Assembly: GCF_044704955.1 (NCBI RefSeq)
Contig: NC_091990.1
Span: 177,506,001-177,570,000, forward strand
Length of the DNA stretch: 64,000 nucleotides
Source of the DNA: Pristiophorus japonicus
Taxonomy: Eukaryota
Direction: 5' to 3'
Shown here: one piece after another, positions 1 to 64,000 of the stretch
Position numbering within the stretch: the stretch's first letter is position 1
Layout: each line of letters begins with the position of its first letter
The notes under the pieces: model-generated
Seen by the model: the letters and a program-made list of their open reading frames with translations, nothing else
Told to the model about the DNA's origin: nothing
Database searches by the model: none
Program-made: the position numbers and the translations under genes

Positions 1-145
1 ATACTTCCTTGTTGCTCAGTATTTTGCTCATCAGTGGTTCTATCTTTTGTCTCATGTCCATCACCAGTTTCTTTTGTGTCCTCCACCTTTGACCCTGCAC
101 TCAAACAAAGGAAAGAACATTCAGCTGCAATATTTTCAATGCTTT
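1..145 (-). CDS. Repeated exon C4', truncated by the window edge: ESIENIAAECSFLCLSAGSKVEDTKETGDGHETKDRTTDEQNTEQQGS...
   Basis: Acceptor tttcttgtctcag|AAAGC; frame open to position 1; the donor lies outside the window. Confidence 0.62.
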
Positions 146-2073
146 CTGAGACAAGAAACCTCAACCCATTCAGACAATCTGAATTTTTGCTGCTGAAGTC
201 CTGCAGTGCTGCTGCACCAGAGGTGAGCAGAAAAACGGACCCTAAATCCACCTGAACAGACAAGCCCAGATCCTGTCCGAATGCCAGGGACAAGTCATCT
301 GCATTAACGGGACAGGCCTCCGGAAACTGCAAGGGTGCAAGAGGGACGCTCGACCTGACATCGGTCCTGAAGTGCTGCCATTTCACTCTGAGGATGGTAG
401 AGGGAGCGCAGGAAGGACCCAACGAACTGAGTAATGTATTTTATTCATCGACGCCCCAGGGGATTCAGGGAAACAGTTTTAAAAAGGCAATCATTCGCCT
501 ATGGGTAAATTAGCTTTAGCTCGCTGTACTCTCCTGCATGTCGCACCTTATGACATTTTGGCATTAGGTTAGATACTTGTCACTCAATCTGCAGAAGTAA
601 TAGATTGATTTTCGAAAACAAAAATATTATTTAAAATACAGAATGGTGAAACTTGTGCAAGACAAAACCATTAACTCTGCATTAACGTTTAAACAGAGAA
701 TCGTCAGTATTTCTGCAAGCCCTTTACTTTACGTTTCAATTAGCGCAAAGATTGCATCACTGAGATTAGTGTAAACTTTTTGTGCAAAGTAATGGAAATA
801 TTACCTCCCCAGACATTAAATTGAAAGGGGGAAGCAAAGAGAGGCAGAAAAATCTAAGTACTCCCAGAGAGACCCAAAGTCAGAGAGCTTGAGCCAATGA
901 GGCAATAAAGTATCCTTACGAAATATAACGAGACATTCGGGACAGAGATATGAACAAAACCGCTGTCAGCTAAATGGAAAGGGACTGTCAGTGATACCCT
1001 CTCCCTGGTAATTGGACTATAGGACGGGTAAAAGATGATTGACATGAGAGATCCACCAGTCCATCGAAATAAAATATAAGAATGGGTGACTGAGAAGTGT
1101 AAGCAGGCATCTAGGGCCGGAGGCTTCCTAGAGGTTGACTAATGCTGGCTAAATAGCCTAACACCTTGGTCAAGTCTTAACCTCTGAAGTGAATCAATGC
1201 TTTTACTAACCTAACACCTCCAACAAGATGACCCTGCAGAAGTGACCACTGTCGCAGGCTGCAGGGATCCACCAATCCGAGACTAACGCTCTGCCTCGCC
1301 ATGGATTCGTCCATCTGTCTGTCTGTCTGGGACTCTGTTCCGGTCGTTTACCTCCACGTAGTTCAGTCTCCACTGTCCCGGGTTTGATGTGTATTATACC
1401 TATCTTAACTGTATGTAGTATCTGATTATGCTTTAAAACTATAACTCTTTAATAAAATATCTTACAAATCCTAAGAGCCTTTGGTGTGTGACCTGTGATC
1501 CTGATCTTACACAGGGATCTTTGAAATATGGGGCTTTCAGCAAATATTTACATTATCCCCTTAGTTTGTATTTCATGGCAAGAATGCATCTGATTGGATA
1601 CGAGATGGTCATAGACTTCTCTCGCTGCCCTGAATTTACCTCCGTCAACTAGCTTCAAATAATATTGGCGAATTTGCACAATGTGGATATTCAACTGCCC
1701 CCGTCTTACTCGCACACGACCTTATTGTGGTACAATCATTGTACAAATACTGTACTTTGATATAAGTGGGGAGCTCAGAAGAAAATATCATGAATTTCTG
1801 ATTTGAGAAAACAGGAGCTTCATCTCATCTGAATATGATGGCGACTACATCTTTCCATCAATAATGTACCGGGGTGTCAGTCGAGATAGATGTTCAAGTC
1901 CTGGAATGGGACTTCAACACACTACCTTCTGACTCAGAGACAAGTTTGCTGAATGATGTAGCTAATTGTTACAGGAATTTTTCAATTCCCAATGTGCCGA
2001 CTTCAATGCATGGACTACAAACAATTCTTTTTGCACTTCAATAGTAGATAAGGATTGTCACTATATTTATTAC

Positions 2074-2241
2074 CTGCAGTATCATTTGGTTTTGGTGTAC
2101 TTCCTTGTCCTTCAGTATTTTGCTCATCAGTGGTTCTATCTTTTGCCTCATGTCCATCACCAGTTTCTTTAGTGTCCTCTACCTTTGACCCTGCACTCAA
2201 ACAATGGAAAGAAAATGCAGCTGCAATATTTTCAATGCTTT
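2074..2241 (-). CDS. Repeated exon C3' (168 nt, phase 1-1): ESIENIAAAFSFHCLSAGSKVEDTKETGDGHEAKDRTTDEQNTEGQGSTPKPNDTA
   Basis: Acceptor attcttgtctcag|AAAGC, donor GCAG|gtaata, open frame. Confidence 0.72.
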
Positions 2242-2636
2242 CTGAGACAAGAATTATTAATTCTCCACACTATCTTGTTGTGGTCCAATTATTGTACAAA
2301 TACTACACTTTGATGTAAATGGGGTTCTCAGAAGAAAATTGCATCAATTTCTGAATATTGGAAAAGAGGAGCTTAATCTCAGCTGAATATGTTGGTGACC
2401 GTGACAATGTACCTTTCCATCAATAATGTACTGGGGTGTCAGTCGAGATATATGCTCAAGACCTGGAATGGGACTTCACCACACTAACTTGTGACTCAAA
2501 AACAAGTTTCCTGAATAATGTAGCTAATTGTTACAGCCATTTTTCAAGTCAAAAAGTGCTGACTTCAATGCATGGCCTACAAGCAATTCTTTTTGCACTT
2601 TCGATAGTAGATAAGGGTTTTCACCATATTTATTAA

Positions 2637-2802
2637 CTTCATCATTCTTTGGTGTTGGAATAGTTCCTTGTGCCACAGTATTTTGAGTGTCAGTGTGTAT
2701 AAGTTTTGCCTTATCTCCATGAACAGTTTCTTTTGCGTCCTCAACCTTTGACTCTGTACTCGAACACAGGAAATAACTCAGCTGCAATATTTTCAATGCT
2801 TT
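2637..2802 (-). pseudogene. Pseudoexon copy of the 168-nt exon (166 nt)
   Basis: Acceptor intact, but a 2-nt deletion after ESIENIAAE shifts the frame, and the donor is mutated to GAAG|ttaata. Confidence 0.7.
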
Positions 2803-3330
2803 CTGAGACAAGAAACCTCAACTCATTCAGACAATCTGAATTTTTGCTCCGAAGTCCTGCAGTGCTGCTGCACCAGAGGGAAAGCAGACAAGCAGACCCT
2901 AAATCCGCCTCACTTTATGAGATTTTGCCATTAGTTTAGATACTTGTCACTCAATCTGCCGCACAGAGTGGTAGAATAAACAAAATACTCCCAGGGAGAC
3001 CCAAAGTCAGATAGCATGGAGCCACTGAGGCAAGAAATATACGAAATATAATGAGACATTCAGCACAGAGATAAGATAGAAACCGCTGTCAGCTAGATGG
3101 GGAGGGACTGTCAGTGATACCCGCTCCCTGGTAATTGGACTATAGGATGGGTAAACGTTGATTGACACCAGGGATCCACAAGTCCATCGAAATAAAGTAT
3201 AAAAATGGGTGACGAGAACTGTAAGCAGGCATCTAGGACCGGAGGCTTCCTCGAGGTGGATTAATACTGGCTAAATAGCCTAACACCTTGGTCAAATCTA
3301 AACCTCTGAGGTGGATCAATGCTTATTACG

Positions 3331-5505
3331 AACATAAAAACAGAAAATAGGTGCAGGAGTAGGCCATTCCGCCCTTCGAGCCTGCACCACCATTCATTAA
3401 GATCATGGCTCATCATTCCCTCAGAACCCCTTTCCTGCTTTCTCTCCATACCCCTTGATCCATTTAGCTGTAAGGGCCATATCTAACACCCTCTTGAATA
3501 TATCCAATGAACTGGCATCAACAACTCTCTGCGGCAGGGAATTCCACAGGTTAACAACTCGGAGTGAAGAAGTTTCTCCTCATCTCAGTCCTAAATGGCC
3601 TACCCTTTATCCTAAGACTGTGTCTCCTGGTTCTGGATTTCACCAACATCAGGAACAATCCACCCGCATCTAATCTGCCCTGTCAGAATCTTGCATGTTT
3701 CTATGAGATCCCCTCTCATCCTTCTAAACTCCAATGTATAAAGGCCCAGTTAATCCAGTCTCTCTTCATATATGTCAATCCGGCCATCCCGGGAATCAGT
3801 CTGGTGAACCTTCGCTGCACTCCCTCAATAGCAAGAACGTCCTTCCTCAGATTAGGAGACCAAAATTGAACACAGTATTCCAGGTGAGGCCTCACCAAGG
3901 CCCTGTACAACTGCAGTAAAACTTCCCTGCTCCTGTACTCAAATCCCCTAGCTATGAAGGCCAACATGCCATTTGCCATCTTTACCGCCTGTTGCACCTG
4001 TATGCCAACTTTCAATGACTGATGTACCATGACACCCAGGTCTCATTGCACCTTCCCTTTTCCTAATCTGCCACCATTCACATAATATTCTGTCTTCGCC
4101 TTTTTACCCCAAAAGTGGATAACCTCACATTTATCCACATTATACTGCATCTGCCATGCATTTGCCCCATCACCTAACCTGTCTAAGTCACCCTGCAGCC
4201 TCTTAGCATCCTCCTCACAGCTCACACCGCCACCCAGTTTAGTGTCATCTGCAAACTTGGAGATATTACACTCAATTCCTTCATCCAAATCATTGATGTA
4301 TATTGTAAAGAGCTGGGATCCCAGCACTGAGCCCTGCAGCACTCAACTAGTCACTGCCTGCCATTCTGAACAGAACCCGTTTATCCCAACTCTCTGCTTC
4401 CTGTCTACCAACCAGTTCTCTACCAAGTCAGTATATTACCCCCAATAACATGTGCTTTGATTTTGCACACCAATCTCTTATGTGGGACCTTGTCCAATGC
4501 CTTTTGAAAGTCCAAATGCACCACATCCACTGGTTATCCCTTGTTCACTCTAATCGTTACATTCTTTAAAAATTCCAGAAGTTACCATCGAAGGTACCTT
4601 TCCTTAAGTTCAGGACCCTAGTCTCTGAATTAACTGTGCCACTCTCCAGCTTAATAAAGAATTCTACCATATTATGGTCACTCTTCCCCAAGGGGCCTCT
4701 CACAACATGATTGCTAATTAGTCCTTTCTCATTACACATCACCCAGTCTAGGATGGCCAGCCCTCTAGTTGGTTCCTCGACATATTGGTCTAGAAAACCA
4801 TCTCTAATACACTCCAGGAAATCCTCCACCACCGCATTGCTATCATTTTGGTTAGCCCAATCAATATGTAGATTAAAGTCGCCCATGATAACTGCTGTAC
4901 CTTTATTGCACGCATCCCTAATTTCTTGTTTGATGCTGTCCCCAACCTCACTACTACTGCTTGGTGGTCTGTACACAAATCCCACTAGCATTTTCTGCCT
5001 TTGGTATTCCGTAGCTCCACCCATACAGATTCCACATCATCCAAGCTAATGTCTTTCCTTACTATTACATTAATTTACTCTTTAACCAGCAATGCCACCC
5101 CACCTCCTTTTACTTTCTGTCTATCCTTCCTAACTGTTGAATGCCCTTGGATGTTGAATTTCCAGCCTTGGTCACCCTGGAGCAATGTCTCCGTGATGCC
5201 AATTATATCAAACCCATTAACTGTTATCTGCGCAGTTAATTCGTCCACCTTATTCCGAATAATCCTCGCATTGAGGCACAGAGCCTTCAGGCTTGTCTTT
5301 TTAAACATACTTTGCCCCTTTAGAATTTTGCTTTTTGCCTTTTTTGCTTTTTGCCTTGGGTTTCTCTGCCCTCCACTTTTACTTTTCTTCTTTCTATCTT
5401 TTGCTTTTGTCCCCATTCTACTTCCCTCTGTCTCCCTGCATAGGTTCCCCTCCCCATGCCATATTAGTTCAACGCCTCCCTAACAGCACTCGCAAACACT
5501 ACCCC
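3331..5505 (-). mobile_element. CR1-type LINE, internally deleted (EN and RT fragments plus 3' UTR)
   Basis: LCLNARIIRNK, IMGDFN, QGSVLG, KFADDTK and LVRPHLEYCVQFWSP motifs in minus-strand ORFs; there is an EN-to-RT jump near 4565. Confidence 0.93.
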
Positions 5506-7045
5506 TCTGACATTATTACAGTTTGCCATTAGGTTAGATACTTGTCACTCACTCTGCCGAAGTGATAGTTTGATTTTTGATCCCGAAAATATTATTTAAA
5601 ACACAGAACAGTGAAACTTGTGCATGACAAAATAATTAATTCGGCATTAATGTTTAAACACAGGATCGTCAGTATTTCCACAGGCCCTTTGTTTCACGCT
5701 TCAATTAACGCAAAGATTGCATCAGAGAGATTCGTGCAAACCTTTTGTTCAAGGTAATAGAAATATTATGTCCTCGGACATTAAATCGATAAGGGGAAGC
5801 ACCAAGCCGTAGAATAAACCAAGTACTCCCAGGGAGACCCAAAGTCAGAGAGCATGAGCCAATGAGACAATAAAGTGTCCTTACGAAATATAACAAAACA
5901 TTCAGCACGGAGATAAGAAAGAAACTGCTGTCAGCTAGATGGGAAGGGACTGTCAGTGATAACCTCTCCCTGGTTTTGGACTATAGGACGGGTAAAAGAT
6001 GATTGACACCAGGGATCCACAAGTCCATCGAAATAAAGTATAAAAATGTGTGACCGAGAAGTGTAAGCAGGCATCTAGGGCCGGAGGCTCCCTCTAGGTG
6101 GACTAATGCTGGCTAAATAGCCTAACACCTTGGTCAAGTCTTAACCTCTGAAGTGAATCATTGCTTTTACTAACCTAACACCTCCAACAGCTCGAAAGAT
6201 GACCCTGCAGAAGTGACCCTTGTCGCAGGCTGCAGGGATCCACCAATCCGAGACTACCGCTCTGCCTCGCCATGGATTCGTCCGTCTGTCTGTCTGTCTG
6301 GGACTCTGTTCCGGTCGTTTACCTCCACATAGTTCAGTCTCAACTGTCCCGGGTTTTATGTGTATTATACCTATCTTAACTGTATGTAGTATCTGATTAT
6401 GCTTTAAAACTGTAACTCTTTAATAAAATATCTTACAAATCCTAAGAGCCTTTGGTGTGTGACCTGTGATCCTAATCTTACACAGGGATCTTTGAAATAT
6501 GGGGCTTTCAGCAAATATTTACATTATCCCCTTAGTTTCTAATTCAAGACATGAATGCATCTGATTGGATACGAGATGGTAGTAGACTTCTCTCGCTGCC
6601 CTGAATTTACCTCCGTCAACTAGCTTCAAATAATATTGACCACAACTTGGATATTCAACTGCCCCCGTCTTACTCGCACACGACCTTATTGTGGTCCAAT
6701 CATTGTACAAATACTGTACTTTGATGTAAGTGGGGTTCTCAGAAGAAAATATCATGAATTTCTGAATTTGAGGAAAGAGGAGCTTCATCTCATCTGAATA
6801 TGATGGCGATTGTAACAATGCATCTTTCCATCAATAATGTACTGGGGTGTCAGTCGAGATAGATGCTCAAGTCCTGGAATGGGACTTCAACACACTACTT
6901 CTGACTCAGCGATAAGCTTGCTGAATGATTAGCTGATTGTTACAGGAATTTTTCAATTCCCAATGTGCCGTCTTCAATGCATGGACTGCAAACAATTCTT
7001 TTTGCACTTTCGATAGTAGATAAAGGATGTCAACATATTTATTAC

Positions 7046-7213
7046 CTTCATCATTCTTTGATGTTGGAATACCTCCTTGTTCCGCAGTATTTTGAGCATC
7101 AGTGTTTTTCTGTTTTGCCTTATTTCCATCCATATTTTTTTTTGTGTCCTCTAACTTCGAATCTGTATTCGAACACAGAAAAGAACTGTCAGCTGCAATA
7201 TTTTTAATGCTTT
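7046..7213 (-). CDS. Repeated exon C2' (168 nt, phase 1-1): ESIKNIAADSSFLCSNTDSKLEDTKKNMDGNKAKQKNTDAQNTAEQGGIPTSKNDE
   Basis: Acceptor tttcttgtctcag|AAAGC, donor GAAG|gtaata, open frame. Confidence 0.72.
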
Positions 7214-7319
7214 CTGAGACAAGAAACCTCAACCCATTCAGACAATCTGAAGTTCTGCAGTACTGCTGCACCAGAGGTGAGCAGAAAAGCGGACCCTAAA
7301 TCTGTCTCACGTTACGACA

Positions 7320-8282
7320 TTTTGCCATTAGGTTAGATACTTGTCACTCACTCTGCCGAAGTGATAGATTGATTTTCGATAACAAAAATATTATTTAAAA
7401 CACAGAACGGTGAAACTTGTGCACGACAAAATCATTAATTCTGCAATAATGTTTAAACACAGGATCGTCAGAATTTTCCGCAAGCCCTTCGCTTTACGCA
7501 TCAATTAACGCAAACATTGCATCAGTGAGATTAGTACAAACCTTTTGTGCAAGATAATAGAAATATTACCTTCGCGGACATTAAAATGATAAGGGGAAGC
7601 ACAGAGCGGTAGAATAAACAAAGTACTCCAAGGGAGACCCAAATTCAGAGAGAATGAGCCAATGAGGCAATAAAGTGTCTTTATGAAATAAAACGAGATG
7701 TTCAGCACAGAGATAAGAAAGAAACCGCATCAGCTAGATGGGAAGGGACTGTCAGTGATACCCTCTCCCTGGTAATTGGACGATAGGACGGGTAAAAGAT
7801 GATTGAAATCAGGGATCCACCAGTCCATCTAAATAAAGTATAAAGATGGGTGACCGAGAAGTGTAAGCAGGCATCTAGGGCCGGAGGTTTCTCGAGGTGG
7901 ACTAATGCTGGCTAAATAGCCGAACACCTTGGTCAAGTCTTAACCTCGGAGGTGGATCAATGCTTCTTACTAACCTAACACCTCCAACAGCTCGAAAGAC
8001 AACCCGGCAGAAGTGACCACTGTCGCAGGCTGCAGGGATCCACCAATCCGAGACAACCGCTCTGCCTCGCCATGCGTTCGTCCGTCTGTCTGGGACTCCG
8101 TTCCGATCGTTTAACTCCGCGTACTTCGCTCTCAACTGTCCCGGGTTGTATGCCTATTATACCTATCTCAACTGTATGTAGTATCTGATTATGCTTTAAC
8201 ACTGTAGCTCTTTAATAAAATACCTTACAGTTCCTAAGACCCTTTGGGTATCTGTATGTGACCTGTGATCCTAATCTTACAC
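7320..8282 (+). mobile_element. Possible solo-LTR-like segment inside the 1.8-kb unit (this copy representative)
   Basis: CCAAT (gagccaatgag), TATA-like gtataaa near 7838, AATAAA near 8215 followed by a GT-rich tract, ending ...TCTTACA. No TSD or 5' TG boundary identified. Confidence 0.35.
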
Positions 8283-8851
8283 GGGAATCTTTGAAGTATG
8301 GGGCTATCAGCAAATATTTACATTAGCCCCTTAGTTTCTATTTCAAGACAAGAATGCATCTGATTGTACGAGATGGTAGTAGAGTTCTCTCGCTGCCCTG
8401 AATTTACCTCCGTCAACTAGCTTCAAATAATATTGCCGAATTTGCACAACTTGGATAGTCAACTGTCCCCGTCTTACTCGCACACGACCTTATTGTGGTC
8501 CAACCATTGTACAAATACTGTACTTTGATGTAAGTGGGGTTCTCAGAAGAAAGTATCATGAATATCTGATTTTGAGGAAAGACGAGCTTCATCTCATCTG
8601 AATATGATGGCCAATGTGACAATGCATCTTGCCATCAATAATGTACTGGGCTGTAAGTCGAGATATATGCTCAAGTGCTGGAATGGGACTTCAACACACT
8701 ACCATCTGACTCAGAGACAAGTTTGCTGAATGATGTAGCTAATTGTTCCAGGAATGTTTCAATTCCCAATGTGCCGACTTCAATGCATGGACTACAAACA
8801 ATTCTTTTTGCACTTTCGATAGTAGATAAGGGTTGCCACCATATTTATTAC

Positions 8852-9019
8852 CTTCATCATGCTTTGATGTTGGAATACTGCCTTGTGCCACAGTATTTTG
8901 AGTGTCATTGTGTACATGGTTTGCCTTATTTCCATCAAAATTTCCCTTTGTGTCCTCCATCTTCGACTCTGTACTCGAACACAGAAAGGAATTGTCAGCC
9001 GCAATATTTTTAACGCTTT
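8852..9019 (-). CDS. Repeated exon C1' (168 nt, phase 1-1): ESVKNIAADNSFLCSSTESKMEDTKGNFDGNKANHVHNDTQNTVAQGSIPTSKHDE
   Basis: Acceptor ccttccctcag|AAAGC, donor GAAG|gtaata; length and frame are conserved across copies. Confidence 0.7.
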
Positions 9020-10687
9020 CTGAGGGAAGGCCCCTCAACCCATTCAGACAATCTGAATTTTTGCTCCGAAGTCCTGCAGTACTGCTGCACCAGAGGTGAT
9101 GAGAAAAGCGGACCCTAAATCCGTCTGAGAATATGACATTTTGCCATTAGGTTAGATACATGTCACTCAATCTGCAGAAGTGATGGATTGATTTTCGACA
9201 ATAAAAAATATTATTTAAAACACAGAACAGTGAAACTTGTGCATGACAAAATCATTAATTCTGCAATAATGTTTAAACACAGGATCGTCAGTATTTTCCA
9301 CAAGCCCTTCACTTTACGCATCAATTAACGAAAAGATTGCATCAGTGAGATTAGTGCAAACCTTTTGTGCAAGATAATAGAAATATTACCTTCGCGGACA
9401 TTAAATTGATAAAGGGAAGCACAGAGCGGTAGAATAAATAAAGTACTCCAAGGGAGACCCAAATTCAGAGAGCATGAGCCAATGAAGCAATAAAGTGTCT
9501 TTACGAAATAAAACGAGACATTCAGCACAGAGATAAGAAAGAAACCGCTATCAGCTAAATGGGAAGGGACTGTCAGTGATACCCTCTCCCTGGTAATTGG
9601 ACTATAGGATGTGTAAAAGATGATTGACACCAGGGATCCAACAGTCCATCGAAATAAAGTATAAAGATGGGTGACCGAGAAGTGTAAGCAGGCATCTAGG
9701 GCCGGAGGTTTCCTCTAGGTGGACTAATGCTGGCTAAATAGCCTAACACCTTGCTCAAATCTTAACCTCTGAAGTGGATCAATGCTTTTACTAACCTAAC
9801 ACCTCCAACAGCTCAGCTCGAAAGACAACCCTGCAGAAGTGACCCCTGTCGCAGGCTGCAGGGATCCACCAATTCGAGACTAGCACTCTGTCTCGCCATG
9901 CGTTCATCCGTCTGTCTATCAGACTGTCTGGGACTTCGTTCCGCTAGTTTAACTCCGTGTAGTTCGCTCTCAACTGTCCAGTGTTGTATGTCTATTATTC
10001 CTATCTTAACTGTATGTAGTATGTGATTAGGCTTTAACACTGTAGCTCTTGAATAAAATACCTTGCAAATCCTAAGACCCTGTGGGTATCTGTATGTGAC
10101 CTGTGATCCTATTCTTGCACAAGGGATCTTTGAAGTATTGGGCTTTCAGCCAATATTTACATTAGCCCCTTAGTTTATATTTCAAGGCAAGAATGCATCT
10201 GATTGGACACGAGATGGTAGTAGGCTTCTCTCGCTGCCCTGAATTTACCTCCATCAACTAGCTTCAAATAATATTGGCGAATTCGTACAACTTGGATATT
10301 GAACTGCCCCCGTCGTACCAACACACTACCTTATTGTGGTCCAATCATTGTACAAATACTGTACTTTGATGTAAGTGGGGTTCTCACAAGAAAATATCAT
10401 GTATTTCTGAATTTGAGAAAAGAGGAGATTCATCGCATCTGAATATGATGCCGACCGTGACAATGCATCTTTCCATCAATAATGTACTGGGCTGCCAGTC
10501 GAGATAGATGTTCAAGTTCTGGAATGGGACTTCAACACACTACCTTCTGACTCAGAGACAAGTTTGCTGAATGATGTAGCTAATTGTTACAGGAAGTTTT
10601 CAATTAATAATAAAGCAGAGCCAGGTTTGTACCTGTGTTAGTTTACAGTATTCAGTCTATCGCGTTATTACATACATAACACACTAT

Positions 10688-11875
10688 AACAGAACTTCCA
10701 TTTTGTTCTTTCCTCTCCTACCCCTTTCCCTGCTCCACTTGCTTAAAAACCTGTTACATTTCTAACTTTTTCCAGTTCTGACAAAAGCTCATCGACCTGA
10801 AACGTTAACTCTGTTTCTATCTCCACAGATGCTGCCATACCTGCTGAGTATTTCCAGCATTTTCTGTTGTTCATTTAGATTTCCAGCGACAGCAGTATTT
10901 TGCTTTTTTATTAACAATAATTACATTGCTAAAAGGGCACTTGCACTATTAATAACCAGATTTAACTTTCTGATATGACTTTAACAGGCAATTAATGCGT
11001 AAATGCAGGAACCTCATGAAATTCATGTGGTAGTTAAGGACAGGCTGCCGTTTATGTGAACCTAACGGCAAATTGTCCAGCAACTTGTGTTGATTTGCAA
11101 TATACGGGGTATCTTGTTACCCACTGAACCTGCTGGACGATTTGCTCATTATGTGTCGTTCACATGCCATTACTTTTTCAGCAAGTTCCAGCTAATTATT
11201 TCAAGCTATCTTTATCTTGGTGCCACGATTTGCAGCCAAAGGTTTTCAGCATCATGTGTGCAGGGATTTGTGTTGTGTATAAAATGCTGAAATTACCTGC
11301 TGTAACCTTCAGTCGTGTAGTTTTAGTACAAACTTTCTCAGTTGTGTCCTGTTTAACTTCAATGATTAGCTCAGCGCCATCGTCCTTGGATACATCAGGA
11401 CACAGGGTAATGTCGCAGGGTATTCTGAAATTCTTTTCAGCAGTACGTTGTAATTCTGGCACCTCAGCAGTGAAGGAGTCATCTTTCGTGCAGGAATGTG
11501 ATATACTTGTGAGGGGAATAGATACTTTATTTGGTCCTGACCAGCTCGCTACTGGAATTTGCCAGTGAAATAGCTTCTTTGTTTCCTGCTCCCCTTTCCT
11601 CTTCAAGGATGTAACAATGTTCACCGTCTCTCGAAGGAACAGAGTAACTTCCCACTTCAGTTGAACTTTCTCATTATGTTTGATTTTATCCGGTTTTGTG
11701 ATATCACTAATTGTAGGAGGATCTACAACAGAAAGCAAAACAATGTGAAATAAACTTTATGTTCCAACTCACTCATGTACATCCTTGTTCAGAGATGATG
11801 TACAAACTGAATAGCAATGTTCCAAAATGTGTATCATTGCAGAGGATTGCGGCATTATGCATCGCCATGGAATCA
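10688..11875. repeat. Segmental duplicate of ~14008-15205 (Penelope end, intron and Ig-like exon)
   Basis: Colinear similarity from ACAGAACTTCCATTTTGTTCT through the exon to TTATGCATCG.CATGG. Confidence 0.92.
11297..11722 (-). CDS. Atypical Ig C-like domain exon B2 (426 nt, phase 1-1)
   Basis: Acceptor ctttctgttgtag|ATCCT, donor GCAG|gtaatt; paralogue of B1 with the same length and an open frame. Confidence 0.8.
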
Positions 11876-12588
11876 AACAATTAATCTCGCCCTGAAATAT
11901 AAAATTTCATTAACCTCGCTTCCAATTTCCACCCTTCCCTCACCTTCACATGGTCCATCTCCAACTCTTTCCTTCCATTCCTAGACTACTCTGTTTCTAT
12001 ATCTGGGGATGGGCTATTGACAAGCATTTACTATAAACCCACTGATGCCCACAGCTACTTGGATTACACTTCCTTCCACCCCGCTTGCTGTAAGGACTCC
12101 ATTCCATTCTCCCAGTTTCTCCGGTTCCGTCGCATCTGTTCTGACGATGCCACCTTCCATACTGATACTTTCGATAAGTCTTCCTTTTTCCGCAACCGAA
12201 GATTCCCCTCTCCTGTGGTTCACATAGCTCCCGACCATGTCCATTCTATTTCCTGCACTTCTGCTCTCACCCCTTCCCCTCCCTTCCAGAACCAAGATTG
12301 GGTTCACCTTGTTCTCACCTTTCATCCCACCAGCCAACACATTCAATGGATCATCCTCTGTCATTTCCGCCACATCCAGCGTGATCCCACCACCAAACAT
12401 CTTCCCCTCCCCTCCCCTTTCAGCATTCTGAAGGGATTGCTCCCTCCATGACACCCTGGTTCACTCCTCAATCACCCCCAAAACCCTCACCCCTTCCCTT
12501 TCCACGGCACCTTCCCATGAAAGCACAGGAGATGCAACACCTGCCCTTTTATCTCCTCCCTTCCCACTGTCGAGGCCCCCAAACACTC

Positions 12589-12760
12589 ATAAGAACATAA
12601 GAAATAGAAACAGGAGTAGGCCATACAGCCCCTCGAGCCGGCTCCGCCATTCAATAAATCATGGCTGATCTGATCATGGACTCAGCTCCACTTCCCCGCC
12701 CGCACCCCATAACCCCTTATCGTTTAAGAAATTGTGTATTTCTGTCATAAATTTATTTGA
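12589..12760 (-). mobile_element. CR1 LINE 3'-end fragment nested in the Penelope element
   Basis: Same 3' UTR (ataagaacataagaaatag...gagcc.gctccgccattcaa) as the LINE at 16569. Confidence 0.8.
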
Positions 12761-13142
12761 AACAGTGATTTATTTGTGCTTCTTTCAATTTAGTAAACTG
12801 TATTCGCTGCTCATGATCTCTCTACATTGAGGAGACCAAATGCAAATTGAGTGACCAGTTTGTAGAACAGTTCCATTCAGTCCGAAAGCACGACCCCGAG
12901 TTTCCGGTTGTCTGTCACTTTCATTCTCCGCTCCACTCTCACTCTGATCTCTCTGTCCTTGGCCTCTTACATTGTTCAAATGAAGCTCAATGTAAGCTCG
13001 AGGAACAGCACCTCATCTTTCATTTAGGCACTTTAATGCCTTCTGGACTCAACATCGAGTTCTGATCGTAACCTATTTTTTTCTCTTGTTTCTGTTTTTT
13101 TCTCTCATTTCCATGACAGCTGCTGATGATTCCACTATTTTC

Positions 13143-13902
13143 CATACCTCGGGAGGCTCTTATCAACAAGAGCAGACATTGACGGCGAGATTCAACACCG
13201 CCTTCAGTGCGCCAGTGCAGCCTTCAGCTGCCTGAGGAAAAGAGTGCTTGAAGACCAGGCCCTCAAATCTGCCACCAAGCTCATGGTCTGCAGCGCTGTA
13301 GTAATACCCGCCCTACTTTATGGCTCAGAGACATGGGCCATGTACAGTAGGCACCTCAAATCGCGGGAGAAATACCACCAACGATGTCTCAGCAATATCC
13401 TACAAATCCCCTGGGAGGACAGACACACCAATGTTAGCGTCCTCGACAGGCAACATCCCTAGCTTTGAAGCACTGACCACACTTGATCAGCTCCGCTGGG
13501 CAGACCACATAGTTCGCATGCCAGACACAAGATCCCCAAAGCAATCGCTCTACTCGGAAGTCCTCCACAGCAAAGGAGCCAAAGATGGGCAGAGGAATCG
13601 TTACAAAGACACCCTCAAAGCCTCCCTGCTAAAGTGCAACATTCCCACTGACACCTGGGAGTCCCTGGCCAAAGACCGCCCTAAGTGGAGGAAGAGCATC
13701 CGAGAGCGCTGTGCACCTTGAGTCTCATCGCCGAGAGCATGCAGAAATCAAGCGCAGGCAGCGGAAAGAGCATCCGGAAAACCTGTCCCACCCACACTTT
13801 CCCTCGGGGACTGTGATTCTCGTATTGGACTGATCAGCCACCTAAGGACTCATTTTAAGAGGGGAAGCAAGTCTTCCTCGATTCCGAGGGACTACCTATG
13901 AT
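13143..13902 (+). mobile_element. RTE-clade LINE 3' fragment nested in the Penelope element
   Basis: YLG..LS..ADID.EI, LLYGSETW, QLRWADHIVRMPDTR and RYKDTLK motifs; 3' end GGAAGCAAGTC.TCCTCG.TTC.GAGGGAC..CCTATGAT. Confidence 0.88.
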
Positions 13903-14620
13903 AATCTAGACTCATCTTTTGTGTCTTAACTTGCCCAATTACCATCTCCTTTTGCCTTGCACCATCATCCCTTTTGTCTCTTAATCTCTCCTGCCTTCCA
14001 CCCTATCACAGAACTTCCATTTTGTTCTTGCCTCCCCTCCCCCTTTCCCTGCCCCACTTGCTGACAAACCTGTTACATCTCTAACTTTTTCCAGTTCTGA
14101 CAAAAGCTCATTGACCTGAAACGTTAACGCTGTTTCTTTCTCCACAGATGCTGCCTGACCTGCTGGGTATTTCCAGCATTTTCTGTTATTTCAGATTTCC
14201 AGCAACCGCAGTATTTTGCTTTTTTATTAACAATAATTACATTGTTAAAAGGGTACTTGCACTACTAATGACCGGATTTAACTTTTTGATGCGAATTTAA
14301 CATGCAATTAATGTGTAAATGCAGAAACCTCATGATACTCATGGGGTAGTTAGGGCAAGATGCCGTTTATGTGAAGCTAACGGCAAATTGTCCAGCAACT
14401 TGTGTTGATTCGCAATACATGGGGCATCTCGTTATCCACTGAACCTGCTGGACAATTTGCTCATTAATAACGGTGTGTGTCGTTCACATGCCATTACTTT
14501 TTCAGCAAGTTCCAGTCAATTATTTGAAGCTATCTTTATGTTGGTGCCATGATTTCCAGCCGAAGCTTTTCACCATCATGTGTGCATGGGCTTGTGTTGT
14601 GTACAAAATGCTGAAATTAC

Positions 14621-15046
14621 CTGCTGTAACGTTCAGTACTGCACTTTTAGTACAAATTTTCTCAGGAGCGTCATGTTTAACTTCAATGATTAGCTCTGCG
14701 CCATCATCCTTGGATACATCAGGACACAGGGTAAAGTTGCAGGGTATGCTGAAATTCCCTTCAAAGGTATGTTGTAATTTTGGCACCTCAGCAGTGAAGG
14801 AATTATCTTCCTTGCAGGAACCTGTTTCATTTGTGAGGGGAATAGATAAATTAGTTGTGTCCGACAAGCTCTCTACTGGAACTCGCCAGTGAAATAGCTT
14901 CTTTGTTTCCTGCTCCCCTTTCCTCTTCAAGGATGTAACAATGTTCACCATCTCTCGACGGAGCAGAGTGACTTCCCACTTCAGATGGATTTTCTCATTG
15001 TGTTTGATTTCATCCGGTTTCATGATATCGCTAATTGTAGGAAGAT
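14621..15046 (-). CDS. Atypical Ig C-like domain exon B1 (426 nt, phase 1-1)
   Basis: Acceptor ttttctgttgtag|ATCTT, donor GCAG|gtaatt, 142 open codons. LKWEVT and LCPDVSKDDGAELIIEVKH align by eye with VRCDVT and IQPTVNDDGDKYTCVVRH of the C1 exon. Confidence 0.8.
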
Positions 15047-16259
15047 CTACAACAGAAAACAAAACAATGTGAAATAAACTTTATGTTCCAACTCACTCAT
15101 GTACATCCTTGTTCAGAGATGATGTACAAACTGAATAGCAATGTTCCAAAATGTGTGTTCCAAAATTGCAGAGGATTGCAGCCTTATGCATCGTCATGGT
15201 GTCAAATTGCACAATGAATCATCTGTAAATGACAATACAGATTCTACCGTACAAAGCACATCCATGTGGTTCCACAATTAGAAACTGCCCTTTCCACAAA
15301 ATAAAAAAGTTAATACCACAGAGCCCCAATTTTCTGAGACCAGCCAAATCGATGTAGTTCCCTGTGGTCTGTGGCTCAGGCACATCTGAGGCAGCATTGT
15401 GGAGGATAGGCTTCACCAAATTTAAAGAGTCAATGGCCCCGATCTTTACTGGGGAGGCATTTCCAAACAGTGAGGGGGGAGAGGGCTGCAGGGGAGGAGT
15501 AGTATTCAGATGTCCTGGTTTCCCTGATCGCTATGGAGTTTAAACAGGTTCCCCGCCTGAAATCCAGCCTGATTGACAGGTTTGGCTCCTCGTTTGATGG
15601 GGAACGCTGCAGAAGAGGCCACAGTCCTGGAGCATTTAAATTTCATGCTGCAAGTGGTAGGGATCATGAGTGGGGATGGGGTATAGAGTAGTTTAAGGAA
15701 GTCGGGGTTGATGGCGGAGGTTGGAGAGAGATTGGAGGCAGAGATTCAGTGTCAGAGAGAGATGGCAGAGTTGCGGAGAGATTGGAGGGAGAGATGGGCG
15801 GTTGGGGGACAGAATTGTGGGGGAGTCGATGATCACCAAGAGGGGAGTTTTGATCCTATTTGTGTCAGGCGGCATTGTGGAGGTTTGAGGGAGCGTTGTT
15901 TATAAGTTAGATTGTTGGGACTTGAGGAAACACTTCAGTTCCTCTTGGCCCAGGAGCAGCACTGTAAAAGGTGATGGATTTGGCTCTAATCATCTCCTTT
16001 TACCTGCCGGTTTTCCCGAGTCCCCGGAAACCCGGCCAATTATGGTTAAAAATAGAAATCCTATTAAAATGTACGCACAATCCTCCTTGAAAGGTTTCAA
16101 CGACCCACCAGCCTCCCAAGAGCGGATTGGTCGCCCGCCCCTCGTCCTGCTTGTGTAAAAGCTCGGGAGTGGACGGGTTTGACGCGGGTTGGGTTCCTGG
16201 TTCAGCCTTTTAATGTTTAAACATCCCATTTGAATCAAACCCACCCATTGTTGTGGCTT

Positions 16260-19200
16260 AAAATTCCCTACAAAACCAAAATAAGACATGAGCCAGAATC
16301 TTTATCGAAGAGTCAGGGCAGGTGCGTGCGTGTCACACAGTGGATCACCATCCTGATGTTTTCAAAATTGTGCACACAGCGCGTTTAACTCAATCACATC
16401 AATTGAAAACGTCATGCCAGTTTCCAGACCAATTAAATGGAGTCGGTTGGATGACATCACCGATGACACACTTACAGCTCAGATATTTAAGGGTGCCTGC
16501 ACACATCACAGTTGAAAGTTGTTGGAGGAGGCACACAGGTGGTTGGAAGTAGTGGTTATTGAATTATAAGAACATAAGAAATAGGAACAGGACTAGGCCA
16601 TCTAGCCCCTCGAGCCTGCTCCGCCATTCAACAAGATCATGGCTGATCTGGCCGTGGACTCAGCTCCACTTACCCGCCCGCTCCCCATAACCCTTAATTC
16701 CCTTATTGGTTAAAAATCTATCGATCTGTGACTTGAATACATTTAATGATCTAGCCTCAACTGCTTCCTTGGGCCAAGAATTGCACAGATTCACAACCCT
16801 GTGGGAGAAGAAATTCCTTTTCAACTGGTTTTTAAATTGGCTTCCCCGTATTTTGAGGCTGTGCCCCCTAGTTCTAGTCTCCCCGACCAGTGGAAACAAC
16901 CTCTCTGCCTCTATCTTGTCTATCCCTTTCATTATTTTAAATGTTTCTATAAGATCACCCCTCATCCTTCTGAGCTCCAACGAGTTAAGACCCAGTCTAC
17001 TCAATCTATCATCATAAGGTAACCCCTTCATCTCCGGAATCAGCCAAGTGAATCGTCTCTGTACACCATCCAAAGCCAGTATATCCTTCCTTAGGTAAGG
17101 TGACCAAAACTGCACGCAGTACTCCAGGTGCAGCCTCACCAATACCCTGTACAGTTGCAGCAGGACCTCCCTGCTTTTGTACTCCATCCCTCTCGCAATG
17201 AAGGCCAAAATTCAATTCGCCTTCCTGATTACCTGCTGCACCTACAAACTAACTTTTTGGGATTCATGCACAAGTACCCCCAGGTCCCTCTGCACCACAG
17301 CATGTTGTCATTTCTCCCCATTCAAATAATATTCCCTTTTACTGTTTTTTTTTCCCCAAGGTGGATGACCTCACATTTTCCGACATTGTATTCCATCTGC
17401 CAAAGCTTAGCCCATTCGCTTAACCTATCTAAATCTCTTTGCAGCCTCTCTGTGTCCTCTACACAACCCACTTTCCCACTAATCTTTGTGTCATCTGCAA
17501 ATTTTGTTACACTACACTCTGTCCCTTCTTCCAGGTCATCTATGTATATTGTGAACAGTTGTGGTCCCAGCACCGATCCCTGTGGCACACCACTAACCAC
17601 CGATTTCCAACCCGAAAAGGACCATTTATCCTGACTCTCTGCTTTCTGTTAGCCAGCCAATTCTCGATCCATGCTAATACATTTCCTCTGACTCCGCGTA
17701 CCTTTATCTTCTGCAGTAACCTTTTGTGTGGCACCTTATCGAATGCCTTTTGGAAATCTAAATACACCACATCCATCGGTACACTTCTATCCACCATGCT
17801 CGTTATATCCTCAAAGAATTCCAGTAAATTAGTTAAATGTGATTTCCCCTTCATGAATCCATGTTGCGCCTGCTTAATTGCACTATTCCCATCTAGATGT
17901 CCCACTATTTCTTCCTTAATGATAGCTTCAAGCATTTTCCCCACTACAGATGTTAAACTAACCGGCCTATAGTTACCTGCCTTTTGTCTGCCCCCTTTTT
18001 TAAACAGAGGCGTTACATTAGCTGCTTTCCAATCCGCTGGTACCTCCCCAGAGTCCAGAGAATTTTGGTAAATTATAACTAATGCATCTGCTATAACTTC
18101 CGCCATCTCTTAATACCCTGGAATGCATTTTATCAGGACCAGGGGACTTGTCTACCTTGAGTCCCATTAGCCTGTCCAGCACTACCCCACTAGTGATGGT
18201 GATTCTCTCAAAGTCCTCCCTTCCCACATTCCCATGACCAGCAATTTTTGGCATGGTTTTTGTGTCTTCCACTGTGAAGACCGAAGCAAAATAATTGTTT
18301 CAGGTCTCAGCCATTTCCACATTTCCCATTATTAAATCTCCCTTCTCATCTTCTAAGGGACCAACATTTACTTTAGTCACTCTTTTCCGTTTTATATATC
18401 GGTAAAAGCTTTTACTATCTGTTTTTATGTTTTGCGCAAGTTTACTTTCGTAATCTATCTTTCCTTTCTTTATTGCTTTCTTCGTCATTCTTTACTGTCG
18501 TTTAAAATGTTCCCAATCTTCTAGTTTCCCACTAACCTTGGCAACCTTATACGCATTGGTTTTTAATTTGATACTCTCCTTTATTTCCTTGGTTATCCAC
18601 GGCTGGTTATCCCTTCTCTTACCGCCCTTCTTTTTCACTGGAATATATTTTTGTTGAGCGCTATGAAAGAGCTCCTTAAAAATTTTCCACTGTTCCTCAA
18701 TTGTGCCACCGTTTAGTCTGTGTTCCCAGTCTACTTTAGCTAACTCTGCCCTCATCCCACTGTAGTCCACTTTGTTTAAGCATAGTACGCTCGTTTGAGA
18801 CGCTACTTCCTCACCCTCAATCTATATTACAAATTCAACCAGACTGTGATCACTCATTCCGAGAGGATCTTTCACTAGGAGATCGTTTATTATTCCTGTC
18901 TCATTACACAGGACCAGATCTAAGATCGCTTGCTCCCTTGTAGGTTCTGTAACATAATGTTCTAAGAAACAATCCTGTATGCATTCTATGAATTCCTCCT
19001 CAAGGCTACCCCGTACGATTTGATTTGACCAATCGATATGTAGGTTAAAATCCCCCATGATTACTGCCATTCCTTTTTCACATGCCTCCATTATTCCCTT
19101 GATTATGGTCCGCCCCACCGTGAAGTTATTATTTGGGGGCCTATAAACTACACGCACCAGTGACTTTTTCCCGTTACTATCTCTAAATAATTATACCGAA

Positions 19201-20480
19201 GAGATTTGTGTGGGTGCTAGCAAGGATGCAGCCACAACGTCAGAAGTCTGTGCCCAGGTTCTCAGATGCCTCACTGGAAGTCCTGTTCCAGGGAATCAGA
19301 GCACGCTGGACGGTCCTATTCCCTGGCAGTGACAGGAAAAAAGCAGCCGGAGAAACTGAGAGCGCTGTGCTGGAGATCAATCCAGAAGTGAGTAACAGGA
19401 GTGTTGTCAGCCGCTCCTGGATTCAGTGCCGGAAAAGATTGAATGATCTCATGAGGTCAGGAAAGGTGAGTACAATGCAACATTCAACTATACCCTGATG
19501 TGCGTTTCACCCCAAACCCATCACTCTGCCTTCCCAATCCTACACCTGCACATCACTCCTCATACCAACCTACCACATGCCATTCCCTTGAAGTCACCAT
19601 CTACAGATGTAGCCCATGCATTCCTTATACTAATTCCATCATACTCACTCAAAGTTCTCCTCTTTCCCTCCTTGCACAAGAGAGCAAAGACCAGGAGAGA
19701 AAGACACAGACCAGGAGAGAAAGACACAGAACAGGATGTGGCCCTCTAATTATATAAATTTGACACATGCAGAGGAGGAGGCTCTTGAAATAAGTGGAGT
19801 GACAGAGCTGCTGGTGATGGGAGATGGAGAGAGGGGACAACACAGCAACCTGATGACAGAATTAAATATTGTACATGGCATACAGCAGTGACTCATGGTG
19901 ACCGATGTCAAGAGCCAGTGAAATATCATCATATGCAGAATGGTAACATTACAGTCTTACATAAGAGGTCTAATGCATGTCTTTACGCTCCCACAGGTCC
20001 ATCAAGTAGTCCCCCCTCCCCACCCCACTGTCCAGCCGGAGGACGAAGATGACTCCTTAGACGGAGCTCCATGCTCTGAGGGTGCACTGTCACCAAACCA
20101 ATGCACACCCAGCAGCAGCGCAGATACGCACACGTCGGTGGGTCCTGCAAGTCCCACTCTTTGCAAGGTGAGTACTGTTGTCACCTGGTGCCTCACACAT
20201 CACAAGGGAGCAAGGGCAGACGCTGGATACAGGGGCAGCAGTGGAGAGTCCTCACCGGAGGGCGCAGGGCGCTCCAGCCTCTGCCCAGCAGGATGCAGTT
20301 GTGGAAGCTCAGTGGGCCATCAACAAAGAGGTTGATCTTGGAGGAGCAGCAACAAAGGCACGAGGCTCTGGCACTTTTTCCAGCCACGATGAGCATAATA
20401 CGAACGTCAAGTTGCAAAAAGGCTTTCAGTTCAGTAACTCCTACAGTGCTGATATAAAACACTAAATCACTTCTGGGCAA
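16260..20480 (+). mobile_element. PIF/Harbinger relic (Myb/SANT-like ORF), split by the LINE at 16569-19188
   Basis: PRFSDASLEVLFQG...NRSVVSRSWIQCRKRLNDL at 19208-19470; the two halves join colinearly with the paralogous copy at 22130-23340. Confidence 0.75.
16569..19188 (-). mobile_element. CR1-type LINE, 5'-truncated, with candidate TSD AATTATA
   Basis: ORF2 fragments (YRPP, GDFN, NYRPVSLTS, YLDFQKAFDKV, FADD); AATTATA at 16562-16568 and 19189-19195. Confidence 0.95.
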
Positions 20481-20517
20481 TTCATTATAGCTGTGCAAAA
20501 GCAAAATACTGCGGATG

Positions 20518-21792
20518 TATGAAAGGGAAATCATGCTTGACAAATCTTCTGGAATTTTTTGAGGATGTAACTAGTAGAGTGGACGAGGGAGATCCAGTGG
20601 ATGTGGTGGATTTGGACTTTCAAAAGGCTTTTGACAAGGTCCCACACAAGAGATTGGTGTGCAAAATCAAAGCACATGTTATTGGGGGTAATATACTGAT
20701 ATGGATAGAGAACTGGTTGGCAGACAGGAAGCAGAGAGTCGGGATAAAGGGATCCTTTTCAGAATGGCAGGCAGTGACTAGTGGAGTGCCGCAGGGCTCA
20801 GTGCTCTGATCCCAGCTCTTTACAATATACATCAATGATTCGGATGAGGAATTGAGTTTAATATCTCCAAGTTTGCAGATGACACTAAACTGGGTGGCAG
20901 TGTGAGCTGTGAGGGGGATGCTAAGAGGCTGCAGGATGACTTGGATAGGTTAGGTGAGTGGGCAAATGCATGGCAGATGCAGTATAATGTGGATAAATGT
21001 GAGGTTATCCACTTTTGGGGCAAAAACACGAAGACAGAATATTATCTGAATGGCGGCAGATTAGGAAAAGGGGAGATGCAACGAGACCTGGGTGTCATGG
21101 TTCATCAGTCTTTGAAAGTTGGCATACAGGTACAGCAGGTGGTGAAAAAGGCAAATGGTATGTTGGCCTTCATAGCTAGGGGATTTGAATGTAGGAGCAG
21201 GGAGTCTTACTGCAGTTGTCCAGGGCCTTGGTGAGGCCTCGCCTGGAATATTGTGTTCAGTTTTGGTCTCCTTATCTGAGGAAGGACATTCTTGCTATTG
21301 AGGGAGTGCAGCAAAGGTCCACCAGATTGATTCCTGGGATGGCAGGACTGACATATGAGGAGAGACTGTATCAACTGTGCCTTTATACATTGGAGTTTAG
21401 AAGGATGAGAGGGGATTTCATAGAAACATATGATGGGACGGGACAGGTTAAAAGCGGGTAAAATGTTCCCGATGTTGGGAGTGTCCAGAACCAGGGGATA
21501 CAGTCTTAGGATAAGTGGTAGGCCATTTAGGACTGAGATGAGGAGAAATTTCTTCACTCAGAGAGTTGTTAACCTGTGAAATTCCCTGCCGCAGAGAGTT
21601 GTTGATGCCAGTTCATTGGATATACTCAAAAGGGAGTTAGATGTGGCCCTGACTGCTAAGGGGATCAAGGGGTATGGAGTGAGAGCAGGAAAGGGGTACT
21701 GAGGGAATGATCAGCCATGATCTTATTGAATAGTAGTGCAGGCTCGAAGGGCCGAATGGCCTACTCCTGCAACTATTTTCTATGTTTCTATG
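20518..21792 (+). mobile_element. CR1-type LINE 3' part inserted into a Penelope terminal segment
   Basis: KSCLTNLLEFF, QGSVL and LEYCVQFWSP motifs; tail tttctatgtttctatg. The flanks join into the Penelope end GCAAAATACTGCGGATG|CT.GAATCTG. Confidence 0.93.
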
Positions 21793-22129
21793 CTAGAATC
21801 TGGAGTAAAAACTGAAAATGCTGGAAATCTCAGCGGGTCAGGTAGCACCTACGGAGAGGAAGCAGAGTTAATGTTTCAGGTCAATGACCCTTCGTCAGAA
21901 TCGGAGAGCGTTTGAAAAGAACAGATTCTTAACAAGCACTGAAATGGGGAGGGGAAGAAAGATCAAAAGGCAAAGTCTGTGATAGGGTGGAAGACAGGAG
22001 AGATTAGAGAGACAAAATGGATGATGGGCCAGATTCAAATGGTAATGCCAGCAGGCAGAGAAATGTTTCAGAATGTTAACGTTTTAACTTCGCATTCGAC
22101 TCATACCGACCCATTATGGGGGGGGGGTT

Positions 22130-23340
22130 AAATTTCCCGCAAACCCATAATAAAACATTGGCCGGAACTTTACCCGCGAGTCAGGGCGGGTGCGTGCGGG
22201 CCCACAGCAAGTCACCATCCCGAAAATTTTTAACAGCACGTTCTGCACTGCGCGTTTAACTATATTACATCAATTGTAACAGTCATTCGGGTTCCCCGGC
22301 CGATTAAATGGAGCGGGTCTGATGACGTCACAATGACTCTCATTCAGCTCAGATATTTAAAGGAGCCTTGCAAACATCACAGTTGAAGGTTGTTGGAGGA
22401 GGTGGCTATTGCTATACATCGAAGCGATTTGTGTGGGTGCAGGTAGGATGGAGTCACAGAGCCAGACACATCACTGGAAGTCCTGGTCCAGGGAGTCACA
22501 GCACGAAGGAAGGTTGTAGACCCTTGGCAGTGGCAGGAAAAGAGCAACCAGAGAAACCAAGAGGGCTGGGCTGGAGATCGCCCAAGAAGTGAACAGCAGG
22601 AGTGCTGTCAGCCGCTCCTCGATTCATTGGCGCAAAAGATTTCATGCTCACATGAGGTCAGGAAAGGTGAGTACAATGTCACTTTCAAATACATCCTGAT
22701 GTGCGTGTCACCCCAACCCCATCACTCTGCCTTCCCCAGCCTCCTCCTGCATGTCACTCCTCACACCAACCTACCTTGCAGCTGCAAATACCATTGGGGT
22801 GTACGCACTGTTGTAATGTTGTAATAAGAGGTCCAATTCATGTCTTTATTCTCCTACAGGGCCAACAAATGTCCCCTCCTCCACTGTCCAGCCAGAAGAT
22901 GAAGATGACTCCACAGAGGGAGCTCCATTCTCTGAGGGTGCACCATCACCAGACCCATGCACACCCAGCACCAGCGCAGATACGCACACGTCGGTGTGTC
23001 CTGCAAGACCGTAGAGTAGTGTTGTCACCTGGTGTCTCACAAATCACAAATGAGCAAGAGCAGACACTGGAGACAGGGACAGCAGTGGAGAGTCCTCACC
23101 GGAGGGCACAGGGTGCTCCGAGCTCTGCCCAATTGGTTGCAGATGCTGAACATCGAGGGCCGTCGACAAAGAGGTTGATCTTGGAGGAGCAGCAACAAAC
23201 GCGCGAGGGTCTGGCAGTTTTTCCAGACATGATATGCGCGATACTGATGTAAAGTTGCAAAAGGGCTTTCAGTTCAATAATTCCTACAGTGCTGATATAA
23301 AACACCAAATCACTTCTGGGCAATTCATTATTGCTGTGGT
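22130..23340 (+). mobile_element. Second degenerate Harbinger Myb/SANT-side copy
   Basis: Colinear with 16260-16560 plus 19195-20480. Confidence 0.7.
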
Positions 23341-24255
23341 TTGACACATCTGATCAATTCAAAACTTGTCACATTTCACCATAATACTGAGGGGAAATAA
23401 TGGGCCTGAATTTGCTGGAGTGGCGCTGTTATTTAGACATTTTCCGGGACCATTCAGCTCACAATTTTTTGTGCCCCACATTGCTGGAAGTGAGAGTTGA
23501 TAACAGTGCAGCGAGATCAACAGGGCCGTTGGATACTGAGTGAATGGGAGGACCAACAGTGTAACTCCTGAACTGAAGCATTGAGAAATAAACGGAGGAA
23601 AGATTGAAAAGAAAATTGGATGAATCAAAGGGAAGTCATGTAGAGAAAGAGAAATAGAGAGGGAAAGAGATTGGATTAAGAGAGAGAGAAAAAAGGGGAA
23701 AAAAGGAAAATTAAGAAAAAAAAATGTAAAATGTGACATTTTGCAAAAGTATTTCAGCACTGACACAAATGACTCAACAAGCCAGGGAAAGAGCACAGTC
23801 ACTCAATTTCACACTCTCAACCACTGGCTCCTCGAGGTTGTCTCCACAGCCATTTGCCGTGTCCCCCACTGAAAGTCAGCAGCCTTCCACCAGCCATGCT
23901 GTCGACACTGGAGTAGCACTGTGTGACATCAGTACGACAGGCAAAGGCACACACAAGACAGTCACACACAAGACAGTCACTAAGTGAAGGCACAAGGGTG
24001 ATGAGCTGATTTCTTGATGTCACGTTGGATGGATAGATGTATATAGGTAGACTGGAAAGCAATGTTTCCAAAAATGTGCATCATTGCAGAAGATTGTGGC
24101 CTGGTGTAACCGATTGGCTCGGAATTTGTGGTTGTAATGATGGCAGAACTGTCAGCGTTCGCTGTCATTAGTGTTAAAATTCCCCCCAATGTGTTTTGTA
24201 TGGTGTAATCCACATTGCCATTTATAGATGATTAGTTGTGCAGTTGGACTACATA

Positions 24256-27200
24256 GGTCCTGATTTTGCGATCAGTAGCAAAGGGACGGCACTCGCTGAT
24301 GATCTCGAAGAAAGCTGCCGGCAAAGATCTAGGGGCCTCTGGTGTCGGTTCCCCCAATTATGATGTCAGTTTCATTCTGGCGCCTTCTGTAGGATCTCTG
24401 CCGTCCAGGAACAGTGACGTAATTAAGCTGGCTGAGCAGCCAATCAGATTGAAGAATTCTCACAGACAGCAAACCAGGAAATAAAGAGCACTGATTATCA
24501 TTTACATTTTAATCATTTTACATAGAGAAAAATAAAGATTGTGACATATAAATAGGATAATGTTAGAAGCTCGAGTATCATAAACAAACTTTTTAAAAAT
24601 AAGATAAATTATTTTTATTATTTAAAAAAATGTATGGAACGTTTATCATGAATTGGAGGGAATGACACTCCAGAATTATTAGATTAGTTTTTCAAGGCCA
24701 GAGACATTGTTCAGCAGTAATGATGACTTAGTACACCACTAAAAACTCAGTTACACCTCATTCAACAAGGATTAACTTTTTCAATGGTTTTTACAGCGAG
24801 AATAATGCATAAAAAATTCACATCAAATCAGTGATTTCTCATGATTGCATCTGCGAAGCCCGCAACAGCGCACCCTGTGGAGGAGCAGGGTATCGCTGAC
24901 AGCAACTTCCAGATTTCCCTGTTTATTTGCACATTGAGGACCCCTAAAGTTGCTATCAGTGAAGCCCCGACAATGAAATATGCCAAGAAGGACTGAGATC
25001 TCACAGTCACTTTCTTACCCACTCGTGTGAAAGGAGTTGTTCACAGTACTTGCGCTGAGAGGTGAATTTATACACGTTGGAGGTGTCATCTACACTTTCG
25101 GAGGTTTGTAGGTCTGACCTGCACTTTGGATCTCTGATCTATCAGATCAGCATGAGGGCCACTTATGCTGTGTCACTTTAGACCTCACATGAGAACCAAG
25201 ATGACCAGCAGCAGCAACAGCAGCAGCAGGAGCAGCAACAGAGCAGAAACAGTACCAGCTGCACCAATAGCAGCAACAGCCTGATGCTCACAGACCTACA
25301 GCTCCACAGCAGAGAGGGGATCAGCAGAGAGATGCAGCTTGCAGGAAGCCATACCCAGCACACACAGTGTCCATGCAGAGGATAAGCTTCCCTGACATGT
25401 CAGAACACCAGTGTCTCAGGAGACGCAATGTGTCGGGTCAGGTGGAGACAGACATTTTCAGGCTGCTGGAACAAGCCCTGTTGTCAACTAAACCTGGTGG
25501 CATGCTTTACCTGTGGCTTCAAAGTCACCACTGCCCTCAACTTTGTTGCCTCTGGATCGTTCCAGGGCTCTGCCTGAGACATTTGCAGGATCTCACAGTC
25601 GGCGGCCACAAATGCAAAAGACTGGTGACGGATGTCTTCTTTGCCAGGGCCGGCAATTATGTTATCTTTTCCTGCGATAATGCAAGTCAGAATGAGCGGG
25701 CGCTCGGGTTAACAGGTCTGAGTGGTTTCCCACAGGTGCAGGGCACATATAGAAATTAAGGCACCCAGAGATCACCCAGGAATGTTCGTCAATCGCATGG
25801 CTTCCACTCCATCAATGTGCAACTGGTGTGCAACCTCAAAAAGATCTTTATGCAGGTTTGTGCAAGATTCCTGGGCAGCTGTTTTGATGCTTTCATCATG
25901 AGGTAGTCCACCCTCCCAGACATCTTCGCACCTCAAAACAGAGTTACCGGCTGGCTGCTTGGAGACAAGGGATACCAACTTAAAACATATCGCAGAAACT
26001 TGAGGAATGAGGCCCAGGAGCGATATAATGAATGCCAGATAACCACAAGATGTGTCATTGAACAAGCCATCGGCATGCTGAAGATGCGCATCAGGTGCCT
26101 GGACAGATCTGGAGGTGCCCTTCAGTACGCACCAGCCAGGGTTTCCAGAATGGTTGTGATATGCTGCGCTCTGCACAACATTGGCCACTGATATTTAATT
26201 CTATCACCAGGTCGCTGCCTCCTTAAAACACTGAAGTCCCTGTGCTGAAGGTGCTCCCACAGTACTGTTTGGGAGGGAGTTCCATGATTTTGACCCAGCG
26301 ACGATGAAGGAATGGTGATATATTTCCAAGTCCGGATGGTGTGTGACTTGGAGGGGATCTTGTGCCGACTGCCCTTGTCCTTCTATGTGGTAATGTCGCT
26401 GTCAAAGAAGCCTTGGTGAGTTGTTTTTGTGCATCTTGTTTTTGTGCTGCCACAGTGCACCGGTGGTGGAGGAAGTGAATGCTTAAGGTGGTGGATGGAG
26501 TGCCAATCATGCGGGCTGCTTTGTCCTGAATGGTGTCGAGCTTCTTGAATGTTGTTGGAGCTGCAATCATCCAGGCAAGTGGAGAGTGTTCCATAACATT
26601 CCTGATTTTTGCCTTGTAGATGGTGAAAAGGAGTCAGGCGATGAGTCACTTGCTGCAGAATACCCAGCCTCTGACCTGCTGTTGTAGCCACAGTGGCTGG
26701 ACCAGTTAAGTTTCTGGTCAATGGTGACCCTCAAGATGTTGATGGTGGGGGATTCGACGATGGTAATGATGTTAAAAGCGAAGGGCAAGTGGTTAGTCTC
26801 TCTCTTGTTGGAGGTGGTCATTGCCTGGCACTTGCTTGAAAATGTTACTTGTCACCTATCAGCCCAAAGCTAAAGGTTGTCCAGCTCTTGTTGCATGCGG
26901 GCACGGACTGCTTCATTATCTGTGGAGTTGCGAATGGAACTGAACACTGTTTAATCATCAGCAAACATCCCAACTTCAACCTTATGTTGGAGGGAAGGTC
27001 ATTGATGAAGCAGCTAAAGATGATTGGGCCTAGGACACAGCAATGAGGAACTCCTGCAGTGATGTCCTGATGCTGAGATGATTGGCCTCCAACAACTACA
27101 ACAATCTTCCTTTGTGCTCGGTATGATTCCAGCCATGTTTTCCCCCTGATTCCCATGGACCAGTTTTACACGGTCTCCTTGATTCCACATTTGGCCAAAT

Positions 27201-27998
27201 GATGCCTTGATGTTAAGTGCAGCCACTCTCACCTCACCTCTGGAATTCAGCTCTTTTGTCCATGTTTGGACCAAGACTGTAATGAGGTCTGGTGCTGAGC
27301 GGTCCTGGTGGAACCTGAGTAAGTGCATAGACAGAGAGGGATGGTACCTGCAAGGTAAGTTGGTGTGAGGAGTCATGTGCTGGAGTAGGCTTGAGAAGGC
27401 AGAGTGAGGGGGTTAGGATGATACACATATCAGGATGTAGGTGAATGTGGCACTGTGCTCAACTTTCCTGCAGTGCTTGGGTCATTAAACCACTTTCTGC
27501 ATTGAATCCAGGAGTGTGGCACTGCGCTCCTGCTGCTGACCTCCTCAGCAACCTCCAACCACGGCTTCTTTGTGTCACCTGCAGGTTTCTTCCTCCCATC
27601 AGTAGTGAAAGGTTCTCCTTCCTGGCCCTTACTGCCCCCAGCAGCACACCCAGGGTGGTGTCATTGAAGCAGGGCACAGCCTTTGCCCGTCTCCACACTG
27701 TACCAGCAGCTCTGTAACTCTCCATGCCAAATCCAAACTGTTTGGAGTTTCCCTTTAAATACTGTAGTTGAAATCGAGTCAAGTGCATCGTCATCACCCA
27801 CTGACACCAATTTCATGGCAAACCCGGAAGTAAAATGATAATTCGGAGGATCAGTTAAAAAGCCACTGACAGACGCACTCTACTTACTTCAGTGTTTCCC
27901 ATGTGCTATCGCTTCTGCCAGCCCCCTCCCTCTCTCCCGCCCCCTCCCCCGCCCCTTAACCTCACCCCACGCCCACCAGCACATCTGCACTTTAAAAT
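24256..27998. mobile_element. Degenerate PIF/Harbinger transposon: DDE transposase (+) and Myb/SANT-like ORF (-), with a nested LINE
   Basis: 25150-26190 (+): GFPQVQG, LLGDKGY, YN...[36 protein letters not shown] (HARBI1-like). 27430-27720 (-): PCFNDTTLGVLLGAVRARKE. Ends approximate. Confidence 0.8.
26190..27320 (-). mobile_element. L2/CR1-group LINE RT fragment (different family)
   Basis: GVPH..VLGP.IFSCFINDL and KLDTIQDKAAR.I motifs. Confidence 0.8.
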
Positions 27999-28413
27999 CC
28001 AGCTCAATTTTGTACTTCAAAATCAGAAACTGCCCTTTTCACACAATAAAAAAGTTCATGACACAGAGCCTGATTTTCTAAGAAGAGTTTACAGGCCACA
28101 CGCACATCTGTGCCAGAATTATGGAGGGCAGGCTTCACCAAATTTACACATTTGATGAGTCAATACCGCAATATTATAACATCAAACATGGGGAAACTCA
28201 CTCTCACCCACGCTGCCCAAATGCAGTGCAGCTGATACCCTGGCGTCTGGCTGAGGTTATCTCCATCAACTCAATATTTATCAGGATTGGCATCACAACA
28301 ATAGATGCCCTCAATCAGCTTGCAGTCCTTCTACACAACAGAACGTCCACACAGACATAGATCAAGAGATCTTTAAAGTATGGGCTTTCAGCAAATATTT
28401 ACATTAGCCCCCA

Positions 28414-29080
28414 AGGGCTGGAAATTCAATGCCCTTCCCCTCCCTTGGCGGCGGGGGGCATTAACGGGGCATAAATGCCTTACCGCCCGGGTGCGTCGCT
28501 GACAACGACTCCCGCCATATTCGGGGTTTAGTGGCGGTGCTACAGCTTTGAGTCCCGATCTCCTGCACCCGGAGAGAGTGATGTCATCAGCGCATGCATG
28601 GCCTCGTTAGCGCCCCGGACCCTAAATTGAGTTTCGCCTCCTGCAGCAGCGCCGAGCGAGAACACCAGAAGCTGCAGGAGGTGTGGATCGGGCAGCCGGC
28701 AGTGACCGGAATGGTAATTAAAGGCGAGGTGACCGATGGAAATTTAAAAAAAGCTTACCTTGCTTTTCACGGTTCTGCTCCATTTTATTCGCGCCGTCCT
28801 TGCTGCGATCACTCAGCCCACCACTCAAGCAGTGTGGCAGTAAGGGAGGGAAGGGCCCCTTGGATACAGCAGCGCTGCACGGCCCAGTGTGCTGCACTGC
28901 TGAGGCATCCTCCCTGTTAGCGCTCCGAGAAAGAAGTGGAGTGCTTCATTTAGTGCTCCACTTCCTTTTGGGGCGGTAACCTGAATCTTTTGAGAATGGC
29001 GAAACTTTAGCGCCTCGGGCTAAGTTTTACTCCTCCCAACTGTTACCGCCCCCAAACGGGGCGATAATACATTTTTCCCC
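28414..29080. mobile_element. GC-rich MITE-like insertion
   Basis: Begins GGGCTGGAAATT and ends ATTTTTCCCC. It interrupts ACATTAGCCCC|TTAGTTTC, which is contiguous in the 1.8-kb units. Confidence 0.65.
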
Positions 29081-29729
29081 TTAGTTTCTGTTTCACCGCA
29101 AGGGGGTATCTCACTGGATACTAAACGGCCTCTTTCCTTTCTCCAGGACACAGAGCTTCCTGCAGATATTTCCGATGTTGCACTGATCACGAAGTATATT
29201 CAAACTGGGTGAAACTAATTCTGACCACTCTGTACTTGCTCCATCGCGCTTCACACCTGGTAATTCTGGTCATAAGCACAACCGGCATTTGTTCTCCTGC
29301 AGGTCGGGTTTCCATGAGCTGGGGGAGGGAGGGGTGGATTTTGTGCATTCAAAGCCATAGGATTTTCAGCTGATGGCATGCCTGTTGAAAGGCACTGATT
29401 TCTGGACCAAGGACTTTGTCTTTACTTGCTAAGAAACTGCTTAGTTCCAGGAAACCTTCCATTAATTGGGCTTATATGGTGTGCCAACATTTGAAACTTT
29501 GAATCTGGAGTATTAAGTTTGGAATGTCTCTCTCCCATTCAATCCATTGTGAAGTTATCTGTATGCTCACTTTTGATTATATGACTGAGTGTGTTCAAAG
29601 TGCACTGATAAGAATGGAAATCTTACAGTTCACATAACATTCTGTTAATGAAGTACCCTGTACCTCTTTTAGATTGAAAATAGCTGTTGTCAAGGAGCGG
29701 TCTGCCAGTGACATCTTCACTTTCCTTCA

Positions 29730-30620
29730 GTTTTTACATAGGATTACATAGGATATATGGCACAGACACACATCCAGTCTGTCCATCTTTCCCTGATCGG
29801 TATAGCCTCGCATTTCTGGTATCATCCTTGTAAATCTTTTTTGCACGCTCTCCCGTGCCTCTATATCTTTTTAATAATACGGTGATCAGAACTGTACACA
29901 GTACTCTAAATGTGGTCTAAACAAGGTTCGATACAGGTTTAGCACAACTTCCCTACTTTTCAATTGTATACTCTAGAAATAAACCCTGGTGCTTGGTTTG
30001 CTTTTTTTTATGGCTTCACTAACCTGTGTTGCAACTTTTAGTGATTTGTGAATTTGTGCTCCGAGATCTCGTTGTTCCTCTACCCCACCTAGACTCTCAC
30101 CCTCCAAGTAATAAGTGATCTCCCTATTCTTACTACCAAAATGTAATACCTAACATTTATCTGTGTTGATGTACATTTGTCAATTATATGCCCATTCTGC
30201 AAGTTTATTAATGTCCTCCTGTAATTTGTTGCAGTCCTCCTCGGTATTGGCTATCCTCCCACCGCTCCCCGCAATTTAGTGTCATCCGCAAATTGTGTTT
30301 TTGATTCCAAAGTCTAAATTGTTAATATAAATTGTGAACAACAGTGGTCCCAGTACTGATCCTTGTGGAATACCACGACCCACCTTCTGCCATCTTTTAT
30401 CCCATTTCTCCGCTTTTTGTCTTGAAGACAGTTCACTATCCATTCTGCTTCTTGTCCCCAGACTCCGCAATCTCTGATCTTGTTCATCAATCTATTATGG
30501 GGTACCTTATCGAAGACCTTTTGAAAATCTAGATAAATTATATCCACTGCATTGCCATTGTCTCTCTGTTACCCCTTCAAAAACTTCAATGAGGTTTGTT
30601 AAGCAAGACTTTCCCTTTTG
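29730..30620 (-). mobile_element. Older CR1-type LINE fragment with candidate TSD TCCTTCA
   Basis: IYLDFQKVFDKVPH and PQGSVLGPLLF motifs; TCCTTCA at 29723-29729 and 30621-30627. Confidence 0.82.
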
Positions 30621-30945
30621 TCCTTCAACAGCAATGCAGTCAAAATATATTAGCTAGCACATAAACTGACCTGGATTAATAGCAATTGGAATTTGAATGT
30701 GACAATTTTAAAAGTCGCATTCTAGATCCCAGGTTAAGCTCTCAATAGTATTATGTAAAACATAGATTTACCCTGAAATTATCAACTTAAATAGGAAAAT
30801 TTAATTAATTATCAAATAACTAATTTCACCAGTTCTTCAATTAATGACTCAGGTCCTCATTTTGAACAAATAATTAAAAGAGGTGCAAGCTTTTGTGGTT
30901 TTTAATTTTAATGCCTTTCAAGGGCAATTAGGGAGGGACAATAAA

Positions 30946-33260
30946 CGGTCTCCTAGTAAAAGATCTTCTCGGAATGAGAGATCACAGTATGGTTGAATTT
31001 GTAATACAGATTGAGGGTGACGAAGTTGTGTCAGAAACGAGCGTACTATGCTTAAACAAAGGGGACTACAGTGGGATGAGGGCAGAGTTGGCTAAAGTAG
31101 ATTAAACGGTGGCACAATTGAGGAACAGTGGAGGACTTTTAAGGAGTTCTTTCATAGTGCGCAACAAAAATATATTCCAGTGAAAAAGAAGGGTGGTAAG
31201 AGAAGGGATAACCAGCCATGGATAACCAAGGAAATAATTGAGTATCAAATCAAAGACCAATGCGTAAAAGGTGGCCAAGGTTAGTGGGAAACTAGAAGAT
31301 TGGGAAAATTTTAAACAACAGCAAAGAATGACTAAAAAAGCAATAAAGAAAGGAAAGATAGATTACGAAGGTAAACTTGTGCAAAACATAAAAACAGATA
31401 GTAAAAGCTTTTACAGATATATAAAACGGAACAGAGTGACTAAAGTAAATGTAGGACCCTTAGAAGATGAGAAGGGGGATTTAATAATGGGAAATGTGGA
31501 AATGGCTGAGACTTTAAACAATTATTTTTCTTCGGTCTTCACAGTGGAAGACACAAAAACCATGCCAAAAATTGCTGGTCATAGGAATGTGGGAAGGGAG
31601 GACCTTGAGACAATCACAATCACTAGTGGGGTAGTGCTGGACAGGCTAATGGGACTCAAGGTAGACAAGTCCCCTGGTCTTGATCAAATGCATCCCAGGG
31701 TATTAAAAGAGATGGCGGTAGTTATAGCAGATGCATTGGTTATAATCTACCAAAATTCTCTGGATTCTGGGGAGGTAACAGCGGATTGAAAAGCAACTAA
31801 TGTAATGTCTCTGTTTAAAAAAGGGGGCAGACAAAAGGCAGGTAATTATAGGCCGGTTAGTTTAACATCTGTAGTGGGGAAAATGCTTGAAACTATCATT
31901 AAGGAAGAAATAGCGGGACATCTAGATAGGAATAGTGCAATCAAGCAGACGCAGCATGGATTCATGAAGGGGAAATCATGTTTAACTAATTTACTGGAAT
32001 TCTTTGAGGATATAACGAGCATGGTGGATAGAGGTGTACTGATGGATGTGGTGTATTTAGATTTCCAAAAGGCATTCGATAAGGTGCCACACAAAAGATA
32101 CTGCAGAAGATAAAGGTACGCGGAGTCAGAGGAAATGTATTAGCATGGATCGAGAATTGGCTGGCGAACAGAAAGCAGAGGGTCGGGATAAATGGGTCCT
32201 TTTTGGGTTGGAAATCGGTGGTTAGTGGTGTGCCACAGGGATCGGTGCTGGGACCACAACTGTTTACAATATACATAGATGACCTGGAAGAGGGGACAGA
32301 GTGTAGTGTAACAAAATTTGCAGATGACACAAAGATTAGTGGGAAAGCGGGTTGTGTAGAGGACACAGAGAGGCTGCAAAGAGATTTAGATAGGTTAAGC
32401 GAATGGGCTAAGGTTTGGCAGATGGAATACAATGTCGGAAAATGTGAGGTCATCCACCTTGGGAAAAAAAACAGTAAAAGGGAATATTATTTGAATGGGG
32501 AGAAATTACAACATGCTGAGGTGCAGAGGGACCTGGAGGTCCTTGTGCATGAATCCCAAAAAGTTAGTTTGTACGTGCAGCAGGTAATCAGGAAGGCGAA
32601 TGGAATGTTGGCCTTCATTGCGAGAGGGATGGAGTACAAAAGCAGGGAGGTCCTGCTGCAACTGTATAGGGTATTGGTGAGGCAGCACCTGGAGTACTGC
32701 GTGCAGTTTTGGTCGCCTTACTTAAGGAGGGATATACTGGTTTTGGATGGTGTACAGAGACGATTCACTAGGCTGATTCCGGAGATGAGGGGGTTACCTT
32801 ATGATGATAGATTGAGTAGACTGGGCCTTTACTCATTGGAGTTCAGAAGGATGAGGGGTGATCTTATAGAAACATTTAAAATAATGAAAGGGATAGACAA
32901 GATAGAGGCGGAGAGGTTGTTTCCACTGGTCGGGGAGACTAGAACGATGGGGCACAGCCTCAAAATACGGGGAGCCAATTTAAAACCGAGTTGAGAAGAA
33001 ATTTCTTCTCCCAGAGGGTTGTGAATCTGTGGAATTCTCTGCCCAAGGAAGCAACTGAGGCTAGCTCATTGAATGTATTCAAGTCACAGATAGATAGATT
33101 TTTAACCAATAAGGGAATTAAGGGTTATGGGGAGCGGGCGGGTAAGTGGAGCTGAGTCCACGGCCAGATCAGCCATGTTCTTATTGAATGGCGGAGCAGG
33201 CTCGAGGGGCTAGATGGCCTAGTCCTGTTCCTAATTCTTATGTTCTTATGTTCTTATGTT
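30946..33260 (+). mobile_element. CR1-type LINE, 5'-truncated, TSD CAATAAA
   Basis: RT ORFs at 31271-32994; tail (TTCTTATG)n; CAATAAA at 30939-30945 and 33261-33267. Same subfamily as 16569-19188 in the opposite orientation. Confidence 0.95.
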
Positions 33261-34027
33261 CAATAAATGCTGGTCTTGCCAGCGATGTCACATCCCAGGA
33301 GTGAAATTTTTAAAAATCACATTTTTACACTCCGCCTTTAATGATGTCCATGAGAATGATAAGGAAAATGATTTCTTGAAATGTAAGCAAGCTACATATT
33401 ATAGACTCTACAAATAAAATACCATCCACATCTGCCAAGTGAAGTCAAGGATTCCTGTTTCCAGCTGACAGACCCAACTTTAACAACAACCCATAATCGT
33501 TAATCACCATTTTAACTGACATCTTGTAAGAGCCAAACTTGGTCAATAACTTGCCTTCAATTACAAGAGCTTCAACATTAGCTAACAGTCACTTCTCAGG
33601 GACTTTATCATAATATATAAATTGTGGTCGAAACACAGGATTGGTTAAAGTCTGGAAATTATTACAAAAACAAAAATCAAGCTTAGTGTTAAAACACAAA
33701 TAGTGTATAGGAATACACAAGATAAGAACCATTGCATCCGGTTCCATTCTTATTACAGCCAGTGGTGGGATTCCACCTTACTGGGATGGGAACTTCCACA
33801 TTGCCTCTTTTCCTTCTTGTATTACACTGACATTGACTGTGTATGGAAGCACCAAATTGGAGTCAATTTAGACCATATTAAATTTGGATACACTAGTCTC
33901 TTTGAATTTGGAGAATGAAAAATTCCCCCTTCAGATCTAAAGCCTATATTGACCTGAAGGATGAACGACTTAAGATCTAGATGGAAAAGTGAAAAATATT
34001 GTGTGATACCAATGTCTCATGGCTTAC

Positions 34028-34132
34028 CTGCTTCCGTTTTTGCTACTCCTTGTTCAGCAAATGTCTTTTTTCCATGGCAAGTTGATGCACTTTTTATTAA
34101 TGCTTGACATTCTACATCACGTAGATTGTTGC
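34028..34132 (-). CDS. Short repeated exon A3 (105 nt, phase 1-1): GNNLRDVECQALIKSASTCHGKKTFAEQGVAKTEA
   Basis: Acceptor ttctttctag|GCAAC (12 nt upstream of the site used in A1/A2, which reads ctac here), donor GCAG|gtaagc, open frame. Confidence 0.65.
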
Positions 34133-36976
34133 CTAGAAAGAACGATATGCTTTGATATAGCACCTTTCACAACCACCGGATGTCCCAAAGCATTTTACAG
34201 CCAATGAAGTACTCTTTTCAAGTGTAGCCACTGTTGTAATGTTGAAAACCCGGCAGCCAATTTGCGCACAGCAAGCTCCCACACACAGAAATGTGATAAT
34301 AACCAGATAATCTGTTTAGTGATGTTGGTTGAGGGATAAATGTTGGCCAGGACACTGGAGATAACTCCCTCCCCTGCTCTTCTTCGAAATTGTGCCATAA
34401 TATATTTTACGTCCACCTGAGAGAGCACCTAAGCTTAACATCTCAACTGAAAGACAACTCTGACAATTCTGCACTCTCTCAGTACTGCACTGGAGTGTCA
34501 GTTTAGATTTTTGTGCTTCAGTCTCTGTAGTGAGACTAGAATAGAATGTCAATGTCAAGAGTTCAAGAAATTAAACATTTTATAATTGAATTAAGAATTA
34601 ACCATTACCTTACATCATCGATATATTATTAAAATTGGTATGTCCTGGCATCTTTCTATTCCAAAGACCTTTGTCAACAGTACCTATGAGGTTTGCATTG
34701 TTAATTGTGTCCACATCATTCTTTAATCATTCACTGCCGGCAAGGCCAGCATTTATTGCACAACCCTAATTGCCCTCGAGAAGGTGATGGTGAGCTGCCT
34801 TCTTGAATATACTGAATTACTTTCTGGGTCATTTCAGAGGGCAGTTTAGAGTCAACAATATTGCCCTGGGTCTGGAGTTATATATAGCCCAGACCGGGTA
34901 AGGGTGACAGATTTCCTTCCCTAAAATACATGATTGAACCAGATGCATTTTTACGACAATCCAGTAGTTTCATAGTGATCATTACTAATATTAGCTTTTT
35001 GTTCCAGATTTATTTATTTGAATTTAAATTCCCCAGTTGTCATGGTGTGATTTGAACTCATGTCTCTAAATCCTGCATAATGGATTGAAGCTCGTGGTTT
35101 TATCCTCCAGGTCTTCAGTGAAGCGAATTAATTTCAGCCAAATAGCTTTGGTGGTGTCGCACTTGTATTCTGCTAACTGCTTTTCCAGGTTCAAGCTACA
35201 TATTAAAGACTCTACATATGAAATACCGTCCATATCTGCCAGTGAAGTCAAGGCTTCCCGTTTCCAGCTGACAGACCCAACTTTAACACCGGCCCATAAT
35301 AGTTAATCACCATTTTAACTGATATCTTGTAAGAGCCAATTCAATTAAAATTGTCTCACTTTTTTCACTGCCCAAGTGTAATGAACCAGAAGCTAAGTGC
35401 TGATTGTGAATCTTCAAATACAAAATGACCTGATCAATATTAATAATTACTTCAAAACAATTCAGATATATTTTCTCTGTTTTACTTGTGTTGAATTTGC
35501 AGAATATTAGCTGAAAATAAAGTGTTATTGTTTAAAACAACAAAGTTCGCAGCAGAAACACAAGAGTTGGGTAGATAACAATCAGAGTAATTTCTACAAA
35601 CCAGAAAAGAGGCTTGTGATGAAAGGATTACTAGGACTGCAATGTCACCAATAATTAACATAATGAGGCCAGTTAATGTTCGTCAAAATAATTGTTAGAG
35701 ACAAAAGCTATCCACAAATTGTCCCACACCTTACGTGTAGAAATGTTTCCCAACTTCACTCCTGAAAGGCTTGACTCTAATTTTTAGACTATGTCCCCAC
35801 GATCTAGACTCCCCTACCAGTAGAAATAGTTTTACTATTAAAGTTTATACATCATTTTTAAAAATAGTTCACAGATCTATCCTATTGGACTCCAGGTATA
35901 ATTCTAATAAATCTACGCTGCACACCATCAAAGTTCAATGTATAATTTCTAATGTGTGGTGCCCAGAACTGCTCACAGTACTCCAGGGCTCTGTATAGCT
36001 GTGGCATAACTTCTAACCCTTTGTATTCTAGTCTTCCCGATATAAAGGCCAGCATTCCATTACACTTTTTGATTATTTTCTGTCCCTGTCCATGACATTT
36101 TAATGATCTATGTACATGGACACCCAAGTCACTTTGGACCTCCACGGTTTATGGCTTTTCAGTATTTAGAAAGTAATCTGATCTATCCTTTTTAGGTCCA
36201 AAGTGGATGACTACACATTTGCCTACATTGAAATCCATTTGCCACATTTTTGCAAATTCGCTTAATCTATTAATAACTCTTTATAATTTTATGCTGCTAT
36301 CTACAGTGCTTTTAATGTCACCTATCTTTGTGTCATCAGCAAACTTGTATATGTGGCTTTCTATCCCATCATCTAAGTCGTTAATAAATATGGTGAATAG
36401 TTGACGTCGTATCCTGTACATTATCCCTACTCATATCCTGTCCATTATCCCTACTCTCTGTCTCATGCCGCTTACCAATTTCCTAACCAGGTCAATAATT
36501 TGCATTCAATTCCAAGAGCTTCAACTTTAGCGAACAGTCGCTTCTAAGGGACTGTATCATAATATATAAATTTTGGCCGAAATAAGGGATTGGTCAAAAC
36601 GGGATATTATTACAAAAACAAAAATTCGAGATTAGAATTGAAACACAAATAGTGTATAGGAACACACAAAATAAGAACCATTGCATCCGGTTCCATTCTT
36701 ATTGCAGCCAGTGGTGGGATTCCACCTCACTGAGATGGGAACTTCCAGGTTGCCTCTTTTTCTTCTTGTATTACATTGACATTGACTGTGAGTGGAAGCA
36801 CCAAATTGGAGTCAATTTAGACCATATTAAATTTGGATACACTAGTCTCTTTGAATTTGGAGAATGAAAACTTCCCCCTTCGGATCTAAAGCCTACGTTG
36901 ACCTGAAGGACGGACGACTGAAGATCTCGAATGAAAAGTGAAAAGTATTGTGTGATACCAATGGCTAATGGCTTAC

Positions 36977-37069
36977 CTGCTTCCGTTTCTGGTGCTCCTT
37001 GTTCAGCAAATGACTTTTTTCCATGGCCAGGTAGTTCACTCTTCATTAATAGTTGACTTTCTTCACCAC
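36977..37069 (-). CDS. Short repeated exon A2 (93 nt, phase 1-1): GGEESQLLMKSELPGHGKKSFAEQGAPETEA
   Basis: Acceptor caatctag|GTGGT, donor GCAG|gtaagc; overlaps track ORF 36771..37046 in the same frame. Confidence 0.65.
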
Positions 37070-63460: not shown

Positions 63461-63821
63461 GTAAGACTCCTCTTCACATCTCACGACCTCGGAATACAGC
63501 CCTGGAATACCACACTTTTTCCCAGCACTGCCAATCCTTCTCCCCTCCCCGACACATGCCTCTCCTTCAATCATAATGGCACACTTTACTGCACCTCCTT
63601 CTTTGTACACACGCACACGGAATACCTGCTGACGCCTTCCAAAAGCAGAAACAAACAATCTGCTTTTATTTCGATTAGACTTGGGTAAAGTTCACATTTC
63701 TGTTTAGCTCTGTGATACTTCACATTGCATACACTTTCTTTCAACAATCTTGTGCACGTTTGCTGCTTCTTCCTCTCAGCATGCATCTGATGCCAAGCTG
63801 CCTCAGAAACTTTTCACATAA

Positions 63822-64000
63822 CAACATAAGAAATAGGAGCAGGAATAGGCCATTTAGCCCCTCGAGCCTGCTCCACCATTTAATAAGATCATGACTGATC
63901 TGATCATGGACTCAGCTCCACTTCCCTGCCCACTCCCCATAACCCTTTATTCCCTTAGCGCTCAAAAATCTGTCTATCTCCGCCTTAAATATATTCAATG
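63822..64000 (-). mobile_element. CR1 LINE 3' end, continuing past the window
   Basis: aacataagaaataggagcagga...CTCAGCTCCACTTCCC, as in the other CR1 3' UTRs. Confidence 0.88.

Follow-up and report, generated by a model that had tools for sequence, protein, structure and literature searches.

Predicted cassette exons that have diverged further than their introns in a tandem array at a B7-like locus of the sawshark Pristiophorus japonicus

The window analyzed here is a 64,000-nt stretch of the genome of Pristiophorus japonicus (assembly GCF_044704955.1, contig NC_091990.1, positions 177,506,001-177,570,000 of the forward strand). Coordinates are window positions. The putative 168-nt exons and the other exons of the gene all lie on the minus strand, and the features are listed in the order in which that strand is read.

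61953..62495, minus strand: ORF containing a V-set Ig exon (Pfam V-set, 7e-8)
54753..55055, minus strand: ORF containing a C1-set Ig exon (Pfam C1-set, E = 1.5e-12)
52578..52679, minus strand: transmembrane (TM) exon of 102 nt, AAIIISVLVLICIALGFGIYIW then RNHQK, phase 1/1, upstream of the array and the Ig-like exons
11297..11722, minus strand: upstream 426-nt exon of 141 codons, phase 1/1, read from sequence
9020..10605, minus strand: first intron-part copy of the repeat (unit positions 88-1638), preceding exon A, located in the window by blastn with the unit
8852..9019, minus strand: unit A, 168 nt, exon-like, with AG/GT flanks and an open frame in phase 1/1 (55 full codons, SVKNIAAD...KHDE)
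7046..7213, minus strand: unit B, 168 nt, exon-like, with AG/GT flanks and an open frame
3338..5505, minus strand: degenerate 2.2-kb LINE with endonuclease and reverse transcriptase (Pfam Exo_endo_phos_2 and RVT_1), containing stops
2637..2802, minus strand: unit C, a decayed fifth copy of 166 nt, with a 2-nt deletion near the 5' end and the donor GT changed to TT
2074..2241, minus strand: unit D, 168 nt, exon-like, its acceptor flank reduced to about 12 nt
249..538, minus strand: insertion of 290 nt in the intron that precedes exon E, present once in the window
1..145, minus strand: unit E, exon-like, truncated by the window edge, with 47 complete codons in view

The gene has the layout of the B7 family, namely V-set and C1-set Ig ectodomain exons, recovered by domain searches run exon by exon, and one TM exon, read from the sequence. 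The top PDB matches of the V exon were CD276 (B7-H3; 2.4e-14) and NCR3LG1 (B7-H6; 2.3e-12). The 426-nt exon at 11722-11297, which we take to be Ig-like, has a paralogue at 15046-14621. The last G of the 426-nt exon and the AA with which every 168-nt exon begins together make a GAA codon, 168 nt is a multiple of three, and the phase 1/1 of the array exons is also that of the 426-nt exon and the TM exon. Because the array follows the V-set, C1-set, TM and two Ig-like exons, all in phase 1, its predicted product would belong to the cytoplasmic tail. This placement would not apply if the array belonged to another gene further downstream in this orientation, whose product would then be something other than a cytoplasmic tail, and the 37 kb of transposon-rich DNA between the TM exon (52.6 kb) and the Ig-like exons (at 15 and 11.7 kb) would fit such an arrangement. 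Nevertheless, strand and phase 1 are common to all of the exons, and no leader-type exon was noticed when the sequence between 11297 and 9019 was read by eye, so that we consider a separate gene highly improbable.

Four segments with the form AG, 168 nt, GT occur on the minus strand, at 9019-8852, 7213-7046, 2241-2074 and, as a partial, at 145. The borders ctcag/AAAGC and G/gtaata are found in the copies at 9019, 7213 and 2241, while the copy at 145 has the acceptor and continues past the window edge. The sequence thus confirms the coordinates, borders and exact length given in the preliminary description of this locus. A single frame in phase 1/1 is open across all four live copies, with no indel between them. 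When the exon peptides were searched against the 64-kb window with tblastn, five copies and no further match were found. The fifth, at 2802-2637, had been overlooked previously; it has stops in the exon frame, and the sole frameshifted copy is also the sole copy with a destroyed donor.

Unequal crossing-over multiplied a 1.8-kb unit of exon plus intron to give the array, and homology to the repeat begins at 10605 (blastn, unit against window). A tandem repeat of this length had been reported before and is indeed present, but it is interrupted in several places. The LINE at 5505-3338 marks a jump in the register of the repeat from unit position 1547 back to 874, the unit running from 2802 to 2241 measures 561 bp only (compared to the 1.8-kb repeat), and the 290-nt insertion precedes exon E. 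Exon D retains little of its acceptor flank because a deletion cut the preceding intron to 395 nt. The array is now partly eroding, as one exon is dead and another, the exon-bearing unit end of a sixth copy, was probably lost at the LINE insertion.

The live copies have kept their frame and length while their sequences changed. Between the copies at 9019 and 2241, 29 of the 55 full codons differ with no stop and no indel, in close agreement with an earlier hand count of about 29 of 56 residues. No indel was found among ~76 exon substitutions, for which the introns (0.081 indel events per substitution) predict ~6 (P ~0.002); the absence of frame-breaking indels alone has P ~0.01, and the stop-free state of all four live copies has P ~0.046. 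The earlier claim of frame preservation is borne out by these figures. As a control for chance, plain intron of the array units contains shared stretches of 42-48 codons that are open and free of gaps, compared to 60 codons in the exon region and 52 on the antisense strand there.

These observations bear on whether the segments are exons at all. They might be pseudo-exons that are dying or not expressed, either the relic of a tail or a sequence that never coded, drifting neutrally with frames that are open by chance and recency. The open stretches found in plain intron, the death of one copy and the probable deletion of another fit this explanation, as does the possibility that the gene ends earlier: read-through of the donor at 11297 reaches a stop after 33 codons (ORF 11196-11738), and an AATAAA lies at 10912-10907. 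A query of RNA runs with positions 6900-11800 (two putative 168-nt exons and the 426-nt exon, 85% intron) listed none, which points the same way. A word search with the 141-codon Ig-like exon for transcript fragments came back blank. Even so, zero indels against ~6 expected, and a joint chance on the order of 1e-4 for having neither stop nor indel, argue against drift, and we regard pseudo-exons as unlikely.

The module itself has no detectable homologue in the protein sets that were searched, which also favors the pseudo-exon reading. Three exon peptides had no match in Pfam, and a profile search of 1.84 billion representative proteins yielded no accepted relative; the marginal hit P0001 (E = 7e-4) was rejected, as the match spans 18 residues of the GSKVEEIKD type and lies in a repeat protein that is unrelated. 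A word search with the four-copy alignment was also blank, although its length limit of 30-96 aa makes this a weak result, and neither the profile nor the word searches of proteins returned a predicted protein carrying the module. Per 55 residues, the peptides contain 6-9 hydrophobic residues, 8-11 D+E and 4-7 G+P together, with S+T at 20-23%. The predicted 56-residue module is polar, acidic and probably disordered. Disorder had been suspected before, and AlphaFold2 on the four-copy alignment agrees (pLDDT 51-62, no secondary structure), although this support is weak because the alignment is shallow. A mucin-like PTS repeat was considered and rejected based on the S+T and G+P content and the position of the array downstream of the TM exon.

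Within the repeat unit, divergence is highest in the exon. Live exon pairs differ by 15.5-29% and their introns by 8-11% (p from 4e-3 to 3e-6), while exons D and E differ by 6.9%. Measured against its own intron, the exon differs by 15.5% vs 8.1% for A-B (p = 0.004), and by 25.5% vs 10.8% (p = 3e-6) and 20.7% vs 9.4% (p = 9e-5) in the other two contrasts. The resulting ratio of 1.9-2.4, which rises to ~4 against the 400 nt downstream, derives from two independent contrasts, A vs B and A/B vs D/E. Across 84-nt bins the divergence changes abruptly where the splice sites lie, from 31% to 5% in one instance and from 4% to 21% in another. Whole introns are 89-92% identical with 8-14 gap events per pair, close to the roughly 90% similarity with indels that had been estimated by eye. 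Purines make up 61-64% of the sense strand in every exon and 49-50% in introns. In the dead copy C the exon divergence (15%) shows no excess over that of the flanks (12-18%). A mutational cause of the exon excess was rejected on the grounds of this dead copy and of transition/transversion ratios that are equal in exons and introns. Under neutral drift the exon should diverge as much as its flanks, which is true of the dead copy, in contrast to the two- to four-fold excess bounded by splice sites in the live ones; exon divergence no greater than that of the flanks, which would have told against the preliminary description, is thus not what the live copies have.

It is quite possible, if somewhat short of an even chance, that the exons are real and the contrast is a product of history. 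The exon lineages would be old (~15-29% apart) and the introns recently homogenised through gene conversion or unequal crossing-over, in tracts that ended at the diverged exons by chance or were halted by them. The similarity of the introns is a mosaic, with E and C1 closest in the 5' half and A and B in the 3' half (few copies), and the topology switches near unit position 1000. The flanks of the dead copy lie 12-18% away from those of every other copy, roughly the exon distance among A, B and C, which suggests ~15% as the unhomogenised neutral level. The equal transition/transversion ratios are in line with this history as well. What it accommodates less easily is that, in each of two independent contrasts, both borders fall on splice sites. 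Tracts ending by chance would miss the splice sites unless selection removes converted exons, which leads again to selection for diversity.

The preliminary description had proposed positive selection, but in its usual sense this found no support. Nei-Gojobori dN/dS is 0.74-1.22 between live copies and 0.49 for D-E, not significantly above 1 as diversifying selection would have it. The differences are even over the three codon positions (9/7/10, 15/18/16 and 13/17/12), and within the exons synonymous and non-synonymous divergence is raised to a like degree. Coding divergence exceeds the intron level in the live copies, for which the intron is a neutral standard that may be homogenised itself. 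The residues listed as retained (ES..NIAA, F.C.S..SK.EDTK, DG, QNT..QG and P) are invariant as claimed, but their number is no more than chance provides: 14 codons are unchanged vs 13.4 expected from shuffles (SD 1.9, P = 0.47). Unchanged codons do not cluster beyond chance, and variable and conserved codons do not segregate in the manner of rate heterogeneity. A dN/dS near 1, even codon positions and conserved sites without clustering are what pseudo-exons would give, and a synonymous rise equal to the non-synonymous one also suits old exon lineages beside homogenised introns. In summary, the exons have held to their frame and length, and their amino-acid sequence has been able to change almost freely.

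Taking this together, we believe that each 168-nt segment is a symmetrical cassette exon located at the 3' end of a B7-H6/B7-H3-like sawshark gene, a prediction from sequence to which we give a probability of about 0.55. They would be spliced and translated, following the TM exon and two Ig-like exons, and each would add a 56-residue module to the cytoplasmic tail. The exon/intron contrast would then arise because the introns have been homogenised between units by recombination or gene conversion, whereas the exons would have been either held distinct or pushed apart by selection acting on the product. It is intriguing to consider that the tail exons of an NK-ligand-type B7 gene are kept different, with homogenised introns, by an intracellular form of the diversifying selection known from the MHC, although we see this as a long shot. 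The driver could be pathogen factors that grab the tail to remove the ligand from the cell surface, and exon number or choice would give variable tails.

If the segments are spliced, the locus is a compact natural case of exon-limited rapid divergence within one gene, for which the introns and a dead sister exon are built-in neutral controls. It would also represent rapid evolution in the tail of a B7/NK-ligand-type protein, a place where this is not expected, and an orphan 56-residue module added to the post-membrane region of a shark B7-H6-like gene. If they are unspliced, the array is an ordinary decaying repeat whose sole oddity is a mosaic history of conversion.

Several known systems resemble parts of this arrangement. 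With NCR3LG1 (B7-H6) and CD276 (B7-H3) the gene shares V-set and C1-set exons for the ectodomain and one TM exon, but in contrast to their solved ectodomains it has a long post-TM region with Ig-like exons and the repeat module, a combination for which we found no paper. The PEVK exons of titin are a tandem exon-duplication array coding for unstructured repeats. Here, too, short exons of symmetrical phase have been multiplied with their introns, the predicted product is polar and unstructured, and units could be gained and lost by unequal crossing-over; unlike PEVK-type arrays, the sawshark module has no detectable relative and comes after a transmembrane segment. In MHC class I and II genes, introns are homogenised by recombination while the peptide-binding exons are kept diverse. 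The sawshark array is similar in that its divergence peak is confined to the exon, the flanking introns are alike and the gene belongs to an immune-region family, but MHC exons have dN > dS at defined contact codons of a folded extracellular domain, whereas the array has dN/dS ~1 and no clustering of sites. Snake-venom PLA2 genes, like other toxin genes, evolve in an accelerated manner. Their introns have changed less than their coding exons, KA and KS are about the same, and the three codon positions collect substitutions at comparable rates (PMC7285919). The sawshark array shares all of these features, with exon divergence above that of introns, dN/dS ~1 and even codon positions; it differs in that PLA2 genes are paralogous genes for secreted toxins with known products, while the comparison made here is among repeated putative exons inside one gene, in a module that presumably lies in a cytoplasmic, unstructured tail.

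Direct reading of positions 1-9600 and a pattern scan place the four 168-nt exon-like segments of the preliminary description (A, B, D and E) on the minus strand, each directly preceded by ctcag and followed by gtaata after exactly 168 nt wherever the end is visible. The scan also found a dead fifth copy (C) that had been overlooked.

Exon-like segments of the array
9019-8852, minus strand: segment A (direct reading and pattern scan)
7213-7046, minus strand: segment B (direct reading and pattern scan)
2802-2637, minus strand: dead copy C (pattern scan)
2241-2074, minus strand: segment D (direct reading and pattern scan)
Starting at 145, minus strand: segment E, cut by the window edge (direct reading and pattern scan)

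A frame check of A, B, D and E found only one common open frame, with phase 1/1 (the first two bases complete a codon, and the last base opens the next). The encoded peptides, SVKNIAAD...KHDE and variants, had no further match within the 64-kb window. Copy C lacks 2 nt close to its 5' end, is interrupted by stops in the exon frame, and carries TT in place of the GT donor; because the remainder is still open beyond the frameshift, its death looks recent, and it is an internal neutral control.

Comparison of one unit (the ~1.8-kb exon-plus-intron repeat) with the window by blastn showed that repeat homology begins at 10605, upstream of exon A, and the A-to-B distance is 1806 nt. Downstream of B, the intron reaches unit position 1547 at 5506, a LINE follows, and the repeat restarts past it at unit position 874. 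Given this backward register jump, the end of an exon-bearing unit was probably lost there, and parts of two units, one exon among them, are probably missing at the LINE site. The C-to-D unit measures only 561 bp, shortened by a deletion that fused intron position ~371 to the last ~12 nt before the D acceptor.

Insertions within the array
5505-3338, minus strand: degenerate LINE with many stops, in the gene's orientation (Pfam endonuclease-RT and RVT_1 domains)
538-249, minus strand: 290-nt insertion in the intron preceding E, with no second copy in the window

The key claim made earlier, that the exon is more diverged than its flanking intron, was borne out in five pairs (p from 0.004 to 2e-10), among which the independent contrasts are only two (A versus B, and A/B versus D/E).

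Divergence of exons and neighboring intron
A and B: exon 15.5%, own upstream intron 8.1%, p = 0.004
A and E: exon 25.5%, own upstream intron 10.8%, p = 3e-6
B and E: exon 20.7%, own upstream intron 9.4%, p = 9e-5
A and D: exon 29.2%, 395 nt downstream 7.5%, p = 2e-10
B and D: exon 25.0%, 395 nt downstream 6.3%, p = 3e-9

In 100-column windows the exon was the most diverged part of the unit in every comparison, and in 84-nt bins the splice sites mark abrupt steps in divergence (31% to 5%, 25% to 10%, 4% to 21%, and 11% to 23%). In dead copy C, the exon is about as diverged as its flanks (15-22% versus 12-18%), and the ts/tv ratio is equal in exons (0.87) and introns (0.98), so a mutational property of the sequence does not account for the exon excess. 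The sharp exon-limited divergence, together with the dead copy and the LINE-associated loss, confirms and extends the original observation.

Frame preservation was also upheld. Compared in full, the introns of the units are 8.1-10.8% divergent, with 0.081 indel events for every substitution; over the ~76 substitutions of the exon tree, ~6 indels would be expected and 0 were observed (P ~0.002, or ~0.01 for the absence of frame-breaking indels alone). All four copies are stop-free (P ~0.046 by tree simulation, 0.2-0.4 pairwise), and the sole frameshifted copy, C, is the same one that lost its donor. Among the stretches that are open and free of gaps in all three of units A, B, and E, the exon region is the longest, at 60 codons; shared stretches of 48, 46, and 42 codons are open by chance in plain intron of these units, which tempers the frame-retention result. 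Antisense to the exon (8852-9056 region, plus strand), 52 codons are open in the same units, without AG/GT flanks, probably because the sense strand is rich in purines (61-64% purine in exons versus 49-50% in introns). Conservation of the splice dinucleotides was left out as evidence, because the flanks are ~90% identical anyway.

The classical positive selection and motif retention proposed with these features were not borne out. Nei-Gojobori dN/dS of exon pairs is 0.74-1.22 (0.49 for D-E), synonymous divergence is raised too (0.19-0.48), and differences are spread evenly across first, second, and third positions of the codon (9/7/10, 15/18/16, and 13/17/12). The residues described as retained are truly invariant, but the count of unchanged codons, 14, is that of chance (13.4 expected from shuffling, P = 0.47).

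The array probably lies at the 3' end of a B7-family (B7-H6/B7-H3-like) gene.

Exons upstream of the array
Near 62.4 kb, minus strand: V-set exon, best solved relatives CD276/B7-H3 (2.4e-14) and NCR3LG1/B7-H6 (2.3e-12)
Near 55 kb, minus strand: C1-set exon (Pfam 1.5e-12)
52679-52578, minus strand: transmembrane exon, phase 1/1, AAIIISVLVLICIALGFGIYIW then RNHQK (sequence reading)
15046-14621, minus strand: paralogue of the 426-nt exon (sequence comparison)
11722-11297, minus strand: 426-nt putative Ig-like exon, phase 1/1 (sequence reading)

The last G of the 426-nt exon and the opening AA of each 168-nt exon form GAA. If the upstream exons and the array make one transcript, the 56-residue modules would be part of its cytoplasmic tail. 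The stretch between the V-set exon and the C1-set exon contains a 19-nt minisatellite (~100 copies, 58002-59946) and a 44-nt repeat array (~8-11 copies, 55885-56347), and N runs occur near 48.3-49.5 kb. A second tandem triplication (33600-40700, unit ~2.95-3.0 kb, 88-92% identical) lies between the transmembrane and Ig-like exons, and six-frame reading discerned no exon in it.

The two Ig-like exons (11297-11722 and 14621-15046) differ at 56/420 sites (13.3%, flanks ~9%), with dN/dS of 1.18 and codon-position differences of 21/18/17. As they behave like the 168-nt exons, fast, position-blind change is a property of the whole 3' part of the gene, and it would thus reach the predicted folded part of the tail, the putative Ig-like exons.

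The module product would be polar and acidic: of its 55 full codons, 8-11 encode D or E, 11-12 S or T, and only 6-9 hydrophobic residues. AlphaFold2 predicted no secondary structure (pLDDT 51-62), a weak result from a four-row alignment. The spliced model was searched one exon at a time. Among 1.84 billion representative proteins the module had no relative except one marginal, unrelated repeat protein, although a gene model clustered under a repeat-less representative would escape this search. Word searches with the four-copy module alignment and with the 141-codon Ig-like exon gave no match, and neither search type found a public gene model containing the module. These blanks, together with the two observations that follow, speak against real exons and for unexpressed, decaying pseudo-exons, a reading that we consider rather unlikely. 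The search for RNA runs matching 6900-11800 listed none, a weak negative covering indexed runs only; it counts because an assembly with the three exons of this interval would hold ~12-15% of the words, above the listing threshold of one-twentieth. Read through the donor at 11297, the Ig-like exon continues for 33 codons (11296-11196) to a stop (ORF 11196-11738, minus strand), and an AATAAA lies ~385 nt downstream of that donor (10912-10907, minus strand), together a possible alternative gene end that would leave out the array.

Pure decay fails to explain the splice-site-bounded contrast. Intron similarity is mosaic: in the 5' half it is units E and C1 that are almost identical, in the 3' half units A and B. 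The units have therefore exchanged sequence. The most economical account has introns being homogenised between units and exons spared, which could reflect selection against converted exons or exons being driven apart; either way, the contrast points to selection on the mature RNA or protein. On this sequence evidence, we put the probability that the 168-nt segments are real, fast-evolving tail cassette exons at slightly over one half (about 0.55).

The array is a case of known kinds, tandem exon duplication and exons that diverge faster than introns. In the accelerated evolution of snake-venom PLA2 genes, introns are more conserved than exons, KA is about equal to KS, and codon positions change alike (PMC7285919). 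The 168-nt exons match these genes in the combination of greater exon than intron divergence, KA ~ KS, and even codon positions.

What the first reader, a model, noticed from the sequence alone, without database searches (positions are those of the whole stretch)
11297..15046. Two Ig-like domains lacking the canonical Cys-Trp-Cys, placed after the TM (possibly cytoplasmic)
Seen: aligned by eye with the window's own C1 exon, the B-strand Cys is Trp (LKWEVT versus VRCDVT) and the F-strand Cys is Ile (DDGAELIIEVKH versus DDGDKYTCVVRH). The C-strand Trp position reads IVTSLKRK, and the exon is 35 aa longer. Four non-canonical Cys are conserved in both copies. Known: disulfides do not form stably in the cytosol, and intracellular Ig folds often lack them. 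Inference: C1-derived domains redeployed inside the cell, an unusual topology for a B7-family protein.
Basis: partly seen in the sequence, partly recalled or inferred. Interest (0 to 1): 0.82.

Follow-up and report, generated by a model that had tools for sequence, protein, structure and literature searches.

The report
Disulphide-free Ig domains in B7-H6-like tail
Two tandem exons of a shark B7-H6-like immune gene encode well-folded antibody-type domains that have lost their disulphide bond and follow the membrane anchor, so they most likely sit inside the cell, a conserved layout that I found described in no paper.

Summary
Two 426-nt, phase 1-1 exons lie on the minus strand (15046..14621 and 11722..11297). 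They have intact AG/GT sites and follow the IgV, IgC1 and transmembrane exons of one B7-H6/B7-H3-like gene.

- **Origin:** profile-profile comparison ties the domain to the gene family's own C1 domains (96.5%, E 7.5e-10). It maps B-strand Cys to Trp, C-strand Trp to Thr and F-strand Cys to Ile, with an insert of about 33 residues.
- **Fold:** the AlphaFold model (pLDDT 93.8) is an Ig sandwich, but nine-stranded and V-like (Z about 12), not C1-shaped.
- **Relatives:** 38 cluster representatives match, all named ones being "uncharacterized" proteins of sharks, rays, chimaera, coelacanth, reedfish, newt and frogs. Almost every model with a membrane anchor has the domain after a single anchor with a basic stop-transfer flank. 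A cytoplasmic position is therefore well supported, but it is inferred, not shown.
- **Selection:** the two copies are under mosaic selection, with a frozen C-C'-F framework and a fast-changing insert.
- **Limits:** no RNA run was listed. The five sequons of copy B are not conserved.

The scan had already found the same architecture in neighbouring genes of this genome. I found no paper describing it.

The parts
62078..62413 (-). IgV exon of the B7-H6-like gene (336 nt, phase 1-1)
   Evidence: Pfam V-set 7.1e-08. Nearest solved sequences are CD276 at 2.4e-14 and NCR3LG1 at 2.3e-12. Splice sites were read.
54797..55117 (-). IgC1 exon, canonical Cys-Trp-Cys (321 nt, phase 1-1)
   Evidence: Pfam C1-set 1.5e-12. 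NCR3LG1 is among the top solved sequences. Splice sites were read.
52578..52679 (-). Transmembrane exon (102 nt, phase 1-1): SRDHSYAAIIISVLVLICIALGFGIYIWRNHQK
   Evidence: Hydrophobicity scan. The sequence has AG and GTAAG sites. It matches the anchor of P0002.
29664..29733 (-). Candidate acidic linker exon (KLKESEDVTGRPLLDNSYFQSKR). The donor is present, but no acceptor was seen.
   Evidence: tblastn to the linkers of P0008, E 2e-4 to 2e-3. An in-frame TAA lies directly upstream.
14621..15046 (-). Tail Ig exon B (426 nt, phase 1-1), disulphide-free C1-derived domain with five N-x-S/T sequons
11297..11722 (-). Tail Ig exon A (426 nt, phase 1-1), paralogous copy with no sequon
13999..15206 (.). 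Upstream copy of the duplicated segment that carries exon B
   Evidence: 88.7% identical to 10680-11877, with 8 gap openings and none in the exon.
10680..11877 (.). Downstream copy of the duplicated segment that carries exon A
8852..9019 (-). One of the 168-nt hydrophilic tail exons (others at 7046-7213 and 2074-2241) that continue the tail after exon A
   Evidence: AG + 168 nt + GT, open in phase 1. It lies in a 1.8-kb tandem repeat.

Best explanation
The two exons encode tandem copies of an immunoglobulin domain. It descends from the C1-set type and has lost the B-F disulphide and the C-strand Trp (Cys to Trp, Trp to Thr, Cys to Ile). It has also gained about 33 residues between strands C' and D, which turns it into a nine-strand, V-like sandwich.

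The copies belong to the tail of a type I membrane protein of the B7 family, closest to B7-H6 and B7-H3. The order is signal peptide, IgV, IgC1, one transmembrane helix with a basic stop-transfer flank, acidic disordered linkers, these Ig domains, then further hydrophilic repeats. The domains therefore most likely lie in the cytosol.

The likely role is inferred only. The domain would be a folded protein-binding or self-association module that couples the outside ligand part to partners inside the cell, much as the B30.2 domain does in butyrophilins. The conserved C-C'-F face would be the binding surface, and the variable insert would tune it.

- **Shown:** exon integrity, C1 ancestry, Ig fold, position after the anchor, family conservation, and selection on both copies.
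- **Inferred:** cytosolic location, use of both exons in one mRNA, and function.
For: **Exons and splice sites:**

**Same exon order as the homologues:** V, C1, anchor, then domain.

**Relatives:** the HMMER search of 1.84 billion representatives gave 38 hits at E<=1e-3, 12 of them at E<=1e-30. In all 28 with a detectable anchor the domain follows it, and 27 of them have a single anchor. In the distant paralogues and bony-vertebrate homologues it starts 8-12 residues after a basic flank such as WKKKCKG or YNKYFKK, while the closest relatives carry longer linkers.

**C1 ancestry:**
- hhalign to ectodomain C1 gives 96.5% and E 7.5e-10; to V it gives 4%.
- Pfam C1-set matches the tail domains of P0006, P0009 and P0037.

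**Fold:**
- AlphaFold with 34 sequences gives pLDDT 93.8 and pTM 0.87.
- VIA-align gives Z 12.1 at rmsd 2.5 A over 116 residues to antibody V domains.
- A search independent of Foldseek gives TCR delta V at Z 11.9, then MPZ, CD8 and CAR.

**Selection since the duplication:**
- The 38 framework codons carry 0 nonsynonymous and 2 synonymous changes (P = 2e-5 against the intron rate of 0.113).
- The insert has dN 0.34 (P = 6e-4).
- There is no indel in the exon, against 8 gap openings in the flanks.

**Cross-species conservation:** the tail domain is more conserved to Heterodontus (about 58%) than V (43%) or C1 (45%).

**Taxa:** sharks, rays, skates, chimaera, coelacanth, reedfish, newt and frogs.
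Against: - No RNA run could be listed, so splicing of anchor, exon B and exon A into one mRNA is not shown for this species.
- All exons are phase 1-1, so an isoform that skips the anchor exon would stay in frame and would be secreted. One older catshark model (P0016) runs from C1 straight into the tail domain.
- Copy B has five sequons.
- Long paralogues keep the canonical Cys pair in C1-set domains after the anchor. That is not expected in a reducing compartment.
- Ranid frog homologues have two to four hydrophobic segments before the domain.
- Overall dN/dS between the copies is 1.18.
- Loss of the disulphide also occurs in some extracellular Ig domains (my own knowledge: CD2 domain 1, CEACAM N domains).
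- I had no model coordinates, so I could not tell whether C77, C102 and C107 could pair.
Confidence: 0.75

Rival explanations
1. The domains are used, at least partly, outside the cell. An isoform that skips the 102-nt anchor exon would be a secreted V-C1-tail-Ig protein, and the tail domains would then be lumenal and could be glycosylated.
For: - Every exon is phase 1-1, so skipping keeps the frame.
- P0016 of Scyliorhinus torazame has no anchor between C1 and the tail domain.
- Copy B has five sequons.
- Paralogous tail C1-set domains keep both Cys.
Against: - P0016 comes from an older automatic annotation, and short exons are easily missed.
- Among the models that contain both the ectodomain C1 and the tail, all but P0016 include the anchor; the other anchor-less hits are N-terminally truncated fragments or the unrelated P0027 and P0034.
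- No sequon column is conserved: at most 6 of 32 sequences share one, against 10 of 24 and 13 of 26 in the ectodomain.
- N-x-S/T is no more frequent than D-x-S/T or Q-x-S/T in the tail domain.
- Copy A has no sequon.
Confidence: 0.12
2. One or both exons are recent duplicates that are no longer spliced into the mRNA. They would be decaying pseudo-exons that still look open by chance.
For: - Overall dN/dS is 1.18, with differences spread 21/18/17 over the codon positions.
- Exon identity (86.8%) is no higher than that of the flanks (88.7%).
- No RNA evidence was available.
- The candidate linker exon at 29.7 kb lacks an acceptor.
Against: - The 38 framework codons have no nonsynonymous change, with synonymous change at the neutral rate (P = 2e-5). 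This also excludes gene conversion as the cause.
- There are no stops and no indels in the exons.
- Both splice sites are kept in both copies.
- Homologues carry 1 to 8 tandem copies in predicted proteins.
Confidence: 0.08
3. The tail exons belong to a separate downstream gene, and the database models that join them to V-C1-anchor are fusions made by gene prediction.
For: A 37-kb, transposon-rich gap separates the anchor exon from exon B.
Against: - There is no second V, C1, leader or anchor in the window.
- The same order is seen in more than 20 species, and in most of the distant paralogues and bony-vertebrate homologues the domain starts within about 10 residues of the anchor.
- The UniProt entry V9K7L7 of Callorhinchus (P0047) carries signal peptide, anchor and tail domain in one chain. 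From my own knowledge that accession series comes from transcript data; I did not check this here.
Confidence: 0.03

Closest known systems
Human B7-H6 (NCR3LG1), ligand of NKp30
   Same: Type I protein with IgV, then IgC1, then one anchor. The window's V and C1 exons hit its solved sequences (6yjp, 4zso, 3pv6) at 2e-12 and 8e-10. NCBI names one family member NCR3LG1-like.
   Different: The human tail has no Ig domain. From my own knowledge it is a gag-like stretch with ITIM-, SH2- and SH3-binding motifs. CD276 (B7-H3) scores slightly better for the V exon, so orthology is not settled.
Butyrophilins (for example BTN3A1) with a cytoplasmic B30.2 domain
   Same: B7-related IgV-IgC ectodomain, one anchor, and a folded beta-sandwich domain in the cytosol that can couple inside and outside. 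This is the closest match in how it may work.
   Different: B30.2 (PRY-SPRY) is unrelated to Ig in sequence. Here the tail module derives from the protein's own C1-type domain and is repeated by exon duplication. No ligand is known.
Ig C1-set domain (Pfam PF07654)
   Same: Profile-profile homology over the whole domain. It keeps the G-F-x-P-like B-C turn in relatives, the D-x-G-A-x-L motif and the x-V-x-H end of strand F.
   Different: No B-F disulphide, no C-strand Trp, and about 33 extra residues. The model is nine-stranded and V-like. The window's copies do not reach any Pfam threshold.
Intracellular I-set Ig domains of titin, obscurin and myosin-binding protein C
   Same: Ig sandwiches that work in the cytosol without a disulphide. 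Titin Z1Z2 appears among the structural matches at Z 10.4.
   Different: They are I-set, not C1-derived. They are not tethered to a membrane protein of the B7 family, and they serve the muscle cytoskeleton.
Paralogous B7-H6-like proteins with chains of canonical C1-set domains after the anchor (for example Callorhinchus LOC103174895, Latimeria LOC102345720)
   Same: Same family and same layout. The first tail domain of these proteins is the disulphide-free type found here.
   Different: They continue with four to five canonical C1-set domains that keep Cys-Trp-Cys. This gene has only the derived type, in a subgroup with Trp at the B-strand position and long acidic linkers.

Membership tests
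Ig C1-set (PF07654) | Disulphide between the B-strand and F-strand Cys | tested here: not met
   Trp at the B position and Ile at the F position in both copies. The F-strand Cys is absent in 30 of 32 family members.
Ig C1-set (PF07654) | Invariant Trp in strand C | tested here: not met
   Thr37 aligns with the Trp. Some distant members keep Trp.
Ig C1-set (PF07654) | Score above Pfam's gathering threshold | tested here: not met
   No C1-set hit even at E 10 for either exon. It is met for the homologous tail domains of P0006, P0009 and P0037.
Ig C1-set (PF07654) | Sequence homology to C1 domains over the whole domain | tested here: met
   hhalign gives 96.5% and E 7.5e-10 over 104 columns against ectodomain C1. 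Against V it gives 4%.
Ig C1-set (PF07654) | Seven-strand C-type topology (A B E D / C F G) | tested here: not met
   The model has nine strands, with C' and C''-like strands. The best structural matches are V domains.
Immunoglobulin fold | Two-sheet Greek-key sandwich matched to solved Ig domains | tested here: met
   pLDDT 93.8. Z is 11.5-12.1 at rmsd 2.4-2.8 A over 110-116 residues.
B7 family, B7-H6-like | Signal peptide, IgV, IgC, one anchor | tested here: met
   V, C1 and anchor exons lie in order on one strand. The leader exon was not located in the window; it is present in the homologues.
B7 family, B7-H6-like | Closest sequence relatives among B7 proteins | tested here: met
   CD276 and NCR3LG1 top the solved-sequence hits for the V exon, and NCR3LG1 is among the top for C1.
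B7 family, B7-H6-like | Binding to NKp30 and linkage to NKp30 or the MHC | not testable with these tools
Cytoplasmic domain of a type I membrane protein | Lies after the only membrane-spanning helix, with a positive flank on its side | tested here: met
   The window anchor is followed by WRNHQK. There is a single anchor in all cartilaginous-fish, coelacanth, reedfish, newt and most frog homologues. The hydrophobic ORFs at 38.6 and 35.7 kb are not exons.
Cytoplasmic domain of a type I membrane protein | Direct evidence of the side of the membrane | not testable with these tools
   This needs protease protection, tag accessibility or glycosidase assays.
Cytoplasmic domain of a type I membrane protein | No conserved N-glycosylation sites | tested here: inconclusive
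   No sequon column is conserved, and N-x-S/T is no more frequent than D/Q-x-S/T. However, sequons exceed the shuffled expectation, as they do in the ectodomain.

The most novel reading that the evidence does not exclude
The tail domain is an intracellular recognition module. It would be a V-shaped, disulphide-free Ig domain in the cytosol whose C'-D insert diversifies between tandem copies under positive selection. It would bind cytosolic ligands such as stress or pathogen products and report them outward through the B7-H6-like ectodomain to NK-type receptors. That would be inside-out signalling like that of butyrophilin B30.2, but built from an antibody-type domain.
Probability: 0.1. Interest if true: 0.9.

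Novelty: new variant of a known kind. Interest (0 to 1): 0.6.

Why it matters
B7-family ligands are thought of as two outside Ig domains plus a short or signalling tail. C1-set domains are regarded as hallmarks of extracellular adaptive-immunity proteins such as antibodies, T-cell receptors and MHC.

This finding points to a family, kept from chimaeras to frogs, that places a disulphide-free descendant of its own C1 domain on the cytoplasmic side, in one to eight tandem copies. That would be a new use of this domain type. It would also give a testable handle on how ancient NK-ligand-like molecules talk to the inside of the cell.

The mosaic selection seen here, with a frozen framework and a fast insert, shows that the copies are functional and not duplication debris.

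Tried and rejected
- **Weak Pfam hits:** PH_29 (E 0.038) and CxC7 (E 0.1) on copy A are below threshold and absent in copy B. Rejected.
- **Word search:** the search with exon B found nothing, because full-length relatives are outside its length range.
- **Second membrane helix:** the hydrophobic ORFs at 38629 and 35682 have a stop directly upstream and no AG. They are not exons.
- **Sequon enrichment as a test of side:** not discriminating.
- **P0034:** this is a bacterial Kre9/Big_7 protein and a chance hit.
- **First AlphaFold run:** with two sequences it gave only pLDDT 73. It was superseded.
- **RNA evidence:** no run was listed.
- **The look-up of encoding contigs:** Exon structures in other species could not be read, and the deep alignment had to be made from whole proteins.
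- **Literature:** five searches found no description of Ig domains in a B7-H6 tail. The key papers, Flajnik et al. 2012 (PMC3709836) and Ohta and Flajnik 2015 (PMC4594805), are not held.
Full report
**The sequence**

The gene lies on the minus strand.
- Exon B is 15046..14621 and exon A is 11722..11297.
- Each is 426 nt, or 142 codons, and phase 1-1. Each has a pyrimidine tract plus AG upstream and GTAAT downstream, and no stop.
- The two peptides are 73% identical without gaps.
- They sit in a tandem duplication, 10680-11877 against 13999-15206, at 88.7% identity. Its 8 gap openings all lie outside the exons.
- The intron between them is filled with reverse-transcriptase-like ORFs.

**The gene around them**

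The following exons lie upstream on the same strand.
- A V-set exon at 62413..62078 (Pfam 7.1e-08).
- A canonical C1-set exon at 55117..54797 (321 nt, Pfam 1.5e-12).
- A 102-nt transmembrane exon at 52679..52578, encoding SRDHSYAAIIISVLVLICIALGFGIYIWRNHQK.

All are phase 1-1. The V exon is closest to CD276 and NCR3LG1 among solved sequences, and the C1 exon hits NCR3LG1 among the top. tblastn with catshark, horn shark and sevengill shark proteins finds one V, one C1, one anchor and the two tail exons, in that order, and no second set.

Downstream, 168-nt hydrophilic exons continue the tail. A candidate acidic linker exon at about 29.7 kb has a donor but no visible acceptor. Two hydrophobic ORFs at 38.6 and 35.7 kb are not exons. 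The runs of N at 48-49.6 kb were left alone.

**What the domain is**

Pfam finds nothing in either exon, and the word search found nothing in its length range. The exhaustive HMMER search gave 38 cluster representatives at E<=1e-3, 12 of them at E<=1e-30.

A family alignment shows a graded series. Distant members read like textbook C1 domains (L-T-C-x-I-x-G-F-x-P, I-x-I-x-W, Y-x-C-x-V-x-H), while the window's copies read LKWEVTLLRR, NIVT and ELIIEVKH.

- hhalign of the 17 Trp-type sequences against the ectodomain C1 domains of the same proteins gives 96.5% probability and E 7.5e-10 over 104 columns.
- Pfam's C1-set model hits the homologous tail domain in P0006 (8.6e-12), P0009 and P0037.

The domain is therefore C1-derived, but it fails the defining C1 features: no disulphide, no Trp, and no Pfam score.

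**Fold**

With two sequences AlphaFold gave pLDDT 73. With 34 sequences it gave pLDDT 93.8 and pTM 0.87, with nine strands.
- Foldseek lists only Ig-type domains at E of about 2e-4.
- VIA-align gives Z 12.1 at rmsd 2.5 A over 116 residues to antibody V domains.
- The Foldseek-independent search puts TCR delta V (Z 11.9), myelin P0, CD8 and CAR D1 on top.

The insert supplies the extra strands.

**Which side of the membrane**

All 28 homologues with a detectable anchor carry the domain after it, and 27 of them have a single anchor (the exception is Staurois P0030). In the distant paralogues and bony-vertebrate homologues it usually starts 8-12 residues after a basic flank; the closest relatives have longer linkers. 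Examples of the flank are IWKKKCKG, YNKYFKKVPPKLTEI and LWKKCLRKG. The N-terminal part has a signal peptide and disulphide-bearing V and C1 domains. By the positive-inside rule (established knowledge) the tail is cytosolic.

The UniProt entry V9K7L7 of Callorhinchus carries signal peptide, anchor and tail domain in one chain.

Points against, or still open:
- No RNA run was listed for this stretch.
- Anchor-exon skipping would stay in frame, and one old catshark model lacks the anchor.
- Ranid frogs show two to four hydrophobic segments before the domain.
- Long paralogues keep the Cys pair in canonical C1-set domains after the anchor.
- Copy B has five sequons and copy A none.

The sequon test is inconclusive. 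No column is conserved, and N-x-S/T is no commoner than D-x-S/T or Q-x-S/T. Even so, sequons exceed shuffles, as they do in the ectodomain.

**Selection**

Overall dN/dS between the copies is 1.18, which looks neutral. The changes, however, are very unevenly placed.
- Codons 33-53 and 107-123 (strands C and C', their loop, the E-F loop and strand F) have 0 nonsynonymous and 2 synonymous changes. Against the intron divergence of 0.113 this gives P = 2e-5. Because synonymous change is at the neutral rate, gene conversion is not the cause.
- The insert, codons 55-82, has 17.5 nonsynonymous and 2.5 synonymous changes, dN 0.34, P = 6e-4 before correction for 14 segments.

Both copies have therefore been under selection since they duplicated. 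Across species, the tail domain is better kept than V or C1 against the horn shark (about 58% against 43-45%).

**Distribution and names**

The family occurs in these groups.
- Sharks: Heterodontus, Scyliorhinus, Stegostoma, Heptranchias, Cetorhinus.
- Rays, skates and sawfish: Mobula, Hemitrygon, Rhinoraja, Amblyraja, Narcine, Pristis.
- Chimaera: Callorhinchus.
- Others: Latimeria, Erpetoichthys, Lissotriton and six frog genera.

Nearly all are called "uncharacterized protein", and one is called NCR3LG1-like. Copy number runs from one to eight. The best match to exon A is Heptranchias (66%).

**Literature**

Five searches found no description of Ig domains in a B7-H6-type tail. The two most relevant papers are not held, so prior mention cannot be excluded.

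**Earlier notes of this scan**

Several notes on neighbouring genes of this genome report the same architecture, so the scan had found this kind of thing before on other DNA. My own tests agree with them on family, ancestry and placement. The TRIM and pyrin fusion lead was not seen in my hits and was not tested.

**Verdict**

Two corrections apply: the fold is V-like, and the layout is a family rule and not a peculiarity of this gene. One caveat remains: the cytosolic location is inferred.

What the domain does is unknown. I commit to a cytosolic protein-binding or self-association module, analogous to butyrophilin B30.2, with low confidence in that last step.

Noticed in passing
window 11297-11722 and 14621-15046: Selection between the two copies is mosaic. 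The C-C' hairpin and the E-F/F region have no amino-acid change, while the insert between C' and D changes at about three times the intron rate.
   Followed up: yes
window 29664-29733 (minus): An acidic linker-like exon (KLKESEDVTGRPLLDNSYFQSKR) resembles the linkers that precede the tail domain in other sharks. It has a good donor, but an in-frame TAA lies directly upstream and no AG acceptor is seen. It may be a dead exon.
   Followed up: partly
window 8852-9019, 7046-7213, 2074-2241 (minus): 168-nt phase 1-1 hydrophilic exons inside a 1.8-kb tandem repeat continue the tail after exon A. The end of the gene probably lies beyond the window start.
   Followed up: partly
window 34957-35010 and 40910-40963 (minus): Weak matches (NLEQKA..NISND..ETTGL) to the C-terminal repeats of the sevengill shark protein lie inside a 3-kb triplicated unit. 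They are probably further tail exons between the anchor and exon B.
   Followed up: no
P0062, P0069 (Aquarana) and P0030 (Staurois): Ranid frog homologues have two to four hydrophobic segments between the C1 domain and the tail Ig domain, unlike every other member. Their topology may differ.
   Followed up: partly
P0018, P0019, P0020, P0023, P0031: Long paralogues carry four to five canonical C1-set domains after the anchor that keep Cys-Trp-Cys. A conserved Cys pair is unexpected in a reducing compartment and remains unexplained.
   Followed up: no
window 11878-13998: The intron between the two tail exons is occupied by retrotransposon remains with reverse-transcriptase-like ORFs. Similar elements fill much of the 37 kb between the anchor exon and exon B.
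   Followed up: no
window 58002-59946: A 19-nt minisatellite of about 100 copies lies in the intron between the V and C1 exons.
   Followed up: no
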